Below, one piece after another: positions 1 through 61,332 of a stretch of DNA of 61,332 nt. The stretch comes from a virus. Its lineage: Duplodnaviria; Caudoviricetes. The DNA is taken from IMG/VR virus record IMGVR_UViG_3300028883_000051, positions 1-61,332 of that record, one strand, 5' to 3'. Positions within the stretch are counted from its first letter, which is position 1; each line of letters opens with the position of its first letter. A program made the position numbers and the translations under genes. The notes below the pieces were generated by a model. The model did no database searches, was not told where the DNA came from, and saw only the letters and a list, made by a program, of their open reading frames with translations.

Positions 1-126
1 ATACGAATAATATCATCTTTACTCTGTATCATTAAGATTATCCTTTTTATACTGTTTAAGCATAGAACGATAGTGATCGTATTTATCATTAAAATATCGA
101 TGAATTTTCACATCGTCATAACGTAC
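1..126. repeat. Terminal direct repeat, left copy (assembly circularisation overlap)
   Basis: 1-126 is identical to 61206-61331; the final base 61332 differs from base 127. Confidence 0.95.
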
Positions 127-432
127 TACATTAGCATCTATGCCTCCTATATCTTCTAGTTCTAGTGCTATATCTTCTAATAAACCTATTATTTTAAGTA
201 ACAGCTTTTTATAGTCTTGTACCGTATTTGCGGAATTATTTTGTATATTTTCCGCAACATCATATAGATAATCACCACACTCACGTGTTATCTTTGCCAG
301 TTCTTCTACGTCATCACAAAGATCATTATGATCTTCTATGATCTTATTACAGATATGTACTTTACTGTTAAAATCATCGATACATTCTTTATATATGGCT
401 AAGAGTGTATCGATAACAATTAGATATTTCAT
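19..432 (-). CDS. Acidic helical/coiled-coil hypothetical protein (paralog family A)
   Basis: Tightly packed ORF; D/E-rich heptad pattern resembling 435..953 and 60710..61237. Confidence 0.75.
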   Translation of the reverse strand: MKYLIVIDTLLAIYKECIDDFNSKVHICNKIIEDHNDLCDDVEELAKITRECGDYLYDVAENIQNNSANTVQDYKKLLLKIIGLLEDIALELEDIGGIDANVVRYDDVKIHRYFNDKYDHYRSMLKQYKKDNLNDTE

Positions 433-434
433 AC

Positions 435-953
435 TTATATTTCTTTCTTCTTATCTTCAAGCAACTGCGCGTATTTGTTGTATACACCTTCATAATCAAA
501 AGTAATCGTAGCACGTGGATACCGGGTAGTATCCGCATCGTTATTACTGCAATCCTCTAAGCGGCGGGTAATGTTATCAAGGCTATCGATATAAAACCGC
601 AACTTTTTATCATATTTATCAATTAAGTCTAAGATATGGGGAATAGCGTGTTTATATTCGCCGTCATATTGCTTAAGAATTTTTACAAGTACATACCAGC
701 AATATGAATCATTGGTGCTATTTTCATCACGGCTGTAGTCAAGTAATCCTGAGAATAAATCCCCAAGACCTTCACTTACATCATACAGATCATATGAGCA
801 GTTTTCCGCTTCTTTAGTGACATATTCATATTCATTTACTAAATCGTCAATACTATCGCCAGCAGCATTATAATCTTCTACTAATGCCTCAATATCAACA
901 ATAGCCGCTTTGTATTCCTTAAGCAGTTGTTCTACTACATTCATACATTTCAT
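435..953 (-). CDS. Acidic helical/coiled-coil hypothetical protein (paralog family A)
   Basis: AAGGAAG RBS upstream; N-terminus MKCMNVVEQLLKEYK resembles MKYLIVIDTLLAIYK. Confidence 0.8.
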   Translation of the reverse strand: MKCMNVVEQLLKEYKAAIVDIEALVEDYNAAGDSIDDLVNEYEYVTKEAENCSYDLYDVSEGLGDLFSGLLDYSRDENSTNDSYCWYVLVKILKQYDGEYKHAIPHILDLIDKYDKKLRFYIDSLDNITRRLEDCSNNDADTTRYPRATITFDYEGVYNKYAQLLEDKKKEI

Positions 954-966
954 GGTTATCTTCCTT

Positions 967-1452
967 TTAGATGATATTATAGAATTGTACTTCTTTTGTT
1001 TGATTAACGATATAAACGGCTACATGTTTAAGTGTACTGACAAACAGGTCTTGCACATAAAGCGACCAATCACTTACACAACGGTAATTAAGGTCACTCC
1101 CACTAGGCATATACGGATAGATGGTATCCGGTATATTCCATCTCAATAACATATATTTAAAAAATTCAGTATACGCCTCCTTTTCTCTTACATAAGATAT
1201 ATTTTTTGTGAAGATTATATATGGTTGTGGCTTAGGACTAAGCTCACACAAGAAATATGCACCATATCGTGATAACCGAATACCAATGATGTTTGTCAGT
1301 ATATCGTCAAAGATAGCTTTTGGCAAACGTAGAATAAAATCCACGTTATCTTCTGTAATTACGCCATATTTAAGATTATTGGCGCTGTGGATGTATACCA
1401 CATCCACAGCCTTTTTATCGCCAAATACTTGCTTATACGTTAATTTGTTCAT
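967..1452 (-). CDS. Hypothetical protein
   Basis: 161-aa ORF, ATGA overlap with upstream gene. Confidence 0.75.
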   Translation of the reverse strand: MNKLTYKQVFGDKKAVDVVYIHSANNLKYGVITEDNVDFILRLPKAIFDDILTNIIGIRLSRYGAYFLCELSPKPQPYIIFTKNISYVREKEAYTEFFKYMLLRWNIPDTIYPYMPSGSDLNYRCVSDWSLYVQDLFVSTLKHVAVYIVNQTKEVQFYNII

Positions 1453-1745
1453 ACGTGCATATATCCTATCTGGTCACGGGTTGTGACCAAGTAAATAATA
1501 TCCATATCAAAAGAAGCATAACTGAAATATCCAAAATAATTCTGGATAAAGTGCCGTTGTTCGGTGCTCCACGTTTCATATACCTTACATAGAATAGTGG
1601 TTACACCAAGTACCTCACCATAGTTAAGGCGTAGCCACTGGTTTCTACCGTTTTGATCAACATACCAGCAAACAACTTTATCATCTACGGGGTTGATAGC
1701 TTCTTTCTTGTATAGTGCATCTGGTGTATAAGCAAACTTAGGCAT
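1449..1745 (-). CDS. Hypothetical protein
   Basis: 98-aa ORF with AAGGA RBS, operon packing. Confidence 0.7.
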   Translation of the reverse strand: MPKFAYTPDALYKKEAINPVDDKVVCWYVDQNGRNQWLRLNYGEVLGVTTILCKVYETWSTEQRHFIQNYFGYFSYASFDMDIIYLVTTRDQIGYMHV

Positions 1746-1747
1746 TT

Positions 1748-2020
1748 TTACTTTCCTTTATCCTGATATACTGTCAATATTCTCTTGGCGATAAGAACAA
1801 AATCGGTATCTTGGCCTTTGCTATGATAAGTAAGACGGAACGTATCATATGTAAAAAAAATATCCTGCTCATCATATGTATATTCACTATTGCCATTAGC
1901 AAAGTCTATCATCACTTCAATAGCGGTTTCGATTGAATCTGCTACCGCATGCAGCGTAGTGTATGGCTTTGAGCGCGTACTCTGGATATTTATTGTATAC
2001 CCTGTATTGTATCTTAGCAT
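1748..2020 (-). CDS. Small hypothetical protein (family B, divergent)
   Basis: AGGAG RBS; beta-beta-helix pattern (AVADSIETAIE) as in neighbours. Confidence 0.75.
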   Translation of the reverse strand: MLRYNTGYTINIQSTRSKPYTTLHAVADSIETAIEVMIDFANGNSEYTYDEQDIFFTYDTFRLTYHSKGQDTDFVLIAKRILTVYQDKGK

Positions 2021-2021
2021 T

Positions 2022-2285
2022 TTATTCTCCTTTTATAAAATCCAACGGTTCTATCCACGCTTGTATTTCGTGTTTTCCTTCTACATAATAGGATACATAA
2101 CCTAATCTACCGTTATAATCATAAGATGCGGGATAATGCCCTTGTTCTTTCTTAATATATTCCATTGTCCAATTAAGGGCATTTTCCCATGTATCCACTG
2201 CAACTAGTATTCTATTCATTTTATAGGTAGGCATATCTGCCTTAAGTGATACTAACCATACTTGATTTTTCTTATTTCGGGACAT
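2022..2285 (-). CDS. Small hypothetical protein (family B)
   Basis: VWLV...VAVDTWENALNW...YIKKEQG motif. Confidence 0.8.
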   Translation of the reverse strand: MSRNKKNQVWLVSLKADMPTYKMNRILVAVDTWENALNWTMEYIKKEQGHYPASYDYNGRLGYVSYYVEGKHEIQAWIEPLDFIKGE

Positions 2286-2535
2286 TTAACGTAAATTCCT
2301 CCACAGTCATAATCTGGCGTATAGACTCTGAAAAATAGGTAATAGTTATTTTATCTTTACCATACGGGTCTTTCTTAGTGGTATCTTCTAGGATTGTTGT
2401 ATTAAAATCCCACTCATACAACTGTCGATATATGTATTGTACCGCATCATTCTGATCATTAAAGATAGCGAAACATATCTGTTCTCTTGGCTTATCCGCC
2501 AAGCACCACTTTATCAGATACAAATTTTTACGCAT
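2272..2535 (-). CDS. Small hypothetical protein (family B)
   Basis: LYLI...FAIFNDQNDAVQY motif; GGAG RBS. Confidence 0.8.
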   Translation of the reverse strand: MRKNLYLIKWCLADKPREQICFAIFNDQNDAVQYIYRQLYEWDFNTTILEDTTKKDPYGKDKITITYFSESIRQIMTVEEFTLNVPK

Positions 2536-2538
2536 GGG

Positions 2539-2808
2539 TTATATTCTCCTAGTGTATTCAAACGGATATACATGGACTTTTGCCGGATACAGCCCGGCTA
2601 CATAATAGGTAAATAGCACTTCATTTCCGATATAATCAATTTGCGTGGGAATAACCGCCGATCCTTGCTCTTTCTCTATATAAGATGTTGCCCATTTAAG
2701 GGCAACATCCTTAGTTTTAGCAATACAGCGCATACTTGGTGACTCATTCCAATTAGTAGAATGACGCATATATTCTACTACTACCCATACTACCGTTTTT
2801 TCAGGCAT
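2539..2808 (-). CDS. Small hypothetical protein (family B); start moved to MPEKTV
   Basis: VWVV...IAKTKDVALKW...YIEKEQG, clearly similar to 2022..2285. Confidence 0.8.
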   Translation of the reverse strand: MPEKTVVWVVVEYMRHSTNWNESPSMRCIAKTKDVALKWATSYIEKEQGSAVIPTQIDYIGNEVLFTYYVAGLYPAKVHVYPFEYTRRI

Positions 2809-3061
2809 ATACCTTTTCCTTTGTAATGTAGCAATAATAGTTGCTACCTGTGATAAACAGTAAGGCAGGCATATTGGAACTATCTTCATAATTAACGTTT
2901 TCGATGGTAGCGCCGTCTTTACCTTTTACTTCTTGAGTAAGATAAAAAGCATATTCTACCGCTTTATCCTTATTGTCATATACGCGCATTAAATGCGGTA
3001 TTCCCCCGTTGGGGGTTGATAGGTTATTCTGCCAAAATACGCAATACACATGTTTTTCCAT
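2801..3061 (-). CDS. Small hypothetical protein (family B)
   Basis: VYCV...RVYDNKDKAVEY motif. Confidence 0.8.
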   Translation of the reverse strand: MEKHVYCVFWQNNLSTPNGGIPHLMRVYDNKDKAVEYAFYLTQEVKGKDGATIENVNYEDSSNMPALLFITGSNYYCYITKEKVYA

Positions 3062-3324
3062 TATTCACGCACCGCCCATGCCTCAACTGCATAACGGATA
3101 TAGGTATGTAACAGGTCACTATACCCGGTTATTTCATAATATCCGGGTTCGTCTTTATACAATTGTGTACGCGTAACACCTACATTACGCATGCTGTCAC
3201 GCACACAATCTATTGCTTGCTCTCGGCTTGTATAGATCGCCCAAAGTACACGGCGATCCATCCCTGATTTACGTATATATACAAGCCAAACATTATCAGC
3301 ATAGCTAAATTCGTGTTTATTCAT
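3061..3324 (-). CDS. Small hypothetical protein (family B)
   Basis: VWLV...AIYTSREQAIDC motif; AGGAG RBS. Confidence 0.8.
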   Translation of the reverse strand: MNKHEFSYADNVWLVYIRKSGMDRRVLWAIYTSREQAIDCVRDSMRNVGVTRTQLYKDEPGYYEITGYSDLLHTYIRYAVEAWAVRE

Positions 3325-4312
3325 TTTCTTTCAACTCCTTTATTGTCCATAAATAGGCCCTATAAGCCATAGACGCAGCTACACTAAACATTAGGCGGTA
3401 TTCTTTTGCATTGAATACACGCCCCCAATTATTGATATAGCGTAAATCATTTTTATGTACGTCCGGATCAATTATTACCCGGATATGCATACGAATGAAA
3501 AACGCCAGTAATTGCGCTACTAGTTCTTCTAGCGCGTATTTCTTACTACCGAATTCACCGGATAGATCGCGATCCATACGTGTAGAATGACCCGTACTAT
3601 GCCCTAATTCATGCAATAGGGCAGTAAGGTAAGCAATTTGACTAGTGAATTGATCCTTCGCCGGAAGCACAATCAAATCCCTAAGTGGCAAATAGGCCGG
3701 ATTTTCATTAGGGATATATTGTATGCTAGGATGTGACGGCATGTTATCATACCATGCCGTAAATGATGCTTTAATATCAGCATCTTCTACAAGTGGGCCA
3801 TTACCATTAATAGCCCACTTATCCAGTAGTTCCTGTTCCTCATCCTTATCGGTGAAATTCAGGTATTCGATTGGATAAGCGTAAAAGTAGCGCATCCAAG
3901 GAACAGGTTTTTTGGCGCTATCGTCGCCATTAGCTATTTGTTCATCATATTCCTTTAGTTTCTCAGCGTCAGGAATATTCCAATATTGCATTAGAACACC
4001 TGACGCACCTTTTTTAATAACATAACGCTGGCGGTATATACCATCAACTTTAATTTTACGGGCGCTTTTGCCCGTGATCTGCCCCTTTGGTATATATGCC
4101 ATGATATTGTATGGCATAATACCTTTTTGTGCCTTAAGGTAATGGCCTACCGCCATAAGGACGTTTAGCCCGCTATAGGCGTGTCCTGTTATGGCATTTA
4201 CGATAGCATCTACTGGAATCCATACGTCGGAACGATTCCAGAAAGACCCTACATTTTCATCTTGTAGATATTGCCAGATAGTATCTGCAAATTTTTCAGG
4301 TACGTATGCCAT
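3317..4312 (-). CDS. ardC: ArdC-like anti-restriction protein (ssDNA-binding N-domain plus zincin-like MPTase domain)
   Basis: N-terminal NAITGHAYSGLN and IKKGASG; C-terminal AYLPLRDLIVLP, LLHELGHSTGH, FGSKKYALEELVA, all typical ArdC signatures. Confidence 0.85.
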   Translation of the reverse strand: MAYVPEKFADTIWQYLQDENVGSFWNRSDVWIPVDAIVNAITGHAYSGLNVLMAVGHYLKAQKGIMPYNIMAYIPKGQITGKSARKIKVDGIYRQRYVIKKGASGVLMQYWNIPDAEKLKEYDEQIANGDDSAKKPVPWMRYFYAYPIEYLNFTDKDEEQELLDKWAINGNGPLVEDADIKASFTAWYDNMPSHPSIQYIPNENPAYLPLRDLIVLPAKDQFTSQIAYLTALLHELGHSTGHSTRMDRDLSGEFGSKKYALEELVAQLLAFFIRMHIRVIIDPDVHKNDLRYINNWGRVFNAKEYRLMFSVAASMAYRAYLWTIKELKENE

Positions 4313-4314
4313 GA

Positions 4315-4932
4315 TTATACCTTTACAATACCGATAGTGGTTTGAAACTGTAAATTTACATCTTGGCCGATAATGTTTAGCTTTACTACATTGTCGATTG
4401 CATTAGCAGTATATGGGAAATCGTACAATTCCCACATATCGATGCCAAAACGCTCATATAGCATATTGTCCCATTCACGCAAATACATCCATTTAAGGTG
4501 GTATTCACGCTTTTTGTATTCCGTGTCATAAAATACATAATCACCGACACCTACTTCAAGCGTCTTAAGATAGGTTATTGACGAGTTAAATGAAATTACG
4601 TGATCGGGAGGAAATAGCATTACCTCTTGGCAATTATCTGTCATTAGATAATGGGATAAAAAGCGCCGTGGGGCTGTTACCTTTGCCAATACCATCTTTA
4701 AGACAATATCAGCAACATTCTGTGGAATATCATCTTTCAAGACAAAACGGTGTACTGTCAATGTATTGCCATTAGGCGAAATTACGCCTATATGCGCATA
4801 CTCCCTATATAGATCAACATCTAATCTGTAGACCTTATCATAAATATCTACAGATACGCCGATAAAAGTCTTACCCTTACCTAATTCTGCCTTATAATCT
4901 TCTACTGCCTGCTCCACGATATTGTACGGCAT
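4315..4932 (-). CDS. Hypothetical protein
   Basis: 205-aa ORF, TAATG overlap with upstream gene. Confidence 0.75.
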   Translation of the reverse strand: MPYNIVEQAVEDYKAELGKGKTFIGVSVDIYDKVYRLDVDLYREYAHIGVISPNGNTLTVHRFVLKDDIPQNVADIVLKMVLAKVTAPRRFLSHYLMTDNCQEVMLFPPDHVISFNSSITYLKTLEVGVGDYVFYDTEYKKREYHLKWMYLREWDNMLYERFGIDMWELYDFPYTANAIDNVVKLNIIGQDVNLQFQTTIGIVKV

Positions 4933-5540
4933 TATGCTATTGTCCTTTCTTTTGACAACTTATCCAGATAGGTTGTATTAAGGTAGTTTGCTACTTCTAC
5001 CTCATCATAATAATTTGACGGTAAACGATCTTCTATTTGCCGTAAGTGGAATACGTCAAATAAATATGTATGACCGCCAATAGTCCCGAAATTTCTATAT
5101 ACCATATCTATGAAAACATCATATATATGGTATCCAGCGGTATACGCCGCATTAAGCGTATCCTCAACGATAGCATAATCAGATGTAAAATCCTGATTAT
5201 GCTGCATAGCGTCAAAACCTACTTTAAGGTCTTTCCTTATGGCAAAAAACTTATCTTCTGACATAAGGTCAATAACTTCACCGCAAAGCATATACGGCAT
5301 GGTAAAGATATGAAGTGCATCTTCCCCATTATAGGTCATAGTGGCAAAATTGCCTACATCGATCCCTAGCTCGCTGTAATACTCATAGCGCAAAGGATCG
5401 TCGGTTATGACCACTACCCGTATTTCATCACTATCAACGGGCATATAGAGATAAGCCTGTACGGTAGCACCAATACCAAGTAGGTGGTATTTGTTACCGT
5501 CTAAGCCATACGATGAATAAGGCAAATGAAAAGACATCAA
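4932..5540 (-). CDS. Possible protein-kinase-like fold protein (degenerate)
   Basis: LLGIGATVQAY (Gly-loop-like), VVVITDD, DMVYRNFG...YLFD (catalytic-loop/DFG-like spacing). Confidence 0.45.
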   Translation of the reverse strand: MMSFHLPYSSYGLDGNKYHLLGIGATVQAYLYMPVDSDEIRVVVITDDPLRYEYYSELGIDVGNFATMTYNGEDALHIFTMPYMLCGEVIDLMSEDKFFAIRKDLKVGFDAMQHNQDFTSDYAIVEDTLNAAYTAGYHIYDVFIDMVYRNFGTIGGHTYLFDVFHLRQIEDRLPSNYYDEVEVANYLNTTYLDKLSKERTIA

Positions 5541-5875
5541 CGCAATTCCTTTTCTATGGCCTTAAGAGCTTTAATCATTTCTTTGCGCTTATTGTTAATA
5601 TTGCGCAGTTCTTTCTCTATTTTCTCTTTTTCTATGGACAGGAAAAATAAGTGCAATTCCTGTCCATGCGCTTTTACATATTCAACCGCGGCGGCTACCA
5701 TGTGATTAGCATTATCACCGCTATATTGTTCAATAATACGATTATGCTCTAAATCGTACAATACAAAATATTCCTTGTATTGTACGACTACCGTCATATT
5801 ACGTCTAAACATCATATGGTACTCATTACGGGCAAAACCACTTTTTGCCCTTACATAAGCATAATATTCGGACAT
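5537..5875 (-). CDS. Hypothetical protein with C-terminal coiled coil
   Basis: Start MSEYY after AAGGA RBS; K/E-rich helical tail. Confidence 0.7.
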   Translation of the reverse strand: MSEYYAYVRAKSGFARNEYHMMFRRNMTVVVQYKEYFVLYDLEHNRIIEQYSGDNANHMVAAAVEYVKAHGQELHLFFLSIEKEKIEKELRNINNKRKEMIKALKAIEKELR

Positions 5876-5964
5876 GGCGTTTTCCTTATTACTATATCCG
5901 GGCAATCATAGGGCATAAATAAATTTATGCTCTATGGTTGCCCCCATATAGGGGGCAAAGACTA

Positions 5965-6252
5965 CTAGGCTTTAAGTGCCGCAATTACCGCCTTAATCTT
6001 ATTTTCTACATAAGCCCGATTAACGGGTCTTTCGACAAAAACAATACACTCAAACCTATATCCATATATTCCAATGGTAAGGTTTTTCCGGGTATAATCA
6101 AACACAAGCGAATAAAAATAGCCATCAACGTTATTATCGATAGCTACTTCTATTTGATATGCGTCGGCATTAGTGCTAGTTTCCAGCACGTAATCAAACA
6201 TATCTGATTGTAAAAACGTCTCAACGTTATTGAAGATATACTGTTTATTCAT
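5965..6252 (-). CDS. Hypothetical protein
   Basis: 95-aa ORF with AAAGGA RBS. Confidence 0.7.
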   Translation of the reverse strand: MNKQYIFNNVETFLQSDMFDYVLETSTNADAYQIEVAIDNNVDGYFYSLVFDYTRKNLTIGIYGYRFECIVFVERPVNRAYVENKIKAVIAALKA

Positions 6253-6289
6253 GGCTTTATCCTTTCAGGAAAATATATGGACTATAGAA

Positions 6290-6874
6290 TTACAGTTGGA
6301 TTATCTTATCCTTTACATCTTTTCCTTGCCATAGGAAAGTAAGATTATTACATAATTCAATCGGAATACGATCAATATGCTGCATATTAAATCCGAGAAA
6401 TGTAATGGTTACGCATGACTTACAATCTGGATAGATGTGAATCTGAAATTCCTCTATATCGGGGAAATAGCGGTATACTACTTCTATACCGCCGTATTCC
6501 GTAACTACCCGGTGTAGTGGCATAGCATTACCGTTTGCATATTCCGGGTCAATTATAGTATATAGCGCGTGTTCAAGGATTGTACGGAACAATTGATCAA
6601 GCGCGCCATCCTTGTAGTTATTCCAGAATAACTCTTTTTCTTCCCTATTGGTAGGGAAGCCGTACTCAGCCACTAACGCAAGTAATGCCTCATCAATGGT
6701 AAAGTAAGGCTTATCCTGAATAAATTCCTCATCGGCATAGATATTATCTTCTACCTGCATATCGCCGATTGTTCTATGCAAGTTTCCTTGCACAATACGG
6801 GTTTTAATATAACTACCCGTATCCCGCACCGACAATCTATAAACACGTTTATTTTCGGTATATTTATCAGACAT
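6290..6874 (-). CDS. Hypothetical protein
   Basis: 194-aa ORF with AAGGA RBS. Confidence 0.75.
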   Translation of the reverse strand: MSDKYTENKRVYRLSVRDTGSYIKTRIVQGNLHRTIGDMQVEDNIYADEEFIQDKPYFTIDEALLALVAEYGFPTNREEKELFWNNYKDGALDQLFRTILEHALYTIIDPEYANGNAMPLHRVVTEYGGIEVVYRYFPDIEEFQIHIYPDCKSCVTITFLGFNMQHIDRIPIELCNNLTFLWQGKDVKDKIIQL

Positions 6875-6980
6875 TATCTTATCCTTATCCTTTGCTATTT
6901 TGCGATTATAAGCGCATAAGGATTTATGCGCTTATAAAAACAAAATAGCATAGAGCAACTAGTGCCCTATGCTATAGATG

Positions 6981-7319
6981 CTACCTTATTTCGCCATTAA
7001 TAACCAAAGAAAACATCCTGTCATATCTTTGGTTTAGTTCAATAGCTTGGCTTTCTGCCTCATCTAACGTATACAGCAACTTCAGCATATTGCTGATATA
7101 TGACACGATTATCTTTTTCGTGTTTCCTGCCGGGATATAGCCGTACACTTGGCTATACAGTCTTACTGCGTCAAATTCTACAATACCGTTTGTGATTATA
7201 AGCCGGACAGCAGCACCAACGTTGTCATGCTTATTGCACATGATAACATATGTTACGGCTTCCTTGGGGGTATCCTTAATCATATTGTACATAGCTTCAA
7301 TTTGCTTTTTCCGTGACAT
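6981..7319 (-). CDS. Hypothetical protein
   Basis: 112-aa ORF with GAAAGG RBS; first clear gene of the leftward arm. Confidence 0.7.
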   Translation of the reverse strand: MSRKKQIEAMYNMIKDTPKEAVTYVIMCNKHDNVGAAVRLIITNGIVEFDAVRLYSQVYGYIPAGNTKKIIVSYISNMLKLLYTLDEAESQAIELNQRYDRMFSLVINGEIR

Positions 7320-7672
7320 AGACTAAAACCTTTCTTATGCCAACTCCCCCACGATATGTGGGGTTTCGGTTATTATGGCGAAATTTGCCTAGTACATATG
7401 TAGTTGTACGGGCGGGATTATCACCATATACATACAATAGTGTATTATATCCTGTTTGCCCTATAATCACAATAATCGTATTGTTTTTATAGTGGGGTGT
7501 TTTCCTTGCGCGTATACGCGTATATAAAGGAAAAGCACCGCCGGAAAAACAGGGGCGGCACACGATTTTATGTATATACCGATAATCTAATTTTTAAGGT
7601 TAAGCAAGGACACCGGGATAACAGTAAGTATAAAGGATAATTTGTGGTGTCCTTGCTGTATAACAATAATAA

Positions 7673-7752
7673 TAAGTAAAAAGAATTATCTACTACAAAT
7701 ACTAAGTAAAAAGAATTATCTACCACTAACACTATATACAAAAATTATCTAC
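7673..7752. repeat. Direct repeat TAAGTAAAAAGAATTATCTAC x2 (30-nt period) plus a partial third copy
   Basis: 7673-7693 and 7703-7723 identical; AATTATCTAC again at 7743-7752. Confidence 0.85.
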
Positions 7753-7795
7753 TGCTAACGTTATAGTGTTTTGTACGGATTCCCCGTACGCCCGA

Positions 7796-7824
7796 ATCTT
7801 AGCACAATTAACCCGGATTGTCAA
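7796..7824 (-). promoter_or_regulatory. sigma70-type promoter for leftward early genes
   Basis: TTGACA-17nt-TAAGAT with extended TG on minus strand. Confidence 0.7.
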
Positions 7825-8807
7825 TAGCAATAGGCGGTATAAAGACTATTTTGTTATGCAATTTTATAACTCAAAAAACAGGCTTCTATTGAGAAAGTAT
7901 TAAATAATGTTATGCATTATATATACAATAGCCGCCGGAATATAACAGTACAATAACTCTTAGAAAAAACATTTAGCAAATACTTCTACATAACAGTTAA
8001 ATTGATTATGCTATAGATAATACATAGTTTATACCAAAATAATTTATATATACAATAGATTCGAATCGCCAAAACGCGCTAATTACACGCGTGCCTACCG
8101 GGCTATTACCGCCACTAATAGCCCCCAACTCTTAACAGCGTGACTACTGCCTTATTAGCCTGGAACGAACTAACCTATTAATGGTAGTTATAGCACAATT
8201 GTGCTAAAATCAATGCTTGTGGTCAAAACATAAAACATTAACAATAATGCCGTTAATATAGGACAATGGGCGTGGGTTGTATCATGTTAGTATTAGTGCC
8301 ATTATAGGATTTTATTGTCCATGTTTTGAATAGCTATTGTTAGAATAAACCTGATCTTCCTTTATAAGGGTACGCGGGCGTATTTTAGATAATTTTTGTC
8401 ATATTACCAGGCGTATATAATCAGACTAAAATTGTATAAATAAATTAGCGCTTATGGCGTGCTATATCCCTATATGACAAATATCAAGATTCTATGTGAC
8501 AAATGACAGTATACAACCTGGCGGCAATATGAGAAGATTGAGTCAGTTCAGAGACACACCAGCACCTTAACAATCGAATAGTGCGGACGGTTATAGCTAG
8601 ATTGACTCGACAGCCTTGTGCTCGAACACTAAACCGATAAACCGTTACGTGGTCATACGATGGAATAAAGTATTTTTAGACCTTGTCACTAATACTACTG
8701 CCCACACTATGCATAGCATAGTGGGATATTCCGGGGCTATGGTTATAAGCGGCAATAGTTCGCACAACAAACAAACGAAAGCAGCACCACACTATAGGAG
8801 ACCTACA

Positions 8808-9395
8808 GTGGACGCTAAAATTAAGCGGAATATTCAAGATATACTCAATAGTGACGGCTGGGATAAAGGTGCTTTATTGGTCATTAATAAACGCCTTGTG
8901 TTCGTCACTTTCGCCCCGGATGTGGATGAAAACACAGCCGTGGAAAATGCTTTCGAATCCGGAGAAGTCTTGAATATCAGCGATCATGCTGAAGTACTGA
9001 CAATGATCAATAAGGTCGTTAGCGGTGAAACTCGCAAACGCCAAGTCTACAAGGTAGAAACCCTTGCAACAGCCGCAGGGTTTATGCAAGTGATTTACCG
9101 TAAGACAAAATCAGCATCGATCAAGCTTGTAAAGTATGTTAGTGATTTTCTGGAAGGTCAGGTTGTCGCTCTATACGCTAATATCGGTGGCGTCAACTAC
9201 CGTATGGTTAAGATGGATGACCGGGATACGGTAGCTATTGAGTACGCCAGTACTGAAATTGTGGGCGGAAAACCTGTAGCATCGTGGACGGGGTTGTCCG
9301 AATTTGAATTTACATATAACGGCATGCTGGCCCTGCAGCAATATGTTACGGACGTTCTTGGCCTATCGTCCTTGCGCAAATTGCGCAAGAACTAG
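8808..9395 (+). CDS. Hypothetical protein (GTG start)
   Basis: AGGAG RBS 7 nt before GTG at 8808; the track's longer start is unlikely. Confidence 0.75.
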   Translation: MDAKIKRNIQDILNSDGWDKGALLVINKRLVFVTFAPDVDENTAVENAFESGEVLNISDHAEVLTMINKVVSGETRKRQVYKVETLATAAGFMQVIYRKTKSASIKLVKYVSDFLEGQVVALYANIGGVNYRMVKMDDRDTVAIEYASTEIVGGKPVASWTGLSEFEFTYNGMLALQQYVTDVLGLSSLRKLRKN

Positions 9396-9488
9396 CTAAC
9401 ATTGTCGTCAGTAGTAGTGCACAAGTAGAAGATCGCTTGTGCACTATATACTGGCAATAATGCCAGCATAGACAATAGGAGAAATACA

Positions 9489-9986
9489 ATGAAAGCCGTT
9501 AAACTGGGTTTGTGGGCAATCGCTTGTGTAGTGGCTATTTCGATCGGTCTGTTCGTTGGCGGGATTTTCACAGAGTTTACTGTCAGGTATGCTGAAATGA
9601 TGCATACAATCAATACTTTGCAAAACATACATAGGGCTGAGGTAGTCACTATTGCGCAATTGGACGCGCGCAGTACACACTACGAAACGTTGTACAATGA
9701 GACAGTAGCAGAAAATGCCCGGCTCGTACGTGAATCGCTTGATCTTACGAGCAGATATAATCACTTAGTCGATACGTCTAATTCAGCCATGGAAACCATG
9801 GCAACTACTGCACAGGACGCTATCCGGGATATCCTAGACCACAGGGCGGCATTGTCCTACGAAAGCAACAACTATAACACATCCGGTCATATGACCTTTA
9901 GCGCCTACGTCCATTTCGATATCCGGGGCCAGCGGATGATAGCTATATCACATCCTACTTTCCATCATCTTAACCCAGTAGACTGA
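9489..9986 (+). CDS. Membrane-anchored coiled-coil protein
   Basis: AGGAG RBS; N-terminal TM helix then heptad region. Confidence 0.75.
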   Translation: MKAVKLGLWAIACVVAISIGLFVGGIFTEFTVRYAEMMHTINTLQNIHRAEVVTIAQLDARSTHYETLYNETVAENARLVRESLDLTSRYNHLVDTSNSAMETMATTAQDAIRDILDHRAALSYESNNYNTSGHMTFSAYVHFDIRGQRMIAISHPTFHHLNPVD

Positions 9987-10061
9987 CAGCCCGCAAAATA
10001 CCGATATGGTGCGATAGTCTGATCCGGAACTATCGCACCATTAGCACTATAGGAGCAAATC

Positions 10062-10421
10062 ATGACCTACGCCATAGCAGCAGTACTCATTATCATCTGG
10101 CTGGCTGTTGTCTTACGCGCTCCGGCAAATGACACGGCTAACAAGGGAAACCGCCGCGTATCCCTAGCATGGTATACTGGCACCATGCTAGAAGATGTGC
10201 AATACGTCGAAACACGGACAATGGCGCGAGAAGCCATTAGACGCGCCTACAGGGATCACAAGCAAAAGAATATCCCAGTACAGTATACGCATGACTCACG
10301 TGGTAATTTGTGCGGCATGGTGACTCTATCGCATGAGTATTTCATTGAGTCAATCATGGATGTGAGTGATATCCAAGCGGCGTTGACTACACAATCCCTG
10401 TTAAGGGACAAACACAGTTAG
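10062..10421 (+). CDS. Membrane-anchored hypothetical protein
   Basis: AGGAG RBS; N-terminal hydrophobic helix. Confidence 0.75.
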   Translation: MTYAIAAVLIIIWLAVVLRAPANDTANKGNRRVSLAWYTGTMLEDVQYVETRTMAREAIRRAYRDHKQKNIPVQYTHDSRGNLCGMVTLSHEYFIESIMDVSDIQAALTTQSLLRDKHS

Positions 10422-10445
10422 CCGCCAAAGAGCAGGATCGACAGT

Positions 10446-10489
10446 ATAGGGTAAAATTAGTCTTATTTTACCCTATCCTGTTTTTTTTT
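10446..10489 (+). terminator. Intrinsic terminator
   Basis: ATAGGGTAAAAT/ATTTTACCCTAT stem followed by a T9 run. Confidence 0.7.
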
Positions 10490-11133
10490 GGCCCGCCGAT
10501 AATAATATTATCATGGTTAATTTTTCCGGCGGCTATCGGTTTTGGTTGGCCTAACAAGGAAAGCATAGAGCACCAAAGATATTTCTTAGGTTAGCCTAAA
10601 ATCCTGGCACTATTAATGATGCTGGCGCTAATACCTGTTAATGGTGGCGGCATTAATAACGATAAATTTTATCGTATTTGCTATTAGTCACGCCGTCATT
10701 AATAGGCCCGTCACCGTCCCACTAACAACCCCGTATTCCGACCTTTAATATCGGTTTTGGCTGGCATGAGCACTTCAGCCAAAACTCAACTTTTCCTTAA
10801 TGTTATGCAACTTTCAAATCAAAACGACAAGATAGCGTCAAAAACAGCTACGAAAGTTATGCTTTTTGATAGACTTTTTTATGTAAAAGAAGGGTATCAA
10901 AAAGTACCTAAAAATATCCCAAATTATCCCACATTATCCCAAGTTATGCAAGTAATTATTTATTTTTTTCCTATAGAAAAAAGTGTATAAATAAATAATT
11001 ATTTGCATAACTTTACTTTTTTTTACCCATAGCAAAAAGCAGAGCTTTTTTTGCTATGCTCTACGCTTACGCTTGAGCAATAGCAAAAAAAACTTTCTGC
11101 TGTTTTGTATTTGCCACCGACGTATAAGAAAGG

Positions 11134-11184
11134 ACTTTTTGATAGAGTTTTTAATTTGACAAAAACTCTATTAAAAAGTATAAT
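11134..11184 (+). promoter_or_regulatory. Consensus sigma70 promoter embedded in a 19-bp inverted repeat (putative operator)
   Basis: TTGACA 11156-11161, 17 nt, TATAAT 11179-11184; IR 11134-11152/11161-11179 with one mismatch. Confidence 0.9.
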
Positions 11185-11206
11185 GCAAAAAAGAAAGGAG
11201 TAAGTT

Positions 11207-11395
11207 ATGCCAAAATTAGTAAGGGTTTCAATTCCGATGTCAGAAAATAATCGAGAGGATATTGCGGCAATTGCAAAGATTGAACAGAGAAGCGTTGCTG
11301 ATTTTATCCGGAGAGCGGTAGAAGAATACATCAAGGAAAAGCATGAAGTGCAGATTACGTGGGAGTTACGCCGTTGGGAGAAAGCCGACGGATAA
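11207..11395 (+). CDS. Ribbon-helix-helix (CopG/Arc-like) DNA-binding protein
   Basis: RVSIPM strand then EDIAAIAKIEQRSVADFIRRAVEEYI; AAGGAG RBS. Confidence 0.85.
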   Translation: MPKLVRVSIPMSENNREDIAAIAKIEQRSVADFIRRAVEEYIKEKHEVQITWELRRWEKADG

Positions 11396-11399
11396 ATCT

Positions 11400-12293
11400 A
11401 TGTACACCGTTGGAAGTTTGTTTACAGGCGTTGGAGGCATCGATCTTGCTTTTCAATGGGCGGGGTATACTATAAAGTGGCAGGTGGAGGTTGACGATTA
11501 CTGTACAAGAATACTCGAACAACACTGGACGGACGTATTACGCTTCCGTGATATCAGAGGATGCACAGGGCGATATGGTAAAGGATGGCAGCGTTATCAC
11601 AGATTGCCACACGTGGATGTTATCGTCGGCGGCTTTCCTTGCCAAGATATTAGTCAGGCAGGTAGAGGCGCAGGTCTTACAGGCAGACGATCAGGCTTAT
11701 GGTACGAATTTGCCCGTATTATTAGCGAATTACGACCAAGAGTTGTGCTGTTGGAAAATGTCGCCGCCCTTACCTTTAAAAACAGAGGCGGAACAGAAGT
11801 TATTGGAACGCTTACCGAAATGGGGTACAGCACATCATGGGGAATTATTTCAGCATCCGATGCCGGAGCGCCGCACCTTAGAAAACGATGGTTCTGTGTC
11901 GCTGTGGCCTACACCGAGAGCCAGCGAATGGAAAGGCTGTGGGCCACTCGGCAGCAAAAGTCACGTTTACAGAGTAAATCGTCAATATCTGGATGCGACG
12001 GTGCAGGAAGCAGAACAGAAAACAGGGGCGCTCAATCCAGAGTGGATAGAAGCATTGATGGGCTTTCCTGTTGGTTGGACGGAAATCAAATAAATAATTG
12101 GTGGCAGGGATGGCCTATGCCTCTCGGAAAAGAACAATATGATTGGGAAGCGCCAAGAACAAAAGCATCGAAAGAAATGCCTATGCGTAAAAAACGTATA
12201 AAAGCACTTGGTAATGCTGTAGTACCACAGGTGGTATATCCACTTGCTGTAGAAATAAAAAAACTATTAAGTAAATATGAGGTTGATACATGA
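11400..12293 (+). CDS. C5-cytosine DNA methyltransferase (main subunit)
   Basis: Motifs SLFTGVGG (I), GGFPCQ (IV), LENV (VI), PHLRKRWF (VIII), ALGNAVVPQV (X). Confidence 0.95.
   Translation: MYTVGSLFTGVGGIDLAFQWAGYTIKWQVEVDDYCTRILEQHWTDVLRFRDIRGCTGRYGKGWQRYHRLPHVDVIVGGFPCQDISQAGRGAGLTGRRSGLWYEFARIISELRPRVVLLENVAALTFKNRGGTEVIGTLTEMGYSTSWGIISASDAGAPHLRKRWFCVAVAYTESQRMERLWATRQQKSRLQSKSSISGCDGAGSRTENRGAQSRVDRSIDGLSCWLDGNQINNWWQGWPMPLGKEQYDWEAPRTKASKEMPMRKKRIKALGNAVVPQVVYPLAVEIKKLLSKYEVDT
11860..12093 (+). CDS. Overlapping alternative-frame MTase small subunit (motif IX-like)
   Basis: SLWPTPRAS and LNPEWIEALMGFPVGWT in the +1 frame; start codon uncertain. Confidence 0.65.
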   Translation: MPERRTLENDGSVSLWPTPRASEWKGCGPLGSKSHVYRVNRQYLDATVQEAEQKTGALNPEWIEALMGFPVGWTEIK

Positions 12294-12541
12294 TAAACGC
12301 ACATATCTCTGGAAGAATACAAAGAGCCAATGAGGCGTGGGATCGGAAGTTTAAACATATGCTGTCAAATGATTTTGGGTCGGCTGTCCGTTTAAGTTAT
12401 AAGGAAGGGCAGATCGTTATCACAGAACTTAATGCACGTACTGCACAGGAAAACCTGAAAACGGCTGTTACTGCATTAAGAGAAATCGTTCCGGATGCTA
12501 TGCCGGAAAATTGCGCAATCGATACGTTTCACTGTTTTTAA
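12290..12541 (+). CDS. Hypothetical protein
   Basis: ATGA overlap, GAGG RBS. Confidence 0.7.
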   Translation: MINAHISGRIQRANEAWDRKFKHMLSNDFGSAVRLSYKEGQIVITELNARTAQENLKTAVTALREIVPDAMPENCAIDTFHCF

Positions 12542-12557
12542 AAGAAAGGAGAACATT

Positions 12558-12836
12558 GTGTTTGCGCTTACTCGTACAAAGGTTGATCAAATCTGGGCAG
12601 TCGGAGAAGTAAACTCGAATGACAGCGTACTCGAACACGCTGTAATCTATAAAGGGGATTTTTCTTCCGTTAAACGGCACAAAGCCGAGATTGGCTTTGA
12701 TACCGTCTATGTCATCCCACTGAATAACGGGATCGCAGCACAACTTCGTTCTTGTGATGGTCGTCGTGTTATTGTAGGCGGTGAGTATAATCCGTATAAG
12801 CGCGTTTATACGGTGGATACCATCGAAAAAATCTAA
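12558..12836 (+). CDS. Hypothetical protein (GTG start)
   Basis: AAGGAG RBS before GTG. Confidence 0.7.
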   Translation: MFALTRTKVDQIWAVGEVNSNDSVLEHAVIYKGDFSSVKRHKAEIGFDTVYVIPLNNGIAAQLRSCDGRRVIVGGEYNPYKRVYTVDTIEKI

Positions 12837-12839
12837 AGG

Positions 12840-12869
12840 TTGACAAAGGTGCATAACATGAGGTATAAT
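12840..12869 (+). promoter_or_regulatory. Possible sigma70 promoter
   Basis: TTGACA-18nt-TATAAT. Confidence 0.6.
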
Positions 12870-13109
12870 TTATATGGTGTGATACGTACCACCGATAAAC
12901 GTATTAATCCTGATTGGACGGACGGCGACGGATGTTTTATCGTTGCACAGTCGCCAAAACATGCCAAACGGTATGCCGCTGAAATTATGAACTGGCAGTA
13001 TTATAATATCGGCAGCATTTATCTTTTACAGAAAGATGTAGAAGGGCCGGAAGGTAAATGTGAAGTAGAAGAAGGATTTACTCTGTTGAAAGGACAACTT
13101 GTAGGCTAA
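12858..13109 (+). CDS. Hypothetical protein
   Basis: ORF coupled (TAATG) to next gene; start uncertain. Confidence 0.6.
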   Translation: MRYNLYGVIRTTDKRINPDWTDGDGCFIVAQSPKHAKRYAAEIMNWQYYNIGSIYLLQKDVEGPEGKCEVEEGFTLLKGQLVG

Positions 13110-13306
13110 TGCCCCATTATTTATATGAGTGCCCGGTTTGTAAAACGCGGTTTGTAAAAGAAATGTCGATAAAGGAATACGAGAAATTACAGGAAGGCGA
13201 TATTTCCTGTCCACGTGAAGGCTGTGATGGCGTTCCGGTAAGGAATATCGATACGCCGCTTTTGGTAATTTATAATGCGAAAGGATTTTATAGTACCGAT
13301 GGCTAA
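13109..13306 (+). CDS. FmdB-family zinc-ribbon protein
   Basis: MPHYLYECPVC...CPREGC...KGFYSTD is the FmdB/CxxC_CxxC_SSSS pattern. Confidence 0.85.
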   Translation: MPHYLYECPVCKTRFVKEMSIKEYEKLQEGDISCPREGCDGVPVRNIDTPLLVIYNAKGFYSTDG

Positions 13307-13538
13307 TCTTGTCGAAGATATATTTTTACCACTTCTTATTGGAATTATTATATTAGCGCTGGTAATGACGGGGGGTTTGTTTATCTATGATGTAGTTCTG
13401 GAAAACAATAATTGTTATCGTATTTCAGAAGAATATACATTTGTCGGCTTTGAAAATGAAAAAGCCGTCTGTACGTACCGTGATACAAATATCTTTTTGT
13501 ACTGTGATTTTACAGAAGTAGCGTGCCCCGATGAATAG
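13299..13538 (+). CDS. Small membrane protein with Cys-rich C-domain (family C)
   Basis: TM helix plus NCY...FVGFENEKAVCTY...YCD...CPDE. Confidence 0.8.
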   Translation: MANLVEDIFLPLLIGIIILALVMTGGLFIYDVVLENNNCYRISEEYTFVGFENEKAVCTYRDTNIFLYCDFTEVACPDE

Positions 13539-13773
13539 TATTATTCCAGATGTATTGATTGCAATCGGAATTGTAATGGTTGTCGTTGCTGTTATTGGTT
13601 TTGGTGTAGAAATGATTACTCGTGAAATAATCGGTGAAAATTGTTATTGTGAACCTGCTGGATTTGCTTTTGTCGGTTTTACTAATGACCGGGCTGTATG
13701 TCGCTATATAGATGTAGAAAATAAAGTATTTGTTTATTGTGATTTAGAATTATGTGAGTGCCCCGATGAATAA
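13531..13773 (+). CDS. Small membrane protein with Cys-rich C-domain (family C)
   Basis: TM helix plus NCY...FVGFTNDRAVCRY...YCD...CPDE. Confidence 0.8.
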   Translation: MNSIIPDVLIAIGIVMVVVAVIGFGVEMITREIIGENCYCEPAGFAFVGFTNDRAVCRYIDVENKVFVYCDLELCECPDE

Positions 13774-13990
13774 TCGTTGTTATATGTGCGGGAAGTACCT
13801 GTTATCGTGGTCACAAGATAATCTTGCCTATGTGGATGTGAATAATGCAGCGGTAGATGTTACAGGATATTATGACGCGCATAATCATTCAGCGCATTAT
13901 CGCCTTTGTCTTTCCTGTGCAAAGGAGATACAAAATATGATAGAAACAAGAAATATGATAAAAAAGGAGAATGATGCCGACGGAATGTAA
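13766..13990 (+). CDS. Small Zn-finger protein
   Basis: CYMCGK...LCLSCAKEI. Confidence 0.7.
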   Translation: MNNRCYMCGKYLLSWSQDNLAYVDVNNAAVDVTGYYDAHNHSAHYRLCLSCAKEIQNMIETRNMIKKENDADGM

Positions 13991-14195
13991 TATCTGCGGA
14001 AAGAAAACACCAGAAGGAAGTACCCGTATCGTATTCCGAACATATAAATACGAAAGCCCGGAAGGTTTTTGGGAAGAATTTCCGCCTATTGAAAGCTGCT
14101 CCGTAGCCAAAGGGCCGTGTATTTGTAAAGAATGTATGCAGGAACTTTATAAATGGTTTGCCGACCAGAAAGCGAAATATAAAAATGAGCCGTAA
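13971..14195 (+). CDS. Small Zn-finger protein
   Basis: CNICGK...ICKECMQEL; AAGGAG RBS. Confidence 0.75.
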   Translation: MMPTECNICGKKTPEGSTRIVFRTYKYESPEGFWEEFPPIESCSVAKGPCICKECMQELYKWFADQKAKYKNEP

Positions 14196-14460
14196 TACAG
14201 TAATCTTGCTTGCTCTCACCGTAGTCGTACTTATTATTATCGGCGTTACCGTTACTTATTTTAAAGTAAACGCGGATACGTGTATCGTTATACGGCACTT
14301 TGATCGTGCTGACGCAATATATACAAGAACGGCGTGGGAGATTGTTACCCTGTTTCCGTTTATCAATAAGGGCCTTTGCCGTCATCCGGTAAATAGCATC
14401 TACCGTGTCTGTGATTTGACGTATATCGATTGTGCGGCACTTGAAAGTATGATGGAGTAA
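14185..14460 (+). CDS. Small membrane protein with Cys-containing C-domain (distant family C)
   Basis: TM helix; GLCR...VCDLTYIDC. Confidence 0.65.
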   Translation: MSRNTVILLALTVVVLIIIGVTVTYFKVNADTCIVIRHFDRADAIYTRTAWEIVTLFPFINKGLCRHPVNSIYRVCDLTYIDCAALESMME

Positions 14461-14465
14461 AGTAT

Positions 14466-14693
14466 ATGATTACGGTACATGATTTTGTTTTTATGTACAG
14501 CTTACCGGAAAATAAAATTCCATCATACTTCGGGCCGGGTGTACGAGTTATCTATGACGGCATTTGCATTGAAGTAAAAAGATATGACAATGTACAAATG
14601 AATTATGAAATAGTCCTTGCTATTCTGGATAAAATTTATCCAAATGAACTATTCCGTATTTTTAATTTTGAATTTTTTAAGGATATAACGTGA
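14466..14693 (+). CDS. Hypothetical protein
   Basis: GGAG RBS, operon packing. Confidence 0.65.
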   Translation: MITVHDFVFMYSLPENKIPSYFGPGVRVIYDGICIEVKRYDNVQMNYEIVLAILDKIYPNELFRIFNFEFFKDIT

Positions 14694-14905
14694 TACCAGA
14701 AGAATGGCTTGAAGTCTTTAAAACCGCCGATATAATACATCAAATGAATATCGCCGTTATAATATCCCACGGAAGTATTACTATTTCTTATGCTGGTGAC
14801 GGCACGTGTCTTGATAATTTAAAACACTGTATGGAACTTTGGCGGAAAATAGATAAAGATATACGTTTTGAAGATTGCAGTTTATCGTTGGAGTATATGA
14901 GATAA
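14690..14905 (+). CDS. Hypothetical protein
   Basis: GTGA overlap, AAGGA RBS. Confidence 0.65.
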   Translation: MIPEEWLEVFKTADIIHQMNIAVIISHGSITISYAGDGTCLDNLKHCMELWRKIDKDIRFEDCSLSLEYMR

Positions 14906-14958
14906 TGTCAATCGTTTTATTTCTTACGTTATGTTTTCTCTGTTATTTGTTTATTAAT

Positions 14959-15031
14959 GGGGATGACAGGATTTAGATTACCGGGCTTACATTTAGACGG
15001 TAACACCCCGGTTCGATTCCGGGCATCTCCA
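14959..15031 (+). ncRNA. Mini-tmRNA: tRNA-like domain only, no mRNA-like domain
   Basis: Acceptor stem GGGGATG/CATCTCC with G3.U70 and discriminator A; stemless D-loop ACAGGATTTAGA; helix TTACCG/CGGTAA; 3-nt connector; T arm CCCGG-TTCGATT-CCGGG. Confidence 0.8.
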
Positions 15032-15033
15032 CT

Positions 15034-15096
15034 AACTGCAATGCCCTTACCTTACTTTACTTGGACGTGAAAGCGGGGGGTATTGCAGTTTTTTTT
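15034..15096 (+). terminator. Long stem-loop plus U-tract (terminator or second structured RNA)
   Basis: 15-bp stem 15034-15048/15076-15090, 27-nt loop with CGT-GAAA-GCG, then T run. Confidence 0.65.
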
Positions 15097-15146
15097 ATTT
15101 ATGCTATAATGAAAATTGAATTATATAACACAAAGGAGTGTTTTCT

Positions 15147-16244
15147 ATGAAGGTTTTTGGGTATCATATGGGGCCGAATTATCACGGAAATAGGCTTTTA
15201 GATTTATATGGACGTGGTAAGACTCCGGCTGTAGCCCTTACATTACTTGATAACAGAGAAGGTATTCCTGAGCTTATTCACCAGCATCCTGAAACGATGA
15301 TTATTGCACGCCGCTGGTGGGCGGGAAATAATCCAAATGGGGATGATAACGCTCAGGATTACATGGAAGGTGATGCTTATATGGATGGGCTTGTTACTTT
15401 CTACGGAAAGAACAAGGATGCTTACTACTACGTAGGCAATGAGCCGACACCTGCGACGTTACAGGATAAATTGCGGCTTGTTGAATTTCTGGAAAAAGCC
15501 GTAAAGTATGCCGTCGATTACGGTTACAAAATTGTTATCGGTAATTTCTCTGTCGGTAATCCGTCAACTGCGGATATTACAGGTGTTCTTTCTCCTATCT
15601 TCCGTCTTGTTGAAAAGTATGATAACGTCTATCTCGGTATGCACGATTATGGCGCATATCGTGGTCGCCGTCCCGACGGTAGCCCGGATGTATTCTTTCC
15701 TAATAAAGCGGCAGAAATCGTACAGCATTTTCCCGGCTGCTTCAATAAAATTATCCTTACAGAGGTTGGGCTTGATCGTCTCGTCCAATTTCCAAACAGC
15801 GGTAGTTGGAAAAAGGTACGGCTTACCGATGAAGAATATGCCGATGTACTACACCGGATGTACGTAGATTACTGGCGTTTTGCTGGCGTAATCGGTGCTT
15901 GTGTGTTCTTTTGGGATACTGATGAACACCGTTGGGGCGATTATAATATGTACCGCGCATCGGCGTTCCAGAATCGCGTATTGCAAACGGATCAGCTTCT
16001 TGTACTTCCGCCTACTACCGGGGATGATGATGACGATGACGATGATACACCGCCATCACTTCCACCGGAAATTGAACTTGATGATATAGAGGATGCGCTT
16101 ACCGAACTGGTTAGCATTATCAATGAAATCAAGGCTGCGCTGTCAAGTATCGATGGAGCTTTTTCGCTGGTAATTAATAACACAACGGAAAGTTATAATC
16201 TGGCGACACAGCTACTTGATAAAATTCAAGAACTAAATGATTAA
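15147..16244 (+). CDS. Glycoside hydrolase-like (clan GH-A TIM barrel) protein, lysin candidate
   Basis: VGNEP acid/base motif, GMHDY, ILTEVG nucleophile motif, CVFFW; acidic Pro-rich linker and coiled-coil tail; AAGGAG RBS. Confidence 0.7.
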   Translation: MKVFGYHMGPNYHGNRLLDLYGRGKTPAVALTLLDNREGIPELIHQHPETMIIARRWWAGNNPNGDDNAQDYMEGDAYMDGLVTFYGKNKDAYYYVGNEPTPATLQDKLRLVEFLEKAVKYAVDYGYKIVIGNFSVGNPSTADITGVLSPIFRLVEKYDNVYLGMHDYGAYRGRRPDGSPDVFFPNKAAEIVQHFPGCFNKIILTEVGLDRLVQFPNSGSWKKVRLTDEEYADVLHRMYVDYWRFAGVIGACVFFWDTDEHRWGDYNMYRASAFQNRVLQTDQLLVLPPTTGDDDDDDDDTPPSLPPEIELDDIEDALTELVSIINEIKAALSSIDGAFSLVINNTTESYNLATQLLDKIQELND

Positions 16245-16249
16245 ATAAA

Positions 16250-16276
16250 AATAAGGCTGCGTTTTGCAGCCTTATT
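16250..16276. terminator. Hairpin between convergent genes, probable bidirectional terminator
   Basis: AATAAGGCTGC/GCAGCCTTATT perfect 11-bp stem. Confidence 0.65.
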
Positions 16277-16281
16277 CTATT

Positions 16282-16362
16282 GCCGATGTGGTGGAATGGC
16301 AGACACGGTTGACTTAAAATCAACTGCCTTTGGGCGTGTGGGTTCGACTCCCACCTTCGGCA
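16282..16362 (+). tRNA. tRNA-Leu(UAA)
   Basis: Cloverleaf: GCCGATG/CTTCGGC (one U.U), anticodon arm GTTGA-CTTAAAA-TCAAC, long variable arm, GTGGG-TTCGACT-CCCAC; CCA not encoded. Confidence 0.93.
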
Positions 16363-16922
16363 CTTTCTATTTCATTAAAATCTCCCTCTATCGGTTCAAG
16401 CCCGGCTTGTACCTTTTCAACATCGATATTCTGAGGGAGCATTTCAAGCTGTTGTAAGACCAATAAAACATCTTCTACCTGATTAGGATTACTGGCAGAA
16501 GGTGTTTTCTTTTTCTCTGTTCCGGCAGGAAGCGCCCGCATACCATCTTCTGTATACTCGATAGGCTGATCAGCCTGCCACAGCACCTTAAGCTCCTTAA
16601 GGGCCTTCATGGCGGTATCTAGTAGACGGCTATCACCTGATTTTGTAGGATTACCGTCGTCGTCTGGTTGTGTACTGCGTTCCCACGCCTTCATAGCCTG
16701 ATTATAAATGGATGTATATTGTCGTGTTTGCATGATTTTAATTTCTGCAACGGCATTACCCATCTGCTTTAAGTAGTATTCCTGTTCCTCTTTTACCTGT
16801 CGGCGTAACTGCCCGATAGGTACATCAAGCTGTGTCGCAAGCTCCTGTATCGTTTTACCAGAAGCAAGCTGATCAAGAATATATAAACGTTCGGGTAATG
16901 TCTCTGGTTTTGTTACTTTCAT
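16320..16922 (-). CDS. HTH protein, probable terminase small subunit
   Basis: N-terminal HTH (ASGKTIQELATQLDV), helical core, AWERS...GDSRLL pattern seen in phage TerS-like proteins. Confidence 0.6.
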   Translation of the reverse strand: MKVTKPETLPERLYILDQLASGKTIQELATQLDVPIGQLRRQVKEEQEYYLKQMGNAVAEIKIMQTRQYTSIYNQAMKAWERSTQPDDDGNPTKSGDSRLLDTAMKALKELKVLWQADQPIEYTEDGMRALPAGTEKKKTPSASNPNQVEDVLLVLQQLEMLPQNIDVEKVQAGLEPIEGDFNEIESAEGGSRTHTPKGS

Positions 16923-17518
16923 ACGCCACGCTCAATCCGATCAATGATAAGATTATATATTTCCATTGCAGTTTCCTGCGGTGTACGATTGGCATCGATG
17001 ACGCGCATACCATCATTATCAAGTGCATAACGTAGATAGCGTGCTCGTTTTACCATAATATCATTGGTACTGCGGTCATAATGATTTACGTGCTCTTTAC
17101 TCTGTATACGTTCTGTTACAAGTGAAGCCGGAATATCCAGAATAAAAGTAATATCTGGTCTCATAAACGTATCACTGATAAGTAAATTAAATAACGTAGG
17201 ATTGGTTTTTTGTACTTTACGCTGATAGACGTAAGAGCTTGGTACATACCTATCCATAAGTACGATGATACCGTTTTCAATACAACTTTCTATTGTTTTA
17301 TTTAATTCACATCTTGTTGCTGAAAAAAGTAAAAGCTGTGAAAGTGGTTCAAGATCATCGTATTTAAAAAGGATATTTCGGATTTCTTCACCAAACATAG
17401 TGCTTCCCGGCTCTCGTACACTTTTTACAGCGTACCCGGCTTCTTTAAGATATTGGTCAAGTAAAGTACAGACGGTAGTTTTGCCGCTACCGTCTATACC
17501 TTCAATTACGAAAAACAT
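16919..17518 (-). CDS. tmk: Thymidylate kinase
   Basis: IEGIDGSGKTT P-loop, REPG, MDRY, PDITFILD; AGGAG RBS. Confidence 0.95.
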   Translation of the reverse strand: MFFVIEGIDGSGKTTVCTLLDQYLKEAGYAVKSVREPGSTMFGEEIRNILFKYDDLEPLSQLLLFSATRCELNKTIESCIENGIIVLMDRYVPSSYVYQRKVQKTNPTLFNLLISDTFMRPDITFILDIPASLVTERIQSKEHVNHYDRSTNDIMVKRARYLRYALDNDGMRVIDANRTPQETAMEIYNLIIDRIERGV

Positions 17519-17529
17519 GTATGCTCCTG

Positions 17530-18087
17530 TTAGACTTTGGGTAGTGTGACTTCTTTCTTTTGCCCCTGATACTTGCCTTTTGTATCGGCGTATGAAGTTG
17601 TACAAACTTCATCTGCCCTGAAAAAAATAAGCTGCGCAATACCCTGCTTGGGGTAAATACGTAAAGGCTGTGGGGCGGTATTGGATAGTTCGATGGTAAG
17701 ATACCCTTCCCATTCCGGTTCAAGCGGCGTTACGTTTACGATAAGCCCACAGCGCGCATACGTGGATTTACCAAGGCATATGCCAAGAATATCACGTGGA
17801 ATTTTAAATTTCTCGTAGCTGTGTGCCAGTACAAAGCTGTTTGGTGGGATGACGATAGGGTTTTCAGCGATAATTTTCTTAAATTCAATTTCCCTGCTGT
17901 CACGTGGATCGATGATGCCGCCGCGTGCCTGCGAAAAGATAAAGAAGGTATCGCCAAGCCGGATGTCATAACCGTAACTACTTGGCCCGTAGGAAATAAC
18001 GCCATTTTTAAACTTAGTTGTTTCATACGGATAAATCATATTTTCTGTTACACAACGGTGTATAATCTGATGATCTGCAAGAGGCAT
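17530..18087 (-). CDS. dcd: dCTP deaminase
   Basis: [37 protein letters not shown]. Confidence 0.97.
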
Positions 18088-18089
18088 AA

Positions 18090-18365
18090 TTACACGTTTC
18101 CTTTCAGTGTAAAATCAATAATAATCATACCGATACGGTTTCCTGTTACGTCTTTAATTTCCCAATACTTTTCAAATTCCGGTAATACTTCCTGTTGGTA
18201 GTGCTGCATGTAATGATATTCTTTACCTGTAAAGGTGACACGAATAGTCTTATTTTGCGTCTTAGCTGCTTCAAGTGCCATAATACTTTCGATATAAATG
18301 CGCAGTAGACGGGTATAACGGTCATGCTCTAAGGCTAAATTGTACAAATATGCGGGGTTTTTCAT
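18090..18365 (-). CDS. Hypothetical protein
   Basis: GAAAGGA RBS; first gene after minus-strand promoter. Confidence 0.7.
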
Positions 18366-18401
18366 AAAAATCCTTTCTAAGTTATGTAAAATGACATAAA
18401 A

Positions 18402-18465
18402 AGTATAACATATTGCTCATTCTTTGTCAATTTAATTTGACAAATAAAATCTTATATGTTATAAT
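18402..18465. promoter_or_regulatory. Back-to-back sigma70 promoters
   Basis: Minus: TTGACA(18430-18425)-17-TATACT; plus: TTGACA(18437-18442)-17-TATAAT with TG extension. Confidence 0.85.
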
Positions 18466-18493
18466 ATTAAAAGTTAATTTTTCAGAGGTGTTT

Positions 18494-19795
18494 ATGGATG
18501 ATAAATCAATGCTTCTGGAAAAGCTAACGCCGCGTATGACAAACTACATACCTGTAGTTCCTTCCGTAAAACAAACCGCCTTTTTATTATTAAATCATAT
18601 ACAAGAAGTTTTGTACGGAGGCGCAGCAGGTGGTGGTAAAAGTATTGCGTTACTTATGGCGGCTTTACAATATGTAGATCAACCTATGTACAATGCCATA
18701 ATTTTCAGGCGTACATATGCGGACTTGGCTTTACCGGGTGCGCTAATGGATGTAGCTTTTGAATGGCTTTCTAACACAGATGCAAAATGGCAAGATAAAC
18801 AAAAAACATGGCTATTTCCATCTGGCGCATCCTTATCCTTTGGGTACTTAGATACCGAGAATACAAAGTATCGGTATCAGGGTGCGGATTTTCAGTTTAT
18901 CGGATTTGACGAACTTACGCAGTTTTCGGAAAGCCAGTATCTTTATTTGTTTTCCCGTATGCGCAAGAATGAAAATAATCCTATTCCGTTACGTATGCGG
19001 GCGGCAAGTAATCCCGGCGGACGTGGGCATTATTGGGTACGAAAGCGTTTTATTTTACCTAAAGAGCCGACACCGGATCGTTTGTTTATACCCGCTACTC
19101 TTGAAGATAATCCTTATCTAAATAAAACGGAATATAAAAAAGCTCTTGGCAATCTGGATATGACGACAAAGCAACAGCTTCTAATCGGTGATTGGGATAT
19201 TACTGAGAAGGGGCTTATGTTTGATCGGGATTGGATTAATGTTATTGCTCCAATTGATGTTCCGGATGCTCATGAGTTTGACAAGATAGTTAGAGCGTGG
19301 GACTTGGCTGCGACAGAGCCACGTAGAGGTAATTCCGATCCTGACTATACTGTAGGGGTAAAGGTCGGACGGAAGGGGGAGAAGTATTTTATTCTCGATA
19401 TTGTTCGTTTTAGGGGCACGCCAAAGCAGACAGAGGATCAAATACTTACAACGGCGCGGGTTGACGGGCCTTTGATAGAAATATTTATTGAACAAGACCC
19501 CGGCGCTGCGGGGAAAACCGTAATGGAACATTTTCGTACCCTTCTTGTTGGGTATACCCTTACGGCACAGCGTCTTACAGGGGGCAAAGATACCCGCGCT
19601 ATGCCTGCTTCTTCTGCGGCACAAGCAGGACAGGTATTTGCAACAGAACAATTCTGGTTGTGGGATTTTTTGGCAGAGTTAGAAAAATTTCCATACGGTG
19701 ATCATGATGATCAAGTAGACGCTTTTGCAACAGCGGTAAATGCTCTACATCGTCCGTTTGAAGTAGAAGTGTTTAATAACCCATTTTATAAATAA
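18494..19795 (+). CDS. terL: Terminase large subunit
   Basis: LYGGAAGGGKS Walker A, FDELTQF Walker B, SNPGG, RAWDLA and HDDQVDA nuclease motifs. Confidence 0.97.
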   Translation: MDDKSMLLEKLTPRMTNYIPVVPSVKQTAFLLLNHIQEVLYGGAAGGGKSIALLMAALQYVDQPMYNAIIFRRTYADLALPGALMDVAFEWLSNTDAKWQDKQKTWLFPSGASLSFGYLDTENTKYRYQGADFQFIGFDELTQFSESQYLYLFSRMRKNENNPIPLRMRAASNPGGRGHYWVRKRFILPKEPTPDRLFIPATLEDNPYLNKTEYKKALGNLDMTTKQQLLIGDWDITEKGLMFDRDWINVIAPIDVPDAHEFDKIVRAWDLAATEPRRGNSDPDYTVGVKVGRKGEKYFILDIVRFRGTPKQTEDQILTTARVDGPLIEIFIEQDPGAAGKTVMEHFRTLLVGYTLTAQRLTGGKDTRAMPASSAAQAGQVFATEQFWLWDFLAELEKFPYGDHDDQVDAFATAVNALHRPFEVEVFNNPFYK

Positions 19796-19806
19796 GAGGA
19801 AAGTAG

Positions 19807-21246
19807 ATGCCACAGATTGAATTTAATGGAAAATACGATCCCTATGATATGGAGATTTTTCAAAAGGGAGATGACGAACGTGTACAGCGTCATTCTTTGT
19901 TATCTCTGTATTGGGATTATTACTACGGAAATCATCGTAAATTCCTGAAAGCTACACCCGGCTCTTACGATGATAATGTTACGATTAACCTGTGCAGTCA
20001 GGCAGTCGATAGAACGGTAGCGTTCTTACTTCCTGAACCGCCAAAGGTAAAATATACAGCTAAGAAACACCAGAAGAAACTTTCTGATTTATGGGAAAAA
20101 CAACCGTACATAAGGACACTGCTTACTGATGTTGCGATTTCCGGTTTAGTTTCAGGGCACGTATTTTTACGGCTCGATAACAGTAATCCAGATTTAACCC
20201 GGTTTGTTAATCTCGATCCACGTCTTATGACTGTTTTTTGGGATACACGAAATGCACACGAACCGCTTTGGTATCGGATGACTTGGGGAGAGCGTGATCA
20301 AATCAGCTATACGGATAATCTCTTTATTGAAGATTATGTGCCCGGAAAATATGTGGACGGCAGTAGTGGTTGGTTTATCTTTACGTATAAATGGAATCCA
20401 ACATCAAAACAGTTTATTACTGTTATTGGGGAAGAATATTGGGATTATCCGTTTGCACCTATTATAGATTGGAAAGCACAACCAGCGCCCTTCACTTATT
20501 ATGGGCCTTCCTTGTTAAAACACTTACATGTAAACGATATTGTAAATTTCCTGTTTTCAAATACAAACCGTATTTTACGTTTCCATGCCCATCCAAAGAC
20601 GATTATTCTTGGGGCGGGTAAACAGGATTTACAGCAAACTTCTATTGATCAGGTATGGGCAATTCCTGTTGTTGGCGCAGAAGTATTTAACCTTGAAATG
20701 CAGTCAGAATTAAATGCTTCTATACAGATGTTTGAACAGGCAAAAGCATCATTCTTTGCTCAAACACATGTTGTTGATACAACGACTAATAAAGACCGTA
20801 TCGGGCAAATCACTAATTTTGGTTTGCATGTACTATTCTCAGATATGTTGGATAATACTCGTGTTATTCAACAGCTATTTGGAATGGGATTAAAGGAAAG
20901 CATTAAGCGGGCAATGGCAATTATGGGAGAATCAACTGCGGAATTTCCAGAAGTAGTTTGGGTTGATCCGTTACCTGTTAACAGGTCGGAACTGGTAAAT
21001 GCCGTTAAGGTTGAACAGAGTGTCGGTGTTACTTCTAATCAGAGTTTGGCGGAAATGCTTAATCGTGACTTTAATAAAGAACAAGAACGTATTAAGACGG
21101 AACAAAAGAAAATGATGTTAAATCTCGGTGAAGAAGGGATGCACGATGTCGCAGATTTACCAATTGCGCAAAAATCAGGCTCTACGTCGGACAAACAAGA
21201 ATATGATGATAACGACAGACTTCAAAGAGCTATTGAGAGCATTTAA
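19807..21246 (+). CDS. Portal protein (SPP1 gp6-like)
   Basis: Follows TerL; YWDYYYGNH, NLCSQAVD, W.DPLP motifs; 479 aa. Confidence 0.88.
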   Translation: MPQIEFNGKYDPYDMEIFQKGDDERVQRHSLLSLYWDYYYGNHRKFLKATPGSYDDNVTINLCSQAVDRTVAFLLPEPPKVKYTAKKHQKKLSDLWEKQPYIRTLLTDVAISGLVSGHVFLRLDNSNPDLTRFVNLDPRLMTVFWDTRNAHEPLWYRMTWGERDQISYTDNLFIEDYVPGKYVDGSSGWFIFTYKWNPTSKQFITVIGEEYWDYPFAPIIDWKAQPAPFTYYGPSLLKHLHVNDIVNFLFSNTNRILRFHAHPKTIILGAGKQDLQQTSIDQVWAIPVVGAEVFNLEMQSELNASIQMFEQAKASFFAQTHVVDTTTNKDRIGQITNFGLHVLFSDMLDNTRVIQQLFGMGLKESIKRAMAIMGESTAEFPEVVWVDPLPVNRSELVNAVKVEQSVGVTSNQSLAEMLNRDFNKEQERIKTEQKKMMLNLGEEGMHDVADLPIAQKSGSTSDKQEYDDNDRLQRAIESI

Positions 21247-21484
21247 TGCTTTTGGATTATCGCGTGGAGAGGTCAACGATCTATACGATGTCTGGAAGTT
21301 GGGAGCGCCAACGCCAGATTCTATTATTCGTGATCCAAAACATTTTAATCCTGAGCATGATAATACAGTAAAACGAGTTATTCCAACGGAGTGGTTACGC
21401 CCCGTTTTAAAAAACCTTGCTGATAAGCGGGGAATTAATTTAACTGAAGAATTAGCAGAAGCTATTCTATACGGAGGACGTTAA
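21203..21484 (+). CDS. Hypothetical head-module protein
   Basis: Fills gap between portal and scaffold; start uncertain. Confidence 0.6.
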   Translation: MMITTDFKELLRAFNAFGLSRGEVNDLYDVWKLGAPTPDSIIRDPKHFNPEHDNTVKRVIPTEWLRPVLKNLADKRGINLTEELAEAILYGGR

Positions 21485-21488
21485 ATAA

Positions 21489-22193
21489 ATGTCAGAAAAA
21501 ACAGTTGTAGTGGAAGGCGTGAAGCAAGAAGCTACAGATACGGCTAGTGTTGAAAGTACACAGCCAGTAGCAGATACACCTGTTGAACAGGACGTTGCAC
21601 TTGAAACTGCTACAGAAGATGAACCGCAAGATGTAAAATCTTTGCCGGATTGGGCACAGGATTATATCAAAAAGCTCAATAAGGAAAGTGCGGGCAGACG
21701 TGTTGAAAATAAAGCTCTATCGAACCAAGTGCAGCAATTTGAAGATATGTTTAAGCAACTAATGGAAACTGTGCAGGCACAGGGAAGCACTAATCCTGCT
21801 GTGGAACAGCCGGAAATACAAGAAGTTACCCCGGATATTTTGGGGCAGGCGGTCACTACTATGCAGGAAACACTGAGTAAATTAAGCCGTGAAAACATTG
21901 TAATGAGAGTTAGTAATGAGTTGGGCTTACCAGTGGAAATTGTGCAAAATCTAAGTGGGCAAACTTATGATGATTTAGCTGTGCAGGCGCAACAAATTGC
22001 ATCATTAGCTGTTCCTGCGAGTGACAAGTCTGCAAAAAAGGTATCCAATTCACCGCCTAAAGCTCCTACCGCTGAAGCTAGTGTCGGAGTAACAGATGCA
22101 CAACGGGCCAATAAGTATTTTAGTGCAGGGGGAGCTGATTCCTCCGGGTTATTTAGTGGACGTGGCGGGGTTGTTAGGTACGATAACGATTAA
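21489..22193 (+). CDS. Capsid scaffolding protein
   Basis: Acidic N-terminus, LPDWAQDYIKKLNKESAGRR motif, directly before MCP. Confidence 0.8.
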   Translation: MSEKTVVVEGVKQEATDTASVESTQPVADTPVEQDVALETATEDEPQDVKSLPDWAQDYIKKLNKESAGRRVENKALSNQVQQFEDMFKQLMETVQAQGSTNPAVEQPEIQEVTPDILGQAVTTMQETLSKLSRENIVMRVSNELGLPVEIVQNLSGQTYDDLAVQAQQIASLAVPASDKSAKKVSNSPPKAPTAEASVGVTDAQRANKYFSAGGADSSGLFSGRGGVVRYDND

Positions 22194-22216
22194 CTATATT
22201 TTTGGAGGCTTTTATA

Positions 22217-23074
22217 ATGACTACAAATATCAGTAAAGTATCAAGCATGAATAGCTTGTTTAACAATATTTATGAAGATACGGTATTTGTGGCACGTGAA
22301 TCTGCTATTATGCCTGCTCTTGTTACCGGGTATACCGGACAGGGTATGGCTGACCGTACTATGGGTATTTATCCGCAGGCGACGGCGGAAACCGTGTCAG
22401 AAGGGGAAGCGTATGCTAATCCTCTTGAATGGACTAAAACGTCCGAAATGAGCATTACCCCCTTTAAGATTAAGGTGCAGACGATCCTAACGGATGAACG
22501 TGTTGCAACTGATCCTGAAGATGCTCAGCGTGCAGCTGCACGTGAAATGGGTATGGCAATTGCTCAGAAAATTGATGAAGATTTATTGGGGCTGTTTGGT
22601 AGTTTTGACAGCGATCTTGGTACGGCTGGTAGTTCGCTTACGATTAAGCGTGTTGCCGCTGGTATGGCTGTTCTTCGGAATAGCGTCGTTTCTAATCCGC
22701 TGAACGTCGTTGTGCATCCTTACGGATGGTTTGACGTTTGGGTAGCTCTTGGTCAGCCGGAAGCTAGTCAGGCTTTGCTTGGTGATGTGGCTAATCAGGC
22801 GCTTCGTGATTTCTATGTTGGTAACTGGATTAATGCGCGCTGGTTTACTAGCTCGAACATTAGTGTCGATTCGTCTGATGATGCTGTTTCTGCGGTGTTC
22901 CACGGTGAGGCGTTGGCTCTCGATAGCCGTAAGCCGATTACTCTTGAACCTGCTCGTGACGCAGATCGTGACGCTTGGAAACTTAATATGTCCGCTTGGT
23001 ATGGTAAGGCTGTGCGGCGCTCGTCTTATGGTGTTGCGCTTACGCATGATGCTACCACTCCAACGGGTACATAA
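22217..23074 (+). CDS. Major capsid protein
   Basis: Position, GGAGG RBS, high-expression codon bias, HK97-like features (EG..., MAIAQKIDEDLL, VVVHP). Confidence 0.88.
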   Translation: MTTNISKVSSMNSLFNNIYEDTVFVARESAIMPALVTGYTGQGMADRTMGIYPQATAETVSEGEAYANPLEWTKTSEMSITPFKIKVQTILTDERVATDPEDAQRAAAREMGMAIAQKIDEDLLGLFGSFDSDLGTAGSSLTIKRVAAGMAVLRNSVVSNPLNVVVHPYGWFDVWVALGQPEASQALLGDVANQALRDFYVGNWINARWFTSSNISVDSSDDAVSAVFHGEALALDSRKPITLEPARDADRDAWKLNMSAWYGKAVRRSSYGVALTHDATTPTGT

Positions 23075-23085
23075 GGGGGATTTAA

Positions 23086-23499
23086 ATGTCTAACTTTGCT
23101 TATTTTAATGATTATGTATTTGAGGCTACTATCAGTGATCCCGGTGGAGATGACAAGCAAATTCACCTGTTTAAAGCTCCACAGAGTATGACTCTTGTTG
23201 ATGCTTATGTGACTTGCAGTACCGCTATGGGTACTTCAAAGGGTGCGCAGCTTACGCTTCAGAATTGGGGTACTGGTGGAATTGCGGTACAGACTGGTGG
23301 TACGATTACTGATACTATCGGTGGTAGTGCAGCGGCAGATGCTATTGCAGCCGCTACGCCTGCTGCTTTTACTATCGCTGCTGCTAGTAAAAAGCTGGCT
23401 TCAGGAGAATGGCTTGTTCTGGATTATCAGGAACAGGGCGATTTTCAGGGCGGCGTTATGCGCGTTCATGTTCATGCGCGTCCCGGCGTTTCTGGCTAG
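23086..23499 (+). CDS. Capsid decoration/minor head protein
   Basis: Follows MCP with similar codon bias; A/G/T-rich beta protein. Confidence 0.65.
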   Translation: MSNFAYFNDYVFEATISDPGGDDKQIHLFKAPQSMTLVDAYVTCSTAMGTSKGAQLTLQNWGTGGIAVQTGGTITDTIGGSAAADAIAAATPAAFTIAAASKKLASGEWLVLDYQEQGDFQGGVMRVHVHARPGVSG

Positions 23500-23526
23500 T
23501 ATGTAGTAAGTAAATAAAGAATAAGA

Positions 23527-23554
23527 GAGAAAAGCATACGCTTTTCTCTTTTTT
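23527..23554 (+). terminator. Intrinsic terminator after capsid genes
   Basis: GAGAAAAGC-ATAC-GCTTTTCTC then T run. Confidence 0.8.
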
Positions 23555-23556
23555 AT

Positions 23557-23585
23557 TTGACATATATTATCGTTTATGTTATTAT
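23557..23585 (+). promoter_or_regulatory. sigma70 promoter for glycosyltransferase/tail genes
   Basis: TTGACA-17-TATTAT with TG extension. Confidence 0.75.
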
Positions 23586-23620
23586 TAACTATATTACTTA
23601 CATAATTGAAAGGGTATATT

Positions 23621-24781
23621 ATGTCTAAAAAGAAAGTGCTGTGGCATAGCAATAGTCCTTTAGCCGGGACAGGTTATGGAAATCAGACTTATATATTTTC
23701 AAAGATTTTAAAAGAAGCCGGATATGATGTTACAATTTCGGCTACTTATGGGCTTTCGGGTAGTAGTATTGAGTTTGATGGCATTACTATTTTACCGCGT
23801 GGACTTGATAAAGCAGGAAATGATGTACTAGGCGCACACTATGAAGTGCTTAAGCCGGATATTCTATTTACACTTATTGATAGTTGGATTTTAAATCCGA
23901 ATATTATTAGTAAGCTGCCATTGGCAGTGTGGACTCCGATTGACCACGACCCTGTTCCGCCTAAAGTAACAGAGGTTATGGATGCAATTTCTTTTCCCGT
24001 TGCAATGAGTAAGTTTGGCGAAAGTGCTTTACGAGATGAAGGTGTCGATCCTTATTATATTCCGCATGGTGTCGTTACAAATATCTTTGAGCCAAAAGAT
24101 AAAACTGAGGCACGTAAACGCTTTAAGGTAGAAGATGACGTATTTGTTGCTATTATGAACGCCGCAAATAAAGGTTATCCTTGCCGTAAATCATTTGAAT
24201 CGGTACTTAAAGCATGGAAGGCTTTTACAGATAAACACCCAAGAAGTATTTTATACATGCACACACTTCCTGTTGAAAATTTTGGTGGACTTGATTTTGA
24301 TGCTGCACTAAAGTTTTATCACTTAGATCGTGGACAGGTAAGATTTCCAAATATGTATAAATATGTTATGGGCGAATATAAGTGGGATTTTCTGGTAGAT
24401 ATGTACAATATGGCAGACGTACTTCTTGCCCCGTCTATGGGAGAAGGTTTTGGTATTCCAGTTGTTGAAGCACATGCTTGCGGTTGCCCTACAATTGTTA
24501 CTGATTTTTCTGCACAAGCAGAACTTGGGGCTACGTATAAAATTCCAATTAATCGTTTTGATGATTTACGTATTATGCCACAACGTAGCGAGCAGGCTTT
24601 TGTATTGCCTTCACAAATTCTTGCCGGACTTGAATGGGTGTACAATCATGAACATCCGGAACAGTTACGAGAACAGGCGCGTGAAGCTGCTATGCCTTAT
24701 GATGCACTTGTTGTTTTTGAGCGTTATATGCAACCCGTATTTGAGGCAATAGCTGATATTACGGCAATTCAAAATGCCTAA
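23621..24781 (+). CDS. Glycosyltransferase, GT-B fold (GT4-like)
   Basis: TGYGNQ, IPHGV, ADVLLAPSMGEGFGIPVVEAHACGCPTI. Confidence 0.92.
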   Translation: MSKKKVLWHSNSPLAGTGYGNQTYIFSKILKEAGYDVTISATYGLSGSSIEFDGITILPRGLDKAGNDVLGAHYEVLKPDILFTLIDSWILNPNIISKLPLAVWTPIDHDPVPPKVTEVMDAISFPVAMSKFGESALRDEGVDPYYIPHGVVTNIFEPKDKTEARKRFKVEDDVFVAIMNAANKGYPCRKSFESVLKAWKAFTDKHPRSILYMHTLPVENFGGLDFDAALKFYHLDRGQVRFPNMYKYVMGEYKWDFLVDMYNMADVLLAPSMGEGFGIPVVEAHACGCPTIVTDFSAQAELGATYKIPINRFDDLRIMPQRSEQAFVLPSQILAGLEWVYNHEHPEQLREQAREAAMPYDALVVFERYMQPVFEAIADITAIQNA

Positions 24782-25259
24782 TATTTATCAGCAAATAAAA
24801 CCAAAACCTACACGTTACAAGGGAATACGCTATAGGTCAAAACTTGAAGCACAGTGGGCTTATCTGTTTGATTTATATGATCTGCCTTATTTGTATGAGC
24901 CGAATATAAGAGGTATAGCGTATTTACCGGATTTTGAATTACCACAGGGCGTATTGCTTGAGATAAAACCTGAACAGATACCAGAAGAAACACTTCCTAA
25001 ACTTATTAAAGTTGCAAAAGAATTACCGGATTATACAGTATTATTATGCTCTGGATCGTTTTATAAAAAGAGCACAATTTTTATATGGCATGTAAAACCA
25101 AACGGCAATTTAAGTAATGCTTTAGATTTTACATTTTGTGAATATTGTGGTAAGATAACTTTACAGAATAAAATGATTTGTCCGATTTGCGGTAAAATAG
25201 CCTTACCACTAACCATTACAGAAAGGGAACGAATAAGTAAACATGTGTTCAGACGATAG
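24774..25259 (+). CDS. PD-(D/E)XK-family nuclease-like protein with C-terminal Zn finger
   Basis: YRSKLEAQWA...YEP...YLPDF...LEIKP; CEYC...CPIC. Confidence 0.75.
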   Translation: MPNIYQQIKPKPTRYKGIRYRSKLEAQWAYLFDLYDLPYLYEPNIRGIAYLPDFELPQGVLLEIKPEQIPEETLPKLIKVAKELPDYTVLLCSGSFYKKSTIFIWHVKPNGNLSNALDFTFCEYCGKITLQNKMICPICGKIALPLTITERERISKHVFRR

Positions 25260-25944
25260 GACTTATGATGTGACTGTGCTTATACCTGCTTATAATGAAG
25301 AAGCAGATATTCTTACAGCAATCGAATCTATTTATCATAATGATGGAATTACGATACAAACACTCGTAGTTGATGACGCTTCTACAGATGATACATATTG
25401 GAAAGTCTATAATTCAGAATATGATGTAAAAGTATTTCGTAATAAAGAGAATAAAGGAAAAGGCGCTTCTTTAAATACGCTATTTCCATTTGTAAAAGGT
25501 AGGTATTGGATCGTACTTGATGCTGATGATACTTTTGAGCCACAGGCTCTTGCTATACTTGCACATACTTTTGATTTTTTAGTTGAAGATAGTAATCGTG
25601 ATAATTGGTTTGTTTATGGACGTACTTATTATCACGGTATGATAGAACGTATTCATGTGCCTCCGATATTTAAAGCTGATCAATTTTATAAACATAATCC
25701 CGTTTGTTCTCCTATTATGTGTCCGCGCAGAACTTTTGAAAAAGATAATATTAAATATATTGAAGATTTACGTATTGCAGAAGATTGGGGTTTAATGGTT
25801 AGTTTAGTGGAAGCGGGCTATGAGGGCCACGCTAAAGCTGATACTCTTGTTTATCATTATACATATGATAATACTGGCAAGCAGGAACGTAACGAACGTT
25901 TTACTCGTGACGTTTTACGAGAACATTTTCCAAAGGTAAAATAA
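25243..25944 (+). CDS. Glycosyltransferase family 2 (GT-A)
   Basis: VLIPAYNEE, VVDDASTD, LDADD, EDW. Confidence 0.93.
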   Translation: MCSDDRTYDVTVLIPAYNEEADILTAIESIYHNDGITIQTLVVDDASTDDTYWKVYNSEYDVKVFRNKENKGKGASLNTLFPFVKGRYWIVLDADDTFEPQALAILAHTFDFLVEDSNRDNWFVYGRTYYHGMIERIHVPPIFKADQFYKHNPVCSPIMCPRRTFEKDNIKYIEDLRIAEDWGLMVSLVEAGYEGHAKADTLVYHYTYDNTGKQERNERFTRDVLREHFPKVK

Positions 25945-26567
25945 TGGTATTTCCAGTCGTAGAGGGGCATCTTTATTATGAAGAAGCTGTAGCTTTATAT
26001 GAGTATGCCGCAAAAATTACACAAGGTAATATCTTAGAAATAGGAAATTATAGGGGTTATTCTACCGTAATGCTTGGTCTTGGTGCTAAAGTTAATAGGA
26101 CAAACCCTATCATATATTCCGTTGATCCACATCTCCCCTACCGTGATAAATCGGGTAATAATCCTAATTTTCAAAGTAAATATGGCAGAGAAGATAACGA
26201 ACATTTTTTACAAAATATTGTAAAACATAATGTTCATGCTGTTGTATTTCCGATTAGCCTTTCCGTTGAAGATGTAAATATTACGTTTGATATAGGAATG
26301 GCTTTTATTGACGGGTCACATTATTTTGAAGATGTGGTAGAACACACGCTATTGGTTTACGAAAATCTTGTTAAAGATGGATTTTTGATTTACCACGATA
26401 GCACCTATGATGGAGTAGCGCCTGTAATTGATAACTTACAACGGACAGGGCTTGCTTCGCTGGTAGAACGAGTCAGAGGTCTTACTATATTACGTCGTCT
26501 GACAGAAAGGGATGATGAAGATTATGACGAACGTATTGACAAATTTACGAGTCGGTGTGGTATCTGA
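25944..26567 (+). CDS. Class I SAM-dependent methyltransferase (Methyltransf_24-like)
   Basis: LEIGNYRGYST, SVDPH, FIDGSHYFEDV, LIYHD. Confidence 0.9.
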   Translation: MVFPVVEGHLYYEEAVALYEYAAKITQGNILEIGNYRGYSTVMLGLGAKVNRTNPIIYSVDPHLPYRDKSGNNPNFQSKYGREDNEHFLQNIVKHNVHAVVFPISLSVEDVNITFDIGMAFIDGSHYFEDVVEHTLLVYENLVKDGFLIYHDSTYDGVAPVIDNLQRTGLASLVERVRGLTILRRLTERDDEDYDERIDKFTSRCGI

Positions 26568-27435
26568 TACCAGATTACCTACGCATTGGGGCTACCCCGG
26601 TCACGGACTTGGTAAACAGAATTTAATTGTATCAAAGATTTTGAGAAAGAACGGGGCAAAGGTAACATTATTTGCTGCTCCCGGTAGTGCAGATGACGCT
26701 GATCTTGTACATTGTAGAAGTGTTGAAGATTTAAATAAAGCTGTACTCGAAACAGAACTTGATTTAATTATTGATTCCTCACATCAACACGTTCTTTATC
26801 GAATGACAGATGTTCCTGTACTTAACTATTCACACGATAGAGAATCTTACCCCGGTACAAAGGCTCTCGTTCCTTCTCATGCACATGCACAATATCATGG
26901 TTTAACAGAATATGAAGTTATTCCTAATTGTGTAGATTTATCTGAGTTTTCTATGTGCAGTAAACCAAAAAATTACTATGCTTTTTTGGCATCTCCCCAT
27001 CCCAAAAAAGGTGTTAAAAGCGCCATGTATGCCGCTAAAATTATAGGCTTTGAATTTGTTATGGCGGGAAATGGTACAGAAGGATTACCATTCGGTATCG
27101 GCCCGTTAATTGGAAAAGAGAAAGTTAAATTTCTACAAGAGGCAAAGGCTTTATTATTCCCTTCGTCACAGGAAGCCGGGCCAATTACCGTACTTGAAGC
27201 ACAAGCGTGCGGTACGCCTGTACTTACATATAATAAAGGTGGTGCGGCGGAATATATGATTGACGGTAAAACAGGTTTTGCGGCAGAAGATTTAGATCAG
27301 TTTGTGGACGTATGTCAGCAAGTAGATACAATAAATCGGTATGCTTGTAGAGATTTTGTAAAAGAAAATCATACAATAGAACACACAGAAGCAAGCCTGC
27401 TACATGCAATAGAAAGGTTTGCAAAGGAGTTATAA
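26512..27435 (+). CDS. Glycosyltransferase, GT-B fold (GT4-like)
   Basis: VTLFA, IPNCVD, HPKKG, ALLFPSSQEAGPITVLEAQACGTPV. Confidence 0.92.
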   Translation: MMKIMTNVLTNLRVGVVSDTRLPTHWGYPGHGLGKQNLIVSKILRKNGAKVTLFAAPGSADDADLVHCRSVEDLNKAVLETELDLIIDSSHQHVLYRMTDVPVLNYSHDRESYPGTKALVPSHAHAQYHGLTEYEVIPNCVDLSEFSMCSKPKNYYAFLASPHPKKGVKSAMYAAKIIGFEFVMAGNGTEGLPFGIGPLIGKEKVKFLQEAKALLFPSSQEAGPITVLEAQACGTPVLTYNKGGAAEYMIDGKTGFAAEDLDQFVDVCQQVDTINRYACRDFVKENHTIEHTEASLLHAIERFAKEL

Positions 27436-28023
27436 ATGGCGGCAAGAAATGGGCAAACATACCTTGTTTCCCTGTTACGACGTTTGTGTATGGTAACGGA
27501 TTCTGATTATGTCGTTGCTGGTGGCACGTTCTGGTCAGATGATAATATCGTAGATGCTCTTGAAACACATCAAAAGTTTTTAGCCGGAGTAGTTGCACGA
27601 CCAATTGCGCAGAACTTGGGAGGCACATCTCGGTACTACTATTACCAGTTACCGTATACTTACTTTGAAAGTGAATCATCGGGTACAGCTTATTTTCGGT
27701 TATTTGATGGTTACGGAGATTTAATCGGCACAGCCGATTACACACTTGATCCTGTAAATGGACAAATTTTATTTTCAGACGATCATGGCGGAAGTAGTGT
27801 TTACTGCGATATGCTCCTGTATAACGTTCATGCAGCGGCGGCAGATATTTGGCGGATGAAAGCGGGGCACATTGCGGCCCATTCATACAATATTACTATT
27901 GATGGGCATAAGTTAAATCGTAGGGATGTAATAGATTCATATACGCAGATGGCAGATTATTATGAAGGAAAATCTGGATTTAAATCTGTTCCTGTTGTCC
28001 GTGTAGATATTACGGGAGTATAG
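27436..28023 (+). CDS. Head-tail adaptor
   Basis: Position; YNVHAAAADIWRMKA motif. Confidence 0.7.
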   Translation: MAARNGQTYLVSLLRRLCMVTDSDYVVAGGTFWSDDNIVDALETHQKFLAGVVARPIAQNLGGTSRYYYYQLPYTYFESESSGTAYFRLFDGYGDLIGTADYTLDPVNGQILFSDDHGGSSVYCDMLLYNVHAAAADIWRMKAGHIAAHSYNITIDGHKLNRRDVIDSYTQMADYYEGKSGFKSVPVVRVDITGV

Positions 28024-28024
28024 C

Positions 28025-28423
28025 ATGTTAAATATAAATAGTAATTTTATGTCATCGGATGAAATTACCAGTATTCGAAATGAACTTGGGTATTACATGG
28101 TAGATTCTTGTGTTGTAAAAACAAAAGGATATACCAAAGATGCTTATGGTAATACGGTTGAAGGTTTTACGGCTTCTGGTACATATGATTGTTTGTTTAC
28201 GCCGCTTGAACGTGTAGAAGGGGTATTTGGCGGGCAGGGCTTTGAACGTGAAATGTCTAAAGTCTGGTATAATCTTACACTCCCCTATGATGCGACAATC
28301 GGTGTCGGTGATATAATTGATAAATCTTCTACAGAATTTGAGGTTGTACGTGTCTTTTCAGAACAGACAAATATTTTCTCTAAACGAGCCGTCATTGTTC
28401 TCGTTGAAGGAGATATTACCTGA
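28025..28423 (+). CDS. Head closure/stopper protein
   Basis: DAYGN...LTLPYDATIGVGDII...FEVVRV pattern. Confidence 0.75.
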   Translation: MLNINSNFMSSDEITSIRNELGYYMVDSCVVKTKGYTKDAYGNTVEGFTASGTYDCLFTPLERVEGVFGGQGFEREMSKVWYNLTLPYDATIGVGDIIDKSSTEFEVVRVFSEQTNIFSKRAVIVLVEGDIT

Positions 28424-28866
28424 TGGGTGCAGCAAACTTTGTAAATATTGATGTAGAACTTGATTTAACAGGATTAAATAGAATCAGACGGGTACTTAAT
28501 CCGATTACTGCTGAAGGGCTTACTAAGATTGCAGAAGCTATTAAAAATGAAATCGATGAATCATTTACACGTCCAGAAGGTACGGTATCTGCTCCCGGTG
28601 ATCCTCCGGGTATTCAATCCGGCGAATTACGTAGGGGTTTACAGGTAGAAGAAGCTACGGCTAGGAATATGGTAGCTACAATTAAATCTACTACTGCTTA
28701 TTCTGATTATGTAGAATTTGGGCATAGTGTTAGGGGCGGCTATGTAGCTCCCCGCCCGTTTATGCGCCCTGCGGCAAATAGGGTAAATGAACGTGGCGTA
28801 AAGCGTATTTTCCGGGATGGTTATCTTACAGAAGGATTAGGTGATATTGATCATTTTGATTTCTAA
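28423..28866 (+). CDS. HK97 gp10-like neck protein
   Basis: SAPGDPP..QSGELRR, YSDYVEFG, PRPFMRPA. Confidence 0.88.
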   Translation: MGAANFVNIDVELDLTGLNRIRRVLNPITAEGLTKIAEAIKNEIDESFTRPEGTVSAPGDPPGIQSGELRRGLQVEEATARNMVATIKSTTAYSDYVEFGHSVRGGYVAPRPFMRPAANRVNERGVKRIFRDGYLTEGLGDIDHFDF

Positions 28867-28878
28867 AGGTAAAATAAA

Positions 28879-29280
28879 ATGAAACGTGTTTTACAACAAG
28901 CAATATATAATTATTTAACTAATCTTACGGACTTGACAAATGTCTTAGGTAGTGGTAAAATTACGTATAGAATTGCCCCCGCAGATGCACAATTTCCCTA
29001 TCTAGTCTTTTACGAGATAACTGAGCAATCAGAGAATTATGCAAAAATAGATTCTATCAATGCTGTTATTAGTATGCGTGTAGTTAGTACGTCTAATTCG
29101 CAAGTACAACAAGCACTTGATGTAATCTTTGATAATTTACATAATTCTGCCTCATTTTCCGTAACAGGTTGGAATGTTTACCGTGTTAAACACATTAACA
29201 CAACCATGTTTTTAGAACAACAAGAACGAGTACAGGTGTACATGGGTACATCTGATTACCGTTTTACTATGAATAAATAA
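28879..29280 (+). CDS. Tail terminator (DUF3168-like)
   Basis: LQQAIYNYL...APADAQFPYLVF. Confidence 0.8.
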   Translation: MKRVLQQAIYNYLTNLTDLTNVLGSGKITYRIAPADAQFPYLVFYEITEQSENYAKIDSINAVISMRVVSTSNSQVQQALDVIFDNLHNSASFSVTGWNVYRVKHINTTMFLEQQERVQVYMGTSDYRFTMNK

Positions 29281-29294
29281 GGAGATATATACAA

Positions 29295-29720
29295 ATGGCT
29301 GTTGCTACTCGTTATACAGGCAAAGACCTATATGTAGAGTTTGGCGGTACTTCACTTACTTCGGATCAGCGTTCGTTTTCTGTTACTCGTGAACAGGAAA
29401 CAGCAGATACTACTGCTGGTGCAGATGGTGCTCGTAGTTACAAGGCTACCGTGAAAAATTTCACGGCGGAATTGGAAATTCTGGCTGATTCTAGCGCAGG
29501 CGGTACGGGTATGCTTGGTGCTGTGCAGGAAGGTACTGAAGGTACACTTATTTGGGGGCCACGTGGTACAACCTCTGGTTATCCTAAAAATTCTATCGCT
29601 GCTATCGTTACCAGTGTTGATGTTTCCCTTAACTTTGATGATGCTGTTGTTTATAGCATTAGTTTTCAGGGTCAGGGCGATATGACAATTGATGAACTTG
29701 ATGGCGGTACGTGGGCATAA
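29295..29720 (+). CDS. Major tail tube protein
   Basis: ETADTTAG...VVYSISFQGQG; AAGGAG RBS; position. Confidence 0.85.
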   Translation: MAVATRYTGKDLYVEFGGTSLTSDQRSFSVTREQETADTTAGADGARSYKATVKNFTAELEILADSSAGGTGMLGAVQEGTEGTLIWGPRGTTSGYPKNSIAAIVTSVDVSLNFDDAVVYSISFQGQGDMTIDELDGGTWA

Positions 29721-29755
29721 TATTTAAAAATTTGAAGTAATACGAAAGGGTTTTC

Positions 29756-30058
29756 ATGGCTATTTCAGTAAAATATTCATTACAGAAGATTACCGCTAGG
29801 GAAGTGAGCGAGTTTAATAAGAAGCTCGCTCATGACCCTAACGAATCTATCGACCTTTTTGCAGTTATGCTTTCTAAGTCGGTAGTAGATGCTCCCGATG
29901 AGTTGAAGGCAAAAGGGGCACTTAATAACCCCGATACATATCTTGAATTACCATTCTGGCCTAGTGATGAAGGTAATGCAGAGCTTGCATTTATGGAATT
30001 GGTAGAAGGATTAAATACTGCAATGGAAAAAGTCAACAAGAGTACCAAAAAGCGGTAA
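29756..30058 (+). CDS. Tail assembly chaperone (gpG-like)
   Basis: Between tail tube and tape measure; ends in C-AAA-AAG slippery site. Confidence 0.75.
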   Translation: MAISVKYSLQKITAREVSEFNKKLAHDPNESIDLFAVMLSKSVVDAPDELKAKGALNNPDTYLELPFWPSDEGNAELAFMELVEGLNTAMEKVNKSTKKR

Positions 30059-30255
30059 CACTTTATTTGACTTTTGGCCCGGAACAAGCCCCCCTAAAAG
30101 ATTGGTCGTGGGATTATATGAAATCGGTGATTGCATATAATTACCATTACACTCTTGAATATATAGAGCAATTATCTCAGCATGATGTAAATGCTCTATT
30201 AGGTACAATTTCTGCTATGAATAAAGCTCAAAGCAGAAAATCAAAGAAAAAGTAG
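30046..30255 (+). CDS. Tail chaperone -1 frameshift extension (gpT-like)
   Basis: The -1 frame is open from CAAAAAG (30046-30052) to stop at 30255. Confidence 0.7.
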   Translation, partial: QKAVTLYLTFGPEQAPLKDWSWDYMKSVIAYNYHYTLEYIEQLSQHDVNALLGTISAMNKAQSRKSKKK

Positions 30256-30267
30256 TTTGGGGGTATC

Positions 30268-33200
30268 ATGGCAACTACTGTTGGAACACTAGATATTCTA
30301 ATAAGGGGCGATACCGCTTCCTTATCACGTTCCTTAAATACAGCTAACAATGAAATACAAGGATTTTCCCGAACAGCGGAACGGAACTTAACAAGAACAG
30401 GCGTAGCTCTCACAGCAGGGCTTACTGCTCCTATCTTGGGTAGTGCTGTTGCCGCTGTTCGTGCTGCCACCTCATGGGAATCTGCTTTTACAGGTGTACG
30501 TAAAACGGTTGATGCTTCTGAAAGCGTTCTTCTCCGTTTAAATAGTCAGCTACGTGATCTTGCCACTTCCCCGGATAGTTATGTTGCTGGTCTTGAAAAT
30601 GCACATGTAACATTAGCACAGATTGCCGAACTTGGCGGTCAGCTTGGCGTTGACCCGTCGGCTCTTTCCGAGTTTACAGATGTTATCGGGCAGCTTACGA
30701 TTGCTACCGATTTAACAGCAGAAAGTGCGGCCACGATGTTAGCGCAATATGCTAACATTACGGGTCTTGATATTGAAACAGAACTAAGAGGTTTAGGTGA
30801 TACCATCGTCAATCTCGGTAATAATATGGCGACGACGGAATCACAGATTGTATTATTCATGCAGCGTATGGCAGGTGCAGGCGCTAATATCGGTATGGCT
30901 GATACTGATATTGCAGCCTTTGCTGCTACGGCTGCTAGTGTAGGGCTACGTGCAGAAAGTGCAGGTACATCGTTTACACAGCTTGCTTTTGGTATTGAAG
31001 AAGCGGTAGCTTCTTTTCAGGGTGGAACTGTATCAGCCGATGCTCTTATCGGAAGCCTTACCGGAGTTACAAGTGATTTACAAAGAGAACAAACCGTATT
31101 ACAGCGGGAATTAACAGCGGCACAGGATAGATATAATCGTGCTGTTGAAAGCGGTAGCGCCTCACAGGGCGTATACCTTACCCGTGTTGAAGAACTACAG
31201 GCTGAACTTGCGGAAGTACAGGCGGATATGGCTTCTACAGAAGGCCGTATTGCCGGGATTACTCCCGGTACACTTATTTCATATGAACAAGGTAGTGAAG
31301 CCTTACGCGCCTACGCAGAAACAGCCGCACGCTCATTAGATTATGCAGGTATTTCTATGGAAGAATTTGCTAATCTATATACAGATGATGCGGCTGAAGC
31401 AATGTATGCTTTCCTGTCTGGTTTTGGTCAAATTGAAGATGCGGCTACACAGCTTGATATACTCGATGAAATTGGACTTACGGGTATTCGTGTATCTGAT
31501 CTTATTCGCCGTATGTCAAACGGTTCAGAACTACTTGCAGAGGCTTTTGGATTTGCAGAAGATTCTGCTGGTGCGCTGGCTGAAGAATCAGCCCGTCGCT
31601 TTGCTACGACGGAAGCGCAGATGTTCCGTTTACGTAATGTAATTTATGATCTTGGCATTGTTATGGGTTCGGTTTTGTTACCGCCTCTTAATGCCTTTAT
31701 GTCATTTATTTCTCGAATTATTCTTGGTTTATCAGATTTAAATCCCACAGCCGCAAGGCTTGTTTGGATTTTTGGAGGCATAGCTGCGGCTATTGGCCCA
31801 ATCATTCTATTGGGCAGTCAGTTAAGCGGTATATTTGCAGTTATGGCTGCTGCTCCATTTGCAGTATTTCTTATCGGCGTACTTGGATCACTTGCTGCGC
31901 TTACAGTAGGATTAAGTAGCGTCATTGATAATTCCTCCCTGTTATCAGCGCGGTTTGCGCGTATTAGGGATAGGCTTACCGGGCTTATTGCCCCTATACG
32001 TGAATTTATCGCTAACATCTTTACAATTGGACGTGCGTTTGTCAGAGCACTATTCCCTGCTTTTGATACATTTGATAATATGGGATTTTCTGTTGAGAAT
32101 TTACTGCTTAGTTTTACAAACTTTGCAAATAGAATTTTAAATTTTGTAACGCCAGCTATTAATCTGCTGGCAAGAGCTACGGGAATTGTCGCAGATATAT
32201 TGACTACGGGTACTTTTGATTACACAGGATTACTTGACGTTTTTGCTACGTTTGGAATGTTTGAAGATAGTGCCTTTTTCCGTCTTTTATTTGGAGAAGG
32301 GGCTACGGGTTCTGATGCTATTGAAAGTATTGTTGATGCAACTAGAAATCTCAGAGATTACATGAATAATGTAACGTTTGAAAGTTTTATCGGTGATATT
32401 TATAATGCGTTTCTAGATATAAGCAATCAGCTTAATCAGCTTAATCTTACACAGGTAGGCAAAGATGTTCGTGAAGCCTTCTTACGTATCGTTAGTTCTA
32501 TTACGGATAATGAAGGTGTTAATAGGCTTGCTCAAATTATCGGGGATTGGATTGTCTCGGCTTTCTCGTTCTTAGATAGTTTTGATTTTACAAGCGTTAT
32601 TAACGGAATTGCGCGGGCACTCGGTTTAGGCAATCTTGTTGAAGAAGCATTAAGCAAAGAAGATGCTTCTGCGGTATCGGATGCTGTCGGCGGCTACCTA
32701 TTACGGGGTATAGCAAATACACGAGCTAAGGGTTTTGATTTTCTACAATTTATAGAAGATATTAAACAGCAAGCGAAAGATATGTTTGGTAATGCAAACC
32801 TACTTTCTGTGGCTTCTGTCCTTGTTATCAATTTACGTAATAGTATAAATAACGCATTTGATAATTTTAATCCGGCAGATATACTTACTAGCTTTATAGA
32901 TTTTATCTCCCGAATTAAAACAGCTTTTATGGAATCCATTCCTTCTTTTGGCGAAAATATTTTTACTGGTTTCTTTGATTTCTTAGATCGGCTTAATCTT
33001 ATTGAAAATAAACCAGAATTATCTACGTTTTTGACGAATACAGGTATTGCTATTTCAACTTTTTTAGCGCAAGTAGCTGCTGGTTTTGCTTTAGCTAAAG
33101 GAGTTTTTCAAGAAAATACACTTATAAAAGGTCTTGGAAATATCTTTTCCTTTATCTCTCGTTTAGTATCTACGGGGGGTATTGCTTCTGGTATCGGTGG

Positions 33201-35058
33201 ACTTGTTGGTGCTTCGGGACTTCCAATAGTTATATCTACTGTTGTTCAACTTGTAGAAAAATTACCAAGACTTATTGGCGCTATTCAAGAAATGTTTGCT
33301 AATTTAAGTGAAGGTGATTACACGGGAATAGCTAAAGTTATCGGGTTTATTGCTGGAGTTATAGGAACAATATTTACGTTTCTAGGCGATTTTTTAAGCG
33401 AAGCTATTATAGAAGTATTACCGCATCTTGGTACATTTATCGCAGATTTTGCTACTGGAATTTCTGAATTATTTTTAATTTTTGAAGATTTTGGTAGTGC
33501 AGGTGAACATATCGGTGAAGTAGGAGAAGGAATTACCGGAATGGTACATTCTACATGGTCAGCTACAATAGATGTATTAATAGCATTATTTAATGCATTA
33601 GGCAATGTACTTACGGCTATTGGTGTTACAAGTGAAGATGATGTTGCTAATTTTACAGAAGTTGTAGGCGGATTATTTCATGGAATAATTGACGGTGTGT
33701 TTGATGCTGTTGAAGATTTCTTTAATAATATGGAATCTCGAATGAGAGGATTTATTACAAGAATAAGTAACGGCATACAAGGTATTTTACTTACTATTTT
33801 AAATGCAGTAAATATAAATAACATGTTTGATAATGCTATAAGTGGTATTTTTGAAAATTATGCGAGTGGTCAGGCTGCTTTTTCCTTTGCACAACTTGTA
33901 GCAGAATCTATAGAATCTGGTGATACTTCAGATTTAATTGATGTATTACGTGCGGGTAGAATAACTGTAGTAGATGCACTTACTGGATTAACTTCCGAAA
34001 TACCTTGGTCACAATTCAATATAGGCGCAATTGGTACTGAATTTTTTACACAATTATTACAAGGCGTATCAGAAGGTACTATTCCAGCTAGTACAGTACA
34101 AGGTTTTATTAATAGATTAAATCAAGATTTAACGGGTTATTTAGGTAGAGAAGAATTAGAATTAGCTCTTGAATTAGGTATTAATCTTGTACCTACCTAT
34201 ATGTTACCTGATACAAGTACACGAGAAAATCGAGAAGAACGTAGTATGCTTATGGGTATGGATGGTCTTGAAACTAGTTCTTTATTACCTGATTTAGTTG
34301 TTGCTCAAGAAGCTATTCTCGATCTTAGTATTGTAGGCCCATCTGCGGCACAGTGGTATACTACTGTTACCAATTACATGGAGGACATACAAGAACAATT
34401 TATACCTACTGATAGATATGCGCCAGATACAACTATTGAAGCTAATCCTGATGATTGGTCGTTTATGGGATCGCCCACTTATACAGGACAAATGAGCACT
34501 ATACAAGCTGCCCGTGAATTAGATATGTATGCGGCAGTATCAGTTATACCTACACTAACGGATGAATCAGCTATACGTACTTTTCAACAAGTAGGTATTA
34601 ATATGCAAGATTTTCTTGCTAGAACAGGTTTATGGTTTGAAATAGATGCTCAGAACACATACTTATACCCCTCTCTTGTTAACCAAACAGATATTATCGC
34701 AGATTCAGAACTACAAGCTCAAGCTGCTTTTGATGCTACTACTCTTGGACTTGATGCTGTTGCAGCGTTACATATTACTGTAGGTGAAGTTACTATAGAT
34801 AGCGGTGTTCAGGGATTAGTTGGGCAACTTCAATTGGGTGAAATTGGGGCTTTTACTATGGGCGGTAGGCAGAAAGGTGGCCCTATTCCGTATACAGGTT
34901 TATATCAGTTGCACGCTGGTGAAGAAGTGCTGAACAAACACGATGCTCGTGATTATCGGGGCAATCGTGGTAATGGCGGCAATACAGTAATCATCAATGG
35001 CGTACAGGATGTTGATGGTTTACTGGCAGAATTAAATCGTAGGGGGATTTTCCTATAA
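30268..35058 (+). CDS. Tape measure protein (TP901-like N-terminal core)
   Basis: 1596 aa; LTAGLTAPILG, WESAFTGVRKTVD, LGNNMATTESQI; C-terminal LHAGEEVL. Confidence 0.95.
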   Translation: MATTVGTLDILIRGDTASLSRSLNTANNEIQGFSRTAERNLTRTGVALTAGLTAPILGSAVAAVRAATSWESAFTGVRKTVDASESVLLRLNSQLRDLATSPDSYVAGLENAHVTLAQIAELGGQLGVDPSALSEFTDVIGQLTIATDLTAESAATMLAQYANITGLDIETELRGLGDTIVNLGNNMATTESQIVLFMQRMAGAGANIGMADTDIAAFAATAASVGLRAESAGTSFTQLAFGIEEAVASFQGGTVSADALIGSLTGVTSDLQREQTVLQRELTAAQDRYNRAVESGSASQGVYLTRVEELQAELAEVQADMASTEGRIAGITPGTLISYEQGSEALRAYAETAARSLDYAGISMEEFANLYTDDAAEAMYAFLSGFGQIEDAATQLDILDEIGLTGIRVSDLIRRMSNGSELLAEAFGFAEDSAGALAEESARRFATTEAQMFRLRNVIYDLGIVMGSVLLPPLNAFMSFISRIILGLSDLNPTAARLVWIFGGIAAAIGPIILLGSQLSGIFAVMAAAPFAVFLIGVLGSLAALTVGLSSVIDNSSLLSARFARIRDRLTGLIAPIREFIANIFTIGRAFVRALFPAFDTFDNMGFSVENLLLSFTNFANRILNFVTPAINLLARATGIVADILTTGTFDYTGLLDVFATFGMFEDSAFFRLLFGEGATGSDAIESIVDATRNLRDYMNNVTFESFIGDIYNAFLDISNQLNQLNLTQVGKDVREAFLRIVSSITDNEGVNRLAQIIGDWIVSAFSFLDSFDFTSVINGIARALGLGNLVEEALSKEDASAVSDAVGGYLLRGIANTRAKGFDFLQFIEDIKQQAKDMFGNANLLSVASVLVINLRNSINNAFDNFNPADILTSFIDFISRIKTAFMESIPSFGENIFTGFFDFLDRLNLIENKPELSTFLTNTGIAISTFLAQVAAGFALAKGVFQENTLIKGLGNIFSFISRLVSTGGIASGIGGLVGASGLPIVISTVVQLVEKLPRLIGAIQEMFANLSEGDYTGIAKVIGFIAGVIGTIFTFLGDFLSEAIIEVLPHLGTFIADFATGISELFLIFEDFGSAGEHIGEVGEGITGMVHSTWSATIDVLIALFNALGNVLTAIGVTSEDDVANFTEVVGGLFHGIIDGVFDAVEDFFNNMESRMRGFITRISNGIQGILLTILNAVNINNMFDNAISGIFENYASGQAAFSFAQLVAESIESGDTSDLIDVLRAGRITVVDALTGLTSEIPWSQFNIGAIGTEFFTQLLQGVSEGTIPASTVQGFINRLNQDLTGYLGREELELALELGINLVPTYMLPDTSTRENREERSMLMGMDGLETSSLLPDLVVAQEAILDLSIVGPSAAQWYTTVTNYMEDIQEQFIPTDRYAPDTTIEANPDDWSFMGSPTYTGQMSTIQAARELDMYAAVSVIPTLTDESAIRTFQQVGINMQDFLARTGLWFEIDAQNTYLYPSLVNQTDIIADSELQAQAAFDATTLGLDAVAALHITVGEVTIDSGVQGLVGQLQLGEIGAFTMGGRQKGGPIPYTGLYQLHAGEEVLNKHDARDYRGNRGNGGNTVIINGVQDVDGLLAELNRRGIFL

Positions 35059-36848
35059 TGACAGATATACGTTTCGGAATTGATTGGAATGATGATAACG
35101 TAATTTTTTGGGGAGCTTCCTCCGTCCTTGATGATGTAGCTGTAGTGCCTTATAATGAATATGGGCTTGCTACAGATCATGGAACAGTTGCAGATGTACC
35201 TGCCCCTGTACTTAATTTAGCAGGTACATTTACTGCCAGTGGATTTGATCTTAGTTGGGAAGCTGGTACGGCTACTGGTGAGCCTGCTACAGGCATTATG
35301 ATTTGGTATGATGATGTTGTCTGTGGTACGGCTTCTGCCAGCGGTACAAGTTATACTAAAACATATGATAGCGTAGAATTACTTGAGAATATTACACCCT
35401 ATGTTATGTCCGTAAACTGGAGTCTTGGACTTACTAAAGAAGATGAAGTAATTCCAAATGAAGGTAATTGTACTATATCACTAGATAACAGTGACCGTAC
35501 TTTTTCTCCGGCAAATACTGCCAGTGATCTTTATGGAGAGATGTTGCCACTTAGAATTATAAAATTAGAGATAGCAGATAGCGGAGGAACGTGGCATAGG
35601 CAGTGGACGGGTGCAGTTAACCAGATACAGCCATATACAACTAATCGTAATCTTGAAACAAAGATTACTGGTGATCAGGGTATTTTCTATTTACGTTATA
35701 GCGATTATCCAAAAGATATTAGGTATAGTAAATATACCGGAGAAAATCTTGATTATATAACACAGTGGTTTAATCCTCCGGGTGTCGGCGCTTGGCGGCT
35801 CGGCAAAGATAGTCTTGGTTATACTACCCGATTAGTAGCTGAAGAATACAGACAAATAGATACAGGTTCACAATTACAAACTTATTTTAATGAAAAATGG
35901 TTTGTAGAAAAAGATCGATTAGAAAATCAAAAAGCATCTAAGCAAGGTTTAGATATTATTGTAGAAAATCTTGCTCTTGTTGAAGATGGCTTAGTATACT
36001 TAGATCAGTATAATCGTTTTTTCTTTAAAACACGGTCATCTCTGCTTACTAATGCTGCTTCCGCTACTTCCTTATCTATCGATGATGCTGCAATTAGAGG
36101 CAATTATATTTATACGGGAATTGATATGCTTAAAAATATTTACCGTATGACGTGGTATAATAAAATACATTCAGATTCCGGAGTAATTGCAACTAATAGT
36201 GATGATAGAACTTGCTTACCCTCAGCAAGTATGACCTATGAAATTGATTTAACAGAAAATAATACTACAGCTATCTCTGTAGATTCATTTGTCTTTAGTA
36301 CAAATCACGGCAATTATACGTATACATATGATGTAGCTGATGATTTTTCTACTGTAAGCATTACCTTTACCTGTGACCCCGGCGGTCTTGGAGATGGGCT
36401 TTCTGTTACTAATATCGATGTAGTAGGCGAATATATTCGTAGTGCTAAGCAACCGCTATATATTGTAACCCGTGAAGATAGCGTAGAACAATATGGGCAG
36501 TTAATTGCAGATTTAGAATTAAAAGAATTAGAATCTGAAAATATGGCCTCTTATATGGCTAATAGACGTTTAGCTATTACCGCACTTCCTAAAGGATTTT
36601 TTACAAGTATAAGCCTTGTCGATAAAAATACAGAGTGGTTAGATGTTATGTTACAGCATAATTTAATGGATGCTTTTAAAATAACAGAACATCAAACAGC
36701 AGAAACAGATCGTATCGGTTTTATACTTGGAGAAAATTGTACATGGCAACCCGGTTTGTTTAAAAAAGATTATATACTGTCTACCTTAGCTTTTGATAGT
36801 TTTTGGATTTTGGGAAGTGCAGCTTTGGGTACAGGAACAATGGTTTAA
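35058..36848 (+). CDS. Minor tail/baseplate hub protein
   Basis: Follows TMP; ISLDNSDRTFSP motif; FWILG..ALG.GT C-terminus. Confidence 0.75.
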   Translation: MTDIRFGIDWNDDNVIFWGASSVLDDVAVVPYNEYGLATDHGTVADVPAPVLNLAGTFTASGFDLSWEAGTATGEPATGIMIWYDDVVCGTASASGTSYTKTYDSVELLENITPYVMSVNWSLGLTKEDEVIPNEGNCTISLDNSDRTFSPANTASDLYGEMLPLRIIKLEIADSGGTWHRQWTGAVNQIQPYTTNRNLETKITGDQGIFYLRYSDYPKDIRYSKYTGENLDYITQWFNPPGVGAWRLGKDSLGYTTRLVAEEYRQIDTGSQLQTYFNEKWFVEKDRLENQKASKQGLDIIVENLALVEDGLVYLDQYNRFFFKTRSSLLTNAASATSLSIDDAAIRGNYIYTGIDMLKNIYRMTWYNKIHSDSGVIATNSDDRTCLPSASMTYEIDLTENNTTAISVDSFVFSTNHGNYTYTYDVADDFSTVSITFTCDPGGLGDGLSVTNIDVVGEYIRSAKQPLYIVTREDSVEQYGQLIADLELKELESENMASYMANRRLAITALPKGFFTSISLVDKNTEWLDVMLQHNLMDAFKITEHQTAETDRIGFILGENCTWQPGLFKKDYILSTLAFDSFWILGSAALGTGTMV

Positions 36849-36860
36849 GGAGAAAACAAT

Positions 36861-37340
36861 ATGACGTGGACAACAATGAGAGATTTAGATACTGGTACAA
36901 TTGTAAACGCCAGTGATATGGATGCTATCAGAACGAACATCGAACACCTATATGATTATAGCCATGATATAGATATTATCACATCATCGGCAACTACTTC
37001 GAGTACAAGTATGGCTGACATAAGCGGATATGAGCTTTCTGTAGATACAACTGGTGGGCCTTTGTTTGTATTTTTTCAAGCATTAATTACAGATGTATCA
37101 AATTCTTATGCTACTTATTTTGATTGTACTGTGGATGGTACATCTATTTTAGGCGGTACATACGTTGGTACTCAGAAGTTTACAGCAGGGTATGATACTT
37201 TAGGATGGCAATGGGTAATTGTTCCTTCTGCGGGAACACATACTATTAAAATGAGATGGTCGGTTCAAAATGCTTCTATTTCCCCCGATTTATACGGCTC
37301 AGTATCTTATCCATCTTTATTTGCAGCAATAGGTTATTAA
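36861..37340 (+). CDS. Tail fibre/minor tail protein
   Basis: MTWT...NASDMD.IRTNI N-terminus; SAGTHTIKMRW beta-sandwich. Confidence 0.7.
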   Translation: MTWTTMRDLDTGTIVNASDMDAIRTNIEHLYDYSHDIDIITSSATTSSTSMADISGYELSVDTTGGPLFVFFQALITDVSNSYATYFDCTVDGTSILGGTYVGTQKFTAGYDTLGWQWVIVPSAGTHTIKMRWSVQNASISPDLYGSVSYPSLFAAIGY

Positions 37341-37349
37341 GGAGAAATT

Positions 37350-37811
37350 ATGGCTGAAGTATTAAATTATACATTTCAAGTAGATTCTAGAGTTGATTTT
37401 ACAACCTTAGATAAATATATACGGGCACAGTTAACTGATAAAATCAGTGGATGCAGTATGGTATATGGTTCAGGAGAGATTATTTTACATTTTTATAATG
37501 AGCCTTCTCCTGTATTACAAAATCAAATTCAAAATTATCTATATAATACAATTGATCCGACTATTATTTCTTATTTACGAGAAGGAAGTGTTGTAACTAT
37601 AAACGTATGGCTTCCACTAAATAGAAGTAATCTTACTGAAATTGGTCTTGTTATTGATGGTTTACCATTACCGGAAAATGTACCATTGGCAGAAGATGGA
37701 GAAGGCGGTGTATCCGGTACTGTAGAGATTGTAGATGATGAAGCCTTTACGGTAGTAGCGGATCATACTTTCCGTTTTCCTGTTACAGTAGAAAGGAATA
37801 CAGGAGTATAA
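37350..37811 (+). CDS. Hypothetical tail-module protein
   Basis: AAGGAG RBS; position. Confidence 0.65.
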   Translation: MAEVLNYTFQVDSRVDFTTLDKYIRAQLTDKISGCSMVYGSGEIILHFYNEPSPVLQNQIQNYLYNTIDPTIISYLREGSVVTINVWLPLNRSNLTEIGLVIDGLPLPENVPLAEDGEGGVSGTVEIVDDEAFTVVADHTFRFPVTVERNTGV

Positions 37812-37812
37812 T

Positions 37813-38055
37813 ATGTCATTTATTAAAAATGAATTAGATCAATTTGTAAGAGAAAGAACATATAGCGTTTCACAGGTTCTTTCTGGAATTTCCCAACTAG
37901 AAAGCCTACAGGGGACATGGGAAGATTTGTCGGGGTTACTGGCACTCTCTGAAAATGAGAAATGGCAATTAGTACGTACTACATTACTTTTACTTTTAAA
38001 AGCGGTGCTTTGGTTAATTAGTCGGGAGATTTTGCGATATAGAGAAGATATCTAA
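37813..38055 (+). CDS. Hypothetical protein
   Basis: AGGAG RBS; position. Confidence 0.65.
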   Translation: MSFIKNELDQFVRERTYSVSQVLSGISQLESLQGTWEDLSGLLALSENEKWQLVRTTLLLLLKAVLWLISREILRYREDI

Positions 38056-38450
38056 TGGAAGAAATCTTTACAATTATTGCAGAATACGGTGTTGGTGTTG
38101 CAGCAATAATTGTATTGTTGTATAATACCCGACAAATGGTTTCGCTACAGGATAGAACTATTCACTTAGCGGAGCAATTAGTTGAAAGTATCTCGATTAC
38201 CAGTAAATCTATGGAGAATTTACAGGATAGTGTTGTGCGCAATATGGAGCATATTGAATCTATTACTGATGTTCTCAGCGTTACTATTGCCGACGTAGCC
38301 CATAGTCAATCCCATGTTGTAGACCGTTTAAAAACACTAGATGATAGTATTGAACAATGTAAAACTGTGTTAAGCTATGCTTTAGAAGAATTATCAAAAC
38401 AAGTAGACCTAATAAGTGAGGAAATACATGATGAAAGAAAACCTGATTAA
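38055..38450 (+). CDS. Single-TM coiled-coil protein (lysis-module candidate)
   Basis: N-terminal TM (IIAEYGVGVAAIIVLL) plus heptads. Confidence 0.6.
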   Translation: MEEIFTIIAEYGVGVAAIIVLLYNTRQMVSLQDRTIHLAEQLVESISITSKSMENLQDSVVRNMEHIESITDVLSVTIADVAHSQSHVVDRLKTLDDSIEQCKTVLSYALEELSKQVDLISEEIHDERKPD

Positions 38451-38808
38451 TTTAGTAAAATCATTACGTTTTTGGTTAGGGCTTGCCGTTGTTTTTGCAA
38501 GCTGGCTTGCTGTTGTAGTCTATGGCAATGATTATATTGCCCCGGCTACGATGATTACTGTTTCAATTATTCTGGCTTTGTTCTTAAAGACCAGTTTTCG
38601 CCAGATGCTTGAACAGTATTTTCCAGAAGTAGATTTGGAGCTTATGATTGAAGATGTTGTTAATGTTGTAGGTGAAGAAGTAGAAAAACAGCTAGAGGCT
38701 AAATTAGCTGAAGCAGGCATTGAATATGATGTTAATAATATTATGGAAGGGTTGGAAGATCAGGTGGCAGAAGCCATCTTATCCTTGTTTGAAGAACAAC
38801 CTGAGTAG
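38428..38808 (+). CDS. Holin-like membrane protein
   Basis: KSLRFW motif then two TM helices and acidic tail; end of late operon. Confidence 0.6.
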   Translation: MMKENLINLVKSLRFWLGLAVVFASWLAVVVYGNDYIAPATMITVSIILALFLKTSFRQMLEQYFPEVDLELMIEDVVNVVGEEVEKQLEAKLAEAGIEYDVNNIMEGLEDQVAEAILSLFEEQPE

Positions 38809-38812
38809 AAAT

Positions 38813-38847
38813 AAAAAAAGCCTGAGTAGTTGTACTCAGGCTTTTTT
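38813..38847. terminator. Bidirectional intrinsic terminator
   Basis: AAAAAAGCCTGAGTA/TACTCAGGCTTTTTT between convergent arms. Confidence 0.9.
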
Positions 38848-38863
38848 GATTCCTATTTAATTG

Positions 38864-39064
38864 TTAACCGCCGGATTTTACAATAAATTCCTGCCAGTCA
38901 TAGTAGTACGCCTGTGCTTCCTGCGCTGTAATATCGAAAACATCCATCAATTCTTCAATAAAATCAGCAACCATGTAGACACCTGCGGCTTTAAGATCAT
39001 CCAAGTAATCAAAAATAACATAAACATTTACCTGCTTACGGTCATCATTGTTATACTTTGGCAT
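38864..39064 (-). CDS. Small hypothetical protein
   Basis: AAGGA RBS; FDYLDDLKAAG. Confidence 0.65.
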   Translation of the reverse strand: MPKYNNDDRKQVNVYVIFDYLDDLKAAGVYMVADFIEELMDVFDITAQEAQAYYYDWQEFIVKSGG

Positions 39065-39740
39065 TTTCCTTTTCCTTTATAAATAAGTTTCTTAGAGTAA
39101 AATGTGAGTCAGTAGGTATAACGACACTTTTGCCCTGTTTCCTATATCTGGCGATTGCCCTGTTCATTCCGGCTTCTGATTTATACACCTTCTCCTTTCC
39201 GTCAATAAGCACAGTGTAGTTTCCATTTTCTACTCTCATTTCTGTGTGTTCTGTCTGAATAACGAACACACGACTAATCGTATAAAAGACGGCGATAAGC
39301 GGTAGCATTAGTGCCAATATGAATGGTGATGCTTCTATTAGGGGCTGTAATGCCGCTTGCCAATAAGCTGATACACCCGTACCCACAGTAAGCGTAGGGG
39401 TATGGTAGTAAGCAAAAATCAACTGCGCAAAGAAACTACCAACAGCAATCAGTGTAAAAGTTACAGATAAACCGATAACACCTTTTTTTGTATCTTTTTG
39501 TCGTGCTTGTTTTACATAGTTTACGATATTATGCGATACAACCAGCATACCAACATCGATTGAAATTGCTACAAGAGCACCACGTAACCATATCGGATCA
39601 CTTAATGAAAAGTATGATGTAGCTGGTTGGCCTAAAAATAATGTTCCGGCTGCCCATGCGGTATGTTCAAATGTAGCTATAGCTACCGCTAGGTACAACA
39701 ACTCATAAAAGATAGTGTTCATCTTCGTTCGGATTTTCAA
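39051..39740 (-). CDS. Multi-pass membrane protein
   Basis: About four hydrophobic helices. Confidence 0.75.
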   Translation of the reverse strand: MKIRTKMNTIFYELLYLAVAIATFEHTAWAAGTLFLGQPATSYFSLSDPIWLRGALVAISIDVGMLVVSHNIVNYVKQARQKDTKKGVIGLSVTFTLIAVGSFFAQLIFAYYHTPTLTVGTGVSAYWQAALQPLIEASPFILALMLPLIAVFYTISRVFVIQTEHTEMRVENGNYTVLIDGKEKVYKSEAGMNRAIARYRKQGKSVVIPTDSHFTLRNLFIKEKENAKV

Positions 39741-40011
39741 GTCTTACTGGCTTATCAAGTAGCCAGATATTAAAATAAGAAGGTACAATATCGGGACACT
39801 TAAGCAATAAGAATTTTAAAATCTCTCTCCTTCGTCTATACGACAATTTATTGAATTTTTTCTCTAAATAAAGAATTAGCTCTGCATCCCAATACATAGC
39901 TATTTCCTGTTGCTCATTTAAAGCTCTTGCAAATTCTTTTCTGTTCATTCTAAGATAAAATCTAAAAAATTCCATATAGGTAGGATAATTATACATCTTC
40001 TTTTTTGTCAT
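39703..40011 (-). CDS. Possible XRE-like HTH protein
   Basis: RFYLRMNRKEFARAL...ILYLEK. Confidence 0.5.
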   Translation of the reverse strand: MTKKKMYNYPTYMEFFRFYLRMNRKEFARALNEQQEIAMYWDAELILYLEKKFNKLSYRRRREILKFLLLKCPDIVPSYFNIWLLDKPVRLENPNEDEHYLL

Positions 40012-42343
40012 ACGGTTCTAATTCTCCCCAATTATCACCTATATCAATATCTATAACAATAGGAACACATTTTGTATCTACTGGTGGATTTGTCATTATC
40101 TCTACGATATCCAGTAAAGCAACTTCCCGTATTTCATCGTTAATAAGTAGTAACAAACTATCGTGGACAGTATTTATGATTTGCACTTTATCTCCGTATT
40201 TGTGGTATAGTTTATCGAATAAAGTAACAAGTGACCATAACGTGAAATCCCCTGCGGTAGACTGGTCAGGCATATTGATAGCTTGGTTCTGAATACGCCA
40301 CCACCACTTGCGCAGGATCAGAGGAAATCTACGTTTACGCCCAAAGAGACTTTCAACATATTGTTCTTTATCTGCTTTAATATGTTGTTTCCGCATATAA
40401 TCAGCAATGCCGGGGTACGCCGTCATGTACCGATTAATAGCCTTTTGAGCTTCATCCTTTGACATAGTACGTTCGCCACGCTGTTCCAATTCCTGCATTT
40501 CTCTACCGTTGGAAATACCGTAGGCGGTTCTACCGTAAATTATACCAAAGTTAAAAATCTTTGCCAATTGTCGTTCTTCTTTTGTTACGTCTTTTATATC
40601 TTTGTGGAAGATAAATGCGGCAGTCTTAGCATGTAAATCTTCACCGTTAACGTAAACCTGTTTAAGATTTTCATCCTCAGATAGAATAGCCATTACTCGC
40701 AATTCTAGCTGTGAATAATCTACTTCTACAAACTTATAACCTTTTGGCGCAATAAATGCTTTCCTGACAAGATAATTATCAGTCTTTGGTATGTTCTGTA
40801 GGTTAGGATTATTTGAGCTAAGCCGTCCTGTTTTTGTGCCGTGTAACAGGAAATTGCCGTGTATTCTTCCGTCAATAGAAGCCATCTTACGTAATGGTTC
40901 AAGATACGTACCTAGAATTTTAGAATACTTACGATATTCAAGTAGACGCTGTGCAAATTGTGCTACTTCATCATCGGGATAATATACAGTAATATGTGAT
41001 AATGTAGCTTCATCTGTTTTTGTAACGTCTACAAAATAGCACTCAGAAAGTATACGTTTAATATCTTTTGGCGTATTTGGATTAAATAAAAAAGCATTAT
41101 CCTTAAGCCATTCGTATAATTCAGGCAACGTTGTTTTTATACTAGCAAATTGTTCTTTGACAATTTGAGTATATTTGTGTATGGCTTTCTCAAGAAAACT
41201 AATATCAACGGGCATACCTGTAAGTGTAACATGCGCAAGCCGTACTGTAGCCGGATATAACAACGTTGTCAGTAAGTTTTGTAACTTGGGATCATCCTGT
41301 AATTGGTTTTCTAGTTCAGTCTTAAGTAGAATAGTACAGTGAGTATCAAACCCCAAATAATAATATAAAGAATCCCAATCTTTCTTGTCGTCTGGTAGTC
41401 CATAAAATTCATTCCAACTAAAACTATAATCCGGAATATTAAAGTATTCCTGACTGAGTACCTTAAGTGAAATACCGCCTATTCTATCAGTAAATGTACG
41501 TTCGTCAAGAGCGTAAGCGGCTAACATGGTATCAACAATTTTAGTTTTTAAGAAATCATAATCAAGAAATTTGATTAAAAATTGAATATCAAACAGCGCA
41601 TTATGTAATACAAATTCACCATCATAAGTATCAATAAAGTGCCGTAATGCCCGTACTGTCTGCTCTTTATACTTAGTAAGCATGGTGTACGGAATAATGA
41701 GACTAAAGGTATGCCCGTATCGTTTTGCAGCCCCAAGACCAATAGCATAAATTTCATCAATAAAAGGTGACGGCGTACTTTTCTCAAAATTACTTGTTTC
41801 AATATCCAATGAAACAGCAGAAGCATTTGAAATATATGCCAATTCATCAATAAGTTTTTGTGGTGTATTTACAATAACACGTTCAATAACAGGTGCAGGG
41901 GGAATATCTTTGGCATTATAAAGTTTAAGGGCATCTGTCGTAAAGTCTCTAAAGACTTCATAATTTTTCTCAAGATTATCTACGCCAACTGTGGTAATAA
42001 AAAGAATATTGTTTTTCTTTACAAGTAACCCACGTACCTTTGAAAGAGCAATAGCCCGGCTATCACCGTGTACATAAGCATGGGTAAACTTGCCACAAAG
42101 TAATACTTTATCCGGGTTATGCTTCTTAATAAGCGCCTCTACGTCTTTGCCCTCTTTATGTAGCTTTGACAGGGAAACTCTTTTGGCATAACCATACAGG
42201 GATTCATATACAATAGGTTCTTTTCCAAATATCTGGCGTAAAACAGTGGATATTACAGTACCAGCACCATCCGAGCCGTCATTAAAAGGATGGTGTTCAT
42301 CAACTACATTAGAGGATAAGTAGTCACGAATAACTAAAAGCAT
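39989..42343 (-). CDS. polA: Family A DNA polymerase with 3'-5' exonuclease and degenerate UDG-like N-terminal domain
   Basis: Exo LDIET, HNALFD, YLGFD; TGRLSS.NPNLQNIP, DYSQLELR, AKIFNFGIIYG, VHDS; N-terminal PF.G..G...PDKVLLCG. Confidence 0.95.
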   Translation of the reverse strand: MLLVIRDYLSSNVVDEHHPFNDGSDGAGTVISTVLRQIFGKEPIVYESLYGYAKRVSLSKLHKEGKDVEALIKKHNPDKVLLCGKFTHAYVHGDSRAIALSKVRGLLVKKNNILFITTVGVDNLEKNYEVFRDFTTDALKLYNAKDIPPAPVIERVIVNTPQKLIDELAYISNASAVSLDIETSNFEKSTPSPFIDEIYAIGLGAAKRYGHTFSLIIPYTMLTKYKEQTVRALRHFIDTYDGEFVLHNALFDIQFLIKFLDYDFLKTKIVDTMLAAYALDERTFTDRIGGISLKVLSQEYFNIPDYSFSWNEFYGLPDDKKDWDSLYYYLGFDTHCTILLKTELENQLQDDPKLQNLLTTLLYPATVRLAHVTLTGMPVDISFLEKAIHKYTQIVKEQFASIKTTLPELYEWLKDNAFLFNPNTPKDIKRILSECYFVDVTKTDEATLSHITVYYPDDEVAQFAQRLLEYRKYSKILGTYLEPLRKMASIDGRIHGNFLLHGTKTGRLSSNNPNLQNIPKTDNYLVRKAFIAPKGYKFVEVDYSQLELRVMAILSEDENLKQVYVNGEDLHAKTAAFIFHKDIKDVTKEERQLAKIFNFGIIYGRTAYGISNGREMQELEQRGERTMSKDEAQKAINRYMTAYPGIADYMRKQHIKADKEQYVESLFGRKRRFPLILRKWWWRIQNQAINMPDQSTAGDFTLWSLVTLFDKLYHKYGDKVQIINTVHDSLLLLINDEIREVALLDIVEIMTNPPVDTKCVPIVIDIDIGDNWGELEPYDKKEDV

Positions 42344-42392
42344 ATTTAACCTTTCAGGGGCATACAGTATGTATGCCCCTTTACTTTAACAA

Positions 42393-42965
42393 CTACATCA
42401 AGTCAGAACGTTCGCCTGTATTAGCAGATTCTAAATCTGCACCACCTGCTTTACGGCACGTACCTACAATTTCGCCTCTCTTGATCTTATTAACTTTCTT
42501 TTCCTTGTCACGATCATCGGGAATAACGTCAAGCGTTACTTTAACGGTATTACCTGCCATAGCGTATACGTCACCGTTACCAAATTCAAAACCGATAAAT
42601 GGACGGCGACCATCTTCATCGGTAGTATCCGCAAACTTAAAACCCTGTTTAAATACATAAGCACCTGTTTCATCGGTATCGAAATCAACCGTAAAACCAT
42701 GCTCTACCGTCATATCTTTCAAGCCAAGCATATCCAGTGTAGCGGGAATTTTCCACTTCATTACCTGTTCGGTAAGTGTAATGAAATCCCACAATTTACG
42801 TGATACGCCGTTATCATCTTTAATATCGTAAACTACTTCAATCATCGGATTGCCAGCTTTTGACAGCTTAAAATTTGTATCGGAAATTTCTGCAAGATAT
42901 TCGCCGGGGGGCAAAGCATCAAACTGCGATTTAAAAGAATCCTGCTTAAAGGTAATAAGGGTCAT
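42393..42965 (-). CDS. ssDNA-binding protein (DUF669-like OB fold)
   Basis: FDALPPGEY.AEI...SKAGNPMI...KLWD. Confidence 0.75.
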   Translation of the reverse strand: MTLITFKQDSFKSQFDALPPGEYLAEISDTNFKLSKAGNPMIEVVYDIKDDNGVSRKLWDFITLTEQVMKWKIPATLDMLGLKDMTVEHGFTVDFDTDETGAYVFKQGFKFADTTDEDGRRPFIGFEFGNGDVYAMAGNTVKVTLDVIPDDRDKEKKVNKIKRGEIVGTCRKAGGADLESANTGERSDLM

Positions 42966-43780
42966 TATTCATTATCTCCATTTTGGTCTTGGTCTTTTTC
43001 ATATTCTTCTTCAGGAATTTCCCCAATAATTCTTAATGGGGCATCGGAACTATCATACTCACCAACAAGAGCTTTCATAAGTTTAGCAAAAGTAGGTTCA
43101 GCTATTTGATCGGGCACTTCCTTTCTACGTTCTTCTGGCACACGAGTAAGTACATCAAATTTAGGATAATTATTCAAAAGTAACACACGATTATTATCAG
43201 CGTCTACTGCAAGATACAACCGCTGCGTCATCCTGCGGCTGAATAAACCCGGAATAAGTTTCTTAGGCTGTAACAACGGAACATACTTATGACCAAGCAC
43301 TTCATCCAAGATACGGGCAGGATGTACAGTTGCAACAAAGTGCATAGGTAAACTGAGAAGTTTATCAAGTGTTTGTATAACTGACATCTGCGTATAAAGA
43401 TAATCTTGAATTTCGGGTTTATTTGTATCTTTACGACGGGCTACGGTAGCTGTCTCATTAGCTACGATAGCGTTAAAAAGCTGTTGGTTATATTCGGAAA
43501 AACTATCAAAAATAACCATATTATATGAGTGATCGCCGGAAACCAAGTATTCATAAATTTCATTTACTTCTTCATAAAAATCCTTACCAATTACTGCAAT
43601 ATCGATATTCTCTGTTGTCGGAGAAATGATATTATCAGCACTTCCATCAAAATCTACGAGTAAAGCCTTCATATCCGGTACATCTTTTATGGTAGCGATA
43701 AAACTTGTTTTACCACTACCCGTTTGCCCCATAATGCTCATGCGCATATAGGGGACTTTAAGCGGTTTACGTATTTGCAT
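42965..43780 (-). CDS. AAA/RecA-like ATPase (Sak4-like)
   Basis: GQTGSGKTS, LVDFDG, VIFDSFSE, VATVH. Confidence 0.8.
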   Translation of the reverse strand: MQIRKPLKVPYMRMSIMGQTGSGKTSFIATIKDVPDMKALLVDFDGSADNIISPTTENIDIAVIGKDFYEEVNEIYEYLVSGDHSYNMVIFDSFSEYNQQLFNAIVANETATVARRKDTNKPEIQDYLYTQMSVIQTLDKLLSLPMHFVATVHPARILDEVLGHKYVPLLQPKKLIPGLFSRRMTQRLYLAVDADNNRVLLLNNYPKFDVLTRVPEERRKEVPDQIAEPTFAKLMKALVGEYDSSDAPLRIIGEIPEEEYEKDQDQNGDNE

Positions 43781-43814
43781 AAAAAGTACCTTTCGGTTTA
43801 TATTCGATGCTTAA

Positions 43815-43854
43815 AGTATACCACACAGGCGGACACTGGTCAAGCCGCCTGTGT
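43815..43854 (-). promoter_or_regulatory. sigma70 promoter inside a 10-bp inverted repeat
   Basis: TTGACC-17-TATACT with TG; ACACAGGCGG/CCGCCTGTGT flanks the -35. Confidence 0.7.
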
Positions 43855-43864
43855 TAGAAAACTA

Positions 43865-44908
43865 TTAGAAATGAGAGCGTTCCCTGTACTCAAAAAGTTC
43901 GTCCAGATACCCGGCGGTGTCCGCGCCTGTAGCCTTCATATAACAGTAGGAAAGCATGGGACACCTGTCACAATTATAAGTAGACGGGTTAGCAAAGATG
44001 TATTTTTCAGGTTCTTCTACCATAATTGCTAATTGATCCAAGTGACGAGTTAAATTTTCTAAATGGTGTTGCTGTTGATCATCGTTATGAAAGATAAAGA
44101 TACGGCTAAAGAAATAATCATAGCTTACCTTCCTGACATAAGCTAATTCATCGGCGTAACTGGAAAGGCTTTCACCAGATTCTTTTATTGCTTCCTCATA
44201 ATACTGTGGAATAGTATGTTCTAGTTTTCCCTTTGCTCTCGTTACACCTTTTTTAAGATATAATCCACCTTTTACAGGCGGCTTTGACAGAAGAATATTA
44301 TGACCAAGTTTCCACACTGGTTTATTATACAGTACCGTAGCCGCATAGGCGTACACCTGCATTTGTATATCAATCGATAGCATCATATTCAGGTTAATAT
44401 CAGCGGTAGTTCTACTGCGGGTCTTATGGTCGATGATAACCATATTGCCGTTTGTATCTTCTACTACAAGATCAATGACACCACGCACGTTAAACTTACC
44501 GATAGGCAGTTCAAAAAACTTCTCTACATCAATAACTTTGTGCATCCACTTAGGTACAGGATCACCGTTATAAAGATAGTTTTCGTAAATCAACAACGCC
44601 TTTGTGGTTAATGAATCTACAAGAGCTACATCATCTTGATATTGTTCTGCAAATTTTTGGGCTTCCTTTGCTACAGCAAGCCGACCAACATCAAACAGCT
44701 TTAGCGGCTCGTGTACATTATAAGCACCTCTGCCTTTTTCTTTAATAACAAGATAAAATGCTTCAAGTGCTGCGTGTACAAGTGAGCCTAAAATCATATA
44801 AGATGAAGGCTTTGTCGATTGCCTGCGTTTAAAATCTAATTCATACCAGCGTAAAGGGCACGTTCCCGATTTAGAAATACTCGTGACACTTATATCAAAG
44901 ACACTCAT
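43865..44908 (-). CDS. PD-(D/E)XK exonuclease (RecB/Cas4-like)
   Basis: CP..., GSLVHAALE, VE, RGVIDLV, IIDHKT, QMQVYA, CDRCPMLSYC. Confidence 0.9.
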   Translation of the reverse strand: MSVFDISVTSISKSGTCPLRWYELDFKRRQSTKPSSYMILGSLVHAALEAFYLVIKEKGRGAYNVHEPLKLFDVGRLAVAKEAQKFAEQYQDDVALVDSLTTKALLIYENYLYNGDPVPKWMHKVIDVEKFFELPIGKFNVRGVIDLVVEDTNGNMVIIDHKTRSRTTADINLNMMLSIDIQMQVYAYAATVLYNKPVWKLGHNILLSKPPVKGGLYLKKGVTRAKGKLEHTIPQYYEEAIKESGESLSSYADELAYVRKVSYDYFFSRIFIFHNDDQQQHHLENLTRHLDQLAIMVEEPEKYIFANPSTYNCDRCPMLSYCYMKATGADTAGYLDELFEYRERSHF

Positions 44909-45318
44909 ACAATCCCTTCCTTTTCTAAATAAAAAATAAGCATTTCGGCAGCGTCCTGTTCATGAACAGATTTAAACGTTTGCATGTGTTTATACCTGTT
45001 GCCTGTAATAGGCTTCCAATCAGCCGGGCGAATTTGTACAATAGCTGACCTGAGATTTTTTTCACGGTTTACAATATTGTAAACAAAAGAAGATAAACGC
45101 TGCATATCTTTTCTAAGGTCGGTACTTACGTGTACAGGTCGTACTGCTGGATTTTCTATTATGATTGTTTCTATGTTATAAGTTTTAAATACTTCATACA
45201 GTACGATATTAAGACGTTCCGGTGTTACAGAATTAAGATATACGAATACATCTTCCTCTGTATCATATACCGCTATTCCCGTTGTAACACCTACGTCAAG
45301 TGCTAGATAATGTGTCAT
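44905..45318 (-). CDS. RuvC-like Holliday junction resolvase
   Basis: LALDVGVTTGIA, IIIE, PADWK, HEQDA. Confidence 0.8.
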   Translation of the reverse strand: MTHYLALDVGVTTGIAVYDTEEDVFVYLNSVTPERLNIVLYEVFKTYNIETIIIENPAVRPVHVSTDLRKDMQRLSSFVYNIVNREKNLRSAIVQIRPADWKPITGNRYKHMQTFKSVHEQDAAEMLIFYLEKEGIV

Positions 45319-45647
45319 TAAAAATCCTCTTTTGTCATGTGTTCAAGATAAGGTACAAAGATTTCATCTACAAAAGCTACAATTGTATCAGATTCACTTT
45401 TATATAATTGTAAAATTCCAAGAGCTAATAGAATGATAACGTTAAGTTTTTTTGTAATTCCGGTAGTAGCAATAGAGCCAAGAGCCTCAACAAGTGCGTA
45501 CTCTGTAAAAACTTTATTAGTATTATAACGGTGATTACAAACAAAGCAGAAATAATTACCCTCACCTACTTCAATATGTTCTGATCCGCAAATAAGACAC
45601 TCAGTTACTTTCATCAAAAACAGTTTCCTTTCTGTAAACAAGTTCAT
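45318..45647 (-). CDS. Zn-ribbon hypothetical protein
   Basis: CLICGS...CFVC. Confidence 0.65.
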   Translation of the reverse strand: MNLFTERKLFLMKVTECLICGSEHIEVGEGNYFCFVCNHRYNTNKVFTEYALVEALGSIATTGITKKLNVIILLALGILQLYKSESDTIVAFVDEIFVPYLEHMTKEDF

Positions 45648-45782
45648 CTAATTCTTGCCCGTATAGATCATGATACATCATAGCAAGGATATAGAACAAC
45701 TTTGCGAGTAAAAAACGATATGACATATTCTTTAATTCTAAGATTTCCCGCCTCACATCTTCCTGATACTTTCTCATAAGAG

Positions 45783-47489
45783 TTATCCTTTCACTGTTGC
45801 AAGAAGATTTATAAGTTCCGCACCCGTTACTTTACTAATATCTAAAAACTTTCCTGATAAATTTTCGGTAAGCACTTCATCAAAAGAATTTTTAACATAT
45901 AACGTTACCCATACCGGACGAAAAGTTAATTTTAAACGCCGTGTACGGTACATAGCCTGATACATAGCATCTGCGCTCCATGTTCTATCATACGAAATAA
46001 TTGTACGGGAATTTGTAAGCGTAAGCCCGTACTTACCTAAGTCTACAGAAAGAATAAGAACATCAAAATCGCCCTGTACGTACCTTTCTACAACTGCGGC
46101 GTTATTAGATTGACCCCCGATTGCTAACCCTATTGTAACATCTTTTTTGAATTTATTTGTTAGAAATTTGTATAAACTTTTTGCAGTTTCCCGTTCATAC
46201 GTCCAGATAAGCATAGGCAAATCATATTGGTGCTCAGAGATTATAGAAGCAATTGCATCATTTTTTATGCTTATATCTTTACCTCCAAAATTTACAGGAT
46301 TACTTGTAGCTTGGCGTAACCGGGTTAACTTTGTAAGCGTTTCAAAAATATTTGAAAAAGAATCATTACCGTGTTCTTCTAATACAGGTAACACTTCTTC
46401 TTTATAAATCATATCATATATTTTACGTTGTTCTGCTTCCATTTCCAACGGCATAAAGACATTAATGTACTCAGGTGGTTTACTGCCTTTATCCCACTTA
46501 TCTAATTCATCCATGTGAACAGAAAACATTAAATCCTTAAACCGCTGGCGTGGATTAATTGAGAATTTAGTACCTACGATTGTACCACCGTAACGCCCTG
46601 CGGTACTCCATACGTTTCTATCTACAATACAATGTGTTTCCGCAAACTTCCAATAAGATGTATATACTTTCGGCAGCATCATCCGCAACTGCCCAAACAG
46701 ATCATCTATATAACGCGAAACAGGTGAGCCTGAAATAAGAAACGTGTACTTTACCGTCTTACGCACTTCACCGATATTATAAGCACGTTTTGAAGTCTTT
46801 GGGCTGTTACGCCTGTAGTTCTTTACCATAAGACTTTCGTCAAGTACGAGTACGTTATACTTTTCTTTGGCATAAAGTTTCCATTTTGTTGATGCAGAAA
46901 ACGTAGCATAATTGATAATGTTTATATCGTATGATGTATCAGGCTTTTTACTGTGACAGGATACAGCCGTAAAATCCGTCCACTTTTTTATTTCCCGTTC
47001 CCACGTGGGAATTAGGATTTTAGGACAAACAACTAGAATACGTTTTTGTTGCAGTAAAGCAAGTGTGATTAGCGTCGTCACCGTTTTACCCAAGCCGGGC
47101 GATAGCGAAAGTAAGCCTACTTTGTACGGATTGTTATATAGAAATTCTACAGCTTTCTTTTGAAAAGAATACAGCTTATTCCAACTTTCCTGTTCTTTTG
47201 GTGTAAGAGCATTTATCGGTAAATCAGACGTAGTATATCCAAATTCCTCTTTAATAATTTCTAAGGCTAATGGGCTGGTTATATTGAGTGTTGTATTACT
47301 ATCACGCGCCCATATTTGAATATCCTCAATACACGAATACAGCGGCGGAAACACCCATGTACTATTTACCGCATCCCACTTACCAAGGTTATCTTCAAAG
47401 TTTACAACCTTATTGAACGCCATATCAAGGTTACTGGTAAGTACGAGTTTACCTTTATTATCTAGTAAGGTACAGGTGATCTGTGCCAT
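45783..47489 (-). CDS. SNF2-family helicase
   Basis: LYSFQ, PGLGKT, VVCP, LVLDES, ISGSP, GLTLT, Q...RTRR. Confidence 0.9.
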   Translation of the reverse strand: MAQITCTLLDNKGKLVLTSNLDMAFNKVVNFEDNLGKWDAVNSTWVFPPLYSCIEDIQIWARDSNTTLNITSPLALEIIKEEFGYTTSDLPINALTPKEQESWNKLYSFQKKAVEFLYNNPYKVGLLSLSPGLGKTVTTLITLALLQQKRILVVCPKILIPTWEREIKKWTDFTAVSCHSKKPDTSYDINIINYATFSASTKWKLYAKEKYNVLVLDESLMVKNYRRNSPKTSKRAYNIGEVRKTVKYTFLISGSPVSRYIDDLFGQLRMMLPKVYTSYWKFAETHCIVDRNVWSTAGRYGGTIVGTKFSINPRQRFKDLMFSVHMDELDKWDKGSKPPEYINVFMPLEMEAEQRKIYDMIYKEEVLPVLEEHGNDSFSNIFETLTKLTRLRQATSNPVNFGGKDISIKNDAIASIISEHQYDLPMLIWTYERETAKSLYKFLTNKFKKDVTIGLAIGGQSNNAAVVERYVQGDFDVLILSVDLGKYGLTLTNSRTIISYDRTWSADAMYQAMYRTRRLKLTFRPVWVTLYVKNSFDEVLTENLSGKFLDISKVTGAELINLLATVKG

Positions 47490-48090
47490 AATGTTCTCTC
47501 CATATCGGTAATTCTTTACTTACAATATCAAACATCGATTGTACTGTAAAATGAGTTTCATACTGTACATCTTTTTGTAAACGCTGTTCAAACAGATGCA
47601 TCAAATTACGTAAGTTAATTGTGGCTATAAACTGTGTGTAAACACAAACGGGAAGTACCATTCTAGCCGTTTCTTTTTTAATAGAATTTTGCCGTAGTTT
47701 TTCATAAATTTCAAAGGCTTTATCTACAGCATCGGCATAATCAAACGTATCCTGTAAAGAAATAGCTTCTGGTATATAGTATTCCGCATTAGTTACATCG
47801 GTATAACGCATCGATTGCTCACTGCGCGACCATGTGCGGTAGGTATAAAGATGACGTGCTACAAATAGGGGGCATGTGATATGAAAAGTAAACATAATGT
47901 GTTCAAACGGAACAAGATGCTTATGTACGAGTAGATATTTAATTAGCTTACTTGCGTGTTCTGGATTATAATCCGCTAGTAAATCTACATCTACGCCGTA
48001 ACTGAGGCGGGCTGCTTTATAAATAATAGACTCATTATTGCTTACGTTTTCTAGTGTTACGATTGCAGGATGATTATATCCGTTTGCCAT
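47458..48090 (-). CDS. thyX: FAD-dependent thymidylate synthase
   Basis: AARLSY, H..PFEH, S.SEQSMRY, ETARMVLP, NLRNLMH, QYE; RHR motif altered to TYR. Confidence 0.88.
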   Translation of the reverse strand: MANGYNHPAIVTLENVSNNESIIYKAARLSYGVDVDLLADYNPEHASKLIKYLLVHKHLVPFEHIMFTFHITCPLFVARHLYTYRTWSRSEQSMRYTDVTNAEYYIPEAISLQDTFDYADAVDKAFEIYEKLRQNSIKKETARMVLPVCVYTQFIATINLRNLMHLFEQRLQKDVQYETHFTVQSMFDIVSKELPIWREHYGTDHLYLTR

Positions 48091-48091
48091 T

Positions 48092-48811
48092 TTATTTCCT
48101 TTCATACAGATAAATATAATCGGCGTTATAGACGGTATCAAGATACCAGTATTTAGAAGGCTTTGGAATATGACGCAGGTTATACGGTAGCGTTACAAAG
48201 ACGTTGTGCTTTTTACGTGCATACTCTACCCAATCAAAAAATTCATCTATGCCAAAATCCCCATAGCCATCGGGAGGATCAGCGTATACGATACTATCAT
48301 CGGGTACATCTATTACGTCAAGCGTATGCCTGAAATCAGATACCATAAAAGTAAATTCTTTTGTATTGCTGCGCAGTGTGCGTATATCGCGTATCAATCC
48401 TTTATAAGAGCGTATGCCTGTATTCACTTTCTTATCTGTATAAGGGGAGTACGACCCGAACGCCCCTTTTGGTGATATACGTAATTTTGTATAAGCGTTT
48501 CCGAGAAATGCAGCATAATGTGGTTTAAGCATTTCCGGATACGTTCTAATATATTTGTAAACTTCATACGTCATCGTCATCGGCGGAATAAAATCTTCAT
48601 ATATCATTTTTTGCCATAAAGAAATTATACCTATATCCGTATCAGCAAAATATTTAACGGGCATCTTTACAGTAAATTCTACATGACAGCGACCACAGAA
48701 GGGCGATATAAGTACACCGCTTGAATCTGGTACGTATTTATTGAGTAATTTTACTACACCCATTTTATACTTACGTTGTGACTCAGGGTATTGCAATTTT
48801 CTACCTCCCAT
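48092..48811 (-). CDS. Dam/D12-class adenine methyltransferase-like protein, degenerate motifs
   Basis: SPFCG (motif I-like), DFR, IVYADPPD instead of DPPY, FFDWV. Confidence 0.65.
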   Translation of the reverse strand: MGGRKLQYPESQRKYKMGVVKLLNKYVPDSSGVLISPFCGRCHVEFTVKMPVKYFADTDIGIISLWQKMIYEDFIPPMTMTYEVYKYIRTYPEMLKPHYAAFLGNAYTKLRISPKGAFGSYSPYTDKKVNTGIRSYKGLIRDIRTLRSNTKEFTFMVSDFRHTLDVIDVPDDSIVYADPPDGYGDFGIDEFFDWVEYARKKHNVFVTLPYNLRHIPKPSKYWYLDTVYNADYIYLYERK

Positions 48812-48961
48812 TATAACATGCCATGCCCCGGCGCTCTATTAGAAACGTGTTAGATTTTCACCGGGGCACGACAGAGACGGACTTTCTTTTTTATACTATG
48901 ATTCTATAGTATAAAAAAGAAATAAGTCAGGCGAAAAAGAACTACTTTTTTATACTACTTT

Positions 48962-49138
48962 TTACATTAAAAAAAGTACCGGATAACTTAAAAAATTTGT
49001 TTCAGGCATAGAGTTTATCGTATACAACACTACCCAAATTGTAAGTACGATAAACAGGATGGCAAAACAAAAGCCTACGATAACAGCAAGTAAAATCAAT
49101 AACCAATAAGCTACCTTTTTTGTATCAGTTGATGGCAT
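48962..49138 (-). CDS. Small membrane protein (58 aa, below ORF-track cutoff)
   Basis: Translated by hand: MPSTDTKKVAYWLLILLAVIVGFCFAILFIVLTIWVVL... Confidence 0.5.
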   Translation of the reverse strand: MPSTDTKKVAYWLLILLAVIVGFCFAILFIVLTIWVVLYTINSMPETNFLSYPVLFLM

Positions 49139-49469
49139 CTGTAATATTTCCTATTCCTATATTTTTTTGACTCAGATAATTATCAAGATGAAGCGCAATT
49201 AATTCATCATTAGGAAAAATTGTAGTTCCCATTGTAGCGGCTGTGAAGTACGGGTAAGTACACCATACCTCAAGATCAGCGTGTATATTTACCTCTGTAA
49301 GTGTACCGCTTGTAACAACAATAGGTCGATACCACAATTTTTCAAAGCGTTTTGTATACAGATAACAAAAATCATCGGTATCTATTTCTTGATCAACTGC
49401 TAAAAAATGCGCTTCCTTTGGGGACGTAAAGATAACTTTTGAATGTATAAAGAAGGTTTTCATGCCCAA
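49125..49469 (-). CDS. Hypothetical protein
   Basis: Overlaps primase stop; likely start MKTFF. Confidence 0.65.
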   Translation of the reverse strand: MGMKTFFIHSKVIFTSPKEAHFLAVDQEIDTDDFCYLYTKRFEKLWYRPIVVTSGTLTEVNIHADLEVWCTYPYFTAATMGTTIFPNDELIALHLDNYLSQKNIGIGNITDAIN

Positions 49470-51445
49470 TACACTGTAGGCGGTCTACCCGCCGTACTTT
49501 CACCCTTTCCTTTTTGTAGTTTATTATCGGTAAGTAATGGCTTAACGGCAGCACGTACCTGTGCTTCTGTTAGCTGTGTTTCATCGGCTAATTCCGTAAT
49601 TGTTAGACGCTTTCCTGTCTTAGTAAGGTAAGAAAATATCGTTTCTGTATTAAATTCTTTCTGTTTTTGCGGTGTTAGCTTAGATTTAAAGCCGTCAATT
49701 TTAGCACGAAAGCTAATGTTATCTATTTTGATAATCATTTCGCCTGAAATTCCAGCAATTTCACGGCCTTCTATTGCAGCGAGTACAGCTATTTCATCGG
49801 GATCATCCTTTTCAAAATCCGCTTGCCTTATGCCGATGAAACTATCGATAAACGCACCTGTAGCACTTGCGCCACGTAATGAAGCAATAGATAGCTTCTT
49901 ACCTTTTTCTGCTTTAGGGATGTGATGAATATACAGATGTGCCGCCTGTGGAAAACGGGCAATAAGTTCTTCACTGATAGTTGCCCATACTTTACCCATA
50001 GCGGTGTTATCGTTTTCATCGGCATTGTGCAAAGATTTAAACGGATCGAATACGATAATATCCGGAATAAAATCCTCAATTGTTTCTTGTAACTTCTTAA
50101 GGCTATGTTCACTATCTACACGTACATTCTGCTTATGTATCCACCGAATATTCTCCCAACCTTCAGAAGTACCATTAAAGTTACGCTTAATCCTGCGTGC
50201 AAAAAGTACCGGATTACCTTCTTCTTCTACAAAGAGCACCTTCTTAGGCGCTGTCGGTGTCCACGCCTCATTACCCCACACGGGCTTACCCTGTGCTATT
50301 GCCCGCATCATATCGATAGTGAGAATAGTCTTATAACTTTTTGGTGCTCCACCAATCATAACAACTTCACTGGCAGCGATAAACCCCGGAATAATCCAAT
50401 TGATTTCATTATCTGCCATACTAATAAAATCTTCCGTCGTCATAACAAATGGACGTGGTTTTACAAACGGCGGTAGTAATTCTACAAATTCTTTTTCACT
50501 ATGCTGGCTTATCCAATCAGAAATATCTTTACCTATATCTGTGAAAGACCATGACAATTCTATAATTTTAGTACGGTCATGGCCTAATACGTGCCTCACC
50601 TGATTTATCATAGATTCTGAGGCTTCATCCGCTTGCGGAATTATATAGATTTGTTGGATATGCTGGAAAAATCTTTTCCATTCCTTCTTAAAGTTATTCG
50701 CACCGGGAACGCCGATAACGGCTACCCCGTCTAATTTGTTATGTGTTTTAAGCGCCTGATACGTACAAAGCGTATCAGTTTCACCTTCACACACAATAGC
50801 ATAAGTAGCTTTCTTTAGGAATTGCAACCCGAATGGTACGAGTTTACTTTGTTTTGGCGCACCTTTTCTACCGTCAATAGTACGTCCTTTTATTGTTGCA
50901 ATTTCTCCATCAAAGTAATACGGAAAGATAAGACATTCTTCTTGCCCTGTCTCTTTATCTTCCGCCAGATAACCAATTTCCCAATCCTGTAGAGTATTAA
51001 ACGATAAACCTCTACTCTCCATATATGCTTCTGTAATACTCTGGTGTAATTCAATTTCAGCGGCAGCTTTCCTTACGATAGGCGTAAGCCCGACCATAGG
51101 TGCTTGTAAGGCTTTACCTACATCTAAGTGATATTTCCCCTGTGCCACTTTACCCATTGTCTCTTTATACGCTGATAACTTAGCGCGGGCTTTAGGGATT
51201 TCTTCTCCGATAATATCAACAAGGAAGCGGTAAGGCGTAAACGTACCACATACACTACAAAAGTATACACCTGTTTTTAAATCTATAAACGCAGAAGGGT
51301 TTGTATCGTCATGATGAATACATTTAAGTTTAACTTTGTGCCCTTCTTCTGGTTTTTCTAATTCATCAATATACTCATGATAAAACGCAAACCAGCTATC
51401 ATTACTTGGGGGATTAAAATCTACATTTAGTGGAGAAAATTCCAT
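49460..51445 (-). CDS. Primase-helicase (Zn finger + Toprim + RecA/AAA helicase + HTH)
   Basis: CIHHDDTNPS...CSVC; CEGETD; GAPKSYKT; IVFDP; HH..K...LRGAS. Confidence 0.92.
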   Translation of the reverse strand: MEFSPLNVDFNPPSNDSWFAFYHEYIDELEKPEEGHKVKLKCIHHDDTNPSAFIDLKTGVYFCSVCGTFTPYRFLVDIIGEEIPKARAKLSAYKETMGKVAQGKYHLDVGKALQAPMVGLTPIVRKAAAEIELHQSITEAYMESRGLSFNTLQDWEIGYLAEDKETGQEECLIFPYYFDGEIATIKGRTIDGRKGAPKQSKLVPFGLQFLKKATYAIVCEGETDTLCTYQALKTHNKLDGVAVIGVPGANNFKKEWKRFFQHIQQIYIIPQADEASESMINQVRHVLGHDRTKIIELSWSFTDIGKDISDWISQHSEKEFVELLPPFVKPRPFVMTTEDFISMADNEINWIIPGFIAASEVVMIGGAPKSYKTILTIDMMRAIAQGKPVWGNEAWTPTAPKKVLFVEEEGNPVLFARRIKRNFNGTSEGWENIRWIHKQNVRVDSEHSLKKLQETIEDFIPDIIVFDPFKSLHNADENDNTAMGKVWATISEELIARFPQAAHLYIHHIPKAEKGKKLSIASLRGASATGAFIDSFIGIRQADFEKDDPDEIAVLAAIEGREIAGISGEMIIKIDNISFRAKIDGFKSKLTPQKQKEFNTETIFSYLTKTGKRLTITELADETQLTEAQVRAAVKPLLTDNKLQKGKGESTAGRPPTVYWA

Positions 51446-51518
51446 AATTTTACCTTTCTAACGATTTTCTAATACTTTTTGCGATACTTTTTTATATAAA
51501 AAAGTCTATTAAAAAGTA

Positions 51519-51554
51519 AGTATAACATAAGGCTGACGCTTTGTCAACCTTATG
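51519..51554 (-). promoter_or_regulatory. sigma70 promoter for primase, -35 within a hairpin
   Basis: TTGACA(51547-51542)-17-TATACT with TG; CATAAGG/CCTTATG inverted repeat. Confidence 0.8.
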
Positions 51555-51561
51555 CCTTAAC

Positions 51562-52050
51562 TTAATCTTTATTTATGATATTATGCGCGATAAAATCAAC
51601 AGCACGTGTTGTATTCGGATGTGGCAACAGAAGTAAAGTAAAGGTAACAAGCTCAATGCCGACGATAAGAAAAATACTTACAATTACTTTTTCCGCTGGA
51701 AGTAGTTTTACACAGGCGGTGACAACGAGAATGATGTGGATAATCATTACTACTCCTGCGACCTGTCCGTCCGCTGCATGATACATGATAAACGTACTGA
51801 GGATCAATGCCGCAAATAATCCGGTACTAAAACTAGAAAACAACAGAGAAAACAGTATTGTAAACAGGAAGTACCCGATGACATTTGTCGCCCAATACCC
51901 TGTTTTATATCCGGTAACGATTTCCTGTAGTTCCTCAATCGATTTTTTTGACACTTGTATCACTCCAATACTCTGTGTATGCTTTATAATGGTTGTGGCG
52001 TTCTCCTTTTCTCCATAGGAAAACGCTGTATTCGGTTGGATAACTTCCAC
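51562..52050 (-). CDS. Multi-pass membrane protein (true start probably later)
   Basis: Four hydrophobic segments; track start overlaps the MTase by over 100 nt. Confidence 0.65.
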   Translation of the reverse strand: MEVIQPNTAFSYGEKENATTIIKHTQSIGVIQVSKKSIEELQEIVTGYKTGYWATNVIGYFLFTILFSLLFSSFSTGLFAALILSTFIMYHAADGQVAGVVMIIHIILVVTACVKLLPAEKVIVSIFLIVGIELVTFTLLLLPHPNTTRAVDFIAHNIINKD

Positions 52051-52657
52051 CTTTCCCTGTTTCCGTATAAAAGTTTATACGGTTTGCCAGATTAATCACG
52101 GCATACGGGCTTTGTTTTTCCTGTGAAAAAAACTTTCTATAGCGGTCTATGCCGTGACTGAAACGGCTATCGAGTAGTAAGACCATTGTGCCTTTATCAG
52201 CCAGAAGATGCCTGAAAGCATATTGTACTATTTCAGCGGTACTAGGATTACCATTCCGTTTACGCTGATAGGGCGGGTTTCCCATAACAAACGTGTACTG
52301 GTCATACGGCTTTAAACGAACATCCATGATATTTTGTTTATATATCTTATCATATAGATCATGGTAATTAGGCATTTGCATATACCTGCCCATGTTGTAT
52401 TCAATGCCGTGTATGTACCGTTTTTGCTTTATCTTAGAAATAGGTACAGCCCAATGACCTGTGCCTACTCCCAAGTCTAAAGTACGGCATAAGCCAGTAC
52501 AAAGATGTGTACACCTATAATCTTTATTTGTTTGTAAGCGCCAGAACAACCAGTTCAAAAACGGCAATGGTGTAGGGTAGAAATTATCTTTATCTGGTTG
52601 TCCGTCAACATTATTAAGGTCTACCATTGTACGGCCTAATACCTTTTTATCGGTCAT
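51935..52657 (-). CDS. Amino (N6-adenine) DNA methyltransferase
   Basis: DNFYPTP, LDLGVGTG, MGNPPY, RINF...YSVFLW. Confidence 0.85.
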   Translation of the reverse strand: MTDKKVLGRTMVDLNNVDGQPDKDNFYPTPLPFLNWLFWRLQTNKDYRCTHLCTGLCRTLDLGVGTGHWAVPISKIKQKRYIHGIEYNMGRYMQMPNYHDLYDKIYKQNIMDVRLKPYDQYTFVMGNPPYQRKRNGNPSTAEIVQYAFRHLLADKGTMVLLLDSRFSHGIDRYRKFFSQEKQSPYAVINLANRINFYTETGKGGSYPTEYSVFLWRKGERHNHYKAYTEYWSDTSVKKID

Positions 52658-53024
52658 GCAAAGACTTCTTCATAATTGCCAGCATACTTTCGTGACTGGT
52701 GAATTTGTACCATCCGTTGATATTATCAAACATACAATATTCTAGCTTATAACCGTGATCCGTCGGCAATACATCGATTTGAAACTTCCAACCATCAATC
52801 AACAAGGTATAAATAACTACCTCATGATTTACCTGCTTCTCAATAATGTAAATAGTTCCTTCTTTAAAACGTGACGGTTGAGTCGTCAAAGCATTTACAA
52901 TCGTATAATCCTCTAGGTTAAAACGCTTTTGGAATTTTTCTACTACAAATTCAGGTGACTTAAAATAAACCTTATCAGGGCGCTGCCTCTTTGTCATACG
53001 GTTATACAGCAATTCGAGATTCAT
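52647..53024 (-). CDS. Hypothetical protein
   Basis: AAGGA RBS, operon packing. Confidence 0.7.
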   Translation of the reverse strand: MNLELLYNRMTKRQRPDKVYFKSPEFVVEKFQKRFNLEDYTIVNALTTQPSRFKEGTIYIIEKQVNHEVVIYTLLIDGWKFQIDVLPTDHGYKLEYCMFDNINGWYKFTSHESMLAIMKKSLHDR

Positions 53025-53035
53025 CAGTTATCCTT

Positions 53036-54823
53036 TCAGATTGAACAAACACTATATCCACACGAGTAACATTTTTTACAACCATCTTCAAAGATTAAGC
53101 CATTACCACAAATAGGACATGCTTCCTTCTTTTCTAATACCTGTTCGTTACGGCTCTTATCACGATATACCGTAGCTCCTTTCACCTGCTTTGACCATAG
53201 CTCAAAATAAACTTTACTGACATCCTGAATAGTTGCTTCAGCGGGTAAGTTAATCGTCTTGGATACGGCGCTGTCAATATAATACGCTACCGTAGCCAGC
53301 ATAGCAATATGATCATCTACAGAAATATCATCCATAGCAGATACCATAGCTTTTTTACGGCCTTCTGTAGGATACTCATTTACAAAATCTACGATTTCAG
53401 GTGTGATCGTATACGTACCGATACGGCTGTTTCGCTGATACGAATACATAAAGTGCGGCTCAATACCTGTAGATACGTTATACATAGTTCCTACCGTACC
53501 CGTTGGCGCAATAGATAGAACAGTAGCATTACGTAAGCCGAATTGCTTAATCATAGCAATAGTAGATGAATCAAGTTTATCCATAAAAGCGCCGTCAAGA
53601 TGTAGCTCGCTGTAATTGGGAAACGTACCATATTCCTGTGCAAGTCTTGCACTTTCCATATATGCGATATTCATGATGTTATCAAACAACGTGGCAGTAA
53701 ATACGACGGCTTCAGGACTACCGTATACGAGTGCATTTTTAATCAGTAAATCATGTAAACCGAGTACGCCTAAGCCAATACGCCTATCTTTCTTTTGCCG
53801 ATCATCTACTTCTGGTAATACGGAATCTGCTCTATCAATAATAGCGTCTAAGAAACGGACACCTTCTCTTACCGTTGTTTCCAGCAATTCCCAATTTACA
53901 CCTTCATAACTATCATACATTTCTGATAGGTTAATATGCCCTAAATTGCAGACACCATAAGCAGGAAGCGGTTGTTCACCACAAGGATTAGTCGAAAGCA
54001 AGTGGCCTTTATACCACACAGGGTTGTAATAATTTGCTGTATCCCAAAACAGAACGCCCGGTTCTCCACTTTCCCATGCCGATGTAACGATAATTTTCCA
54101 TAAATCACGTGCTTTTACCGTCTTATAATCAATAACGGGAAAGCCTTTACGTTTCCATATATCAAGATCACCATTCCACTCTGTATCATAAAGATAATGT
54201 GACGTATCAGGAAAACTTAGCGTCCAATCATGGTTATATTTTACGGCTTCCATAAAAGCATCGGTTATAAGTACGGAAAGATTAGCGTTTGTAAAGACGC
54301 TGTTATTCTTTTTCACGGTGATAAATTCAATAATATCAGGATGCCATATACCCATTGTAAGCATAAGAGCGCCCCGTCGTGTACCGCCCTGCATTATAAG
54401 ACCTGTAACGTTACTGTACAACTCCGCCCATGATACCGCGCCGCTGGACTTACCGACAACCTTTTTAATTTCAGCGTCTTTAGGACGTAAAATAGATATG
54501 TTAATACCGACACCGCCGCCATGAGCCATAATCTCTGTCTGGTCGGCTAAGGCTTTCATGATACCTTTTCTGCTATCTTCTTTAATAGGTATAACAAAAC
54601 AATTATACGGTGTATTAGATTTAGTTCCTTCTGTTACCTGTGCTGTTCGCCATATTCGCCCGGCGGGTACAAATAACTTTTCTTCCAATAACCACATAAT
54701 TGTATCCCATGCTTCATTATCTCGTGGATATACATAATCAGCTATTTGCATCATAGCTTCTTTAACTGTATGCCCGTTTGCATAACGATCTTCAAATATC
54801 TCTTTTCCTACGGTATTAAACAT
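53036..54823 (-). CDS. nrdJ: Class II (B12-dependent) ribonucleotide reductase
   Basis: PAGRI, NCFV, QGGTRRGA, TNPCGEQPL, CNLG, IAPTGT, VYRD.SR, C-terminal Cys cluster; no small-subunit gene present. Confidence 0.92.
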   Translation of the reverse strand: MFNTVGKEIFEDRYANGHTVKEAMMQIADYVYPRDNEAWDTIMWLLEEKLFVPAGRIWRTAQVTEGTKSNTPYNCFVIPIKEDSRKGIMKALADQTEIMAHGGGVGINISILRPKDAEIKKVVGKSSGAVSWAELYSNVTGLIMQGGTRRGALMLTMGIWHPDIIEFITVKKNNSVFTNANLSVLITDAFMEAVKYNHDWTLSFPDTSHYLYDTEWNGDLDIWKRKGFPVIDYKTVKARDLWKIIVTSAWESGEPGVLFWDTANYYNPVWYKGHLLSTNPCGEQPLPAYGVCNLGHINLSEMYDSYEGVNWELLETTVREGVRFLDAIIDRADSVLPEVDDRQKKDRRIGLGVLGLHDLLIKNALVYGSPEAVVFTATLFDNIMNIAYMESARLAQEYGTFPNYSELHLDGAFMDKLDSSTIAMIKQFGLRNATVLSIAPTGTVGTMYNVSTGIEPHFMYSYQRNSRIGTYTITPEIVDFVNEYPTEGRKKAMVSAMDDISVDDHIAMLATVAYYIDSAVSKTINLPAEATIQDVSKVYFELWSKQVKGATVYRDKSRNEQVLEKKEACPICGNGLIFEDGCKKCYSCGYSVCSI

Positions 54824-54844
54824 ATAAGCTCCTTTATGATAGAT

Positions 54845-54881
54845 AAAAAGAGACAGGGAAAATTTGATAAATTCCCTGTCT
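54845..54881 (-). terminator. Terminator-like hairpin just upstream of nrdJ
   Basis: AGACAGGGAA/TTCCCTGTCT 10-bp stem followed by CTTTTT on minus strand. Confidence 0.65.
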
Positions 54882-54895
54882 AATTGTACTGTATT

Positions 54896-55072
54896 AAAAA
54901 AATTACAGGTGGAAAAACTTTAGTGAGGACAAAAGAGATAAACCAATATTCTTACTCTATTTAAGGGTAGGTAAGGTTTATCTGAGTTCCTTACTGATTT
55001 TATATATTTAAGTGACAAAATAACAAAACAAGGCTAATCCAATATTAGGTAACGTTTTGTAGAGTTCACTGT
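54896..55072 (-). ncRNA. Ro60-associated structured RNA(s), candidate Y-RNA-like
   Basis: Own promoter, no ORF, two tandem stem-loops sharing GAACTC, TTACCTA, AATATTGG and TTTTGTC; 5'/3' ends can pair; ends in U7. Confidence 0.7.
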
Positions 55073-55076
55073 AAAT

Positions 55077-55105
55077 AGGATACCACAAAAAAAGTTACTT
55101 GTCAA
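55077..55105 (-). promoter_or_regulatory. sigma70 promoter directly after the Ro60 stop
   Basis: TTGACA(55105-55100)-17-TATCCT(55082-55077) with TG extension. Confidence 0.8.
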
Positions 55106-55115
55106 CATCCCTGTA

Positions 55116-56684
55116 TTAGAAATTCAATAGAATTGTTTCCAGTACAACCGGATCGTCAATGCCGGGCAAAACAAATACTGCCGGATCACGTATATCCGCT
55201 AGATTATATTCATTCGGGGCCATAGCCATGATAATCAGTTTAGCGTCAGGATTGATCATCTGACGATACGTATCAAATAACTGCATAACATGGTGTCCGG
55301 TATTGACTTCACTATCGGTAAACACAACAAAAGCATCGTAATACGTATTATATTCTATTGCTTTTTCAAACAGTAAACCCGGATTAGTTGCCCCGTGTAA
55401 CTGATTCTGTAAATACGTAGCAAAGTTATAATAGGAAAAATTATATACATCTTCTTCTACAGGCATAAGATAATGGGAAAACATATAAGCCGTTGTTTTC
55501 TCTTTTTCAAGCAATAACTTTCCGATAAAGGCTTCCATCTCATAACAGGTAAGTGGGCCATTATTCCATCCCATAGATGCGCTAATATCAAAGCCTACGC
55601 ATAGCCGCTTTCCTGTTGGCTTATAATGCTGCTGGCTTATACCGACAGCTTCATTTAATGCCCTGACAATTTTAGGATACACGTGCCATGTACTATGCCT
55701 GCCTTTTGCACTCTTATATACCATAAGTGCTTTAAAGATATGATAAGGGTGCATGTGTACATTTTTAATTCTTTTGGTATTCGTAATATGATCAATCATT
55801 ATTTCTAGAAAATCTTTATTCTCAAAACAGCCTACACGTGACATTGTAGATAAATTACGGATAAGAGCACCATAAGGCATACTGTGCGCAAGCGTCATCC
55901 ATACACGCGGATACTTCTTCTGTTCCGGTGTAAGCATATCGTGCGTAACGGTAAAATCAAATACATTATACAGAGTATCAATTAAATCTATAAGTTCTGC
56001 TTCTGTTAGACTTGCATCTTTAAGTGCAAAGATATGTTCAAGTAAATCATTATTGCCTGTATCGGTGTACATATGATACCGTACAATATCTTGGTGTTCA
56101 TCTTTAAGTTTTGGATGATATGTTGTAAACACAAGTTTATGGCTTACATCATTTCGTTCCGGGTATTTTACCATTTGATATGTAAGCTGCGCTGTAGAAC
56201 GAGTATTGTACCAATCTGCTACGGCACGTTTTACTGCCTGTCCTGTGCCTCTTATTTGCTTAAGATAAAAAATAAACATTAAGAAATGTGACGCAGTACG
56301 AATTTCCGGAATATAAGCAATAGCTTCTTTCCGAATATCAGGAATAGAACTATTACATGCTACGGCAAGAGCAAACAGCGTATAGTCCGGCTTAATAAAA
56401 ATACTATGTTTATAGGCGTTCTTAATCATAAACAGAAACAAAGATGCTTGTTCCTTATGATTAAGACCACCTTCTGTTAGGCGTATAAATCGTGAAGCCT
56501 GCCGGGCTTCTAGGCTATAATACGTAGATACAGCACCTAGTACCAGATATTTCTTGAACGTCAGCAATTCGCTCTCTGGAAATACATAGGCACCTTCTGC
56601 GTTCAGTACCATATTTTCTTTGTAGGGTTGGTATACTGAATCGTCATTACTATAACGCTTGCGGACAATATCTTTAAACATCAT
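55116..56684 (-). CDS. Ro60/Rsr-like TROVE + vWA RNA-binding protein
   Basis: N.EGAYVF, L.YQMVKY..R, MPYGALIRNL..M, HPY, MIDAS DISASM, FVVFTDSE, YRQ.INPDAKLI. Confidence 0.93.
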   Translation of the reverse strand: MMFKDIVRKRYSNDDSVYQPYKENMVLNAEGAYVFPESELLTFKKYLVLGAVSTYYSLEARQASRFIRLTEGGLNHKEQASLFLFMIKNAYKHSIFIKPDYTLFALAVACNSSIPDIRKEAIAYIPEIRTASHFLMFIFYLKQIRGTGQAVKRAVADWYNTRSTAQLTYQMVKYPERNDVSHKLVFTTYHPKLKDEHQDIVRYHMYTDTGNNDLLEHIFALKDASLTEAELIDLIDTLYNVFDFTVTHDMLTPEQKKYPRVWMTLAHSMPYGALIRNLSTMSRVGCFENKDFLEIMIDHITNTKRIKNVHMHPYHIFKALMVYKSAKGRHSTWHVYPKIVRALNEAVGISQQHYKPTGKRLCVGFDISASMGWNNGPLTCYEMEAFIGKLLLEKEKTTAYMFSHYLMPVEEDVYNFSYYNFATYLQNQLHGATNPGLLFEKAIEYNTYYDAFVVFTDSEVNTGHHVMQLFDTYRQMINPDAKLIIMAMAPNEYNLADIRDPAVFVLPGIDDPVVLETILLNF

Positions 56685-56716
56685 ATGTTCCTTTCGTCAC
56701 ACTATAGAGTAAATAA

Positions 56717-56745
56717 AATATAACATAATACATAACTTTTGTCAA
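56717..56745 (-). promoter_or_regulatory. sigma70 promoter for Ro60
   Basis: TTGACA-17-TATATT with TG extension. Confidence 0.7.
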
Positions 56746-57308
56746 TCAGATCGTATATTAATCAGCGGGGCTGCGACTACTACATCATTTGATACATGAT
56801 ATTTTCTGTTAAAAATTGCTTGGTGTTTTCTGTAATAAGCACCATGCCCGTACTCTATTTGTAAACTACCCCTATCATTTACATAAAAATGATCGTCAAA
56901 GGTATCATTATGTTCATGTATTTGTGGGCCGATATAGATTTGATTTGTTACTAATTTTTCTGTATCTACGTCAAAGCCTTCTGGAAAGTAACCTTTCACA
57001 TAATGTAATACAATGTGTTTTTTATAAAAGATATAACGATCCGGTTCATTATCCCAAAATCTTTTACTGTACCAGTGAATACATGCCATCCTATGTAAAT
57101 ATACCATATACGTACTGATATATTTTAAATTAGGTAAAATATGGAAACCAGATTTACAAAGAATAAGTTCCCCATTATAGTTATAACGTTTACCTTCTTC
57201 TACTGGCACATTAAGTAAATCATAAGAAAATCGTGGAAAATCATTTATATTTGGTTTAAAAAAAAGTTTAAACCCGGTATACCACGCATCAGGATTTGTT
57301 TTATACAT
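56742..57308 (-). CDS. Hypothetical protein (family D: GxK.F...LC..GFH)
   Basis: GFKLF...FSYDLLNVPV...LCKSGFHI. Confidence 0.8.
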   Translation of the reverse strand: MYKTNPDAWYTGFKLFFKPNINDFPRFSYDLLNVPVEEGKRYNYNGELILCKSGFHILPNLKYISTYMVYLHRMACIHWYSKRFWDNEPDRYIFYKKHIVLHYVKGYFPEGFDVDTEKLVTNQIYIGPQIHEHNDTFDDHFYVNDRGSLQIEYGHGAYYRKHQAIFNRKYHVSNDVVVAAPLINIRSD

Positions 57309-57314
57309 ATCAAT

Positions 57315-57860
57315 TTACCCTTTCTTTGGATCACAATAGACGGTAGTCCATAGCATCTTTTCTGCGGCATTACTCACAATAGCTTTTTCTTCTTTTGTCC
57401 ATTGTAAATAATCTAACATATCTCTATCGGTAATTATACTTATATCAAGACGGGCCATAAGCCTGCGTCTAAACCGATCACCGATAAAATCCCATAATGA
57501 TGTAAGTTCTATCTTGTCGTATACAAACAGATAATCGGTAGCAAATATTTCCGGGTAATGGCTATTATAAGATAAGTTATTCCACGCTATACCACCTACA
57601 AGATACAATTGTACGTTACCTTTATGTAGGTTATACAAGGCATATTGTGTATGCTCCCGGCGTGTATCCTGTGAAAACATAATATATGCTAAATTTGCAA
57701 GCGTATCTCTTGGATTTGTATACAGATGAAAACCGCACGTACCAAAACGTACTTGTTGTAAGTGTATATACGTCGTTTCCAGTGTCACAGGCGTATCACG
57801 CATATCAAAGTTAAAATGATTATTGTAAAACCACTTGTACCCATACCATAGCTTTGCCAT
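57315..57860 (-). CDS. Hypothetical protein (family D)
   Basis: GYKWF...FNFDMRDTPV...TCGFHLY. Confidence 0.8.
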   Translation of the reverse strand: MAKLWYGYKWFYNNHFNFDMRDTPVTLETTYIHLQQVRFGTCGFHLYTNPRDTLANLAYIMFSQDTRREHTQYALYNLHKGNVQLYLVGGIAWNNLSYNSHYPEIFATDYLFVYDKIELTSLWDFIGDRFRRRLMARLDISIITDRDMLDYLQWTKEEKAIVSNAAEKMLWTTVYCDPKKG

Positions 57861-57861
57861 C

Positions 57862-58479
57862 TTATATCCTTTTGTCTGTTAAATCAATCAGCGGGTAGTA
57901 TTCTTTATCACGATAAATATCAAGCATACCTTTCATTTCCGGACGTGTCCACATATACGGCTTATATGAAAAATAAGGCGTACATTTAAACGTAAAATCC
58001 TTTGCCGTCGTACCGGGCATATAAGGGTTTTTGTACCCCTGTGCAATACTATGTATAAACGTATGGTTATCTACAATCGGTTCGTGTACCCACAATAGAT
58101 TTGATACAACTATTTTTCCACTGGAGTCATAACCCACATGCTCATATAATCCTGTATAATTTACAAAAACTTTATATACGGTTAATCTATCAAGAAACTT
58201 AAAAGAAGAATACTTATTACGATGACTACTAGGGTAGAAATGACCACTGTGGTATAAATACCGTATAGCATATTTAATATCTTCCAAAGCAGTATAGATA
58301 TGAAATCCAGTATTACATAAACGTGGTCTGATATTAAGAAAATACGCTGTTTGCCGTCTTACGGGTACATATTTAAGATCATAATTAAAATAACTAGTAC
58401 CATCTTCATTGGTAAAAAATAACTTATAACCAAAAGAACAACTTGTACTAAAACCACCTAATATCTGTTTGTATTCCAT
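57862..58479 (-). CDS. Hypothetical protein (family D)
   Basis: GYKLF...FNYDLKYVPV...LCNTGFHIY; GGGAG RBS. Confidence 0.8.
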   Translation of the reverse strand: MEYKQILGGFSTSCSFGYKLFFTNEDGTSYFNYDLKYVPVRRQTAYFLNIRPRLCNTGFHIYTALEDIKYAIRYLYHSGHFYPSSHRNKYSSFKFLDRLTVYKVFVNYTGLYEHVGYDSSGKIVVSNLLWVHEPIVDNHTFIHSIAQGYKNPYMPGTTAKDFTFKCTPYFSYKPYMWTRPEMKGMLDIYRDKEYYPLIDLTDKRI

Positions 58480-58489
58480 TTTAATCTCC

Positions 58490-58975
58490 CTAAAGATTAA
58501 CAAACTCTACTGAACGTGTATTAAGATAATACTCCCATGCCGCTTTATTTTTATCCGTCCACATGTAATCGCTATAATGCTTAAGTAGTTGTTCATAAGA
58601 GTGTAGTCTACAAACATCTATAAGAAGTGCATCCGGTAATCTATCAACAACAAAGAGTTTATTTGTTACCGCTTTACTACGATAAGATGAATAAATCTTA
58701 TGTTGCAGATTACAGATAATATCCTTTCCCGTAGCAATTACCCGATATAAATTTACCGTTTTATTTGGGTCATACTTTTGAAACATCTCATATAACACCA
58801 TAGAATATATACTTAAATCTGAAATATTTTCATAAAAATGTAAACCCTGTTTACATAAAACAGGATACTTATCCAGAATATAACCTGTTCTTTCTTTTAC
58901 AAGCACGTGTTCAAGATTAAATGAAAAATGCGCAGGCGTACCCATAAACACTTTATAACCAAATACACTATCCAT
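58490..58975 (-). CDS. Hypothetical protein (family D)
   Basis: GYKVF...FSFNLEHVLV...LCKQGLHFY. Confidence 0.8.
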   Translation of the reverse strand: MDSVFGYKVFMGTPAHFSFNLEHVLVKERTGYILDKYPVLCKQGLHFYENISDLSIYSMVLYEMFQKYDPNKTVNLYRVIATGKDIICNLQHKIYSSYRSKAVTNKLFVVDRLPDALLIDVCRLHSYEQLLKHYSDYMWTDKNKAAWEYYLNTRSVEFVNL

Positions 58976-59448
58976 TATAGTTCCTCATGATAGAACGCAA
59001 GCGTATCGTTTAAGTTATCAACATCTTCTTCTGTAAAAAAGCACGTTATCCACTTCATAAGGATATTTTCCCAAAAGCCCGTCGAATTTCCCTCACAAAT
59101 GGTCACACTAATAAACCTACTCCATTCATTCTGCGATATAAACTGATTAGGGTATCCTATTTCATAAGCGGCATAGGCGATTGTTTCTATGATAAGCATA
59201 TACAATACATATTCCTTTTCATATTTGCTTTCATAAATTTTATTCTTACGCCACTTAGTAATTGCGGTATAGAGCATAGTATGCGCTAAACCCTTCTGTG
59301 TAAATTCCTTGCTGTATTTATTCCTTGTACCATAGGTAAGTGTAGCAACCGTAATATCGATTATATCGGGCGTAGAAAAACGTGACCATTCAGGCTCAAA
59401 AAACGCAAACAATTCCTTATATACAAGATCAATCAGTTTGTTATTCAT
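58975..59448 (-). CDS. Helical hypothetical protein (pair E)
   Basis: F...EWSR.I...IL..W....D...LN shared with next gene. Confidence 0.7.
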   Translation of the reverse strand: MNNKLIDLVYKELFAFFEPEWSRFSTPDIIDITVATLTYGTRNKYSKEFTQKGLAHTMLYTAITKWRKNKIYESKYEKEYVLYMLIIETIAYAAYEIGYPNQFISQNEWSRFISVTICEGNSTGFWENILMKWITCFFTEEDVDNLNDTLAFYHEEL

Positions 59449-59953
59449 TATCTTCTTCTTTCTGTAAACTCTGAATATGATGATACATGATATTATTTAA
59501 AAGAACAGCATCTACATCGGATACGCCGTAATCAAGCCATATACCAAGAATATCTTTTACAAGCGGTGACGTAATTTGCTGCCGAATACTTGTAATAGCT
59601 CTTTCCCATTCATCGGATGCAAAACTACCATCCATAAGATAGTAATGATTAAAGTACATACACGTAATTATAGCGTGTAGTAGATTTACCTTAAAATAAT
59701 AAACAATATCCGTATATAAATATTGTTCCGGGGCATCATATTCTTTAATGAAATCGTCAATAGGTACACTATGTAAGATATATGGAAGTAGTATACGGGA
59801 AAAATTATCTTTAACAGGCGTACTTAAAAGACGTTCTATTCTATATTGTAATTCTTTTACAGTTAAATTCGGATAATGATGTTTTTTATAAATATCTAAA
59901 ACATGTTCTTTTACTTTTAGATACATATCCGAATATTTATTTCGATCTTCCAT
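59441..59953 (-). CDS. Helical hypothetical protein (pair E)
   Basis: F...EWER.I...IL..W....D...LN; GGGAG RBS before MEDRN. Confidence 0.7.
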   Translation of the reverse strand: MEDRNKYSDMYLKVKEHVLDIYKKHHYPNLTVKELQYRIERLLSTPVKDNFSRILLPYILHSVPIDDFIKEYDAPEQYLYTDIVYYFKVNLLHAIITCMYFNHYYLMDGSFASDEWERAITSIRQQITSPLVKDILGIWLDYGVSDVDAVLLNNIMYHHIQSLQKEEDNE

Positions 59954-60020
59954 TAGTTTTTCTCCCACGCTATAAGCGAAATAATCAACCAGATACCTAC
60001 AAAAGCAATCAGCATGTTAA

Positions 60021-60488
60021 TCATTGTAAAATTACCCTTTCTATATCTTTTAATTGGTCAAGATTATCAATAAACAGGACGGGTAAATTAGATGCAAGCA
60101 CTTCATCGTGTACTTGCCTGCGTGGATGGTTTAAGTGCCAGTAACCTCTTACCTCAATAAACCAGTTATAGTCAGGTAAGAAGAAATCAACATTACTACC
60201 TAGTTCGAGAATAGGATAGTGCTGTTCGTAGCTAATGCCCTTACTACGTAAATAAGCACTAACTTCATCTTCCCATGTACTTGTAATTTTTGAAGCAAGT
60301 ACGCTTGCACACGTCCGACAGAAGGTATCTTTCTTAAGGTCGCTTAACGATAATAGCCGCAATTTTTTACATCCACAGCACATGACGACATAACGTGTTT
60401 CTTTTTTATCAGGTCTATTTCTCCGGGGAGCGGGTACGATACATTTATCTATAACCTTATTATTTTGCAAATAGACGTGATCTAGCAT
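60021..60488 (-). CDS. Zn-binding plus Vsr/PD-(D/E)XK-like endonuclease (putative homing endonuclease)
   Basis: CCGC...CRTC; STWEDEV, DFFLP...IEVRGYWH. Confidence 0.75.
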   Translation of the reverse strand: MLDHVYLQNNKVIDKCIVPAPRRNRPDKKETRYVVMCCGCKKLRLLSLSDLKKDTFCRTCASVLASKITSTWEDEVSAYLRSKGISYEQHYPILELGSNVDFFLPDYNWFIEVRGYWHLNHPRRQVHDEVLASNLPVLFIDNLDQLKDIERVILQ

Positions 60489-60709
60489 GAGTCGAGTATA
60501 CCCCGCTTTCGTTAGAATTATATAAGATTTGTATAAGATGGGTGTTAGAAAGTAGCAGACTTATTTCTTTTTTCCTATAGGAAAAACGTATAAATAAATA
60601 AGTCTGATACGGTATGGCGGTAAGGTAGGGGGTACTACGTACACCCCATACCTTACCTATACCGTTTACCTTTTTAGACTTTTTAATGCCTTTTTATAGT
60701 ATCAAAAAG

Positions 60710-61237
60710 TCAATCAAAAAGTTCTGGCATATCATCCTTATCACGTAATTGCCGCCATGTTTGCTTAATTTCAGTGATAAGTTGATCATAATCGAAAGCA
60801 TCTAATTCGCCTAATTCTTTCTGTTCGTAAATAGACGCATATTCGATTATATCATTCAGACGATCTTCTTGTGTTACAAGATGATCATGTGTGGTATGTG
60901 CAATATTTTCGAGACTATCGATATATTCCTTTACATTAGCGTATTCTGGCAATGGCACATATCGCTTCAATACAGCAAGTACGTAGTCTATTGTAAGTAC
61001 GTGGTCAGTAGTGTGACTATTCATACTTACAATGCCATCGAAAAATTCATTCCTTATTTCGGTAAGTGATTCTTCTATTTCTTTAATAGTACCATAATCG
61101 CCGTCATTGTTTACAATATCATTATTGTAATCAGTGACAGCATTTTTGTAATAACTGTAAAGATCAGCAATAGCATCTTGCTGTTCTTCTACAATATCCA
61201 GCAGCATACGAATAATATCATCTTTACTCTGTATCAT
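60710..61237 (-). CDS. Acidic helical/coiled-coil hypothetical protein (family A); start MIQSK
   Basis: AAGGA RBS; after circularisation it directly follows 19..432. Confidence 0.75.
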   Translation of the reverse strand: MIQSKDDIIRMLLDIVEEQQDAIADLYSYYKNAVTDYNNDIVNNDGDYGTIKEIEESLTEIRNEFFDGIVSMNSHTTDHVLTIDYVLAVLKRYVPLPEYANVKEYIDSLENIAHTTHDHLVTQEDRLNDIIEYASIYEQKELGELDAFDYDQLITEIKQTWRQLRDKDDMPELFD

Positions 61238-61331
61238 TAAGATTATCCTTTTTATACTGTTTAAGCATAGAACGATAGTGATCGTATTTATCATTAAAAT
61301 ATCGATGAATTTTCACATCGTCATAACGTAC
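61206..61331. repeat. Terminal direct repeat, right copy
   Basis: Identical to 1-126. Confidence 0.95.
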
Positions 61332-61332
61332 A

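What the first reader, a model, noticed from the sequence alone, without database searches (positions are those of the whole stretch)
14959..15031. Phage-encoded 73-nt mini-tmRNA with no mRNA/tag domain
Seen: GGGGATG/CATCTCC-A acceptor with G3.U70; an unpaired D-loop ACAGGATTTAGA that parallels tmRNA's GGATTCGA; a 6-bp helix TTACCG/CGGTAA capped by only 14 nt where tmRNA carries roughly 250+ nt of pseudoknots and tag ORF; a 3-nt connector (CAC, usually GAC); and a perfect T arm. Established: G3.U70 is the AlaRS determinant; the stemless D-loop and short connector form the SmpB site; tag-less tmRNAs are known from some protist mitochondria, while the phage tmRNAs I know are full length. Inference: an alanylatable SmpB/EF-Tu ligand that either decoys host trans-translation, so phage proteins escape SsrA tagging, or adds Ala to stalled chains without a degradation tag. 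No smpB gene is seen, so it would use the host protein.
Basis: partly seen in the sequence, partly recalled or inferred. Interest (0 to 1): 0.9.

Follow-up and report, generated by a model that had tools for sequence, protein, structure and literature searches.

The report
Phage tmRNA reduced to its tRNA-like domain
This uncultured marine-sediment phage carries a 73-base RNA gene that is the alanine-accepting, tRNA-like end of a ribosome-rescue RNA (tmRNA) with the tag-coding middle missing, a form already reported in one mycobacteriophage but shown here to be common in phages.

Summary
Window 14959-15031 (+) has a 7-bp acceptor stem with G3:U70 and an A discriminator, no D stem, a 6-bp helix capped by 14 nt, a CAC connector and a 5-bp T arm. 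A strong hairpin plus T8 follows it.

It is a tRNA-like-domain-only (TLD-only) tmRNA:
- Rfam's tmRNA model aligns both ends at 43.2 bits (cut-off 47). The published TLD-only tmRNA of mycobacteriophage DS6A gets the same score. The tRNA model gives 21.1 bits (cut-off 29).
- A covariance model built from 24 relatives without the window scores it 55.5 bits (E 1.8e-10).
- Two narrow patterns pulled 107 viral-contig loci. They gave 63 distinct sequences (14 and 49) of 64-92 nt that passed my filters.
- On 27 distinct sequences, 14 of 19 pairs change on both sides.
- None of the 58 phage records searched, window included, encodes SmpB. None of the 20 searched for tmRNA holds a full-length one.

The most likely action is as a ligand of host AlaRS, SmpB and EF-Tu that competes with host tmRNA. 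Two papers say a similar molecule inhibits E. coli tmRNA. Tag-free alanine transfer is the main rival. Function was not tested here.

Novelty: a new member of a known kind, in a family far wider than I found in print.

The parts
14959..15031 (+). TLD-only tmRNA gene, 73 nt, up to and including the discriminator A
   Evidence: RF00023 43.2 bits over model 1-374. R2, built without the window, 55.5 bits and E 1.8e-10. Sequence.
14959..14965 (+). Acceptor stem, 5' strand GGGGATG; the third base is the G of G3:U70
   Evidence: 7 of 7 pairs with 15024-15030. G:U at the third pair in 26 of 27 family sequences.
14966..14977 (+). Stemless D-loop ACAGGATTTAGA
   Evidence: By my reading of the alignment, it matches 5 of the 6 D-loop columns held by at least 85% of the 27 sequences. 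The TTTAGA variant also occurs in L144.
14978..15003 (+). P2-like helix TTACCG/CGGTAA (6 bp) with its 14-nt cap GGCTTACATTTAGA
   Evidence: The R2 alignment pairs these strands. All 7 pairs of this helix change on both sides across the family.
15004..15006 (+). 3-nt connector CAC
   Evidence: The central A is present in 25 of 27 sequences. GAC is the majority; CAC also occurs in L007, L014, L052 and DS6A (alignment).
15007..15023 (+). T arm: 5-bp stem CCCGG/CCGGG and 7-nt loop TTCGATT
   Evidence: 4 of the 5 stem pairs change on both sides across the family.
15024..15031 (+). Acceptor stem, 3' strand CATCTCC, plus discriminator A; CTA follows instead of CCA
   Evidence: U70 and A73 are present in 27 of 27 sequences.
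15034..15096 (+). Terminator-like hairpin (-25.1 kcal/mol) ending in a run of 8 T
   Evidence: RNAfold of 15032-15100. The simple scan missed it because its loop is larger than the scan allows.

Best explanation
Window 14959-15031 is a phage gene for a tmRNA reduced to its tRNA-like domain (TLD). It belongs to the same class as the TLD-only tmRNA of mycobacteriophage DS6A.

Shown here:
- the architecture;
- membership of a large, covarying phage family;
- no room for pseudoknots or an ordinary tag frame;
- no phage SmpB;
- a terminator directly downstream.

Inferred mechanism:
1. The RNA is cut out of a longer transcript by host RNase P and 3' processing enzymes.
2. It receives CCA from the host CCA-adding enzyme. 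The phage's own tRNA-Leu also lacks an encoded CCA.
3. It is charged with alanine by host AlaRS through G3:U70 and A73.
4. It binds host SmpB and EF-Tu.

Because it has no resume codon, tag frame or usable stop codon, it cannot complete trans-translation. Its most likely net effect is to compete with host tmRNA for SmpB, and for stalled ribosomes. That would damp ssrA tagging and the linked decay of proteins and mRNAs during infection.

My odds: TLD-only tmRNA identity about 0.9. Competitive inhibition as the main function about 0.45, with tag-free Ala transfer the main alternative.
For: Identity:
- RF00023 aligns both ends at 43.2 bits and E 1.6e-17, against tRNA RF00005 at 21.1 bits.
- DS6A's published TLD-only tmRNA (JN698994 28478-28557) scores the same 43.2 bits and 53.6 bits with R1.
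- R2, built from 24 relatives without the window, scores the window 55.5 bits.

Family:
- 33 viral loci matched a pattern that left acceptor pairs 5-7, three T-stem pairs and the whole P2 helix free. 15 distinct sequences, window included, pair 7 of 7 in the acceptor.
- 12 of 14 loci reach Rfam's tmRNA cut-off as 68-85-nt matches.
- A second pattern gave 74 new loci. 64 of them have R2 hits at E<=1e-5, making 49 distinct sequences.

Covariation on 27 distinct sequences:
- 95.4% of cells are paired, against 68.3% in shuffles.
- 14 of 19 pairs change on both sides.
- The covariation score is 0.680 against 0.165. 0 of 500 shuffles reach it, and the slid controls stay at or below 0.142.

No tag in the family:
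- Loops are as short as 3-4 nt.
- Only 3 of 27 hold a GCN...stop string.

No phage SmpB: 0 of 1, 0 of 19 and 0 of 38 records.

No full-length tmRNA in 20 records.

tRNA-Leu also lacks an encoded CCA.

Terminator hairpin, -25.1 kcal/mol, plus T8.

Function, from paper passages only:
- PMC4131195 says a molecule similar to the DS6A TLD, chargeable or not, strongly inhibits tmRNA, perhaps by titrating SmpB.
- PMC11915505 says the DS6A form inhibits endogenous tmRNA when expressed in E. coli.

The roles of G3:U70 for AlaRS and of the TLD for SmpB and EF-Tu binding are recalled textbook knowledge, not tested here.
Against: - The Rfam score is under the gathering cut-off (43.2 against 47), and ARAGORN does not call it.
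- The D-loop departs from the family's TTCGA: it has an extra T, and A in place of C.
- The predicted minimum-energy fold (-27.4 kcal/mol) is not the TLD fold (-23.3 kcal/mol).
- No CCA is encoded.
- No close relative of this particular gene was found. The best global identity is 0.78, and much of that was fixed by my pattern. None of the 5 contigs that encode a terminase relative has an R2 hit, but they are short. Conservation of this very copy is therefore not shown.
- The covariation alignment was fitted to the model, and several columns were fixed by my search patterns.
- The inhibition result is known to me only through two citing papers. The original, Mao et al. 2009, is not held. It was obtained in E. 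coli, not in this phage's unknown host.
- A benefit to a phage from blocking trans-translation is not established.
Confidence: 0.6

Rival explanations
1. Tag-free rescue RNA. The Ala-charged mini-tmRNA enters stalled ribosomes with host SmpB and EF-Tu and accepts the nascent chain. The chain, lengthened by one or more Ala, is then released by other factors or by drop-off. Ribosomes are freed without an ssrA degron, which would spare phage proteins made from cut mRNAs.
For: - All charging and elongation-factor determinants are kept across the family: G3:U70 in 26 of 27, A73 in 27 of 27, and a 7+5-bp acceptor/T stack. That conservation is unnecessary if only SmpB titration mattered.
- CDS-less tmRNAs persist in mitochondria alongside SmpB and are thought to help with incomplete mRNAs (passage of PMC11915505).
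Against: - The relayed E. coli result says inhibition did not depend on chargeability.
- Without a template and stop codon, the ribosome would again hold a peptidyl-RNA with an empty A site.
- No release factor or peptidyl-tRNA hydrolase gene was identified in the window, but only 27 ORFs were scanned against Pfam.
Confidence: 0.22
2. Decaying remnant. A full-length phage or host tmRNA gene lost its middle by deletion, and the 73-nt piece in this phage is non-functional DNA.
For: - Many family members keep an AACC-containing inner hairpin just inside the P2 helix. From memory, this resembles the start of the region that follows P2a in full-length tmRNAs, which would fit origin by internal deletion.
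- The window copy lacks that hairpin, has a variant D-loop and falls under Rfam's cut-off.
- Bacterial full-length tmRNAs share its acceptor and T arm exactly.
Against: - All 18 pairs of the three helices are intact, and the T loop is at consensus.
- The gene is a GC island in AT-rich flanks and is followed by a terminator.
- 27 divergent sequences keep the fold through compensatory changes.
- The short form, and never a long one, is found in 20 of 20 records.
Confidence: 0.07
3. An aberrant tRNA, a Ro60-bound Y RNA (YrlA-like), or an attP copy of the host ssrA 3' end.
For: - The acceptor and T arm are identical to those of tRNA-Ala genes in actinobacterial tRNA arrays.
- The phage encodes a Ro60 orthologue, and bacterial and phage Y RNAs mimic tRNA (PMC4201824).
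- Mycobacteriophage genomes hold unannotated matches to the T arm and acceptor end only. I read these, from memory, as attP sites in the tmRNA gene.
Against: - There is no D stem and no 7-nt anticodon loop. The tRNA model gives 21.1 bits, below 29.
- The Ro60 gene lies 40 kb away. The ends of this RNA form an open acceptor stem, not a Ro-binding stem.
- None of the 7 listed Rfam matches is a Y RNA (5 lower-scoring overlapping same-clan matches were left out of the listing).
- Ro60 is no more frequent with the RNA (2 of 30 records) than without it (2 of 8).
- An attP would carry only the 3' part, whereas here a matching 5' strand is present. No integrase is found in the window.
Confidence: 0.04
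4. Micro-tagging tmRNA. The 12 bases GCT TAC ATT TAG that fill the loop act as a resume codon plus a three-codon tag (Ala-Tyr-Ile-stop).
For: - The string fills the loop exactly. Only 3.2% of 20000 shuffles of the loop give a GCN...stop string.
- Tags of 2 aa exist in otherwise ordinary tmRNAs (PMC11915505).
Against: - Only 3 of 27 family loops hold such a string, and some loops are 3-4 nt long.
- The frame sits in a hairpin loop directly on the TLD. It has no pseudoknot or spacer to place it in the decoding centre.
Confidence: 0.03

Closest known systems
TLD-only tmRNA of Mycobacterium phage DS6A (JN698994 28478-28557; listed as 'TLD only' in PMC4131195 and as Phage__Mycobacterium.9 in PMC11915505)
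   Same: - Phage-borne and 73-80 nt long.
- GGGG acceptor with G3:U70 and an A discriminator.
- Stemless D-loop, one helix closed by a short cap, a CAC connector and a T arm.
- No CCA encoded; CT follows the discriminator in both.
- Identical RF00023 score of 43.2 bits.
- Both match the family models.
- Unannotated in the GenBank record.
   Different: - DS6A is a temperate actinophage with an integrase. No integrase was found in the window phage, which comes from marine sediment.
- DS6A keeps the AACC-containing inner hairpin; the window has a plain 14-nt cap.
- D-loop sequences differ.
- Sequence similarity is confined to the conserved TLD positions.
Standard one-piece bacterial tmRNA (Rfam RF00023)
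   Same: The tRNA-like domain matches. Full-length tmRNAs from three bacterial MAGs share the exact 22-nt T-arm and acceptor end, and a very similar 5' end (GGGGATGA..CAGG.TTT.GA).
   Different: About 250-370 nt are missing: the pseudoknots, resume codon, tag frame and stop. The RNA cannot template a degradation tag or normal termination.
CDS-less organellar tmRNAs (jakobid mitochondria, Rfam RF02544; two Mallomonadaceae plastids)
   Same: They are reduced to roughly the TLD, have no tag frame, and rely on an SmpB encoded elsewhere (PMC11915505 passage).
   Different: The RF02544 model does not match the window element. Those are cellular genes kept with their own SmpB, whereas this is a viral gene acting on a host system.
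Bacterial and phage Y RNAs of the YrlA type (Ro60 partners with a tRNA-like module)
   Same: Small tRNA-mimicking RNAs found in phages. The window phage also encodes Ro60.
   Different: As I recall it, and in line with the passages of PMC4201824, the ends of YrlA form the Ro60-binding stem and its acceptor-like stem is closed. Here the topology is the reverse, with an aminoacylatable end. The element is not adjacent to the Ro60 gene.

Membership tests
   Across the family, G:U in 26 of 27 and A73 in 27 of 27.
   The D-loop is a variant, TTTAGA, also seen in L144.
   6 bp plus a 14-nt cap, 73 nt in total. The family ranges from 64 to 92 nt.
   R2 gives 55.5 bits and E 1.8e-10 across the full model. 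DS6A itself scores 65.3 bits, but it was part of the alignment R2 was built from.
   Known only from passages in PMC4131195 and PMC11915505 about a DS6A-like molecule in E. coli.
Standard tmRNA (Rfam RF00023) | Score at or above the curated gathering cut-off of 47 bits | tested here: not met
   43.2 bits. 17 of 20 related records do reach the cut-off with their short forms.
Standard tmRNA (Rfam RF00023) | mRNA-like domain: resume codon, tag reading frame and stop, flanked by pseudoknots | tested here: not met
   Only 14 nt lie between the helix strands. A GCN...stop string is present in the window loop but in only 3 of 27 family loops.
tRNA (Rfam RF00005) | Cloverleaf with a D stem and an anticodon stem with a 7-nt loop; score of 29 bits or more | tested here: not met
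   21.1 bits. ARAGORN makes no call. There is no D stem and the cap is 14 nt.
Mitochondrial tmRNA (Rfam RF02544) | Match to the family model | tested here: not met
   No match at the site at E<=10.
Permuted two-piece tmRNA (Rfam RF04321) | The acceptor 3' piece precedes the 5' piece in the gene; score of 47 bits or more | tested here: not met
   20.2 bits, E 0.016. The supposed downstream 5' strand is the 3' arm of the terminator hairpin.
YrlA-type Y RNA | Encoded next to Ro60; the 5' and 3' ends form the Ro60-binding stem | tested here: not met
   The Ro60 gene lies at 55116-56684, 40 kb away. The ends of this RNA form an open acceptor stem. None of the 7 listed Rfam matches is a Y RNA (5 lower-scoring same-clan overlaps were left out of the listing).

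The most novel reading that the evidence does not exclude
TLD-only tmRNAs may be a widespread, overlooked class of phage RNA effectors aimed at the host SmpB/tmRNA system. Either they shut off ssrA tagging so that phage proteins made from cleaved or non-stop mRNAs survive, or they act as decoys. As decoys they would target host factors and defence systems that read the tmRNA-SmpB complex, such as RNase R control or the SmpB-like domains of CoCoNuT systems. That would make them an RNA-only counter-measure against a translation-surveillance pathway.
Probability: 0.15. Interest if true: 0.85.

Novelty: new member of a known kind. Interest (0 to 1): 0.5.

Why it matters
In the library I could search, a tmRNA stripped to its tRNA-like domain was reported for a single phage, DS6A. 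Two papers relay that such a molecule blocks E. coli trans-translation.

This window shows the same device in an unrelated marine-sediment phage. Following it up showed that the device is common:
- 63 distinct short forms that passed my filters, from two deliberately narrow patterns in viral contigs;
- unannotated copies in cultured Streptomyces phages (BRock and relatives);
- never accompanied by a phage SmpB or a full-length tmRNA in the records searched.

Standard annotation misses these genes. ARAGORN needs a tag, and the 2025 tmRNA database paper describes rejecting truncated forms and forms with large internal deletions.

If these RNAs do titrate SmpB or donate Ala without a tag, many phages manipulate ribosome rescue with a roughly 75-nt RNA. 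That can be tested directly in laboratory hosts, and it would put function to a piece of phage 'dark matter' that sits among phage tRNA genes.

Tried and rejected
- **Expression:** The look-up of sequencing runs listed 3 DNA holders (marine sediment metagenomes) and no RNA holder. Laying their contigs showed no variant of the RNA gene. One run did not cover it, and another held only a 151-nt identical contig. This bears neither way on expression.
- **Close relatives of the phage:** blastn of 14600-15500 against 50,697 phage records found nothing. The neighbouring ORF found no relative in viral contigs. The terminase found 5 short contigs at about 50% identity, none with an R2 hit.
- **Host:** the exact 22-nt T-arm and acceptor end occurs in only 7 genome loci from unrelated phyla. 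By ARAGORN these are 3 full-length tmRNAs, 1 tRNA-Ala and 3 uncalled; two of the uncalled ones look like tRNA-Ala by eye. No host can be named. One of the 7, L081, has its tmRNA followed by a tRNA-Leu(taa), as in the window, but shares no protein with the window. Atlas relatives of the neighbouring ORF are most often Chloroflexota, which is a weak lead only.
- **Functional link to neighbours:** ORF 15147-16244 has no Pfam or PHROG hit. It looks like a TIM-barrel glycosyl hydrolase by Atlas structure, so it seems unrelated.
- **Ro60 link:** rejected.
- **Permuted tmRNA reading:** rejected.
- **ARAGORN's 343-nt 'tmRNA' in L008, L015 and L037:** rejected as a false 5' extension into coding sequence. 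Rfam places only the 85-nt form.
- **Rows dropped before counts:**
  - L034 and L036 have 6 of 7 acceptor pairs and score 27-38 bits.
  - 21 of 30 genome-contig pattern loci score below 43 bits with R1.
  - 10 of 74 loci from the second pattern have no R2 hit at E<=1e-5.
- **Not available:** Mao et al. 2009 is not held. Supplementary files of papers were not opened. The tmRNA database and its supplements may list more phage CDS-less entries than the text names.
- **Not-in-print searches:** searches found only the DS6A case.

Full report
**1. The observation**

One search confirms each element at the stated coordinates on the + strand.
- Acceptor: GGGGATG (14959-14965) pairs 7 of 7 with CATCTCC (15024-15030). 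The third pair is G:T. The discriminator is A (15031), followed by CTA rather than CCA.
- D region: 12 unpaired bases, ACAGGATTTAGA, with no partner for a D stem.
- Helix: TTACCG/CGGTAA, 6 bp, closed by 14 nt.
- Connector: CAC.
- T arm: 5-bp stem with a TTCGATT loop.

Downstream, 15034-15090 folds into a -25.1 kcal/mol hairpin that runs into eight T. The simple terminator scan missed it because of its large loop.

The gene lies in the 241-nt gap between a small ORF ending at 14905 and an ORF starting at ATG 15147, on the same strand as both. It is a GC island: 0.51, against 0.26-0.35 in the flanks.

Neither ARAGORN nor Rfam at gathering thresholds reports it. Both find only tRNA-Leu(taa) at 16282-16363. 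The window is a linear virus record estimated at 83% complete.

**2. What it is**
- Rfam's tmRNA model RF00023 aligns both ends of the model (1-374) to 14959-15034 at 43.2 bits, E 1.6e-17. The gathering score is 47.
- The tRNA model gives 21.1 bits against a cut-off of 29.
- The mitochondrial tmRNA model finds nothing there.
- The permuted-tmRNA model gives 20.2 bits, by borrowing the 3' arm of the terminator as a false acceptor strand.

So the element scores better as the two ends of a tmRNA than as a tRNA, but it falls just short of Rfam's threshold.

**3. Relatives**

The first pattern fixed only GGGG, GGATT, the T loop with two stem pairs, and CTCCA. It allowed 64-98 nt in all. It matched 33 viral-contig loci.

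For a rough chance estimate, the pattern specifies 24 bases and allows 155 gap combinations on two strands. On my own arithmetic that predicts less than one match per 10^11 bases.

The positions left free pair up. 15 distinct sequences, window included, have 7 of 7 acceptor pairs. L034 and L036 have 6 of 7 and were dropped.

Of 14 loci rescanned with Rfam, 12 reach the tmRNA gathering score as matches of 68-85 nt. No longer tmRNA appears in any of them.

**4. The leave-one-out test**

Model R1 was built from the 15 sequences. It found the published TLD-only tmRNA of mycobacteriophage DS6A at JN698994 28478-28557 with 53.6 bits. With RF00023, DS6A scores 43.2 bits, exactly like the window.

Model R2 was built from 24 relatives without the window: 14 viral, DS6A, and 9 from bacterial MAG contigs. 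It scores the window at 55.5 bits, E 1.8e-10, across the full model. The next hit in the 61 kb is 15.8 bits.

R2 also finds unannotated copies in Streptomyces phage BRock (64.0 bits) and Alone3 (43.7 bits, with T-stem mismatches). Both lie inside tRNA arrays near RNA ligase genes. BLAST adds LuckySocke, GiJojo and pSt2308. In GiJojo the match is annotated as a hypothetical protein.

A second pattern fixed the window's own acceptor sequence. It returned 76 viral loci, 74 of them new. 64 of the 74 have R2 hits at E<=1e-5, giving 49 distinct sequences. One of them, L144, shares the window's TTTAGA D-loop variant.

No near relative of the window's own sequence turned up. The best global identity is 0.78, and much of that was imposed by the pattern.

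**5. Covariation**

The test used 27 distinct sequences aligned to R2.
- 95.4% of cells form standard pairs, against 68.3% in shuffles.
- 14 of 19 pairs show changes on both sides, including all 7 pairs of the P2-like helix.
- The covariation score is 0.680, against 0.165 in shuffles. None of 500 shuffles reaches it.
- Sliding the partners by 1-3 columns gives scores of 0.142 or less.
- U70 and A73 are invariant. G3 is present in 26 of 27.
- The central A of the connector is present in 25 of 27.

Two caveats apply. The alignment was fitted to the model, and my patterns fixed several columns. The P2 helix, acceptor pairs 5-7 and the three outer T-stem pairs were not fixed, and they carry the signal.

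**6. No tag, no SmpB, no long form**
- Family caps range from 3 to 32 nt.
- Only 3 of 27 hold a GCN...stop string.
- The window's loop does read GCT TAC ATT TAG. 3.2% of shuffles of the loop do as well. I treat this as coincidence and list it as a low-odds rival.
- SmpB (PF01668) is absent from the window. It is also absent from 19 records of the first set and from 38 records of 20 kb or more in the second set. The same search rings in 10-12 of the 14 control genomes.
- RF00023 over 20 whole records finds only the short forms.
- No integrase is found in the window. An attP reading would in any case not explain the matching 5' strand.

**7. Mechanism**

What is shown is the architecture and its conservation. 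The rest is inference.

From textbook knowledge, which I recall rather than tested: G3:U70 with A73 is the AlaRS identity set. The 7+5-bp acceptor/T stack is the EF-Tu binding surface. The stemless D-loop and the base of P2 form the SmpB site.

The missing CCA is not a sign of decay, because the phage's tRNA-Leu also lacks one. The host must therefore add CCA after transcription.

With no template or usable stop, the RNA cannot complete trans-translation. Two papers, read as passages, relay the experimental evidence:
- PMC11915505 says the DS6A form inhibits endogenous tmRNA when expressed in E. coli.

The primary paper, Mao et al. 2009, is not held.

I therefore favour competitive inhibition of host trans-translation, at about 0.45. 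Against it, the strict conservation of the charging determinants argues that alanylation matters. That keeps tag-free Ala transfer alive, at about 0.22.

**8. Comparison and novelty**

The element is a member of the DS6A-type TLD-only tmRNA class. All structural criteria are met. It is not a member of standard tmRNA, tRNA, mt-tmRNA, permuted tmRNA or YrlA.

What I did not find in print is the breadth. Seven searches returned only the DS6A case. The breadth consists of dozens of distinct phage sequences across very different GC contents and contig types, plus unannotated copies in cultured Streptomyces phages. The 2025 database paper describes rejecting truncated forms and forms with large internal deletions. 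Its database and supplements, which I could not open, may hold more.

**9. Other points**
- The phage encodes a Ro60 orthologue at 55116-56684.
- Ro60 is found in 3 of 22 other records of the first set (two of which hold the dropped L034 and L036). In the second set it occurs in 2 of 30 records with the RNA and 2 of 8 without it. It is therefore a trait of large tRNA-rich phages, not a partner of this RNA.
- The habitat is marine sediment.
- The host is unknown.

Noticed in passing
window 55116-56684 (-): A 522-aa Ro60 orthologue (TROVE 1e-17 plus Ro60 vWA domain 1.2e-18) in a 61-kb phage. The 292-nt gap downstream of it (54824-55115) has no Rfam match. It could hold an undescribed Y RNA.
   Followed up: partly
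L077 2491-2568 (Streptomyces phage BRock, KX925554 97143-97220); also LuckySocke, GiJojo, Alone3, pSt2308: Cultured Streptomyces phages carry unannotated TLD-only tmRNA genes inside their tRNA arrays. In GiJojo the match is annotated as a hypothetical protein.
   Followed up: partly
L008 2976-3318, L015, L037: ARAGORN calls a 343-nt tmRNA with a 30-aa tag here. The upstream part looks like coding sequence, and Rfam places only the 85-nt short form. This is probably an ARAGORN false extension.
   Followed up: partly
L023 5916-6012 (-): A Pistol ribozyme (RF02679, 50.7 bits against a cut-off of 34.5) lies 2.2 kb from a mini-tmRNA in a viral contig.
   Followed up: no
L052, L073, L066/L067, L055, L050/L059, L062, L057 (bacterial MAG contigs): Nine loci in MAGs of very different phyla hold the short form at 43-76 bits. 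They include two copies in one Poribacteria chromosome and two in one Opitutales MAG. Whether these are prophages, mis-binned phage contigs or host genes was not checked.
   Followed up: no
window 14971-14977 and 14991-14997: The heptamer ATTTAGA occurs twice inside the RNA: in the D-loop, and just before the 3' strand of the helix. By my rough estimate such a repeat is expected by chance about once in eight sequences of this length. No meaning is assigned.
   Followed up: no
window 15101-15109 and 15133-15149: TGCTATAAT (an extended -10 type) and AAGGAG, 8 nt before ATG 15147, suggest the next ORF has its own promoter after the terminator. That ORF resembles TIM-barrel glycosyl hydrolases by Atlas structure, and its relatives are most often Chloroflexota.
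   Followed up: partly
window 3317-4312 (-): ArdC-like N-terminal domain plus a zincin-like metallopeptidase (MPTase-PolyVal) protein. This domain pair is typical of anti-restriction ArdC proteins.
   Followed up: no
Mycobacteriophages Validus, Milly, Mufasa, Shandong1 and others, about 33-34 kb: Unannotated 27-nt matches to the T arm and acceptor end only. I read them, from memory, as attP cores for integration into the host tmRNA gene. They are not TLD-only genes.
   Followed up: no
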